Part shown: positions 1 through 4,631 of the stretch, piece by piece
Layout: every line of letters begins with the position of its first letter
Numbering within the stretch: the first letter of the stretch is position 1
IMG/VR virus record: IMGVR_UViG_2675903650_000013
Coordinates: 1 to 4,631 of that record
Source of the DNA: a virus
Taxonomy: Duplodnaviria; Heunggongvirae; Uroviricota; Caudoviricetes
Strand: one strand, 5' to 3'
DNA: 4,631 nucleotides
Position numbers and translations under genes: made by a program
The notes under the pieces: model-generated
The model's database searches: none
What the model saw: the letters and a program-made list of their open reading frames with translations, nothing else
What the model was told of the DNA's origin: nothing

Positions 1-126
1 CGACATAATCTGAATCTGAGACAACATCTGACAAGGCTGGGACGGAAGTCACTGTCGTTCTCAAAATCGGTGGAGCTGCATGACAAGGTCATCGGGCATT
101 ATCTGAACATAAAACACTATCAGTAA
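1..126 (+). CDS. 3' end of an upstream gene (5' part outside window), hypothetical protein
   Basis: Frame 1 is the only frame open from the window edge: 41 sense codons ([41 protein letters not shown]) ending at TAA 124-126. All three minus-strand frames contain stops here. G+C is intermediate, unlike the AT-rich gene downstream. No motif recognised; about a 1-in-7 chance of such an open stretch at random. Confidence 0.3.
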
Positions 127-164
127 GTTGGAGTCATTACCTTATTTGTTTATTAGGATTTTTG

Positions 165-2297
165 ATGGAACTGTTACAGGAACACGGGGCGATACTTAAA
201 GTTGTAATCATGCCTACTACTGGGGAACAAACCATAATCCAAGGTTTCGATACTGGCCTCCTCAACCCAGAGATATCCAACATTCTTTTTTTATTGGCCA
301 AAACACCAAAAGAAATTAGTGAGATTTTTGTCAATGAAAATGATAACTTTCAGCCTACTCTAAGCGGGCTAAATCCTATTTTTTTAATATCTAAAGAAAA
401 TCTTGAAAAAATACCAAATATTTATCAAACGCCATTTTACTTAATTTTTTGTGCTAAAGAAGATTTTTCGTATGTTTGTGCTTTAAAAAAACATTTTGCT
501 ATACCACCTATAATTTGTTGCAATTCTAAACGCGCTGATCTACCACTTAATAAGATTAATAGTATATACTCATTTGATAAGGTGCTCTTCTCTCGGTTGA
601 AATTCATTGAGGATAAAATAAGAAAAAATCACAGTGAAAAGAAAATATCAACGAAGTTGAAGCGAAGAGGGGCTTTATTTAATAAATCACCTTGGAGATC
701 GACGCTTAACAATTCAACACTACCCAATGAGTTGTTAATTGAATCACTTGGCTATATGCTATCTCCACCAAAAAGAATTAAAGATGGTAGTAGCAAAAGA
801 GAGTTTATAGAAATAATACTTCATAGCGTTGATGCATACACCGAATGTTTAAAGGAATTAGATATACCACTTCCAACGGAAGTCTTACTTTTTGCTCCGG
901 GTATGCACTCTTTTTTATATGATAAAAATAATGACTTTTATGAGTTAATAACGGAAAATTTATCCACAATTGAGAAAAAATTCCTTATTGATGGAGTGTT
1001 GAGGAATCCTGGCTATTCTGGAATTAGACTTGATATAAATTCAGATAGAAAAGAACTTTTTAAAAGTCCTGCTTTCCGTTACCTCACCTCACTAAGACGC
1101 GCTGAAATGCGATTAACAACAGCTGCGATTACTTTATTTAGCATAAATAAAAAAATCCCAGCAATAAGATTGCCAAATGCAATAAATCATTACTCCAATT
1201 ATTTGAAAAATCTTGAAGATCTTGCAACTTCTTCTGGGATAAATAGTGAAGCATTCATCACTAAATCTAAAGCATTCAATACTGTTATTCGAAGAGCCCT
1301 TGGTTGCAAGTTGAGAACATATATAAGTAAAAACTATAGCGATTTGTCCTTTGTTTGTGATGTACCATTGGATTGGATTAGGTTTAATAACATACCTATA
1401 ATGTTCAGTCATGAGATATCAAGAATAAATGCTACGCCTGGTAACGTTCTTCTACAGAGCGCCTCTGCTTTTCCGCGCGTTTTAGTAAAAGCATCTGAGT
1501 TGAGAAAGGTTTTAGTTATACGTTCTTTTGAGCCTGATGATCACTTAAAGTTCATATTAGAGAACGCAATTGAGATATTTAAAAAACAGATGCCAGATCT
1601 TGATTGCGAGATTATTGATGTTAGATCGAAAGCTGAGTTTATTGATGCTCTAAATCAATATCAAGGTCATGTTCTTGTTATGGATTGTCATGGAAACCAT
1701 GATGGCAATGGGAGTCATGGATGGTTAATAATAGGTGAGGATAAAGTGGACACTTGGAGTTTGAGAAAAATAGCAAGAATTCCTCCTATCGTAATTCTGA
1801 GTGCATGTTTAACATCTGCCCTAAGCGGTTCTCATGCCTCTGTTGCTAATGGCTTCGTTATAAGTGGTGCATTAAGTGTCATCGGAACATTACTGCCAGT
1901 AAATGCGATAGACTCTGCTGTGTTTGTAAGTCGGTTGATCTACCGGTTTTACGAGTTTCCTTCGACGCTATCTACAAATTTTACACATGTTAATGTAAGG
2001 CTTTTTCTTTCTGTTTTTCTTAGGATGTCCTATGCAAGCGATTTAATAAGAGGATTTTTATCTGAAGATTTGATACCGAATAATTCATGGAGGAAAGATG
2101 CAGTTGATATTAACATGTATATAAACATGCTTCACCATGATTGGTATGATTATGTAATTAACAAATTGACGATGTTAACGGGGCTCACGAAAAAAGATGT
2201 ACTTGATTTTATCGATAGAAAATTATTCATAACCGAAACTATGTGCTATAGCCAAATTGGATTTCCAGATGCAATCACAATTAGTCTTAAAGATTGA
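165..2297 (+). CDS. Large CHAT-domain (caspase-like cysteine protease) protein with an uncharacterised N-terminal region of about 440 aa; candidate defence or abortive-infection effector
   Basis: Uninterrupted 2.1-kb ORF. The ORF track starts at TTG 162, but ATG 165 is preceded by AGGA (155-158) at 6-nt spacing, so 165 is the likely start. Stop TGA at 2295-2297. C-terminal motifs read directly: HVLVMDCHGNHDGNGSHGW (His-Gly at 1689-1694 or 1716-1721), IVILSACLTS (Cys codon 1806-1808), SGALSVIGTLLPVNAIDSAVFVSRLIYRFY. This order and spacing match the CHAT / peptidase C14-like fold. No Walker A (GxxxxGK[ST]) anywhere in the protein. Confidence 0.85.
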   Translation: MELLQEHGAILKVVIMPTTGEQTIIQGFDTGLLNPEISNILFLLAKTPKEISEIFVNENDNFQPTLSGLNPIFLISKENLEKIPNIYQTPFYLIFCAKEDFSYVCALKKHFAIPPIICCNSKRADLPLNKINSIYSFDKVLFSRLKFIEDKIRKNHSEKKISTKLKRRGALFNKSPWRSTLNNSTLPNELLIESLGYMLSPPKRIKDGSSKREFIEIILHSVDAYTECLKELDIPLPTEVLLFAPGMHSFLYDKNNDFYELITENLSTIEKKFLIDGVLRNPGYSGIRLDINSDRKELFKSPAFRYLTSLRRAEMRLTTAAITLFSINKKIPAIRLPNAINHYSNYLKNLEDLATSSGINSEAFITKSKAFNTVIRRALGCKLRTYISKNYSDLSFVCDVPLDWIRFNNIPIMFSHEISRINATPGNVLLQSASAFPRVLVKASELRKVLVIRSFEPDDHLKFILENAIEIFKKQMPDLDCEIIDVRSKAEFIDALNQYQGHVLVMDCHGNHDGNGSHGWLIIGEDKVDTWSLRKIARIPPIVILSACLTSALSGSHASVANGFVISGALSVIGTLLPVNAIDSAVFVSRLIYRFYEFPSTLSTNFTHVNVRLFLSVFLRMSYASDLIRGFLSEDLIPNNSWRKDAVDINMYINMLHHDWYDYVINKLTMLTGLTKKDVLDFIDRKLFITETMCYSQIGFPDAITISLKD
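1494..1991 (+). other. CHAT / caspase-like protease domain (approximate boundaries) within CDS 165..2297
   Basis: Region spanning the His-Gly motif (1689-1721), the LSAC catalytic-Cys motif (1797-1808) and the downstream small-residue helix plus FY motif. Boundaries are estimated by eye from motif positions, not from a profile alignment. Confidence 0.65.
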
Positions 2298-2328
2298 CAA
2301 CTGTATGTAATAAATATGGCATACTTCC

Positions 2329-2369
2329 GGCACAGAGCGAATATAACAGATCAGGTTTAGCTCTGTGCC
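2329..2369. repeat. Perfect 10-bp inverted repeat (GGCACAGAGC ... GCTCTGTGCC) with 21-nt spacer, in the spacer between convergent genes; possible bidirectional terminator or protein-binding / junction site
   Basis: Arms at 2329-2338 and 2360-2369 are exact reverse complements. The spacer contains a GATC. No U-tract follows on either strand, so it is not a canonical intrinsic terminator. Confidence 0.4.
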
Positions 2370-2404
2370 ATAGGTGTACCAACTCTCATCTGAGCTAATG
2401 CTCG

Positions 2405-2599
2405 TTACTCAATAACTCCCGCAAATTTGTAAATCTTGCGTGATGCCCATTTATTTGGGCATGATTTAATATCAGGATCTGGAAAGTCTGGCCTGTATTT
2501 CTGGCCAGTTCTCCTGTTTACGCTGTTCCAGCGAAGAACGGTCGATACTGAAACGCCACAGAAGTCGGCGACTTGTTTAGTTGTCATTAAGTTGTTCAT
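2405..2599 (-). CDS. Small HTH DNA-binding protein, excisionase / AlpA-like (64 aa)
   Basis: The track ORF 2405..2665 has a non-ATG start. The first ATG (2597-2599, MNNLMTTKQV...) is preceded by a strong SD, AGGAGGTG (complement of 2605-2612). The motif TTKQVADFCGVSVSTVLRW followed by FPDP...KW resembles the lambda Xis / AlpA-type winged-helix pattern. The start overlaps the upstream stop as TAATG. Confidence 0.7.
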   Translation of the reverse strand: MNNLMTTKQVADFCGVSVSTVLRWNSVNRRTGQKYRPDFPDPDIKSCPNKWASRKIYKFAGVIE

Positions 2600-3120
2600 T
2601 ACTTCACCTCCTGCGGTGGCTCCGGTAGCGGCATCCAGTGGGTTACTTTCGATAACCAACACCAAACATACTGTTTATCGTCCGGCATTCGCTCACTACA
2701 GCTTATCCAACCATCCGGAGTTACCGGAGAGTTGCCCGACAGCTCGTTCAACTTGTAAGTCTGGCTTACAGGTTCGGCACCATGAAGCATGGCGGCGCGG
2801 CAGGCGTTCCAGCCTTCATCAAAGCCGACTATGCCATTATTTAAAGACGGACGAACATCTGGCACCATCGGCACTGGCTTGGCTATATATAGCGGCTGAA
2901 CATACCAGCCCTTTGATAACCAACTGTCAGCAATGTTTTTACTCCGTGTTATTGCCGGAATACCTAAGCCATTGTCTGAATGCAGCCATGCCACCGGTTC
3001 TGCTTCCAGCGATACCAAAGCAATTTCATAAGCACGGCGCTCAATATTGTCTTGCACATCCAGACTGCCTATGCGCTCTTTGATTTCTTTAATCAGTTCT
3101 TTGTCGGTAAATGTGGTCAT
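2599..3120 (-). CDS. Phage protein with C-terminal DUF551-like domain (173 aa)
   Basis: ATG at 3118-3120, stop TAA at 2599-2601. The C-terminus DGWISCSERMPDDKQYVWCWLSKVTHWMPLPEPP matches the DUF551-type motif (GWIS..E.LP ... THWMPLPEPP) common in enterobacterial prophage early regions. The start overlaps the upstream stop as TAATG. GGAGG lies 10 nt upstream. Confidence 0.8.
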   Translation of the reverse strand: MTTFTDKELIKEIKERIGSLDVQDNIERRAYEIALVSLEAEPVAWLHSDNGLGIPAITRSKNIADSWLSKGWYVQPLYIAKPVPMVPDVRPSLNNGIVGFDEGWNACRAAMLHGAEPVSQTYKLNELSGNSPVTPDGWISCSERMPDDKQYVWCWLSKVTHWMPLPEPPQEVK

Positions 3121-3482
3121 TATGCCCCTGCCTCCGGTGCCTTTGGTATTACTGCCCAGTGAGTGATATTGACGTTTTCAAGATCCCCGACCTGAAATGT
3201 CCACTGCCATTCTCCGGTTTCCTTTTGTCCCCAGGTGTACCAGAGAGAACGCCAGCCAATCAGCCAGCCTTCTCCGTTAGCATCAAATAACAGAACACTT
3301 TCATTTGCAGGTGGCAATTCAGCTGACACTGGTATTATTTTGTTTTCCAGTGCCGCACATTTAGCTTCAAGCGCGTCGAATGTACGTACTAGGTACTCAG
3401 CATTTGTTTCGTTCACTTTCAGATCTCGCGGTACACATTTCCCGCGAAGAAACCCTTCCATTTCGAAAACATTCATGCGCAT
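3120..3482 (-). CDS. Phage protein, DUF551-like paralog (120 aa), YfdS-like by position and length
   Basis: ATG at 3480-3482 with GGAG 8 nt upstream (complement of 3491-3494). The C-terminus EGWLIGW...NITHWAVIPKAPE parallels the neighbouring gene's GW...THW..P motif. The start region ATGCGCATGA overlaps the stop of the HD gene. The K-12 symbol yfdS is suspected from memory of a 120-aa CPS-53 protein but is not verified. Confidence 0.8.
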   Translation of the reverse strand: MRMNVFEMEGFLRGKCVPRDLKVNETNAEYLVRTFDALEAKCAALENKIIPVSAELPPANESVLLFDANGEGWLIGWRSLWYTWGQKETGEWQWTFQVGDLENVNITHWAVIPKAPEAGA

Positions 3483-4009
3483 TTGCGTAACTCCGATAAC
3501 TCGTTAAAACGTTCCATAAACATCCCGTAGGCATGACCTGGCGACAGTGGAATAACTTTGAACATCTCTGTTGCCGGGATACCTTCCAATACAGGCCAGA
3601 AAGAGCCATCATCAAGTCCGAGATCGCGGCGTTCGGTTGCCAGCATAATGAGATCGGCATATTTCACGGGCGTACTCATAACTGGGGGTAATCCGTATTT
3701 CTCACGGATTACGGAGTCTATTTTTTCTTCCATTTGTTTATAGTCAGGAAGAAGGCGTTTCAGTGGTGCGGGAATGTCCTGGCAATACGCTTCTGTTGCA
3801 TCATGCATTAACGCTTCAAAAGCAAATTCCTGCGGCACCAGCTGGCTGCAAAGAACCGCATGTTGGGCGACGCTGTAGAAGTGCGAAAGATGACCGGCAA
3901 AGCGACAGATATTTGAAAGGGAAACCGCGATATCGTTAATATCGATGTCGTCTTTATTTATCCTGTCATAATAAAAATGCTTCCCGGAAAAAGTTTTAAT
4001 AAATGACAT
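3473..4009 (-). CDS. yfdR: HD-domain phosphohydrolase, prophage YfdR-like (178 aa)
   Basis: The track ORF starts at GTG 4034-4036. The ATG at 4007-4009 (MSFIKTFSGKHFYY...) has GGAG 6 nt upstream (GGAGAACAAAATG), so 4009 is the likely start. HD metal-binding pattern: H in VAQHAVL, HD in EALMHDATEAY, downstream D. Length and start match my recollection of E. coli K-12 CPS-53 YfdR; confirm by BLAST. Confidence 0.8.
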   Translation of the reverse strand: MSFIKTFSGKHFYYDRINKDDIDINDIAVSLSNICRFAGHLSHFYSVAQHAVLCSQLVPQEFAFEALMHDATEAYCQDIPAPLKRLLPDYKQMEEKIDSVIREKYGLPPVMSTPVKYADLIMLATERRDLGLDDGSFWPVLEGIPATEMFKVIPLSPGHAYGMFMERFNELSELRKCA

Positions 4010-4102
4010 TTTGTTCTCCACGTATATGCGCTGCACCGCGCTGAATTCTGGTAAAAAGAATCCCTCACCATCCGGCGATTATTGAGTAAATTACGTTTCC
4101 AT

Positions 4103-4124
4103 AAATGCCCCCGCAGGGGCATTT
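4103..4124. other. GC-rich hairpin: 9-bp stem AAATGCCCC / GGGGCATTT, 4-nt loop, in the 127-bp intergenic region; possible weak terminator, RNA stability element or processing site
   Basis: Arms 4103-4111 and 4116-4124 are perfect reverse complements. It begins 12 nt downstream of the stop of the minus-strand ORF 4137..4595. No U-tract follows on either strand. Confidence 0.4.
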
Positions 4125-4136
4125 GCAGTAATGAAA

Positions 4137-4595
4137 TCAGGCGGTGAAAGTACCAATAAAGGTTTCTACTTTGCTGTCCTTGAATTTCTCAACAAGCAGA
4201 TCACGAAATTCGTTAGCCATTTCTTCCTGCACCGCCTCCAGCTGTATAATGCGCAGAACCAGTACCGGACGATCGCCAGTGATAATGCTGAGGCGTAATT
4301 TAAACGGACGTTCTTTCAGACCTTCAAACGGAATGCATTTAAATTCAAATGCCACTGGCATAATGTCTTTGGTCTTCGCTTCGACAGACTCCATCAGGGA
4401 GCGTTTGCCGCTGAAGTCATTATCTTCAAAATCAGCGGTCTGGTTTGCTTCAATCGTGATTTTACGGACCGCCGCAGCCGCTTTTGTTGCCTGAATGGTG
4501 TCACCATTAGCATCAAAGCCCACAAGGTAGTCGGCCCAGTCTTCAATCCATTCTGCCAGTGATTTCTGGGAGTTACGCTCGCCATTAACAGACAA
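4137..4595 (-). CDS. Hypothetical prophage protein (up to 152 aa); start codon ambiguous, possibly TTG-initiated or an N-terminally disrupted remnant
   Basis: The translation looks protein-like throughout (e.g. ...[45 protein letters not shown]...). The frame opens just after an in-frame TGA (4608-4610). The first possible start is TTG 4593-4595 with no SD; the first ATG is 4392-4394, also without SD. No domain recognised. Confidence 0.45.
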
Positions 4596-4631
4596 CAGAG
4601 CAGAGTGTCACGAACGGTGCAATAGTGATCC

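Follow-up and report, generated by a model that had tools for sequence, protein, structure and literature searches.

Does an island of low G+C within a prophage mark a gene that has only recently arrived in its host? This question is raised by a 4,631-nucleotide stretch of tailed-phage DNA (positions 1 to 4,631 of IMG/VR record IMGVR_UViG_2675903650_000013, hereafter the window), the left half of which holds an AT-rich gene encoding a CHAT-domain protein. The initial annotation read this block as recently acquired, horizontally transferred cargo of the kind that H-NS frequently silences. We examined what the gene is, where its compositional borders fall, what occupies the same position in related prophages, and how homologues of the gene compare with their own surroundings.

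The AT-rich block is assigned to bovA of the Borvo system

By homology, the AT-rich block of the window is bovA, a full-length family member of the Borvo system (Table 1): the product matches the PADLOC model PDLC03831 (BovA) with an E value of 2.6e-240 and 797.8 bits, and residues 4-709 align with positions 3-715 of the 720 in the profile. The label that RefSeq gives to the same CDS is CHAT domain-containing protein. From this family model, together with the near-clonal nature of the E. coli copies (see below), we infer identity with the tested Borvo gene of E. coli 403116. We chose ATG165 as the start codon because homologues begin there (M1 is nearly invariant) and because an AGGA precedes it; a longer, 729-residue start, used in the annotation of phage Ayreon and in PHROG, was rejected.

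The CHAT domain is C-terminal in this single-gene protein, as in Borvo. Its Pfam match at residues 489-593 is weak, yet above the gathering score. The predicted catalytic pair comprises His509 (1689-1691, motif DCHG) and Cys548 (1806-1808, motif LSAC), and both motifs are invariant among 26 aligned homologues, the most distant at 31% identity. Furthermore, the segment around this cysteine aligns with the Cys motif in PDB chains of Csx29; His509 is the putative catalytic histidine by virtue of its motif. An AlphaFold model built on the 26-homologue alignment is confident (pLDDT 85.1, pTM 0.87), and the fold that it predicts is CHAT/caspase-like, similar to those of Csx29, separase and the gingipains. 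When the family profile was searched against PDB sequences, the outcome was a marginal match to Csx29 only (E 0.007), with no Borvo structure.

Table 1. Features of the window, in window coordinates
Feature	Position	Strand	Remarks
IS1 3' end	1..141	+	last InsB codons, stop TAA 124-126; right terminal inverted repeat GTTGGAGTCATTACC at 127-141
9-bp target-site duplication TTATTTGTT	142..150	.	in AT-rich bovA leader, 14 nt ahead of ATG
Probable ribosome-binding site AGGA	155..158	+	6 nt upstream of ATG165; kept downstream of IS1; read from sequence
bovA	165..2297	+	intact 710-aa single-gene Borvo protein; PADLOC BovA, RefSeq CDS
CHAT protease domain core (caspase-like, clan CD)	1629..1943	+	residues 489-593; Pfam
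Imperfect 25-nt inverted repeat, core GGCACAGAGC/GCTCTGTGCC	2317..2381	.	hairpin between convergent bovA and xis
Right junction zone of swappable cassette	2322..2369	.	BLAST breakpoints
xis, 64-aa excisionase	2405..2599	-	PHROG 1553 excisionase, E 2.6e-35; annotated so in phages cdtI and 2H10
Conserved prophage backbone, 45-49% G+C	2599..4595	-	Pfam matches; annotation of relatives
DUF551 gene	2599-3120	-	backbone
120-aa DUF551-like gene	3120-3482	-	backbone
yfdR, HD-domain 5'-deoxynucleotidase	about 3473-4009	-	backbone
yfdQ/DUF2303, 3' part	4137-4595	-	backbone
Start of second insertion element interrupting yfdQ (probable)	4606..4631	.	homology to relatives that lack the insertion ends at 4605

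Base composition of the gene and its flank

The bovA reading frame (165-2297, plus strand) has a G+C content of 34.2% by per-feature counts, with 40/35/28% at the three codon positions (GC3 27.6%). The region to its right (2298-4631) stands at 46.6%, and each of the minus-strand genes in it at 42.6-49.2%; relative to the adjoining prophage genes, taken together at 46.8%, bovA is 12.5 points lower (two-proportion z = 8.4). A three-segment model of composition, with change points at 97 and 2317, is preferred over a one-segment model by 42 log-likelihood units. The sliding-window analysis that had been proposed as a check therefore finds a discontinuity that is both real and significant; its size, on the other hand, had been overstated. 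The gene had been put at 28-32% G+C, a range that holds for 46% of the 60-nt lines within it, the lines spanning 23-48%. The flanking genes had been put at 47-63%, whereas the highest 200-nt window to the right of bovA in the sliding-window profile reaches 54.5%.

The gene contains A/T runs of seven nucleotides at 286-292 (T7), 379-385 (T7), 485-491 (A7) and 1149-1155 (A7); the first had been located exactly, and two others had been placed 1-2 nt away from their true positions, at 381-387 and 1148-1154. The A+T content of bovA is 65.8%, against 42-48% in the chromosomal neighbours. Rare codons (AGA, AGG, ATA, CTA, CGA, CCC and GGA) number 11.4 per 100 in bovA, against 0.4-6.6 in neighbouring prophage genes and nearby chromosomal genes.

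The left border of the block is the end of an IS1 element

Both compositional transitions had been described as falling almost exactly at the gene boundaries. This description suits the right side, where the change point at 2317 is 20 nt beyond the bovA stop (2297); the left transition, described at about 127-160, is instead the end of an IS1. In every case, the alignment of related, IS1-free prophages to the window starts at 142. We also found two GenBank E. coli assemblies (L004 and L005) that are 100% identical to the window over both aligned blocks, and in L005 the arrangement can be followed leftwards: an intact int (7873-9090) is succeeded by a complete IS1 (InsAB 9265-9962) and then by bovA. 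The TTATTTGTT 9-mer stands directly left of the left end of IS1 in L005, and it is present as a single copy in the uninterrupted phage cdtI. Bearing in mind this 9-bp duplication and its single-copy state in cdtI, we consider IS1 to have entered later, by simple insertion, 23 nt upstream of ATG165.

We thus place IS1 outside the cargo cassette, and we do not take the left compositional transition to be a native flank of the gene. In IS1-free prophages the native left junction is about 81-123 nt upstream of the position equivalent to 142 in the window, that is, beyond IS1; homology to sister phages on this side stops near the int stop codon, at points from 12 nt ahead of it to 30 nt beyond it. 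More generally, where a window is short, a boundary in composition can be the end of an insertion element instead of a cargo junction.

IS1 parts bovA from its native upstream spacer, such that the gene may be poorly expressed or silent in this prophage. A strict sigma-70 scan of the native int-bovA spacer returned no site, and across the window sigma-70 matches are not above those in shuffled sequence (7 versus 9.7). By eye, a TATAAT without mismatch can be read, its -35 being weak, as can a candidate TTGCTA-N18-TATAAC; we claim neither as a promoter.

The right border coincides with the edge of an exchangeable cassette

A hairpin occupies the interval between the convergent bovA and xis genes. 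Its two energy estimates are -33.5 and -33.8 kcal/mol (z scores of -3.4 and -4.1), and 0 of 200 shuffled sequences are as stable. The hairpin, which is probably a two-way terminator or an RNA-processing site, is partly conserved in Stx2c phages that carry other cargo; the cassette ends here on its right side, and the G+C content changes here too. To its right, xis closes the leftward early operon. The gene order int(+)-bovA(+)-xis(-), with the early-left operon next, is shared by phages cdtI and Ayreon and by E. coli KC-Dl-1; the prophage adjoins yjjG.

Comparison with syntenic prophages, another check that had been proposed, defined both junctions of the cassette: around the int stop codon on the left, and within 2322-2369 on the right. 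Xis is the conserved right flank of this slot, and int and xis remain 92-97% identical among sister phages while the gene between them is replaced by others. In cdtI, Ayreon and this window the occupant is BovA (710 aa, plus strand, 34% G+C); in 2H10 it is gp29, a 239-residue protein of unknown function (PHROG 8440; plus strand, 31%); in Stx2c_JNE090279, a 517-residue ORF, likewise unknown (PHROG 13820; minus strand, 33%); in Stx2c_JNE082796, DSR1 (1275 aa, PADLOC E 0; plus strand, 52%); and in Stx2c_EH0430, a dGTPase (408 aa, E 6e-105; minus strand, 36.5%). Homology to the window resumes at 2322 beyond the 517-residue gene, at 2355 beyond the dGTPase, at 2357 beyond DSR1 and at 2369 beyond 2H10 gp29; the change point at 2317 thereby coincides with the outermost of the breakpoints. 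The alternative of a conserved core gene of uniform composition was checked in these same prophages: bovA is replaced, not core. With five different occupants recorded for one slot, we read bovA as swappable cargo, in a cassette of approximately 2.3 kb, of a cdtI/Ayreon/CPS-53-like lambdoid E. coli prophage, and we put the probability of this reading at about 0.9.

These same data bear on a more mundane explanation of the G+C shift, namely that it merely separates prophage from chromosome, or that it reflects ordinary gene-to-gene variation in a mosaic phage. Lambdoid phages are indeed known mosaics, and the prophage backbone, at 45-49%, is itself lower than the chromosomal neighbours rsmC, holD, rimI and yjjG (52-58%). 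However, bovA lies a further 12.5 points below that backbone, with the z score given above, and four of the five cassettes are also at 31-36.5%, the exception being DSR1. That the right change point falls on the breakpoints of a replaceable cassette largely refutes this explanation, which we regard as very unlikely.

The arrangement that we describe has parallels: P2 and P4 prophages and satellites reportedly harbour defence hotspots, as described by Rousset and colleagues in 2022. Like those hotspots and the morons of lambdoid phages, the slot is a fixed position between conserved phage genes that receives alternative defence genes (here Borvo, DSR1 and dGTPase), and the cargo is mostly AT-rich and has its own upstream region. 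It is unlike the P2 and P4 hotspots in that it lies between the convergent int and xis of cdtI/2H10/Stx2c-type lambdoid phages. A shallow literature search did not retrieve a description of an int-xis hotspot. We tentatively raise the possibility, which we hold at somewhat below even odds, that the int-xis slot of cdtI/2H10/Stx2c-type prophages is an undescribed hotspot for the exchange of defence genes, and that 2H10 gp29 and the 517-residue ORF of Stx2c_JNE090279 are new anti-phage genes. The slot is compact, and guilt by association points to these two genes as candidates.

Distribution of bovA and its lesions in E. coli

Among 5426 complete E. coli genomes, bovA is present in 32, always chromosomal and as a single copy, and it is at least 99.4% identical across all of them. 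The adjacent xis segment is present in 543 of the 5426 genomes, where it is mostly 90-95% identical; approximately 94% of the E. coli genomes with this xis are without bovA. We conclude that bovA is accessory, from its replacement in sister phages and from its occurrence in 32 genomes as compared to 543 for xis; the earlier proposal of horizontally exchanged accessory cargo is thereby borne out. Shigella was considered as a source on account of the IS1, but the exact BovA protein is recorded under E. coli names only. In addition, bovA is far less diverged than the backbone around it, which fits a recent spread by phage-phage recombination; this near-identity, set against backbone divergence, is better evidence for recent spread than is low G+C.

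Phages do encode proteases, and bovA is borne by plaque-forming or inducible phages (Ayreon, cdtI), so we also considered whether the CHAT protein might serve the phage life cycle (in morphogenesis, lysis or repressor cleavage) rather than defence. Its rarity next to xis argues against such a role, as does the substitution of DSR1 or dGTPase for it in sister phages. Moreover, bovA belongs to neither the structural nor the lysis module and runs against the early-left operon, its product matches, along its whole length, the model of a defence system, and distant homologues are encoded in chromosomal contigs of many genera. We consider a life-cycle protease to be most improbable, and we continue with bovA as exchangeable defence cargo.

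Lesions in bovA were observed elsewhere: O121:H19 strains have a 1-nt frameshift, and in other cases IS600 lies within the gene or next to it. Since other lineages carry such frameshifted or IS600-disrupted copies, an intact reading frame, as in the window, is no proof of activity. Repeated lesions at bovA (IS1, IS600, frameshift) could stem from selection against an abortive-infection gene that is costly to its carrier, and these natural variants (IS1 upstream, frameshift, IS600) are useful for asking what Borvo costs its host.

Low G+C is a trait of the gene family rather than a clock of arrival

We then asked whether homologues of BovA share its low G+C relative to their surroundings. The survey covered 25 loci, from Pseudomonas, Stutzerimonas, Stenotrophomonas, Herbaspirillum, Acidovorax, Janthinobacterium, Thermomonas, Dyella, Aliivibrio, a Verrucomicrobiales genome and viral contigs, among others. 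The homologue is below its flanks in all 25, by 1-19 points, with the flanks ranging from about 36 to 68% G+C, and the G+C of the homologues (32-60%) tracks the composition of the host. A G+C below that of the flanks thus characterises this family of mobile genes, and it provides no clock for the time of arrival. The scan of genome contigs yielded distant homologues only (29-43% identity); the closest relatives (54-85% identity) came from a protein search, and all those with a named source are Enterobacterales.

These observations are central to weighing a different account of the gene's composition, in which bovA was recently imported from a low-G+C donor, has not yet become host-like in composition, and is silenced by H-NS. 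The A+T content, GC3 and rare-codon frequency reported above all accord with such an import, as does the near-identity of the E. coli copies; IS1, moreover, landed in the AT-rich bovA leader, and IS1 is reported to favour AT-rich targets. Nevertheless, homologues in Pseudomonas, Stenotrophomonas, Acidovorax, Janthinobacterium and others (35-60% G+C) are likewise below their flanks, which describes a family trait, not the signature of a donor, and the closest relatives with a named source belong to Enterobacterales rather than to low-G+C hosts. With regard to H-NS, the window shows no enrichment of the high-affinity motif TCGATAAATT (11 matches versus 8.9 expected; 59 of 200 shuffled sequences reach 11), and a literature search on H-NS control of defence genes gave nothing specific. 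In addition, Borvo works in E. coli from its native promoter on a plasmid (see below), which speaks against full silencing, in that setting at least. We therefore judge recent import coupled to H-NS silencing to be unlikely. Low G+C as a mark of recent acquisition did not survive this comparison, and DSR1, an alternative occupant of the slot, is at 52%; exchangeable cargo with a family-wide low G+C is the reading that we retain.

Borvo biology and a proposed mechanism

Borvo is listed in PMC10952713, with Millman et al. 2022 as the source, as a CHAT protease system. Published work uses plasmid-borne Borvo under its native promoter as a defence that functions in E. coli. The SECphi4 DNA polymerase, expressed by itself, is toxic to cells that carry the Borvo of E. 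coli 403116 (Stokar-Avihail et al., bioRxiv 10.1101/2022.08.27.505566). The same preprint reports that infection at high multiplicity makes Borvo cultures collapse or arrest, that they survive at low multiplicity, and that phages T5, SECphi4 and SECphi18 escape Borvo via missense mutations affecting the polymerase proofreading cleft. Collapse at high multiplicity combined with survival at low multiplicity constitutes an abortive-infection signature. By analogy with the Borvo of E. coli 403116, the allele in the window would protect by abortive infection, with phage DNA polymerase as its trigger.

We propose the following sequence of events: the N-terminal ~440 residues of BovA would sense either the phage polymerase or a product of its activity; this sensing would switch on the C-terminal CHAT protease; and the protease would then cut one or more host proteins, such that growth stops before phage progeny form. 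The prophage would benefit in that its lysogen is protected against unrelated phages. The literature that we searched contained no paper on the mechanism of Borvo.

We also compared the gene with known systems. With Borvo, BovA shares its nature as an E. coli single gene of approximately 710 codons, its C-terminal CHAT protease and a full-length match; no difference from the family model was detected at the level of protein, although expression may differ on account of the IS1 upstream. In contrast, BovA is only 12-14% identical to Csx29, the TPR-CHAT protein of type III-E CRISPR (Craspase). Membership of BovA in the Csx29 family was rejected (NCBIfam NF041237, 14 bits versus a cut-off of 300). 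BovA has no Pfam TPR match, and no Cas7-11, Csx30, CRISPR array or cas gene is present near bovA in the annotated 14.6-kb contexts and the 22-kb locus gene table. BovA stands alone, and its reported trigger is phage DNA polymerase, whereas that of Csx29 is target RNA. Identity to the other clan CD, caspase-like proteins (separase, the gingipains and SAVED-CHAT) is about 10-14%. Other regulators and biological roles are reported for those three.

BovA is thus an already catalogued defence gene, and AT-rich defence cargo in a prophage is of an expected, ordinary kind; a known defence gene in an ordinary prophage cargo slot is of little discovery value. Its practical consequence is that annotations such as 'CHAT domain protein' or 'hypothetical' can be corrected to Borvo BovA throughout this prophage family, including phages cdtI and Ayreon. 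The most useful by-products of the analysis are the two unannotated occupants of the slot and the recurrent bovA lesions.

The window as a probable contig bracketed by insertion elements

The right end of the window, like its left, appears to lie within an insertion element (Table 1). Assemblies L004 and L005 match the window through 4631, and the next genes in L004, at 14627-16428, are of IS21 type; from this sequence context, the second element may belong to the IS21 family, with istA/istB beginning approximately 60 nt beyond the window in L004. Among draft contigs that encode the identical protein, many are 4.4-4.9 kb in length, and most of those among the matches listed start inside IS1. 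This suggests that the window is a contig bracketed by repeated elements, IS1 on the left and the second element on the right.

Occupants of the int-xis slot

The slot between int and xis that holds BovA, DSR1 and dGTPase also houses two further genes, both AT-rich: gp29 of phage 2H10 and a 517-aa gene of Stx2c_JNE090279. Neither gene had a match in Pfam or PADLOC, and the sole matches of each are to a PHROG of unknown function (see the table). Judging by their position in this slot, we regard both as candidate new defence genes.

Coordinates of features in the window and in related phage and prophage loci
Feature	Locus	Position	Strand	Details
Phage 2H10 gp29	L003 (phage 2H10)	4035-4754	+	239 aa, 31% G+C; PHROG 8440
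Stx2c_JNE090279 gene	L047 (Stx2c_JNE090279)	2046-3599	-	517 aa, 33% G+C; PHROG 13820
cdtABC, cytolethal distending toxin genes	L001 (phage cdtI)	705-2805		
DUF551 gene	window	2599-3120	-	99 nt missing at 2653-2656
Frameshifted bovA	L051 (E. coli O121:H19 2014C-4423)	2501-4632		

A conserved, imperfect inverted repeat (window 2317-2381; core GGCACAGAGC/GCTCTGTGCC) lies in the gap separating bovA from xis, two convergent genes. It folds into a hairpin with an energy of about -33.5 kcal/mol and is found too in Stx2c phages with other cargo; this hairpin may be where the early-left operon terminates. In phage cdtI, itself a bovA carrier, cdtABC lies ~0.9 kb upstream of int and 2.2 kb upstream of bovA, and therefore virulence and defence cargo sit together at one prophage end.

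Structural features of the window

Compared with all relatives examined, among them assemblies otherwise 100% identical to the window, the DUF551 gene of the window has an in-frame gap of 99 nt; its product is 173 aa, versus 206 aa in the relatives. The gap is either a genuine loss of one repeat unit or a product of collapse during assembly.

A second insertion element, one that interrupts yfdQ, probably begins in the last 26 bases (4606-4631); this may be the IS21-family (istA/istB) element found just past these bases in L004, an E. coli assembly identical to the window over the aligned blocks. Both ends of the window would then be bracketed by insertion elements, the pattern expected of a short-read contig.

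We also observed that natural copies of bovA are repeatedly damaged or perturbed: in O121:H19 strains a 1-nt deletion breaks the gene into ORFs of 260 and 396 aa, two O121 strains carry IS600 within or next to it, and NRZ14408 has IS1414 nearby; the IS1 upstream of bovA in the window lineage is one more case.

What the first reader, a model, noticed from the sequence alone, without database searches (positions are those of the whole stretch)
165..2297. AT-rich single-gene CHAT (caspase-like) protease beside a prophage operon: candidate undescribed defence / abortive-infection module
Seen directly: a 710-aa ORF whose C-terminal region carries, in the correct order and spacing, a His-Gly motif (CHG at 1686-1694 or SHG at 1713-1721), a hydrophobic strand ending in Cys (IVILSAC, Cys codon 1806-1808) and then SGALSVIGTLLPVNAID...RFY. 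Established knowledge: this is the CHAT / peptidase C14 catalytic-dyad architecture, and CHAT proteases are effectors in prokaryotic immunity (type III-E CRISPR TPR-CHAT/Csx29, gasdermin-activating proteases, other conflict systems). Inference: a CHAT domain fused to an unrecognised 440-aa N-terminus, encoded as AT-rich cargo next to phage genes, is the typical footprint of a phage-borne anti-phage or abortive-infection gene. I cannot place the N-terminus in any described system.
Basis: partly seen in the sequence, partly recalled or inferred. Interest (0 to 1): 0.85.

Follow-up and report, generated by a model that had tools for sequence, protein, structure and literature searches.

The report
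Borvo (BovA) anti-phage CHAT protease
The 710-aa gene is bovA, the single gene of the published and experimentally validated Borvo anti-phage system, carried on a lambdoid prophage, so it is a real defence gene but not a new one.

Summary
Window 165..2297 (+) is an intact 710-aa ORF, 34% GC against 47% in the neighbouring phage genes. Its C-terminus is a CHAT (caspase-like) protease. The catalytic His is H509 (the CHG motif; SHG is not conserved) and the Cys is C548. Both are invariant in 52 homologs at only 21-37% identity.

The claim that it is undescribed fails. The protein matches the PADLOC BovA model end to end (E=2.6e-240). It equals the verified Borvo protein of E. coli 403116 (Millman et al. 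2022 supplement) at 398 of the 399 residues printed there. Borvo acts by abortive infection and is triggered by phage DNA polymerase (Stokar-Avihail et al.). The N-terminal ~435 aa are the family-specific BovA region, always fused to the CHAT domain, with no informative fold match.

The gene lies between int and xis of a cdtI-like prophage, where it is orf33 of phage cdtI.

One local peculiarity: an IS1 element ends 23 nt upstream of the start codon. It separates the gene from the native upstream DNA used in the functional clone. An IS100 end closes the window on the right.

Verdict: already known, low interest. The protease substrate and the sensing mechanism of Borvo remain unsolved in the searched literature.

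The parts
165..2297 (+). bovA coding sequence (710 aa plus TGA stop), the single gene of the Borvo defence system
   Evidence: ORF. PADLOC BovA E=2.6e-240, aa 4-709 against model 3-715/720. 398/399 aa identical to verified BovA of E. coli 403116. phrog_34827, 1694.6 bits.
165..1469 (+). BovA-specific N-terminal region (aa 1-435), presumed sensor or regulatory part, with no assigned fold family
1395..1445 (+). Conserved loop aa 411-427 (PIMFSHEISRINATPGN) just before the protease domain, with low model confidence
   Evidence: P411 is invariant, and S419, T424, P425, G426 and N427 are at least 90% conserved in 52 distant homologs. pLDDT is below 50 for aa 414-425. Its role is inferred only.
1470..2294 (+). 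C-terminal CHAT (caspase-like, clan CD) protease domain, aa about 436-710; the Pfam envelope aa 488-592 is nt 1626-1940
1689..1691 (+). Codon of the catalytic His (H509, in DCHG)
   Evidence: Invariant in 31/31 and in 52/52 distant homologs. The alternative H518 is variable.
1806..1808 (+). Codon of the catalytic Cys (C548, in VILSAC)
   Evidence: Invariant in 31/31 and 52/52. It aligns with the Cys strand VILGAC of Csx29 chain 8d9h_E.
1..141 (+). Right end of an IS1 element (insB C-terminus 1-126, terminal inverted repeat ending at 141), read in the same direction as bovA
   Evidence: Pfam DDE_Tnp_IS1 E=2.5e-19. Identity to the native Borvo upstream stops at 141/142. The full IS1 is seen in L004 at 5200-5977.
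142..150 (.). 9-bp target-site duplication TTATTTGTT of the IS1 insertion
   Evidence: The same 9 bp abut the other IS1 end in L004 (5191-5199).
155..158 (+). AGGA Shine-Dalgarno-like motif 6 nt before the ATG, within the 23 nt (142-164) that are all that remains contiguous of the native upstream DNA
   Evidence: Read from the sequence. Identical to the cloned Borvo fragment.
2317..2381 (.). Imperfect inverted repeat in the bovA-xis intergenic region, a possible convergent terminator (not followed by a T-run)
   Evidence: 25-nt arms, 76% complementary. Not called by the terminator scan.
2405..2599 (-). Prophage excisionase (64 aa), convergent with bovA
   Evidence: phrog_1553 excisionase E=9.4e-36. 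Annotated as excisionase in phage cdtI.
2599..4036 (-). Early-left prophage genes: DUF551 protein (2599-3120, carries a 99-nt in-frame deletion), a DUF551-like protein (3120-3482) and the YfdR-like 5'-deoxynucleotidase (3473-4009/4036)
   Evidence: Pfam and PHROG hits. RefSeq annotation of relatives. Deletion.
4137..4605 (-). 3' part of yfdQ (DUF2303), truncated by an IS
   Evidence: PF10065 E=4.6e-44, profile positions 120-269 only. Homology to intact relatives ends at 4605.
4606..4631 (+). Left end of IS100 (IS21 family)
   Evidence: The 30-nt query has 100% matches in 3,120 genomes. In L002 the match lies 61 nt upstream of IS100 istA. IS21-type genes follow at this point in L003 and L004.

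Best explanation
Window 165..2297 is bovA, the sole gene of the Borvo anti-phage system. It is carried as AT-rich cargo between the integrase and excisionase of a cdtI-like lambdoid prophage. The protein has two parts: a family-specific N-terminal region of about 435 aa, and a C-terminal CHAT (caspase-like) cysteine protease with the dyad H509/C548. The proposed mechanism has four steps. (1) In uninfected cells the protease is held inactive by the N-terminal region (inferred). (2) During infection the phage family-A DNA polymerase, or a consequence of its proofreading-domain activity, is sensed. This step is published for the allele that matches this one at 398 of the 399 printed residues: T5, SECphi4 and SECphi18 escape through missense changes in the exonuclease cleft, and co-expression of SECphi4 polymerase with Borvo is toxic. 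(3) The activated protease cleaves one or more unidentified targets (inferred from the invariant dyad and from other CHAT effectors). (4) The cell arrests or dies before phage release, which is abortive infection. This is also published: cultures collapse at high MOI and survive at low MOI. In this particular lineage an IS1 insertion 23 nt upstream of the start codon separates the gene from its native upstream DNA. Whether this copy is expressed is therefore unknown.
Against: The verified sequence is printed only to residue 399, so identity over the CHAT half is inferred from the full-length profile match and from E. coli alleles that differ by at most 5 aa. Y92 is specific to this allele where others have C92, although the column is variable. 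No protease activity, substrate or direct polymerase binding has been published in the searched library. I could not confirm from text that catalytic-site mutants of BovA were tested, because the figure is held only as an image. The IS1 upstream may abolish or change expression, and no promoter-like site was called in either the native or the IS1 junction upstream.
Confidence: 0.93

Rival explanations
1. The gene is bovA, but in this lineage it is a transcriptionally orphaned and effectively silent copy. The IS1 insertion 23 nt upstream of the ATG cuts it off from its promoter, inside a prophage that is being eroded by IS elements. On this reading it provides no defence here.
For: Only 23 of the 134 nt of native upstream DNA present in the functional clone remain adjacent to the gene. 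The insertion is a simple IS1 event with a 9-bp duplication. The same prophage has IS100 inside yfdQ, and this window has a 99-nt deletion in the DUF551 gene. No promoter-like site was called at the junction.
Against: The ORF is fully intact and the exact allele is found on at least 65 assemblies. IS1 is oriented so that insAB' transcription reads towards bovA, and the Shine-Dalgarno-like motif is retained. The consensus scan also fails to call a promoter in the native upstream region that is known to drive a functional clone, so it is uninformative here.
Confidence: 0.3
2. BovA does not kill the cell by cleaving host proteins. Instead its protease directly cleaves the phage DNA polymerase or another phage protein. 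Either this blocks replication, or it releases a toxic fragment, in the way Csx29 releases fragments of Csx30.
For: All escape mutations map to the polymerase. The closest structural relative, Csx29, acts by cleaving one dedicated partner (established knowledge of type III-E Craspase). The substrate of BovA is unknown.
Against: Culture collapse or arrest at high MOI points to an abortive outcome. Polymerases of T5 and SECphi4 lack clear sequence homology yet both trigger Borvo, which argues against a simple shared cleavage site. No dedicated substrate gene is conserved next to bovA.
Confidence: 0.15
3. One reading: an undescribed CHAT-based defence or abortive-infection module distinct from known systems.
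For: RefSeq and GenBank label it only 'CHAT domain-containing protein' or 'hypothetical protein', and its PHROG family is 'unknown function'. Sequence inspection alone therefore gives no name.
Against: There is a full-length BovA profile match, and the protein matches the verified Borvo gene at 398 of the 399 printed residues.
Confidence: 0.01

Closest known systems
Borvo system, BovA of Escherichia coli 403116 (Millman et al. 2022; IMG gene 2646127138)
   Same: Same gene. Both are 710 aa, 398 of the 399 printed residues are identical, the printed CDS DNA is identical, the 23 nt before the ATG are the same, and the profile match is full-length. Both are single-gene systems.
   Different: Y92 here instead of C92. 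IS1 replaces the native upstream DNA from position -24. Residues 400-710 of the verified protein could not be compared directly.
orf33 of CDT-I converting phage cdtI (NC_009514), and its counterpart in phage Ayreon (MF807953)
   Same: 99.3% identical protein in the same position, int - bovA - xis - DUF551 - yfdR-like - yfdQ.
   Different: Five amino-acid differences. There is no IS1 or IS100 in the phage genome. It is annotated 'hypothetical protein'.
Csx29 (TPR-CHAT) of type III-E CRISPR (Craspase)
   Different: The NCBIfam Csx29 model scores 14 bits against a cut-off of 300. There is no TPR region, no Cas7-11, no CRISPR array and no Csx30-like substrate gene nearby. Activation is by target RNA rather than by phage polymerase.
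SAVED-CHAT (cyclic-oligonucleotide-activated protease filaments)
Separase (eukaryotic clan CD protease)
   Different: Eukaryotic, much larger, regulated by securin. Identity is only 10-12%.
Lit and ietAS (protease-based abortive infection systems)
   Same: A protease effector activated by a single phage protein, with an abortive outcome.
   Different: Unrelated protease folds (Lit is a Zn-metalloprotease that cleaves EF-Tu; ietS is a serine protease with an ATPase partner). This rests on established knowledge and was not tested here.

Membership tests
Borvo / BovA | Full-length match to the BovA profile (PADLOC PDLC03831) | tested here: met
   E=2.6e-240, 797.8 bits, aa 4-709 against model 3-715/720.
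Borvo / BovA | Sequence identity with the experimentally verified BovA (E. coli 403116) | tested here: met
   398/399 printed residues are identical (Y92 against C92), and 265/265 printed CDS nucleotides are identical. Residues 400-710 are not printed in the held supplement.
Borvo / BovA | Stand-alone gene with no conserved partner gene | tested here: met
   The neighbours differ completely between the E. coli prophage, the Pantoea ICE, a second ICE and a metagenomic island.
Borvo / BovA | N-terminal BovA region fused to a C-terminal CHAT domain, about 700-790 aa in total | tested here: met
   The N-region profile retrieves 505 clusters, and the full-length ones have the same layout. CHAT is detected at the C-terminus in 6 of 9 distant members sampled.
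Borvo / BovA | Protection against phages (T5, SECphi4, SECphi18) by abortive infection, triggered by phage DNA polymerase | not testable with these tools
   Published for the 403116 allele. Not measured for this allele or for its IS1-disrupted upstream context.
CHAT domain / clan CD caspase-like proteases | Pfam PF12770 at or above the gathering score | tested here: met
   26.6 bits against 24, E=4.9e-6, aa 488-592.
CHAT domain / clan CD caspase-like proteases | Caspase-hemoglobinase fold | tested here: met
CHAT domain / clan CD caspase-like proteases | Conserved His(-Gly) and Cys, each after a beta-strand | tested here: met
   H509-G510 follows strand 503-508 and C548 follows strand 542-546. 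Both residues are invariant in 52 distant homologs.
CHAT domain / clan CD caspase-like proteases | His and Cys side chains juxtaposed in 3D; measurable peptidase activity | not testable with these tools
Type III-E Csx29 (TPR-CHAT) | Match to NF041237 at its cut-off, and association with Cas7-11 and a CRISPR array | tested here: not met
   14 bits against a cut-off of 300. No cas genes or repeats are present in the window or in 20 kb of a relative.
SAVED-CHAT | N-terminal SAVED sensor domain | tested here: not met

The most novel reading that the evidence does not exclude
The evidence leaves two modestly novel readings open. (a) The IS1 insertion 23 nt upstream of bovA is a natural off-switch or rewiring of a potentially self-toxic abortive-infection gene, fixed in an E. 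coli lineage seen in at least 65 assemblies. (b) The family-specific N-terminal 435 aa form a previously unclassified sensor of the phage polymerase proofreading domain, including the invariant but disordered PxMxxHExSRIxxTPGN loop just before the protease, and that loop acts as a pseudo-substrate or autoprocessing latch. Neither reading changes the identity of the gene.
Probability: 0.25. Interest if true: 0.35.

Novelty: already known. Interest (0 to 1): 0.1.

Why it matters
As a discovery it does not matter. The gene is the published Borvo system and standard defence-finder profiles detect it. It has two practical uses. First, it shows that RefSeq, GenBank and PHROG annotation ('CHAT domain-containing protein', 'hypothetical protein', 'unknown function') still hides a validated defence gene, including in the sequenced phages cdtI and Ayreon. 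Second, Borvo's substrate and its way of sensing phage DNA polymerase are still unsolved in the searched literature and the PDB. The domain map, the invariant residues (H509, C548, T550, G568, P411, P48) and the natural IS1-disrupted allele recorded here could therefore help in designing mechanistic experiments.

Tried and rejected
1. SHG (H518) as the catalytic His: rejected, because the column is variable.

2. Membership of Csx29 or SAVED-CHAT: rejected.

3. An internal duplication, that is a pseudo-caspase plus active caspase as in separase, detectable by sequence: hhalign between the four segments gave nothing (probabilities at most 1.3%).

5. Looking for the N-terminal region fused to other effectors, which would show it to be a portable sensor: none was found among the top 150 of 505 clusters. 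The shorter hits look like fragments.

6. A solved Borvo structure: a PDB sequence-profile search found only a weak Csx29 match (E=0.01).

7. Promoter calls: the consensus scan found none upstream of bovA, in either the native or the IS1 context, so it says nothing about expression.

8. Confirming from text whether BovA catalytic mutants were tested by Millman et al.: the word Borvo is absent from the preprint's main text and the relevant figure is held only as an image.

9. A mechanistic Borvo paper from 2025-2026: none in the held library.

Full report
**1. The observation**

The window holds an open reading frame at 162..2297 on the + strand. Its ATG at 165 gives 710 aa beginning MELLQ. The region is AT-rich: 34.2% GC against 46.8% for the phage genes to its right. 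At that composition stop codons should occur about once per 14 codons (my arithmetic), so an open frame of 710 codons is not chance.

- C508-H509-G510 lies at 1686-1694.
- S517-H518-G519 lies at 1713-1721.
- C548 lies at 1806-1808.

Pfam CHAT (PF12770) matches aa 488-592 at 26.6 bits, above the gathering score of 24 (E=4.9e-6).

**2. Which residues matter**

A word-indexed search found 34 homologs at 31-100% identity; most are about 710 aa long, a few are truncated. In an alignment of 31 of them, D507-C508-H509-G510 and S546-A547-C548 are invariant. H518 of the SHG motif varies (N14, P7, H6 and others). I then aligned 52 cluster representatives that are only 21-37% identical to the window protein. 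The only invariant columns were P48, P411, H509, C548, T550 and G568. The dyad is therefore H509/C548, and CHG is the catalytic His-Gly.

**3. The fold**

An AlphaFold2 model built on the alignment has mean pLDDT 81.9 and pTM 0.83. H509 follows strand 503-508 and C548 follows strand 542-546. Structural matches were:
- Foldseek against the PDB put Csx29 first (E=7.7e-6), then separases, DdvA, SAVED-CHAT and caspases-4/-11.

The caspase-like fold is well supported. I could not measure the His-Cys distance, because model coordinates are not exposed to scripts.

**4. What it is**

The PADLOC library gives a full-length match to BovA: E=2.6e-240, 797.8 bits, aa 4-709 against model positions 3-715 of 720. 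BovA is the only gene of the Borvo system.

The supplement of the Millman et al. preprint (bioRxiv 10.1101/2022.05.11.491447) lists candidate SG178 as 'Borvo', marked 'v' (verified), from Escherichia coli 403116, described as 'CHAT protease', BovA, IMG gene 2646127138, 710 aa. The cloned fragment is 2,569 bp. The table prints the first 399 residues and the first 399 nt of the clone. Comparison with the window gave the following:
- The window protein is identical at 398 of 399 positions (Y92 here, C92 there).
- The 265 printed coding nucleotides are identical.
- The 23 nt before the ATG are identical.

Column 92 is variable in the family (C16, I8, V2, T2 and others), so Y92 is probably tolerated. 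Other E. coli alleles differ from the window protein by 3-5 residues. The exact window protein is in the public collection, in a cluster of 508 members labelled 'CHAT domain protein'.

**5. What is known about how Borvo works**

These points come from papers and were not tested here. Stokar-Avihail et al. (bioRxiv 10.1101/2022.08.27.505566) used the E. coli 403116 system under its native promoter in MG1655. They reported the following:
- Phages T5, SECphi4 and SECphi18 escape Borvo through missense mutations in the proofreading cleft of their DNA polymerases.
- Expression of wild-type SECphi4 polymerase is toxic only in Borvo-containing cells, and the escape variants relieve this.
- Liquid-culture infections collapse or arrest at high MOI and survive at low MOI.

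They conclude that Borvo acts by abortive infection triggered by the phage polymerase. They state that direct and indirect sensing are not distinguished.

Later papers call Borvo 'poorly understood' or list its mechanism as unknown. I found no mechanistic Borvo study in the held library up to mid-2026. A sequence-profile search found no solved Borvo structure in the PDB.

**6. The N-terminal 435 residues**

It is part of the BovA profile, so it is family-specific rather than unknown. My tests gave the following:
- Pfam finds nothing there.
- hhalign finds no internal repeat.
- A profile of this region, searched against 1.84 billion cluster representatives, found 505 clusters (303 at E<=1e-10). 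Nearly all full-length hits are 700-790 aa with the region at the N-terminus.
- Six of nine distant members sampled also show CHAT at the C-terminus.

The two parts therefore travel together as a fixed architecture. I saw no case of the N-region attached to another effector. A strongly conserved stretch (aa 411-427, PIMFSHEISRINATPGN; P411 invariant, T424-N427 at least 90% conserved) coincides with a low-confidence loop immediately before the protease domain. That it acts as a regulatory latch is my inference only.

**7. Genomic setting**

Thirty-two complete E. coli genomes carry at least 80% of the window. In NZ_CP063046 the order is yjjG | integrase | bovA | DUF551 | hypothetical | yfdR | yfdQ | yfdP | cI-like repressor, followed by replication and late genes. 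This is a lambdoid prophage at the yjjG-side attachment site.

The same protein (99.3% identical) is orf33 of the CDT-I converting phage cdtI and is also present in phage Ayreon. In phage cdtI it lies between the integrase and the excisionase; in both phage records it is annotated 'hypothetical protein'. Its PHROG family (phrog_34827) is labelled 'unknown function'.

In other genera the homologs sit in different mobile contexts with no conserved neighbour:
- between TraU and TraC genes of an integrative conjugative element in Pantoea;
- beside integrases and relaxase genes of another element;
- next to an 881-aa SMC_N/AAA_23 protein.

This fits a single-gene, horizontally mobile defence cargo.

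**8. What is peculiar to this window**

*IS1 on the left.* Positions 1-141 are the right end of IS1. They include the InsB C-terminus (Pfam DDE_Tnp_IS1, E=2.5e-19) and the terminal repeat ending at 141. Identity with the native Borvo upstream stops exactly at 141/142. In complete genomes with the same allele, the whole IS1 lies between int and bovA and is flanked by a 9-bp duplication, TTATTTGTT. The gene therefore keeps only 23 nt of the 134 nt of native upstream DNA that the functional clone carried. IS1 is oriented so that its own transcription runs towards bovA. Whether the gene is expressed here cannot be decided in silico, because the promoter scan calls nothing in either context.

*IS100 on the right.* Positions 4606-4631 are the left end of IS100, which truncates yfdQ. 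Sixty-two of the 65 collection blocks with this exact protein are 2-5 kb contigs. The window looks like a typical repeat-bounded assembly contig.

*A deletion.* The window lacks 99 nt inside the DUF551 gene relative to all eight otherwise 100%-identical contigs.

**9. Comparison with known systems, and verdict**

The gene works like other CHAT-protease immune effectors such as Csx29 and SAVED-CHAT, but it fails their membership tests:
- The Csx29 model scores 14 bits against a cut-off of 300.
- There are no cas genes nearby.
- There is no SAVED domain.

It meets every testable criterion for Borvo/BovA. The functional guess of a CHAT-based abortive-infection gene on a prophage is right. The claim of novelty is wrong.

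Novelty: already known. Interest: low. The residual value lies in the unresolved biochemistry of Borvo and in the natural IS1-disrupted allele.

Noticed in passing
window 1-150: The right end of IS1 (insB C-terminus, terminal repeat ending at 141) abuts the gene 23 nt before its ATG, with a 9-bp target duplication TTATTTGTT at 142-150. This displaces the native Borvo upstream region by the length of the IS.
   Followed up: yes
window 4606-4631: The left end of IS100 (IS21 family) truncates yfdQ (DUF2303). The window is a repeat-bounded contig, and most public contigs with this exact protein are 2-5 kb for the same reason.
   Followed up: yes
window 2653-2656: A 99-nt in-frame deletion in the DUF551 gene (206 aa reduced to 173 aa, removing GKSYGW...EEPA) relative to eight contigs that are otherwise 100% identical. 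No flanking direct repeat was found. It could be a genuine strain variant or an assembly artefact.
   Followed up: partly
window 2317-2381: An imperfect 25-nt inverted repeat (76% complementary, 15 nt between arms) lies between the convergent bovA and excisionase genes. It is not followed by a T-run and its function is unknown.
   Followed up: no
window 1395-1445 (aa 411-427): The motif PxMxxHExSRIxxTPGN is highly conserved across homologs at 21-37% identity, yet it is modelled as a low-confidence loop just before the CHAT domain. It is a candidate regulatory or autoprocessing element.
   Followed up: partly
window 438-440 (codon 92): This allele has Tyr92 where the verified BovA, phage cdtI and other E. 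coli alleles have Cys. The column is variable across the family.
   Followed up: partly
L015 4001-6133 (phage cdtI NC_009514), and phage Ayreon MF807953: Sequenced temperate phages carry bovA annotated only as 'hypothetical protein'. In phage cdtI it lies about 2 kb from the cdtABC toxin genes, so one prophage carries both a toxin and a defence gene.
   Followed up: partly
L011 4192-6627; L013 4052-6697: Large uncharacterised genes sit immediately upstream of bovA homologs: an 811-aa HATPase_c_3 protein in a Pantoea ICE, and an 881-aa SMC_N/AAA_23 protein in a metagenomic contig. They may be neighbouring defence genes.
   Followed up: no
literature (PMC12322248): [quoted passage not shown] The family may therefore include split forms.
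   Followed up: no

Follow-up and report, generated by a model that had tools for sequence, protein, structure and literature searches.

The 4,631-nt stretch of viral DNA analysed here (hereafter the window) encodes a protein that ends in a CHAT protease and begins with about 440 residues in which the initial annotation had found no recognisable motif, raising the question of what this N-terminal region is and whether it could sense infection and regulate the protease. One open reading frame on the plus strand, 162/165..2297, holds bases 165–1490 as its 5′ part, these bases being codons 1–442 of the 710-aa ORF 165–2297. ATG165 is the likely start codon because homologues begin at MELLQ, and an AGGA sequence lies 8 nt upstream of it.

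165..2297, plus strand: bovA coding sequence, which alone makes up the Borvo anti-phage system (710 aa plus stop; from the ORF list and the PADLOC BovA match)

The protein belongs to a catalogued defence system

Searching with the PADLOC BovA model (PDLC03831) aligned residues 4–709 of the protein to positions 3–715 of the 720-position model (E 2.6e-240, 797.8 bits). The first 395 aa alone scored 283 bits over model positions 3–397 and matched no PADLOC defence family other than BovA, and the C-terminal half scored 497 bits. The protein thus shows the features of Borvo membership, namely a full-length profile match, a CHAT domain with an intact His/Cys dyad and a single gene without an obligatory partner, and by sequence it is BovA, the sole protein of the catalogued Borvo defence system. 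It shares the single-gene layout, host species and CHAT dyad of the originally tested allele from E. coli 403116 (Millman et al. 2022), and no family-level difference was detectable in a comparison made by family profile rather than against the sequence of that allele.

In E. coli MG1655, Borvo taken from E. coli 403116 confers protection by abortive infection (bioRxiv 10.1101/2022.08.27.505566). In the same study, phages T5, SECphi4 and SECphi18 escaped Borvo through missense changes in the DNA polymerase proofreading cleft, escape mutants being altered at T13, E91 and D176 for SECphi4 and at I63, F223 and T320 for T5, and the wild-type phage DNA polymerase was toxic on expression only when Borvo was present; its authors did not decide between direct recognition, recognition through a complex and recognition of what results when the polymerase interacts with DNA (10.1101/2022.08.27.505566). 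The published abortive-infection phenotype and polymerase trigger both concern just the allele of E. coli 403116. Later work still terms the mechanism poorly understood (PMC11348598) or lists Borvo just as a CHAT-protease system (PMC10952713; PMC13645617), and our literature search found no published description of the BovA N-terminal region. The protein itself is not new, since it matches BovA of a catalogued system with a published trigger and abortive-infection phenotype. The window carries another copy of a system described in the literature as experimentally validated, a re-discovery in which the N-terminal domain is the only uncharacterised part.

bovA is a low-GC gene of a lambdoid prophage

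Bases 142–4605 showed 97–99% identity to E. coli lambdoid prophages and to phages cdtI and Ayreon. The orthologue of bovA in phage cdtI is the sole gene between the integrase and excisionase genes, and in the window the genes to the right of bovA, all on the minus strand, encode an excisionase-like HTH protein, two DUF551 proteins, a YfdR-type 5′-deoxynucleotidase and a truncated YfdQ/DUF2303 protein. The GC content of bovA is 29–36% over most of its length, compared with 45–51% in the prophage sequence to its right. The interval between int and xis is a typical site for a moron or accessory gene, and bovA is a low-GC moron at this position of a lambdoid prophage.

The copy in the window sits in a prophage fragment with an IS1 element inserted 22 bp upstream of its start codon. 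Its expression in this genome is uncertain because IS1 has replaced the native upstream region. The exact 710-aa protein is recorded on 67 contigs, within an E. coli cluster of 508 members, and bovA was found at no less than 99.4% identity in 32 of 5,426 complete E. coli genomes, chromosomal in every case.

The protease module begins near residue 393

Several lines of evidence placed the start of the protease upstream of the end of the span that had been flagged as the N-terminal region (bases 165–1490).

1341..2294, plus strand: CHAT (caspase-like) protease module with C-terminal helical tail, aa ~393–710 (fit of ~300 aligned residues)
1359..1457, plus strand: DVPLDW...PIMFSHEISRINATPGNVLLQ, aa 399–431, the best-conserved stretch in the flagged span, assigned to the protease module
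1689..1691, plus strand: codon of catalytic His509, DCHG motif (100% conserved in the 150-sequence alignment; codon checked)
1806..1808, plus strand: codon of catalytic Cys548, LSAC motif (100% conserved in the 150-sequence alignment; codon checked)

Pfam matched CHAT only, and only partially (aa 488–592, 26.6 bits). In the homologue P0097, the Pfam CHAT alignment begins with residue 457 on position 63 of the profile, whose start therefore falls near residue 395. Among 150 full-length sequences, D399, P401, W404, P411, S419, T424, P425, G426 and N427 were 92–100% conserved, and the mean pairwise identity of aa 399–445 (0.40) resembled that of the catalytic core (0.44), compared with 0.19 for aa 1–160, 0.21 for aa 161–300 and 0.25 for aa 301–398. 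Because of the conservation of residues 399–445, the fit of ~300 residues and the CHAT alignment of P0097, the flagged span is judged to overshoot by ~45–50 aa into the protease module (nt 1341–1490). The proposal made for the N-terminal region stood in part: a structured module is always fused to an active CHAT domain, and the last ~45–50 aa of the span belong to the protease.

The N-terminal region matches no known domain family

No Walker A motif (strict or loose), Walker B motif or convincing nuclease motif was found in aa 1–440 by regular-expression scanning. Residues 1–442 also hold no HTH motif. For a STAND or P-loop NTPase of the Avs-like kind, the whole protein contained no GxxxxGK[ST], loose variant or hhhhD[DE], and no AAA or NACHT match in Pfam. 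Pfam searches with the N-terminal region alone and with 35 diverse homologues gave no consistent match, NCBIfam returned nothing meaningful for the region, and PDB chain sequences gave no match to it with a single sequence (phmmer) or with profiles. The sole PHROGs match was to family 34827, of unknown function. Among viral predicted structures (Foldseek against BFVD), the best match to the N-terminal model reached an E value of only 0.23, with TM scores of at most 0.18. The N-terminal module is without known homologues, and the motif scan together with the Pfam, NCBIfam, PHROGs and PDB sequence searches bore out the initial annotation on this point. Nor did the region match any housekeeping domain, or the gene, as a moron, prove to be a structural or replication gene of the phage, either of which would have argued against a sensor or regulatory domain.

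When a profile of the first 445 aa was searched exhaustively against 1.84 billion representatives, 470 cluster representatives matched at E ≤ 1e-3, 303 of them at E ≤ 1e-10. Nearly all of the 150 matches listed were ~700–790 aa long and matched the whole N-terminal profile. Word-indexed searches had recovered only ~35 clusters, all of ~700–715 aa with CHAT, from Enterobacterales and Pseudomonas; a word-indexed search with the profile of aa 1–300, in which the candidate list was saturated, matched one fragment. An apparently stand-alone N-terminal protein of 429 aa (P0090) turned out to be bovA cut by an IS3-family insertion, and we assume that the remaining short matches are fragments as well.

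We aligned the window protein with 149 proteins of ~650–800 aa drawn from the N-terminal profile matches. H509, G510 and C548 were invariant in this full-length alignment of 150 sequences, and conservation of 86–100% was found at Q26, G27, P48, G196, P245, Y284, R311, E314 and R335-L336-P337, as well as at D399, P401, W404, P411, S419 and T424–N427. Since nearly all the N-terminal profile matches listed are of similar length and the CHAT dyad is invariant in the alignment, the N-terminal region is a defining, obligatory part of the BovA protease family rather than a lineage-specific appendage. Homologues from Pseudomonas or Vibrio can be as distant as ~28% identity to the E. coli allele. Residues 1–300 diverge at roughly double the rate of the protease core and vary more than any other part of the protein, with hypervariable, low-confidence loops at aa 55–68 and 290–304 in the enterobacterial clade; the C-terminal helical tail (aa 606–710) is likewise variable.

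Predicted structure of the N-terminal module

Structure prediction of the N-terminal region alone, a check that the initial annotation had proposed, gave a confident fold (AlphaFold2, aa 1–445, 35 diverse sequences; pLDDT 86, pTM 0.89), and the full-length model built from 21 sequences reached a mean pLDDT of 81 and a pTM of 0.84. Its conservation in hundreds of protein clusters and its confident model show the region to be a real, folded and conserved module, and not a random or disordered extension. In the models, residues 1 to ~392 form a family-specific module of three parts, namely a pair of alpha/beta subdomains and a helical subdomain that is basic.

186..635, plus strand: N1, first alpha/beta subdomain, aa ~8–157 (strands 11–16, 72–76, 92–95 and 116–118 alternating with helices)
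636..680, plus strand: basic linker between N1 and N2, aa 158–172, EKKISTKLKRRGALF (lower model confidence, pLDDT 70–75)
681..1064, plus strand: N2, second alpha/beta subdomain, aa 173–300 (AlphaFold2 model and conservation)
1065..1340, plus strand: N3, helical subdomain, aa 301–392 (AlphaFold2 model; helices 302–329, 338–357, 362–379 and 381–390)

N1 is the part that evolves fastest, and it carries a conserved FQGF-type motif (IQGF, aa 25–28), P48 and D138. Around the linker (aa 146–172), the net charge is +7 in the window protein, compared with a family mean of +1.7. Conserved loops follow the strands of N2, comprising an HGVTxPNE-type motif (NNSTLPNE, aa 182–189), G196, P245 and RNPxYSG (aa 280–286), and these loops may form a putative pocket; H182 of the family motif is replaced by N in the clade of the window protein. 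Loop 285–304 is hypervariable. N3 is basic throughout the family (net charge +10 in the window protein, +5.8 on average) and contains R311 (89% conserved), E314 (97%), R335 (99%) and a PAIRLPNxxN motif at aa 332–341.

Structural likeness to CheY/REC, flavodoxin-like and CWB2 (SlpA/Cwp) folds was found at low scores and 4–16% identity, and it covered just one or two of the three N-terminal subdomains. Neither a phospho-acceptor nor any other motif of these families was present, and the region does not qualify as a REC domain, a CheY fold marked by a conserved acidic pocket and phospho-acceptor Asp that the Pfam Response_reg model would detect. This likeness is that of generic three-layer alpha/beta folds and not of membership.

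No partner gene accompanies bovA

We compared 19 loci from species-representative genomes, which included Vibrio, Aliivibrio, Photobacterium, Thalassotalea, Pseudomonas, Stutzerimonas, Methylomonas, Herbaspirillum, Janthinobacterium and a Verrucomicrobiales MAG, among others. ORF clustering revealed no gene family common to the 19 loci besides the bovA homologue itself. The neighbours of bovA changed from locus to locus; some were of defence type, such as SMC-like ATPases, a DndB-like protein, a giant NERD-kinase-helicase protein and DUF4238, and others were housekeeping genes. This agrees with the definition of Borvo as a single-gene system. Because there is no conserved partner gene, sensing, regulation and killing must all reside within the BovA polypeptide or in universal host components.

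Comparison with other caspase-like proteases

In structure, the C-terminal half of BovA came closest to Csx29, SAVED-CHAT, separase and gingipains. In the type III-E CRISPR Craspase (PDB 7y9x, 7y83, 7zoq), the N-terminal TPR repeats of Csx29 (TPR-CHAT) dock onto Cas7-11, and activation requires target RNA bound by this partner. BovA, in contrast, has neither TPR periodicity nor a partner gene and carries an alpha/beta and helical module instead. Sequence similarity between the two was restricted to the region of the catalytic Cys (E 0.019), where Cys548 of BovA aligns with that of Csx29; the NCBIfam Csx29 model scored 14 bits against a cut-off of 300, in the protease part only, and no TPR matches were found. 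No CRISPR genes lay near bovA in the phage cdtI locus or the 19 loci. In SAVED-CHAT (PDB 8tl0), the SAVED domain binds cA3, the product of a CRISPR or CBASS cyclase, whereas Pfam and PDB searches gave no SAVED match in the N-terminal region of BovA and no cyclase was found nearby in the 19 loci. Separase (PDB 9hvy, 7nj0, 5u1t, 5fc2) is eukaryotic, has a HEAT/TPR-like helical N-terminus and is inhibited by securin or Cdk1-cyclin B, and it showed no sequence or profile similarity to aa 1–392 of BovA.

A built-in sensor and autoinhibitor is the favoured reading

To our knowledge, all characterised CHAT defence proteases are kept inactive by a non-catalytic part to which the signal of infection is delivered, either an appended sensor or a partner. 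By elimination, and by analogy with these other CHAT defence proteases, we infer that residues 1 to ~392 probably serve BovA as an internal sensor and autoinhibitor, a reading to which we assign a probability of roughly 0.6. The initial annotation had placed any sensor either in this region or in a partner outside the window; the lack of a conserved partner in the 19 loci and the structured module favour the former, with the sensor role itself assigned by elimination. In an uninfected cell, the N-terminal module would pack on the protease and hold CHAT inactive. During infection, the phage DNA polymerase would be perceived through this module, the candidate signal being the proofreading-exonuclease region of the polymerase, a complex containing the polymerase, or the product of the polymerase acting on DNA. 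The His509/Cys548 dyad of CHAT would then be freed to cleave cellular targets, and growth would stop before phage progeny arise.

The fast change of aa 1–300, together with the hypervariable loops, is the pattern expected of a recognition module, as judged from the alignment; the faster change may instead reflect weaker constraint, and sensing could equally proceed via the C-terminal helical tail (aa 606–710) or a host factor. Along these lines, the N-terminal module may be mainly a scaffold, oligomerisation or substrate-recruitment domain, like the helical and pseudo-protease parts of separase, with infection sensed elsewhere, either in CHAT or the C-terminal tail or through a host factor altered on infection. 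Separase and gingipains, the nearest structural relatives of the protease half, have large non-catalytic N-termini that place substrates or inhibitors, as is established for separase and securin, and in BovA the residues R311/E314 and PAIRLPN (aa 332–341) adjoin the protease module and resemble interface residues rather than variable recognition residues. The N-terminal module and the protease are also predicted as one confidently modelled body, the high full-length pTM (0.84) indicating that this body is rigid. We nevertheless regard a mainly scaffolding or substrate-recruiting role as unlikely, though deserving of consideration, given that the 19 loci held neither a conserved partner nor a host-specific neighbour, that Borvo moved into E. 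coli MG1655 works with one phage protein as its trigger (10.1101/2022.08.27.505566), and that variability in the protein peaks in the outer residues 1–300, which would be unusual for a pure scaffold.

A different form of sensing would have the N-terminal alpha/beta subdomains bind a product of the phage polymerase 3′–5′ exonuclease, such as dNMPs or ssDNA ends. In that case BovA would be ligand-activated, as are SAVED-CHAT and the TIR-activated caspase-like protease, except that a single chain would hold both sensor and effector and there would be no dedicated signal synthase. The escape mutations fall on exonuclease residues that bind the catalytic metal or ssDNA, and the polymerases of T5 and of SECphi4/18 are without clear sequence homology; N1 and N2 are Rossmann/flavodoxin-like in the model, with conserved loops right after beta strands (HGVTxPNE, P245, RNPxYSG), N3 is basic across the family, and other caspase-like defence proteases are activated by nucleotides (PDB 8tl0; 10.1101/2024.10.24.620036). 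Against these points, the motif scan recognised no nucleotide-binding motif, and the clade of the window protein has N in place of H182 of the family motif, leaving activation by such a ligand distinctly improbable in our estimate. The three-layer alpha/beta folds modelled for N1 and N2 could also suggest that the N-terminal region is a degenerate pseudo-caspase, derived from a duplicated protease domain and regulating by pseudo-dimerisation as in separase. The ~300 aligned residues are, however, already explained by aa ~393–710, and all-versus-all hhalign comparison of the N1, N2, N3, CHAT and tail blocks gave probabilities of at most 4.7%, which makes such an origin very hard to credit.

Built-in sensing by the N-terminal module can be taken one step further. 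Tentatively, and with somewhat less than even odds, residues 1 to ~392 would constitute a previously undescribed type of immune sensor, structurally unrelated to anything in the PDB or among viral predictions, that senses the proofreading-exonuclease cleft of unrelated phage family-A polymerases, or the nucleotide or DNA product of this exonuclease, and allosterically unlocks the protease within one chain.

Significance for the Borvo family

Few bacterial defences rely on a protease of the caspase/separase type; Borvo is one of them, and it is the only such defence reported as responding to phage DNA polymerase. How its N-terminal module works is a worthwhile gap that the field has already recognised. 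The present analysis narrows the search for the Borvo sensor: there is no partner gene, the protease accounts for aa ~393–710, and what is left is a three-part module of ~390 residues that is found only with the BovA protease and, as modelled, appears unlike any solved structure. Experiments thereby gain defined targets, namely domain boundaries for truncations and chimeras, the residues Q26, G27, P48, G196, Y284, R311, E314 and R335, and the hypervariable loops at aa 55–68 and 290–304.

Boundaries of the prophage sequence

The window was compared with phage cdtI, which carries an orthologue of bovA alone between int and xis, and with cdtI-type prophages. The following features lie around bovA.

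Features around bovA in the window
1-142, right end of IS1 (3'-terminal part of its transposase gene and terminal inverted repeat)
2599-3120, minus strand, DUF551-family gene, first of an adjacent pair
3120-3482, minus strand, DUF551-family gene, second of the pair
3473-4036, minus strand, prophage gene for a YfdR-type HD-domain 5'-deoxynucleotidase
4137-4595, minus strand, ORF, partial yfdQ/DUF2303 (Pfam positions 120-269 of 269 only)
4596-4631, end of prophage homology and adjoining repeat, from comparison with cdtI-type prophages

On the left, the terminal inverted repeat of IS1 ends in ...GGAGTCATTACC at base 142, and the junction with the prophage lies 22 bp 5' of the bovA ATG. In phage cdtI this position is occupied by the native upstream sequence, which is ~110 bp long and contains a TTGCGGTATAAT-like -10 region; the integrase gene comes next. 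In the window, IS1 has removed both the native promoter region and the side on which int lies, so that bovA may rely for its expression in this genome on transcription reading out of IS1. On the right, base 4605 is the last base homologous to cdtI-type prophages and falls within the yfdQ/DUF2303 gene. Sequence matching the last ~30 bases of the window was found in 277 E. coli genomes, in chromosomes as well as plasmids, with ISEc8 adjoining it in some, and these bases are probably the terminus of another mobile element. With IS1 at the left and a repeated sequence at the right, the window is thus a 4.46-kb piece of prophage with repeated elements on both sides.

Genes downstream of bovA

The YfdR-type 5'-deoxynucleotidase gene drew our attention because what triggers Borvo has been mapped to the exonuclease of phage polymerases, which releases dNMPs. 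This gene is part of a conserved early region in many lambdoid phages that lack bovA, such as the Stx2c phages, whose match to the window begins only at base 2349, and a functional tie to Borvo is therefore unlikely. The gene and bovA are ~1.2 kb apart. In the first DUF551-family gene, the match to DUF551 is confined to a C-terminal stretch; since the cdtI counterpart is annotated as longer (621 nt), the start codon of the ORF in the window may lie upstream of ATG3120.

Inactivated and split bovA genes

Inactivation of bovA was recurrent, both among E. coli genome matches (H57 to H60) and at loci with bovA homologues (L018, L020, and L021). One E. coli O121 genome carried an IS600 insertion in bovA, while three E. 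coli genomes gave a match of 2,132 versus 2,133 bases, which suggests a 1-base deletion, and have the CDS annotated as split. Split or interrupted copies also occurred in one Pseudomonas genome and one gammaproteobacterial MAG, and metagenomic contigs had bovA broken by an IS3-family insertion. Such repeated inactivation would fit an abortive-infection protease that carries a fitness cost.

A 'Borvo-like' system of Streptococcus thermophilus, which protects against Vansinderenvirus phages, has a pair of neighbouring genes annotated as BovA-type in place of a single one (PMC12322248). If that split corresponds to the boundary between the N-terminal and CHAT protease modules of BovA, it would be natural evidence for two separable modules.

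What the first reader, a model, noticed from the sequence alone, without database searches (positions are those of the whole stretch)
2298..2665. Cargo gene sits immediately beyond the last (Xis/AlpA-like) gene of a KplE1/CPS-53-like early operon, possibly at the prophage end or att junction
Read on the minus strand, the order hypothetical ORF, HD protein, 120-aa DUF551 protein, 173-aa DUF551 protein, 64-aa excisionase-like HTH resembles, as I recall it, the yfdQ-yfdR-yfdS-yfdT-(ypdJ)-torI arrangement at the end of the E. coli K-12 CPS-53/KplE1 prophage, where the excisionase gene lies next to the attachment site. If that synteny holds, the CHAT gene occupies the position just outside or at the recombination module, a place where morons and defence cargo accumulate. 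The partial ORF at 1..126 could then be host-side or other island DNA.
Basis: partly seen in the sequence, partly recalled or inferred. Interest (0 to 1): 0.5.

Follow-up and report, generated by a model that had tools for sequence, protein, structure and literature searches.

The report
Borvo defence gene beside prophage excisionase
The CHAT gene is bovA, the already described single-gene Borvo anti-phage system, carried as swappable cargo between the integrase and excisionase genes of a lambda-like prophage that inserts into prfC; in this window the prophage is a fragment cut off by two insertion sequences, so the finding is real but ordinary.

Summary
The gene order is real. On the minus strand the window carries yfdQ' (truncated), yfdR and yfdS, 96-98% identical in protein to E. 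coli K-12 CPS-53. Next come a DUF551 gene that matches yfdT only in its first 42 codons, and a 64-aa excisionase (2405-2599, not 2665). DNA homology to CPS-53 stops at window 2996, and the excisionase is not a detectable TorI homologue.

The convergent CHAT gene (165-2297) is a full-length match to PADLOC BovA (Borvo, E 2.6e-240) with the His-Cys dyad intact.

It is not at an att junction. In 32 complete E. coli genomes and in phages cdtI and Ayreon the order is attL (inside prfC), int, bovA, xis, early-left operon. The window holds no att core and no tRNA.

The slot between int and xis is variable. The same flanks carry at least nine different AT-rich cargo genes. Four match known defence proteins: BovA, dCTP deaminase, dGTPase and an AriA/OLD-like ATPase. 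Five have no family match.

The window ends are IS1 (1-141, 23 bp upstream of the bovA start codon) and an IS100-type end (4606-4631) that truncates yfdQ.

Verdict: a known defence gene in a prophage cargo slot. Low novelty.

The parts
1..141 (+). 3' end of IS1: InsB C-terminus in 1-126, terminal inverted repeat ending ...GGAGTCATTACC at 141
   Evidence: Pfam DDE_Tnp_IS1 E 2.5e-19. All 32 E. coli matches to the rest of the window begin at 141/142. The sequence was read.
142..164 (+). Remaining 23 bp of the bovA leader with AGGA ribosome-binding site. The rest of the native upstream region, including a promoter-like TTGCTT..TATAAC seen in relatives, is cut off by IS1.
   Evidence: Comparison with L001 11860-12040. 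The promoter assignment is by eye only and was not found by the scan.
165..2297 (+). bovA, the single gene of the Borvo anti-phage system: 710 aa with a C-terminal CHAT (caspase-like) protease and catalytic H509 and C548. The ORF is intact.
   Evidence: PADLOC BovA E 2.6e-240, residues 4-709 of 710. Pfam CHAT. DCHG and SAC motifs are invariant in family alignment A1. 2-5 aa differences from the copies in L001, L008, L009 and L013. 34% GC against 47% for the neighbouring phage genes.
2298..2404 (.). Intergenic region between the convergent bovA and xis genes, with an imperfect hairpin at 2317-2381 whose core is GGCACAGAGC/GCTCTGTGCC. The right-hand boundary of the variable cargo segment falls here, at about 2322-2403.
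   Evidence: Inverted repeat I1. Folding gives -33.8 kcal/mol, z -4.1 on the + strand and z -3.4 on the - strand. The right arm GTGCCATAG is conserved in prophages with other cargo.
2405..2599 (-). xis: 64-aa excisionase-family winged-HTH protein, the last gene of the early-left operon, translationally coupled to the DUF551 gene
   Evidence: PHROG 1553 excisionase E 1e-35. Annotated as excisionase in NC_009514. 98% identical in a prophage with different cargo. AF2 model pLDDT 88.5; the best fold matches are RacA, BldC, RdfS excisionase and Pukovnik Xis.
2599..3120 (-). DUF551 gene with a YfdT-like N-terminus, carrying an in-frame 33-codon deletion at window 2653/2656 that removes most of the DUF551 domain. 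CPS-53 homology ends inside this gene at 2996.
3120..3482 (-). yfdS orthologue (120 aa)
   Evidence: 98% identical to K-12 YfdS
3473..4009 (-). yfdR orthologue (HD-domain 5'-deoxynucleotidase, 178 aa counted from the K-12 start codon)
   Evidence: 96% identical to K-12 YfdR. Pfam YfbR-like/HD_3 hits are weak.
4137..4605 (-). yfdQ (DUF2303), 3' part only. The 5' part is cut off by an IS.
   Evidence: 97% identical to K-12 YfdQ residues 123-274. Pfam DUF2303 E 4.6e-44.
4606..4631 (+). Left end of an IS100-type (IS21-family) insertion sequence, TGTCACGAACGGTGCAATAGTGATCC
   Evidence: The same sequence lies about 60 bp upstream of an annotated IS100 istA in NZ_CP027437. It occurs up to 26 times per genome.

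Best explanation
The window is a 4.46-kb remnant of a lambdoid prophage of the phage cdtI/Ayreon type, which in intact form integrates into the 5' end of prfC. The remnant is bounded by an IS1 on the left and an IS100-type element on the right.

The minus strand carries the distal end of the early-left operon (yfdQ', yfdR, yfdS, a DUF551 gene) and ends with the phage excisionase gene.

The CHAT gene on the plus strand is bovA, the single-gene Borvo defence system. In this phage family it occupies a variable cargo slot between the convergently transcribed integrase and excisionase genes.

Published work on Borvo from E. coli 403116 indicates the likely mechanism. BovA is triggered, directly or indirectly, by the DNA polymerase of an infecting phage (T5, SECphi4, SECphi18), after which the cell dies or stops growing (abortive infection). 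By inference this happens through the His-Cys CHAT protease acting on unknown substrates.

The carrier prophage has no annotated DNA polymerase gene in the stretches examined. By inference, its own induction would therefore not trigger the system.

Shown here: identity of the genes, their order, the variability of the slot, the att site of relatives, and the IS junctions.

Inferred: expression of bovA, the protease mechanism, the effect of IS1 on expression, and the terminator role of the hairpin.
For: Identity of the gene:
- PADLOC BovA full-length hit, E 2.6e-240.
- Catalytic DCHG and SAC motifs are invariant down to 31% identity.

Context in relatives:
- KC-Dl-1 prophage: yjjG, prfC' fragment, int, bovA, DUF551, yfdS, yfdR, yfdQ, yfdP, cI, and so on to tail genes, dinI and an intact prfC.
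- Phage cdtI: int orf32, orf33 (= BovA), excisionase orf34.
- Phage Ayreon shows the same order.
- The att core TTTGCCATTATTTCTCACCC is shared by attB, attL, attR and attP and lies in prfC about 45 nt after its start.

Distribution:
- bovA is present in 32 of 5426 complete E. coli genomes, always single copy and at least 99.4% identical.
- All 32 show the prfC-int-bovA-xis arrangement.
- The integrase itself is present in 698 genomes.

Variability of the slot:
- Eight other cargo genes lie between the same flanks.
- Among them are dCTP deaminase, dGTPase and an AriA/OLD-like ATPase.
- All cargo genes are 31-37% GC.

Mechanism and other points:
- The Borvo mechanism comes from preprint 10.1101/2022.08.27.505566.
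Against: - The source genome of the window was not found. Whether int and attL still lie beyond the IS1 is unknown.
- Nothing here shows that this allele is expressed or active. IS1 sits 23 bp upstream of the start codon and separates the gene from its native upstream region.
- The experimentally tested Borvo protein (E. coli 403116) could not be compared directly. Membership rests on the PADLOC profile.
- The substrate of the protease and the way the polymerase is sensed are unpublished, as far as the searched library shows.
Confidence: 0.85

Rival explanations
1. One reading: the CHAT gene lies at or just outside the prophage end, next to an att junction, as in KplE1 where torI abuts attR.
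For: xis is the last gene of a CPS-53-like operon. GC content drops sharply at the CHAT gene.
Against: - No att core and no tRNA in the window.
- In all 32 genomes and in both isolated phages, int and then att lie beyond bovA.
- The gene is inside the circular genome record of phage cdtI and inside that of phage Ayreon, which was isolated on E. coli K-12 (PMC5764929, seen).
- The recombination module is unrelated to that of KplE1.
Confidence: 0.04
2. The CHAT gene is a core phage gene with a phage function, for example a protease that controls lysogeny or excision, rather than accessory defence cargo.
For: It always sits between int and xis and is very well conserved, at least 99.4%.
Against: - Only 32 of 698 genomes with this integrase have it.
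- Eight unrelated genes replace it between the same flanks.
- It matches a profile built for a validated defence system.
- More distant homologues sit in other prophage slots and in many non-enteric bacteria.
- It has atypical GC content.
Confidence: 0.04
3. The CHAT gene was brought in by the IS1 (or the IS1/IS100 pair) as part of a transposon-like unit, independently of the prophage.
For: The 4.46-kb segment is flanked by two IS ends.
Against: - The same contiguous sequence occurs without these IS elements in 32 genomes and two phages. All matches stop exactly at 141/142 and 4605.
- The two IS elements belong to different families and interrupt phage sequence: the bovA leader and yfdQ.
- No plasmid in PLSDB carries bovA.
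Confidence: 0.04
4. The 64-aa protein is a MerR/AlpA-like transcription regulator (for instance of the cargo or of int) and not, or not only, an excisionase.
For: - It falls below the Pfam HTH_17 and MerR thresholds.
- PGAP names it variously 'MerR family', 'HTH domain' or 'DNA-binding protein'.
- Fold matches include MerR N-domains, BldC and RacA.
- TorI itself has a second, regulatory role.
Against: - PHROG 1553 'excisionase', E 1e-35.
- It travels with this integrase whatever the cargo.
- Fold matches also include the RdfS and Pukovnik excisionases.
Confidence: 0.1

Closest known systems
Borvo (BovA) anti-phage system, described by Millman et al. 2022 and studied from E. coli 403116
   Same: Full-length match to the PADLOC BovA profile, about 710 aa, a C-terminal CHAT protease with a His-Cys dyad, and a single-gene system.
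   Different: No difference was detected. The tested protein itself was not available for a direct comparison. This copy has an IS1 23 bp upstream of its start codon.
Enterobacteria phage cdtI (NC_009514) and Escherichia phage Ayreon (MF807953)
   Same: 97% DNA identity over window 142-4605, with the same order int, orf33 (= bovA), excisionase, DUF551, yfdS, yfdR, yfdQ.
   Different: The window lacks int and att, is cut by IS1 and IS100, and has a 99-bp deletion in the DUF551 gene. In both phage records the gene is annotated only as a hypothetical protein.
CPS-53/KplE1 cryptic prophage of E. coli K-12 (yfdQ-yfdR-yfdS-yfdT-ypdJ-torI-attR)
   Same: yfdQ, yfdR and yfdS are 96-98% identical in protein, DNA is 95% identical over window 2996-4605, and the operon ends with a small excisionase-type HTH protein.
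   Different: - Homology ends inside yfdT.
- xis is not similar to torI.
- The integrase is 22% identical to IntS.
- The att site is in prfC, not argW.
- Here int lies next to xis in convergent orientation with cargo between them. In KplE1 attP separates torI and intS.
Prophage-encoded defence hotspots (P2 and P4 hotspots, Rousset et al. 2022, PMC9122126)
   Same: Conserved phage flanks hold a short variable segment of mutually exclusive, AT-rich, mostly single-gene defence cargo.
   Different: This is a different phage type (lambdoid, prfC-integrating) and a different slot (between int and xis). I found no description of this particular slot in the papers searched.

Membership tests
Borvo (BovA) | Full-length similarity to the BovA profile | tested here: met
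   PADLOC PDLC03831 BovA, E 2.6e-240, 798 bits, residues 4-709 against profile positions 3-715 of 720
Borvo (BovA) | CHAT protease domain with catalytic His and Cys | tested here: met
   Pfam CHAT 26.6 bits against a cut-off of 24. D507-C508-H509-G510 and S546-A547-C548 are invariant in 15 homologues down to 31% identity and present in the window copy.
Borvo (BovA) | Single-gene system with no conserved partner gene | tested here: met
   The neighbours are int and xis, which occur unchanged with eight other cargo genes. More distant homologues have unrelated neighbours.
Borvo (BovA) | Protects against phages by abortive infection, triggered by phage DNA polymerase | not testable with these tools
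   Known only from preprint 10.1101/2022.08.27.505566 for the E. coli 403116 system.
CPS-53/KplE1-type early operon and recombination module | yfdQ, yfdR and yfdS orthologues in the same order | tested here: met
   97%, 96% and 98% protein identity. 95% DNA identity over window 2996-4605.
CPS-53/KplE1-type early operon and recombination module | yfdT and torI orthologues at the end of the operon | tested here: not met
   YfdT similarity covers only residues 1-42. TorI comparison gives E 0.41.
CPS-53/KplE1-type early operon and recombination module | Excisionase gene directly next to the att site; IntS-type integrase; argW site | tested here: not met
   No att core or tRNA in the window. Relatives have xis, cargo, int and then attL in prfC. 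The integrase is 22% identical to IntS.
Phage excisionase (recombination directionality factor), HTH_17/MerR-like winged helix | Sequence membership in an excisionase family | tested here: met
   PHROG 1553 'excisionase', E 1e-35, full length. Pfam HTH_17 gives only 22.3 bits against a cut-off of 27. NCBIfam Xis_Gifsy_1 and TIGR01764 hits are below their cut-offs.
Phage excisionase (recombination directionality factor), HTH_17/MerR-like winged helix | Winged-helix fold like solved excisionases | tested here: inconclusive
   AF2 model pLDDT 88.5. Foldseek PDB hits include RdfS excisionase (TM 0.65) and Pukovnik Xis (TM 0.53), but also RacA, BldC and MerR N-domains. All E-values are 0.02-1. TorI and lambda Xis are not among the top 50.
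Phage excisionase (recombination directionality factor), HTH_17/MerR-like winged helix | Promotes integrase-mediated excision | not testable with these tools
It co-occurs with the prfC-type integrase in all relatives examined.
Prophage defence hotspot | Conserved flanks with mutually exclusive variable cargo | tested here: met
   Flank homology ends about 35 bp after the int stop codon and resumes at window 2322-2403. Nine cargo types were seen.
Prophage defence hotspot | Cargo enriched in known defence genes | tested here: met
   BovA, dCTPase (E 1.6e-163), dGTPase (E 1.7e-104) and an AriA/Old/GajA-like ATPase (E 7.5e-57). Five cargo genes have no hit.
IS1 and IS100 (IS21 family) ends | Transposase or terminal sequence identity and multi-copy distribution | tested here: met
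   Pfam DDE_Tnp_IS1 E 2.5e-19. The 26-bp right end is identical to the sequence flanking an annotated IS100 istA and occurs up to 26 times per genome.

The most novel reading that the evidence does not exclude
The segment between int and xis of prfC-integrating lambdoid prophages is present in about 13% of complete E. coli genomes. It may be an undescribed defence hotspot, and some of its five uncharacterised cargo genes may be new single-gene anti-phage systems. These five are 239, 331, 342, 413 and 515 aa, have no significant Pfam or PADLOC match, and are 31-34% GC.
Probability: 0.4. Interest if true: 0.45.

Novelty: already known. Interest (0 to 1): 0.2.

Why it matters
It matters little for new biology. 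The gene is a described defence system and the phages carrying it were sequenced years ago, although in both phage records it is still called a hypothetical protein.

There are two practical gains. First, orf33 of phage cdtI and its counterparts can be annotated as bovA, and the unannotated 64-aa ORF as the excisionase. Second, the int-xis slot of this common prophage family is a compact place to look for further single-gene defence candidates.

Tried and rejected
- Exact search for the IS1/bovA junction in one genome per species found nothing. No PLSDB plasmid carries bovA. The exact-protein look-up returned only one 3.7-kb draft contig. The source genome therefore stays unidentified.
- A sequence search of the excisionase against the PDB gave only a chance LacI hit.
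- Rfam found no RNA family in the window. The consensus promoter and terminator scans were not above shuffled expectation.
- Literature: the first Millman preprint version does not use the name Borvo. The E. coli defence-island paper and the P2/P4 hotspot paper do not mention prfC or this slot.
- I considered and rejected three readings. The first is a composite IS transposon, because the IS elements belong to different families and the junctions are unique to this window. The second is a core phage function for the CHAT gene. The third is KplE1-type recombination-module identity.

Full report
**Anatomy of the window**

ORF listing and direct reading give one long plus-strand gene, 165-2297 (710 aa from the ATG). 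A minus-strand operon runs toward it.
- yfdQ-like: 4137-4605, open at its 5' end.
- HD-domain gene: 3473-4009.
- 120-aa gene: 3120-3482.
- 173-aa DUF551 gene: 2599-3120.
- Small HTH gene: 2405-2599.

GC content is about 32-35% across the plus-strand gene and 45-51% across the operon.

That ATG overlaps the TAA of the DUF551 gene by one base and is preceded by GGAGG. The PHROG alignment also begins at this methionine.

**Check of the CPS-53 claim**

I fetched K-12 MG1655 2464000-2478000 and compared proteins.

| Window protein | K-12 counterpart | Result |
|---|---|---|
| YfdQ (C-terminal part) | YfdQ | 97% identity |
| HD protein | YfdR | 96% identity |
| 120-aa protein | YfdS | 98% identity |
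| 173-aa DUF551 protein | YfdT | residues 1-42 only, 86% |
| 64-aa HTH protein | TorI | no similarity, E 0.41 |

At the DNA level the window is 95% identical to CPS-53 from 2996 to 4605 and unrelated to the left of 2996. It breaks inside yfdT, before the recombination module.

**The small gene**

It matches PHROG 1553 'excisionase' over its full length (E 1e-35) and is annotated as excisionase orf34 in phage cdtI. Pfam HTH_17 and NCBIfam excisionase models are hit only below their thresholds. TorI also reaches HTH_17 only weakly.

An AlphaFold model built on 11 homologues has pLDDT 88.5. Its best PDB fold matches are MerR-type winged HTH domains, including the RdfS and Pukovnik excisionases, all with weak E-values.

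The protein is 98% identical in a prophage that carries different cargo. I call it the phage excisionase with good but not experimental support.

**The CHAT gene**

Pfam finds a CHAT domain at residues 489-593. PADLOC gives a full-length hit to BovA, the single protein of the Borvo system (E 2.6e-240).

Homologues form a family in Enterobacterales and many other Proteobacteria. In an alignment reaching down to 31% identity, the DCHG and SAC motifs (H509, C548) are invariant. Both motifs are present in the window copy, which differs by 2-5 residues from the other copies.

According to preprint 10.1101/2022.08.27.505566:
- Borvo from E. coli 403116 becomes toxic when the SECphi4 DNA polymerase is co-expressed.
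- T5, SECphi4 and SECphi18 escape through missense mutations in the proofreading cleft of their polymerase.
- Infection at high multiplicity gave culture collapse or growth arrest, reported collectively for Borvo and four other systems. This indicates abortive infection.

A 2026 paper describes Borvo as a system containing a CHAT-protease domain (PMC13645617). How the protease acts is not known from these sources.

**Where the gene sits**

Megablast against 5426 complete E. coli genomes finds 32 with at least 80% of the window. Every match runs from 141/142 to 4605 or ends earlier, none past 4605.

In strain KC-Dl-1 the order is yjjG, a 69-bp prfC fragment, a tyrosine integrase, the CHAT gene, DUF551, yfdS, yfdR, yfdQ, yfdP, cI-like repressor, cro-like gene, and then replication, lysis, head and tail genes. 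It ends with dinI and an intact prfC. This is a complete lambdoid prophage of about 50 kb.

Phage cdtI (circular record) and phage Ayreon carry the same int, bovA, xis arrangement at 97% identity. Ayreon is a temperate phage isolated on K-12 (PMC5764929).

Comparing attB, attL, attR and attP gives a 20-bp core, TTTGCCATTATTTCTCACCC, about 45 nt into prfC and 230 bp upstream of int. The window contains no copy of this core within three mismatches and no tRNA.

The CHAT gene is therefore inside the phage genome, between convergently transcribed int and xis. It is not at the junction.

**Cargo or core gene**

The integrase with its att arm is present in 698 genomes. bovA is present in 32, always single copy, chromosomal and at least 99.4% identical. 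In all 32 it lies in the prfC-int-bovA-xis arrangement.

Prophages with the same integrase and the same xis carry other genes in this place.

| Cargo | Locus | Family match |
|---|---|---|
| dCTP deaminase | L003 | PADLOC E 1.6e-163 |
| dGTPase | L014 | PADLOC E 1.7e-104 |
| 595-aa AriA/OLD/GajA-like ATPase | L015 | PADLOC AriA E 7.5e-57 |
| 331-aa protein | L004 | none significant (weak PADLOC 2TM-effector hit, E 0.0055) |
| 515-aa protein | L005 | none |
| 413-aa protein | L006, L007 | none |
| 342-aa protein | L016, L018 | none |
| 239-aa protein | L017 | none significant (weak Pfam Tcp10_C hit, E 0.009) |

Cargo orientation varies, and every cargo gene is 31-37% GC.

Flank homology ends about 35 bp after the int stop codon and resumes between window 2322 and 2403.

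In IMG/VR, all 11 loci with a close BovA (97% identity or more) show xis, DUF551, yfdS and yfdR downstream of bovA. The 8 of these that extend upstream also show int next to it. Three more distant homologues (65-83%) sit in other prophage cargo positions: next to tail-spike genes, near a P2-like int and CI, and near umuC/SRAP.

**The intergenic region 2298-2404**

It contains an imperfect hairpin at 2317-2381 with a perfect 10-bp core. Folding gives -33.8 kcal/mol, with z -4.1 on the plus strand and -3.4 on the minus strand.

Its right arm and the sequence up to the xis stop codon are conserved in prophages with other cargo. The left arm is shared only with some of them.

On the minus strand the hairpin is followed by AUAUUUAUU. 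I infer that it terminates or stabilises the early-left transcript after xis and marks the edge of the cargo segment. This was not tested, and Rfam has no match.

**The ends of the window**

- **Left end.** Positions 1-141 are the 3' end of IS1. The junction lies 23 bp upstream of the bovA ATG, inside the cargo segment, and removes the native upstream region seen in relatives.
- **Related draft assembly.** Draft contig GCA_039777475.1 begins two bases from the same junction and is 99.9-100% identical. A repeat probably sits at the same place there.
- **Right end.** Positions 4606-4631 are the left end of an IS100-type element that truncates yfdQ.
- **Internal deletion.** The DUF551 gene has lost 33 codons in frame.

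Together these mark a decaying prophage fragment. Its genome of origin was not found.

**Verdict**

The CHAT gene is the known Borvo defence gene, carried as exchangeable cargo inside the recombination module of a known lambdoid phage family whose early-left operon is mosaic with CPS-53. Nothing here is new in kind.

The one lead worth keeping is the set of five uncharacterised genes that occupy the same slot in other strains.

Noticed in passing
window 1-164: IS1 ends 23 bp upstream of the bovA start codon, with insB reading toward bovA. It separates the gene from its native upstream region. Whether it silences bovA or drives it by read-through is unknown. Draft assembly GCA_039777475.1 has a contig that starts 2 nt from the same junction.
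   Followed up: partly
window 4606-4631: The left end of an IS100-type (IS21-family) element truncates yfdQ. The phage segment is therefore bracketed by two different IS elements.
   Followed up: yes
window 2653-2656: An in-frame 99-bp (33-codon) deletion in the DUF551 gene removes most of the DUF551 domain. It is not seen in any of the E. coli genomes or phages listed among the hits; each of these aligns in at least two pieces, with a break here wherever it was checked.
   Followed up: yes
window 2443-2462: A terminator-like hairpin with a T-rich tail lies on the plus strand, inside the xis coding region. It could terminate bovA transcripts that run antisense into xis.
   Followed up: no
L004 2264-3259; L005 2069-3616; L006 2082-3323; L016 1973-3001; L017 1983-2702: Five AT-rich genes with no significant Pfam or PADLOC match occupy the same int-xis slot that elsewhere holds BovA, dCTP deaminase, dGTPase or an OLD/AriA-like ATPase. 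They are candidate defence genes.
   Followed up: partly
L001 10423-10442 (attL core); L010 724-743 (attB in prfC): The phage integrates about 45 nt inside prfC and supplies a replacement 5' end: prfC is intact at attR and a 69-bp fragment is left at attL. From my own knowledge, SXT/R391 conjugative elements also target the 5' end of prfC. I did not compare the cores.
   Followed up: no
E. coli O121 genomes, e.g. NZ_CP028110 5327235-5329366 and NZ_CP176678: In the O121 strains listed, bovA spans 2132 instead of 2133 bases and is annotated as a CHAT protein plus a hypothetical protein. This suggests a frameshift, which I did not check in the sequence. One of them (NZ_CP176678) has an IS600 inside the bovA match; a second (NZ_CP101305) has an IS600 nearby, outside bovA.
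   Followed up: no
L108 469-2607; L111 521-2658; L106 4001-6130: More distant BovA homologues (65-83%) lie in other prophage cargo positions: beside tail-spike genes, near a P2-like integrase and CI repressor (this copy looks frameshifted), and near umuC and SRAP genes.
   Followed up: partly
L001 14264-14458: The 64-aa excisionase gene is not annotated at all in several RefSeq genomes, for example KC-Dl-1. In others it is named MerR family, HTH-domain or DNA-binding protein.
   Followed up: yes
L001 and L011 (whole KC-Dl-1 prophage): No DNA polymerase gene is annotated in the prophage stretches examined. Since Borvo is reported to respond to phage DNA polymerases, the carrier phage may avoid triggering its own cargo. 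This is an inference only.
   Followed up: no

Follow-up and report, generated by a model that had tools for sequence, protein, structure and literature searches.

A palindrome beside a prophage-borne bovA gene is the internal dyad of a cassette-boundary repeat common to lambdoid and P2-like prophages

Introduction

How anti-phage genes are shuffled among the hotspots of prophages is an open question in the field. We examined a 4,631-nt stretch of viral DNA (IMGVR_UViG_2675903650_000013:1-4631; hereafter the window, meaning this whole stretch), in which a gene for a CHAT-domain protein and a prophage operon converge on a perfect 10-bp inverted repeat with a 21-nt spacer. A first-pass annotation, made from the sequence, had proposed that this palindrome is a dimeric protein-binding site, for example for the adjacent HTH protein or a recombinase, or else a junction scar left by the insertion. 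Here, we ask what the palindrome is, where else it occurs and what it may do. Our comparisons identify it as the internal dyad of a boundary repeat that is common to lambdoid prophages, P2-like prophages and a chromosomal site, and that is not specific to the cargo carried in the window.

Position and folding of the palindrome

Direct reading of the sequence and a repeat finder agree that GGCACAGAGC (arm 1, + strand, 2329-2338) and GCTCTGTGCC (arm 2, + strand, 2360-2369) are exact reverse complements, so both the positions and the complementarity first reported are confirmed. On the xis-sense strand, arm 2 is the proximal arm and arm 1 the distal one (columns 78-87 of alignment A3), and the 21-nt spacer between them (2339-2359) reads TAAACCTGATCTGTTATATTC in the alignments. 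The repeat finder also returned an extended, imperfect inverted repeat with 25-nt arms that are 76% complementary (2317-2341 and 2357-2381), and this arm extension (2317-2381) is specific to the variant represented by the phages cdtI and Ayreon and by the window.

Calculation of the fold energy, a check suggested in the first-pass annotation, gave a stable hairpin on both strands: as RNA, the 41-mer reaches -18.2 kcal/mol on the + strand and -17.2 kcal/mol on the - strand (z ~ -5.3 vs. shuffled 41-mers). This stability, together with the position between convergent genes, would suit an insulator acting at the RNA level, in which the dyad, folded in the 3' UTR of xis (pL) mRNA and, in mirror image, where the cargo mRNA ends, would block 3'-exonucleases, be a site of processing or terminate transcription in a non-canonical way. 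Such an element would bar early-left antisense transcription into the defence gene and int, and constitutive antisense transcription from the cargo into the repressed early operon. We rate this explanation, the main rival of the reading preferred below, as a real possibility, albeit one that on balance we do not favour. The stem (10 bp, 7 of them G-C pairs) is GC-rich, as in an intrinsic terminator; however, the loop consists of the 21-nt spacer (12 nt in the minimum-energy structure of the + strand) and falls outside the short-loop range of terminators (about 3-8 nt), and no T/U run follows the stem on either strand, the + strand continuing with AUAGGUGUACC and the - strand with GGAAGUAUGCC. 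Moreover, the dyad site was not listed by the terminator scan, Rfam, searched with the entire window at E<=1, returned no match there, and the record of phage Ayreon has no terminator called at the dyad, with three called within the 12.6-kb stretch examined. Given the loop, the missing U tract, the scan and the Ayreon record, the dyad is not a canonical intrinsic terminator, which the first reading of the site had already judged unlikely. The Rho-independent terminators and moron boundaries of lambdoid phages resemble the element in having a GC-rich stem at the junction of convergent units and an AT-rich moron edge, but they differ from it in that here the loop is 21 nt long, a U tract is lacking and the sequence itself is conserved across unrelated phage families.

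Taken alone, the palindrome is within the chance level. A perfect 10-bp inverted repeat with a spacer of 3-40 nt was present in ~20% of windows simulated under a first-order Markov model (mean, 0.285 per window), a frequency that would be compatible with the dyad having no function of its own, that is, with a chance or relic palindrome in the window and a relic that persists by hitch-hiking with its conserved neighbour genes and through homogenisation by recombination. Accordingly, the significance of the dyad stems from its conservation across homologous copies and not from its single occurrence.

A prophage fragment carrying bovA

Positions 142-4605 of the window share 97% identity with cdtI and Ayreon, two lambdoid phages in which the gene order is int (+), the CHAT gene (+), the hairpin, xis (-) and the remaining early-left operon up to cI. 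The backbone is lambdoid and not P2-like, as indicated by cI/cro, YfdQ/R/S and DUF551 and by its relatives, cdtI, Ayreon and Stx2c phages. The cargo gene (165-2297, + strand) encodes a CHAT-domain protein of 710 aa that was identified as BovA of the Borvo defence system (PADLOC E 2.6e-240, residues 4-709 aligned). The gene is full-length, Borvo being a single-gene anti-phage system, and as prophage cargo bovA occurs in only 32 of 5426 complete E. coli genomes. On the - strand, the last gene of the early-left operon (2405-2599) reads into the repeat and encodes a 64-aa HTH protein (excisionase/AlpA-MerR-like) whose homologues are annotated as excisionase in other records; beyond it, on the same strand, lie the genes for two DUF551 proteins, the HD-domain protein YfdR and a truncated YfdQ. 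The GC content is 31-39% in the cargo vs. 45-51% in the backbone, with the switch at ~2300-2400, and homology to other phages breaks at ~2316, which is the cargo/backbone junction. The palindrome was thus rightly placed, from the outset, at the junction of the CHAT gene and the prophage operon.

At the other end of the cargo, positions 1-141 (+ strand) are presumably the 3' end of an IS1 copy, which we recognised by eye. Homology to cdtI and Ayreon begins at position 142, and in one related locus (L002) int ends 110 nt before that point. The IS1 end lies ~25 nt upstream of the bovA start, where cdtI and Ayreon carry the integrase and 110 nt more. Since IS1 stands in place of int and the upstream 110 nt, its insertion removed both int and the int-side repeat, and the truncated prophage remnant is unable to excise; the native bovA promoter was probably lost as well. 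At the far end, homology to the phage yfdQ stops at 4605, which leaves YfdQ truncated, and the last 26-34 nt (window 4606-4631) have matches in 277 E. coli genomes, 1-5 times each, on plasmids as well as chromosomes, and are probably the end of another mobile element. With IS1 at its start and this putative mobile-element end at 4606-4631, the whole window is a prophage fragment between insertion sequences. A second, GC-rich inverted repeat (…AAATGCCCC / GGGGCATTT…) was noticed between yfdQ and yfdR at 4090-4137; it coincides with a terminator annotated in Ayreon and lies within a weak, sub-threshold Rfam match to STnc100 (3966-4145, E 0.34).

The int-xis interval as a defence hotspot

Related loci were fetched via the Xis protein, which yielded 80 viral and 7 genomic loci. 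Almost all of them have Xis 95-100% and Int 97-99% identical. The adjacent integrase (405 aa) is one that, from its size and sequence, we take to be P4-like. In cdtI, Ayreon and the Stx2c-converting phages, int and xis are convergent and enclose an interval of 1.1-2.4 kb that is unrelated between loci and whose genes may have either orientation (for example, 3434-5227 in L015, 3446-4672 in L006, 3736-5331 in L016 and 629-2476 in L087, all from the set L006-L086 and L087). The cargos include BovA, AbiU, a dGTPase, a dCTP deaminase, an OLD/AriA-like ATPase, PDC-S59 and PDC-M01. Because conserved Int and Xis enclose unrelated cargos with defence genes, the int-xis interval of these lambdoid prophages is a defence-gene hotspot. 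Some large ORFs in the slot had no Pfam or PADLOC match (922 aa in L010, 517 aa in L041, 417 aa in L062 and 377 aa in L021) and are candidate new defence genes.

In three more distant relatives, from Pantoea stewartii, Trabulsiella guamensis and Ca. Symbiopectobacterium (L088-L090), the 3' ends of int and xis converge and overlap at ~3190, and both the cargo and the repeat block are absent between the two genes. This arrangement looks like the empty state of the hotspot. The slot resembles the defence hotspots of P2-like phages and P4-like satellites (Rousset et al. 2022, PMC9122126) in that a fixed prophage position holds ever-changing anti-phage genes, but that study concerns P2/P4 and not the lambdoid int-xis slot, and its text is without the terms 'inverted repeat', 'flanked', 'terminator' and 'stem-loop'.

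A boundary repeat of about 90 nt on the xis side of the slot, with a diverged int-side copy in many relatives

When the DNA 3' of the xis stop was aligned across loci, ~95 conserved columns were followed by total divergence. In the window, the conserved block corresponds to positions 2316-2404 (- strand), as delimited by alignments A1, A2 and A3, by nhmmer and by blastn against features annotated 'left inverted repeat'; it extends from the xis stop codon to the point beyond which no homology to any other cassette is left. We refer to it as the left-type cassette-boundary repeat. The edge that faces the cassette is sharply defined, most copies reading ...GGACGTT| there. What is left of the repeat's first hairpin, the more variable one, is a small stem-loop (GAGC-AUUA-GCUC, 2392-2403, - strand) immediately behind the xis stop; in other variants, this hairpin has a 12-bp stem (ATGGGTATTAG/CTAATACCCAT). 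Stx2c-converting phages with a different gene between int and xis retain GGCACAGAG-(21 nt)-GCTCTGTGCC, and another Stx2c phage has TGACACAG...CTGTGTCA, with a compensatory change from G-C to A-T. The same dyad accompanies at least a dozen unrelated cargos and is found in P2-like phages, which contradicts the earlier idea of a junction scar of the insertion. As to whether the repeat belongs to the phage or to the cargo, a comparison that the first-pass annotation had recommended, it proves to be a backbone-side boundary and not part of the CHAT cargo: it is kept across differing cargos, and homology ends sharply ~95 nt past the xis stop.

Right-type copies lie on the opposite strand, directly 3' of the int stop (for example, GCGTAGCCAGAGCGCAACCAAATCTGACGGTCTGCTTTGAGC in L087, in the int sense). 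A profile of the xis-side blocks matched them in L087 (E 3e-5), L069 (0.0085), L022 (0.053) and L062 (0.16); they were found by profile search only, within-locus pairwise alignments of the int-side and xis-side blocks not rising above shuffles. Since these copies are on the opposite strand after the int stop, the profile matches place the slot of many relatives between inverted repeats that have diverged from each other. In cdtI and Ayreon, the int-side copy is reduced to its first half, and in the window the int side has been replaced by IS1.

Left-type copies follow unrelated genes, namely xis, P2 G, gpS, gpD, nanQ, GajB and a glycosyltransferase-like gene, and in 39 of 52 a stop triplet falls within the first 6 nt. 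That they nearly always begin after the stop of a gene reading in is a point for an RNA-level insulator. On the other hand, right-type copies lie upstream of genes reading away from them, and in P2 the annotated terminator of the V operon is ~280 nt beyond the repeat, both of which count against such an insulator. As a separate observation, left-type copies start at a nearly fixed distance after the stop codon, usually TAA (A3 columns 4-7; 2405-2407 in the window, ~1272-1275 in L215 and 5004-5006 in L216), and at the int end, the sequence of roughly the final eight integrase codons is similar to the outer portion of the repeat. Such an arrangement suggests that adjoining genes take their 3' ends from the repeat or overlap with it there.

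The variety of upstream genes also bears on the proposal that the palindrome binds a neighbouring phage protein, either as an operator or as an arm-type site of the 64-aa Xis/AlpA-like HTH protein or the P4-type integrase. Such a site would explain the dyad symmetry at 35 nt from the xis stop, the conserved arm spacing and the fact that int adjoins the right-type copy in relatives. Nevertheless, we consider it highly improbable, given that the element is present without this xis or int (at P2 G, gpS, gpD, nanQ and the glycosyltransferase-like gene) and missing from the cargo-free int-xis loci of Pantoea, Trabulsiella and Symbiopectobacterium. The attachment site is also elsewhere: in the record of an Stx2c phage, the duplication marking attL (408-421) is upstream of int, ~3.3 kb from the hairpin. 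An attP at the dyad was rejected on this basis, and an operator of the adjacent Xis/AlpA-like HTH protein is unlikely because site and regulator do not co-occur. What stands of the original protein-binding proposal is that recognition at the DNA level is plausible; what does not is the adjacent HTH protein as a likely ligand, since the element occurs without xis and is missing where int and xis abut.

Conservation of the dyad and its spacer

Among 52 distinct left-type copies from all contexts, 86.7% of the cells of the dyad pair, vs. 22-50% in slid controls, for which the partner arm was displaced by 1-3 columns; for 24 lambdoid variants, the corresponding values are 77.6% and 21-47%. The first-pass annotation had reasoned that a repeat absent or variable at homologous loci would be a chance palindrome, and the pairing in the 52 copies shows the dyad instead to be conserved. 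Five of the pairs have double changes, for example the second one, where A-T has replaced G-C in the abundant variant of L005/L010 and in its relatives L014, L049 and L052. The observed pairing was reached in 0 of 500 shuffles and the covariation score in 1 of 500, values that are inflated by relatedness. The covariation is modest, comes from few lineages and is phylogenetically clustered. An overlapping alternative hairpin, B (GTCTGCTCT/AGAGCAGAC), which is attractive in single folds, was rejected: it is 63.6% paired, equal to shuffles, and has no covariation support.

These data weigh on both sides of the view that the dyad has no function. In its favour, the dyad has been lost in some lineages (3/10 pairs are kept in L067, and 5/10 in L100 and L083), the covariation is of the limited kind just described, and conservation decays with distance from the flanking gene. 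Pairing far above that of the slid controls in unrelated genomic contexts, the compensatory G-C to A-T changes and a weaker dyad seen by eye at the equivalent place in right-type copies all speak against it, and we consider a functionless relic unlikely.

The spacing of the arms is 19-21 nt in 50 of the 52 copies. This also led us to reject a classical tyrosine-recombinase core (att core, dif or lox), in which 6-8 bp would be expected. The spacer itself has the family consensus CAAACCTAATCTGACAG(G/T)C(A/C), including a near-invariant AATCTGAC that is represented by GATCTGTT in the window. It is the change from AATCTGAC to GATCTGTT that created the GATC pointed out in the first-pass annotation; GATC is indeed present in the spacer of the window, but it is not conserved, most copies having CTAATCTG vs. 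CTGATCTG in the window. Across the 52 copies, the conservation score of the spacer matches that of the arms, a figure inflated by the many copies that were collected with the spacer motif; the spacer is, however, conserved in the lambdoid-only set too. A Hin/Gin-type crossover site and an IHF site in the spacer were considered and set aside, the resemblance, judged by eye, being too weak.

With regard to an insulator acting as RNA, the conserved pairing with some compensatory changes is in its favour, as is the tendency of dyad-less variants to have a strong hairpin a few nucleotides beyond (that of L062 has a 9-bp stem with a T run behind it). Against this, a simple hairpin is not expected to keep its loop as the lambdoid-only set does, mismatches on the sense strand show no excess of G.T (G.U in RNA) over A.C (24 vs. 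40), and hairpin B pairs no better than its shuffles.

The same element in P2-like phages and on the chromosome

A scan of viral contigs with the spacer motif, filtered by profile, yielded 52 further copies, many of which have a perfect GGCACAGAGC-N20-GCTCTGTGCC without this xis upstream. Two P2-like loci (L132 and L154) have both copies around the cargo, one pair being located between gpS and gpV and the other after the replication gene A, beside a Gabija operon. When a P2-type copy was compared by blastn with phage records, 82 P2-like records matched, including P2 itself, after tail gene G. Four short entries among them (AJ512676, AJ512681, AJ512682 and AJ512683) label the matched region 'left inverted repeat' and mark a 'right inverted repeat' beyond the Z-region cargo. 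We take these AJ5126xx records to be those of Nilsson, Karlsson & Haggard-Ljungquist (2004, Mol Biol Evol 21:1).

An nhmmer profile built from lambdoid xis-side copies only recovered the left inverted repeat of P2-EC58 (AJ512683, 63-116) with E 1.2e-12 and that of P2-EC48 (AJ512681) with 1.6e-10; the same profile matched P2 after gene G (E 5.4e-12), a copy adjacent to nanQ (6.8e-9) and the window at 2318-2372 (9.5e-11). Alignment A2, of lambdoid vs. P2-type copies, has the dyad and spacer in common. By these sequence comparisons, the block in the window is the same element as the annotated 'left inverted repeat' of P2-like phages. The P2-like repeat was thus already annotated, and what is new is its lambdoid int-xis setting.

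The correspondence with the repeats at the P2-like Z/fun region extends beyond homology (nhmmer E 1e-10 to 1e-12; ~79% identity over ~81 nt with the P2-type copy). Both have the internal dyad GGCACAGAG...CTCTGTGCC around CCTAATCTGAC, both come directly after the upstream stop codon, and both mark the edge of a variable cassette of low GC content, with lysogenic-conversion or defence genes, that has a diverged, inverted partner opposite. They differ in that the P2-like repeats sit between the tail genes G and FI, whereas the copy in the window sits between convergent int and xis in a lambdoid host, its partner has been removed by IS1 (half is present in cdtI), and its spacer core is GATCTGTT vs. 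AATCTGAC. The window does not reside in a P2-like genome, but this is a feature of location and not of the element itself.

The repeat is also widespread outside phage records, being found in 2382 of 5426 complete E. coli genomes (~44%), at 1-4 places each and almost always on the chromosome. A recurrent chromosomal copy abuts the nanQ stop codon. In K-12 the nanQ copy is absent, and an ordinary bidirectional terminator hairpin occupies the nanQ/yhcG position, a point in favour of an RNA-level insulator. The survival of the element through transfer among lambdoid phages, P2-like phages and chromosomal sites argues in turn against a functionless relic. Within the boundary repeat, in the slots of two unrelated phage families and at a chromosomal site, the palindrome is the most conserved structural feature.

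One discrepancy was noticed among the deposited records. In AJ512681 (L214) the feature 'right inverted repeat' is given as 3166-3256, inside ORF3, and our profile puts a right-type copy at 3773-3829; the deposited coordinates may be misplaced.

A possible role in cassette exchange

As for what the dyad does, the role that we consider most likely, judging from sequence comparison, is that of a DNA-level recognition or exchange site for cassette swapping, and we give about an even chance to the palindrome being the conserved dyad of a cassette-boundary repeat that acts in this way. The dyad (10 bp, 19-21 nt including AATCTGAC, 10 bp) would then form the recognition or synapsis core of the cassette-swap sites, and swapping could proceed by either of two routes, through a putative site-specific recombinase or through recombination in which the conserved repeats serve as portable homology arms. 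In transcripts from either direction, the hairpin of -17 to -18 kcal/mol may additionally dampen convergent read-through. A role at the DNA level is favoured because the repeats form inverted pairs regardless of transcription, because sequence and spacing are conserved and not pairing alone, and because the inner edge is sharp, a U tract is lacking and mismatches have no strand bias. Right-type copies adjoin V and FI, genes transcribed away from them. According to the summary given in a review (PMC8987985), those who described the P2 repeats reportedly proposed a swap of cassettes by a site-specific recombinase.

Other observations run counter to an exchange site. No cargo was found to be inverted between the repeats among the 80 lambdoid loci, and no cargo is common to lambdoid and P2-like loci in our sample, in which only re-fetched identical contigs recurred. 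The spacer of ~20 nt far exceeds the 6-8 bp cores of classical tyrosine recombinases, and the position after a stop codon (39/52) is no less consistent with a function at RNA 3' ends. The copy in the window may no longer be active in exchange, because its spacer core is GATCTGTT and its partner has been cut away by IS1 (and is partial in cdtI).

Carrying the exchange-site reading further, the left and right repeats could together be the cis-site of a putative recombination system that moves defence cassettes among P2-like prophages, lambdoid prophages and nanQ-type loci, with the dyad as its recognition element. We regard this extension as doubtful. Such a system might act on a folded hairpin with AATCTGAC in the loop, loosely comparable to attC or to the ends of IS200/IS605, and, if real, would provide a general mechanism for the hopping of defence genes between hotspots. 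Should the repeat be an exchange handle, it would offer a signature for finding new cassettes and a cis-element for exchange assays; should it be only an insulator hairpin, it would be an ordinary feature of moron borders.

Two known systems invite comparison. The tI/sib region of phage lambda likewise has a stem-loop at the distal end of int/xis that is read by pL transcripts, and RNA 3'-end control of recombination genes is a candidate function here too. In lambda, sib/tI lies beyond attP, downstream of int, overlaps a U-tract terminator and needs to be separated from int in the prophage. The present element is unlike it in that int is inverted and has attP on its other side, that a U tract is lacking and that many of the contexts involve neither int nor xis. 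Integron attC and other folded-hairpin sites share with the repeat an imperfect palindrome at the edge of a mobile cassette and, in most copies, a boundary at GTT. An attC site is defined by the R''/R' core pair RYYYAAC...GTTRRRY and has an IntI integrase nearby. We rejected attC as an identity for the repeat, the boundary of which reads GTTGC, GTTAC or ATTGC with no RYYYAAC...GTTRRRY pair; the flanking repeats are inverted and not direct, and neither an IntI-type integrase nor cassette arrays accompany them.

Finally, both left-type and right-type repeats contain two direct CTGACA motifs ~37 nt apart (A3 columns 29-34 and 67-72), one before the dyad and the other in the spacer, and these paired motifs could be putative protein-binding half-sites.

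Follow-up and report, generated by a model that had tools for sequence, protein, structure and literature searches.

The best described relative of the gene considered here is YfdR of Escherichia coli K-12 (b2361), encoded in the cryptic prophage CPS-53/KpLE1. In the study by Noguchi and Katayama (2016; PMC4776307, citing Zimmerman 2008), YfdR is assigned to the HD domain and is reported to act on 5′-dNMPs with low affinity; its affinity for nucleotides is given as much lower than that of E. coli YfbR, for which dNMP hydrolysis is reported as well. The enzymatic role of YfdR was called "elusive" (PMC4776307).

The same study ties YfdR to the initiation of chromosome replication. K-12 YfdR binds domain I of DnaA in a Phe46-dependent manner (PMC4776307; summarized in PMC5448010 and PMC12122000). 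[quoted passage not shown] In vivo, inhibition of initiation required yfdQ and yfdR together with either yfdS or yfdT; YfdR alone was insufficient, and a frameshift in yfdR abolished the suppression (PMC4776307). The requirement for yfdQ rests on a deletion only and not on a frameshift (PMC4776307), so that loss of a promoter, rather than loss of the protein, could explain it. [quoted passage not shown] This is the paper behind the statements in the original prediction, made from the sequence alone, on an interaction of YfdR with DnaA and on inhibition of initiation by the overexpressed cluster; it exists and agrees with both.

Lowering oriC initiation by binding DnaA is a property that YfdR shares with lambda P and with the DnaA domain I binders DiaA, Dps, L2, and SirA of Bacillus subtilis. 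The comparison with lambda P was drawn by the YfdR authors themselves (PMC4776307), and in a review YfdR is placed alongside Dps and L2 (PMC5448010). The proteins are unrelated, however, and lambda P acts on domain III of DnaA, whereas YfdR acts on domain I at Phe46.

Here, we describe a yfdR gene in a stretch of 4,631 nt (positions 1 to 4,631 of the IMG/VR record IMGVR_UViG_2675903650_000013), which we call the window. Taken as a whole, the locus is very probably best explained as encoding a YfdR orthologue, that is, an early-operon HD phosphohydrolase that would also bind DnaA, in a module that is incomplete here.

The yfdR gene and its operon

yfdR (3473..4009, minus strand) is an intact ORF for a protein of 178 aa, by orthology an HD-domain 5′-deoxynucleotidase and DnaA-binding protein. 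It starts with an ATG at 4009, with GGAG seven bases 5′ of it, and stops with TGA at 3473-3475; a longer, GTG-initiated ORF reaching up to 4036 is not the annotated start. Over its full length and without gaps, the protein is identical to K-12 YfdR, also of 178 aa, at 171 of 178 positions (96%; E 1e-134), and it matches phrog_318 at 4e-110. The gene had been predicted to be YfdR-like, and this comparison places the resemblance far beyond chance. The seven substitutions relative to K-12 (R16K, D23V, Q92R, S99A, K151N, S156A, and E170D) are conservative, lie away from the active site, and spare the catalytic residues. Judging from a dN/dS of 0.06-0.08, strong purifying selection acts on yfdR. 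RefSeq labels the same gene in near-identical prophages "yfdR: 5′-deoxynucleotidase," the function also given for K-12 YfdR, and the window yfdR is an ordinary intact copy, already known and correctly annotated there. As a discovery it is of small value, being a 96% orthologue of a named and partly characterized K-12 protein; about 55% of the complete E. coli genomes carry the gene (2,971 of 5,426, at 3,881 places).

The surroundings of yfdR are also close to those in K-12, with yfdQ upstream and yfdS downstream; yfdR stands between these two genes in K-12, in the intact prophage of KC-Dl-1, and in phage 2H10. The product of yfdS (3120..3482, minus) has 120 aa with a DUF551-like C terminus, is 98% identical to K-12 YfdS, and matches phrog_583 at 4e-81. 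From the yfdS ATG to the yfdR stop, the two genes overlap by 10 nt (ATGCGCATGA), as they do in K-12, and this indicates translational coupling. The following gene (2599..3120, minus), whose start overlaps the yfdS stop (TAATG), encodes a 173-aa DUF551 protein (Pfam DUF551 at 3.8e-11). This is a point of departure from K-12, in which YfdT has 101 aa; the first 42 residues alone are shared, and they match YfdT at 86%. The start of xis (2405..2602, minus) overlaps in turn the stop of the DUF551 gene (TAATG), and with xis the coupled operon ends. The 65-aa product is a TorI-like excisionase that matches phrog_1553, "excisionase," at 1e-35, and its NCBIfam excisionase matches are weak.

As read from these overlaps, yfdR is part of a translationally coupled yfdR-yfdS-DUF551-xis operon, and because of this membership it would be an early, or induction, gene. 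The element that hosts it is probably the early-left (pL-type) operon of a lambdoid prophage of the CPS-53/SfV-like kind. In the intact phage, leftward transcription from a repressor-controlled early promoter would run through yfdP-yfdQ-yfdR-yfdS-DUF551-xis. Gene order and coupling thus suggest that YfdR would be made together with the excisionase upon infection or induction and not in the quiescent lysogen.

The interrupted yfdQ and the flanking insertion sequences

Upstream of yfdR lies a spacer of 127 nt (4010..4136, minus) that includes the Shine-Dalgarno GGAG of yfdR and is 94.5% identical to that of K-12 (fold z-score, -2.5). Directly after the yfdQ stop it contains a perfect 9-bp hairpin (4103-4124), which is kept in K-12, and a terminator-like site is found at 4078-4065. 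An sRNA in this spacer was considered and rejected, the similarity to STnc100 being sub-threshold only (19.8 versus 47 bits).

The locus differs most from K-12 at its two ends: yfdQ is cut by IS100, and beyond xis there is a Borvo gene instead of attR. What is left of yfdQ (4137..4605, minus) is the C-terminal ~155 of 274 codons, corresponding to positions 120-269 of the 269 of the Pfam DUF2303 profile. This remnant is 98% identical to yfdQ of KC-Dl-1, and similarity to intact yfdQ ends at 4605; the 5′ part of the gene and everything upstream of it are outside the window. The left terminus of IS100 (IS21 family) follows at 4606..4631 on the plus strand, pointing away from yfdQ; its boundary can be placed only to within 4 nt (4602-4606). 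In many genomes, the sequence 61 bp upstream of IS100 istA matches the 30-mer at 4602-4631 with 100% identity. The opposite end of the window (1..141, plus) is the 3′ end of an IS1, with the InsB C terminus, its stop, and the terminal inverted repeat; 138 bp align to IS1A at 93.5%, and the alignment ends at IS1 position 1. The IS1 tip precedes the bovA ATG by 23 bp and takes the position that the end of int has in intact prophages. Neither the IS1 nor the IS100 junction is present in complete E. coli genomes, and exact 50-mers spanning the two junctions had no match among species-representative genomes.

The insertion of IS100 bears on function in two ways. It leaves the published replication-inhibiting module incomplete here, and it separates yfdR from the upstream early-left promoter. 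Of the yfdQRST set, the window holds an intact yfdR together with yfdS, and yfdQ is present only as the DUF2303 remnant just described. The proposal that the prophage carries a replication interference module therefore stands in part. The YfdR orthologue is intact and the literature is real, but the published phenotype needs yfdQ, which is broken in the window, and the phenotype itself may be an artifact.

A crude consensus scan of 4010-4631, which weak promoters and read-through could escape, found no promoter-like site on the minus strand. With yfdQ interrupted and a consensus promoter absent between the IS and yfdR, the module in the window is probably poorly expressed. One can go further and envision that this yfdR is a stranded, unexpressed, and inert remnant between two IS elements, a reading to which we assign somewhat less than an even chance. 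The IS tips at 141 and at about 4606, the truncation of yfdQ, and the lack of a consensus promoter upstream of yfdR within the window are what such a relic would look like, and IS100, since it points away, offers no known read-through into yfdR. Against this, the yfdR ORF and its three downstream partner genes are all intact, with no frameshifts. Both IS elements could moreover have simply inserted into a prophage that is otherwise complete, and weak promoters are possible.

The HD active site and binding to DnaA

The YfdR orthologue encoded here retains what is expected of an HD phosphohydrolase. The motifs VAQHAVL and LMHDATEAY, pointed out in the original prediction together with an H...HD...D metal-binding signature, are found at residues 47-53 and 67-75, and the signature is retained on alignment: the putative metal ligands H50, H69, D70, and D119 align with those of PDB 2gz4 and of YfbR. 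E73, D78, and the R36-F37 pair are also conserved. Across 52 homologues (40-69% identity), H50 is invariant, and H69, D70, E73, D78, and D119 are conserved in at least 90%. YfdR has the all-alpha HD fold that defines the HD-domain phosphohydrolase superfamily.

Within this superfamily, the family profile of YfdR matches Atu1052 of Agrobacterium tumefaciens (2gz4) at E 1.9e-30. Atu1052 is a chromosomally encoded HD-domain protein from structural genomics, 20-25% identical to YfdR; a literature search found no published function for it, and it informs us therefore about the fold of YfdR and not about its function. The YfdR/Atu1052 clade has about 23,000 cluster representatives, many of them in lytic phages, and is catalytically conserved.

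YfbR (PDB 2paq/2par/2pau; PF12917) is more remote. Its HD-x-x-E-x4-D-x-P-x-P-x-K core aligns with that of YfdR, the family profile matches 2paq at E 1.2e-4 (hhalign probability, 94.6%), and 46 of the 52 family members match PF12917 at E≤0.01. As a single sequence, YfdR falls narrowly under the Pfam gathering threshold for PF12917 (25.1 versus 25.9 bits) and under the HD_3 cutoff (17.4 versus 22.5 bits), and its match to YfbR spans only about 45-65 residues, with an E-value of 0.74 against PDB. That value, and a score of 20.4 against the 122-bit cutoff of NCBIfam NF003009, led us to reject YfdR as a YfbR equivalog, and the substrate specificity of YfbR is consequently not transferable to it. 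YfbR also differs in being the product of a housekeeping chromosomal gene and not of a phage gene. By these comparisons, YfdR is related to YfbR only as a distant superfamily member.

Two phage enzymes invite comparison as well. DatZ of cyanophage S-2L, an HD dATP triphosphohydrolase (PDB 6zpa), is 16% identical to YfdR and is not reached by the YfdR profile at E≤0.01; its removal of dATP serves a genome with a modified base, and base modification is not indicated in the window. The deoxynucleoside-5′-monophosphatase Dmp of phage T5 nominally converts dNMPs to deoxynucleosides and is, by annotation, expressed early, but with an hhalign probability of 0.07% it was rejected as a homologue and is an analogue at most.

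From the conserved residues, the ancestral activity of the family would be metal-dependent hydrolysis of nucleotide phosphates at H50/H69-D70/D119. By analogy to the K-12 report, the reaction may be 5′-dNMP to deoxynucleoside plus Pi, at low affinity, and such hydrolysis would reshape the pool of deoxynucleotides while the phage develops. Interference with dNTPs, as initially suggested, does not agree with the reported substrates, which are dNMPs, not dNTPs, and are bound with low affinity. In E. coli, again after the K-12 data, YfdR may also bind DnaA domain I and compete moderately with DiaA and DnaB. Oversupplied with YfdQ and either YfdS or YfdT, it would dampen oriC initiation, with an outcome like that of lambda P.

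Which of the two activities matters to the phage can be argued either way. YfdR might be solely a nucleotide pool enzyme of the phage, acting on dNMPs and possibly dNTPs, with the DnaA effects being multicopy artifacts that have no role in the phage cycle. We find this rather unlikely, even though the catalytic tetrad is conserved under purifying selection and the authors concede a possible artifact and report a deletion with no phenotype and merely "moderate" DiaA/DnaB competition (PMC4776307). The distribution of the family points the same way. It comprises 22,992 cluster representatives and occurs in the records of 324 phages, some of which are lytic or jumbo phages that infect unrelated hosts. 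Phages of Bacillus, Caulobacter, Vibrio, Rhizobium, and Stenotrophomonas are represented, and domain I of DnaA is different in these hosts. Against an enzyme with no part in initiation stand the stoichiometric binding to DnaA, the weak binding to F46A, the binding on oriC complexes, and the loss of suppression upon a yfdR frameshift (PMC4776307).

The converse, that blocking oriC through DnaA domain I is the main selected function in E. coli and that the HD site is vestigial or structural, seems to us distinctly less likely still. The specific, Phe46-dependent binding (PMC4776307) and the place of yfdR in an early operon, the home of host takeover genes, fit such a function, as does the nucleotide affinity of K-12 YfdR, much lower than that of YfbR, with an enzymatic role called "elusive" (PMC4776307). 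A vestigial site would hardly have kept all of its catalytic residues at the dN/dS found here or share fold and active site with thousands of distant phage homologues, and YfdR is not sufficient in vivo without yfdQ plus yfdS or yfdT.

The reading that we prefer, an early HD phosphohydrolase that also binds DnaA, could be extended into one mechanism, in which the early phage enzyme, bound to domain I of DnaA at oriC, prevents the loading of DnaB and drains deoxynucleotide salvage locally or globally, so that host initiation stops and phage replication proceeds. More broadly, the YfdR/Atu1052 clade could have an unrecognized substrate, such as a noncanonical or immune-related nucleotide, which is conceivable because the reported affinity for dNMPs is poor. 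We regard these extensions as improbable, and the window offers no special handle on the substrate of the clade or its role in the phage cycle. In the distant lytic phages Mendera and CcrSwift, the yfdR homologue is among small early hypothetical genes, with a ribonucleotide reductase, DHH phosphoesterase, or RNase H a few kilobases away, a context that is compatible with an early or nucleotide metabolism role and not diagnostic of it.

The neighboring Borvo gene

A putative defense gene had been noted next to yfdR, and it does match a catalogued family. bovA (165..2297, plus) encodes a 710-aa CHAT-domain protease, the single-gene Borvo defense system; PADLOC BovA is matched at 2.4e-240 (798 bits), with residues 4-710 on profile positions 2-715 of 720, and Pfam CHAT at 26.6 bits, over its cutoff. 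The further suggestion of a notable pairing between the two genes does not hold up. bovA is on the strand opposite to yfdR, occupies the variable cargo slot between xis and int, and occurs in 32 of the 5,426 complete E. coli genomes, versus the 2,971 with yfdR. It is independent cargo outside the yfdR operon, and the adjacency is an accident of lambdoid architecture, with no conserved linkage and no functional pairing. A defense or antidefense role for YfdR itself was likewise rejected: PADLOC has no match for YfdR, YfdS, the DUF551 protein, or the YfdQ remnant, and the text of the EVADES antidefense catalogue paper lacks the terms HD domain, nucleotidase, and phosphohydrolase.

That yfdR and bovA nevertheless act together, for example with YfdR modulating or protecting against BovA, is very improbable and already contradicted by their distribution, since bovA, although it adjoins the yfdRS-xis block in 32 of 32 bovA genomes, is found at only 32 of the 3,881 yfdR places. 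Borvo is putatively triggered by a phage DNA polymerase. All bovA copies share at least 99.4% identity, but yfdR is a mosaic patch of ~96%, which suggests separate histories. In phage 2H10, the same yfdPQRS-xis layout carries a different cargo gene in the slot that bovA occupies here.

yfdR and its HD-domain family

The gene at 3473..4009 on the minus strand is a 178-codon ORF running from an ATG at 4009, with a GGAG seven bases 5′ of it, to a TGA stop at 3473-3475. A mechanical ORF list gave a longer start at a GTG (4036); the ATG at 4009 is the annotated start in every relative. That this is a YfdR-like gene, as originally predicted, was borne out: the product is identical to E. coli K-12 YfdR (b2361) at 171 of 178 residues without gaps (E 1e-134). 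The HD motifs read from the translation, VAQHAVL (residues 47-53) and LMHDATEAY (residues 67-75), are both present, and the seven residues that differ from K-12 all lie outside the catalytic positions. The ORF is confirmed as real, not chance; its dN/dS is 0.08 against K-12 and 0.06 against strain KC-Dl-1, which carries a near-identical intact prophage. It is also ordinary. Over half of E. coli genomes carry such a gene, its K-12 prophage orthologue is a named protein, and it has been annotated already; RefSeq labels the same gene in near-identical prophages "yfdR: 5′-deoxynucleotidase".

As a single sequence, YfdR fell narrowly below threshold for the Pfam YfbR-like model (25.1 bits, cutoff 25.9) and below that for HD_3 (17.4 versus 22.5), and a score of 20.4 against the 122-bit NCBIfam cutoff rules it out as a YfbR equivalog. 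At the profile level, the HD assignment is secure. With E<=0.001, an exhaustive search returned 22,992 cluster representatives. Among 52 aligned members (40-69% identical) H50 never varies, and H69, D70, E73, D78, D119 and the R36-F37 pair are each at least 90% conserved. PF12917 is matched by 46 of these 52 members. The family profile matches Atu1052 (PDB 2gz4) over its whole length at 1.9e-30; the match to YfbR (2paq) is distant, at 1.2e-4, with an hhalign probability of 94.6%. The metal ligands of DatZ (H34/H66-D67/D119, plus E70) correspond to H50/H69-D70/D119 and E73 of YfdR. Dmp of phage T5, which is the classical dNMP phosphatase among phage enzymes, is not a homologue. Among metagenomic relatives, six of about 350-410 aa (P0122, P0127, P0128, P0135, P0169 and P0174) have two tandem YfdR-like HD domains.

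An interrupted early-left operon

On the minus strand, a truncated yfdQ and a 127-nt spacer are followed by yfdR, yfdS (3120..3482, 98% identical to K-12 YfdS), a DUF551 gene (2599-3120; 173 aa, the first 42 residues matching YfdT) and the excisionase gene xis (2405..2602, phrog_1553). Stop and start codons overlap, as ATGCGCATGA at yfdR/yfdS and as TAATG at yfdS/DUF551 and DUF551/xis, so that yfdR through xis forms one translationally coupled unit. Since the same block runs upstream via yfdP to the repressor/cro region both in the intact KC-Dl-1 prophage and in the functional temperate phage 2H10, it belongs to a lambdoid phage's early-left (pL-type) operon. YfdR would be made at infection or induction alongside excisionase, not in the resting lysogen. 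The DUF551 position is, to judge from sequence comparison, modular and variable: its gene encodes 173 aa here, 206 aa (621 nt) in KC-Dl-1 and 101 aa (YfdT) in K-12, shares only the first ~42 residues with YfdT, and has a last 57 nt that cannot be aligned to KC-Dl-1.

Identity to KC-Dl-1 is at least 99.6% from bovA through yfdS but drops to ~96% across yfdR and the spacer upstream of it (3473-4136 versus 18431-19094 of the KC-Dl-1 locus). This suggests a recombination patch within the operon, and the mosaic points to separate histories for bovA and yfdR. In the spacer (4010-4136, minus strand) a perfect 9-bp GC-rich hairpin (4103-4124) directly follows the stop codon of yfdQ, and a second terminator-like site lies at 4078-4065. 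The spacer is kept in K-12 (94.5% identity, hairpin intact), and the span 3966-4145 weakly resembles the Salmonella sRNA STnc100, scoring below the Rfam threshold (19.8 versus 47 bits). In two relatives, P0002 (250 aa, from E. coli) and P0015 (275 aa), a DUF2303 (YfdQ) match is joined to a near-identical YfdR part, possibly via fusions or deletions across this spacer.

Both ends of the window are insertion sequences. One end (plus strand, 4602-4631) is the left tip of an IS21-family element, IS100; its boundary is set at 4606, ambiguous by up to 4 nt. The tip is 100% identical to copies 61 bp upstream of istA, and IS100 points away from yfdQ. It interrupts yfdQ (minus strand, 4137..~4605), which therefore keeps only ~155 of 274 codons (Pfam DUF2303 profile positions 120-269). 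At the other end (1-141, plus strand), the last 138 bp of IS1 occupy bases 4-141 and comprise the InsB C-terminus and inverted repeat (93.5% identical to IS1A). A search of 5,426 complete E. coli genomes and of the species-representative genomes found neither junction, so the window resembles a short, repeat-bounded contig.

YfdR and replication initiation

The paper behind the original prediction exists and bears out what was attributed to it (Noguchi & Katayama 2016, Front Microbiol 7:239; PMC4776307). Later papers repeat its DnaA finding with no added data (PMC12122000, PMC5448010). We think it highly probable that YfdR has the identity and general mode of action that follow. It would be an early phage HD phosphohydrolase whose conserved function is probably metal-dependent nucleotide dephosphorylation; the reported reaction is hydrolysis of dNMPs, with low affinity. 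The E. coli protein would also bind DnaA domain I and, when abundant together with its operon partners, help to damp host initiation. Identity, synteny, active site, fold, selection and operon coupling come from our own analysis; DnaA binding and gene requirements come from the literature. Expression timing and physiological role we infer.

The predicted replication or dNTP interference module stands in part: DnaA binding and multicopy inhibition are documented, but the reported activity is on dNMPs and yfdQ is cut here. With the upstream promoter also separated, the replication-inhibiting module is locally incomplete. This copy of yfdR may even be effectively silent, a reading we find plausible but do not favor; a consensus scan gave no minus-strand promoter-like site from 4010 to the window end, and the yfdR frame itself is intact. 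Two further rivals make YfdR an enzyme only, which we hold less likely than the main reading, or a DnaA inhibitor first, which we hold unlikely. Purified His-YfdR bound DnaA, with DnaA Phe46 important for binding (PMC4776307). [quoted passage not shown] Deleting yfdQRST had no effect on initiation or hydroxyurea resistance, and the authors allow that the overexpression effect may be an artifact (PMC4776307). The need for yfdR and yfdS was tested by frameshifts and that for yfdQ by restriction-fragment deletion (PMC4776307), so the latter could reflect a promoter effect. It seems quite improbable that catalysis and DnaA binding are mechanistically coupled, or that some physiological substrate of the large YfdR/Atu1052 clade has gone unrecognised; the window is not specially placed to address either idea.

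The Borvo neighbor and the xis-int interval

The neighboring gene, bovA (165..2297, plus strand), encodes a 710-aa CHAT protein that matches BovA, the single gene of Borvo, over its full length (PADLOC, 798 bits), and is therefore a real defense gene. Borvo is described as killing infected cells by means of a CHAT protease, with a phage DNA polymerase as its putative trigger. The bovA ATG is 23 bp downstream of the IS1 tip, with insB directed at bovA, and IS1 stands in place of the int-bovA intergenic sequence of intact prophages; the native promoter may thus be gone, or read-through from IS1 may have taken over its role.

The notable pairing of yfdR with a defense gene was right about the neighbor, but the linkage is not conserved: of 5,426 complete E. 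coli genomes, 2,971 carry yfdR (3,881 places in all) and only 32 carry bovA, which in each of them has the arrangement seen here and is at least 99.4% identical. Functional linkage of yfdR with Borvo is contradicted by this distribution. CPS-53 of K-12 lacks bovA. The gene lies on the strand opposite to the yfdR operon, in the xis-int interval, and the adjacency is a product of lambdoid genome architecture, in which this cargo slot adjoins the end of the early-left operon. In phage 2H10 an unrelated gene occupies the interval (7987-8706 of its locus). Cargo thus differs among phages with a shared yfdPQRS-xis backbone, which makes the interval a hotspot worth mining for other defense genes.
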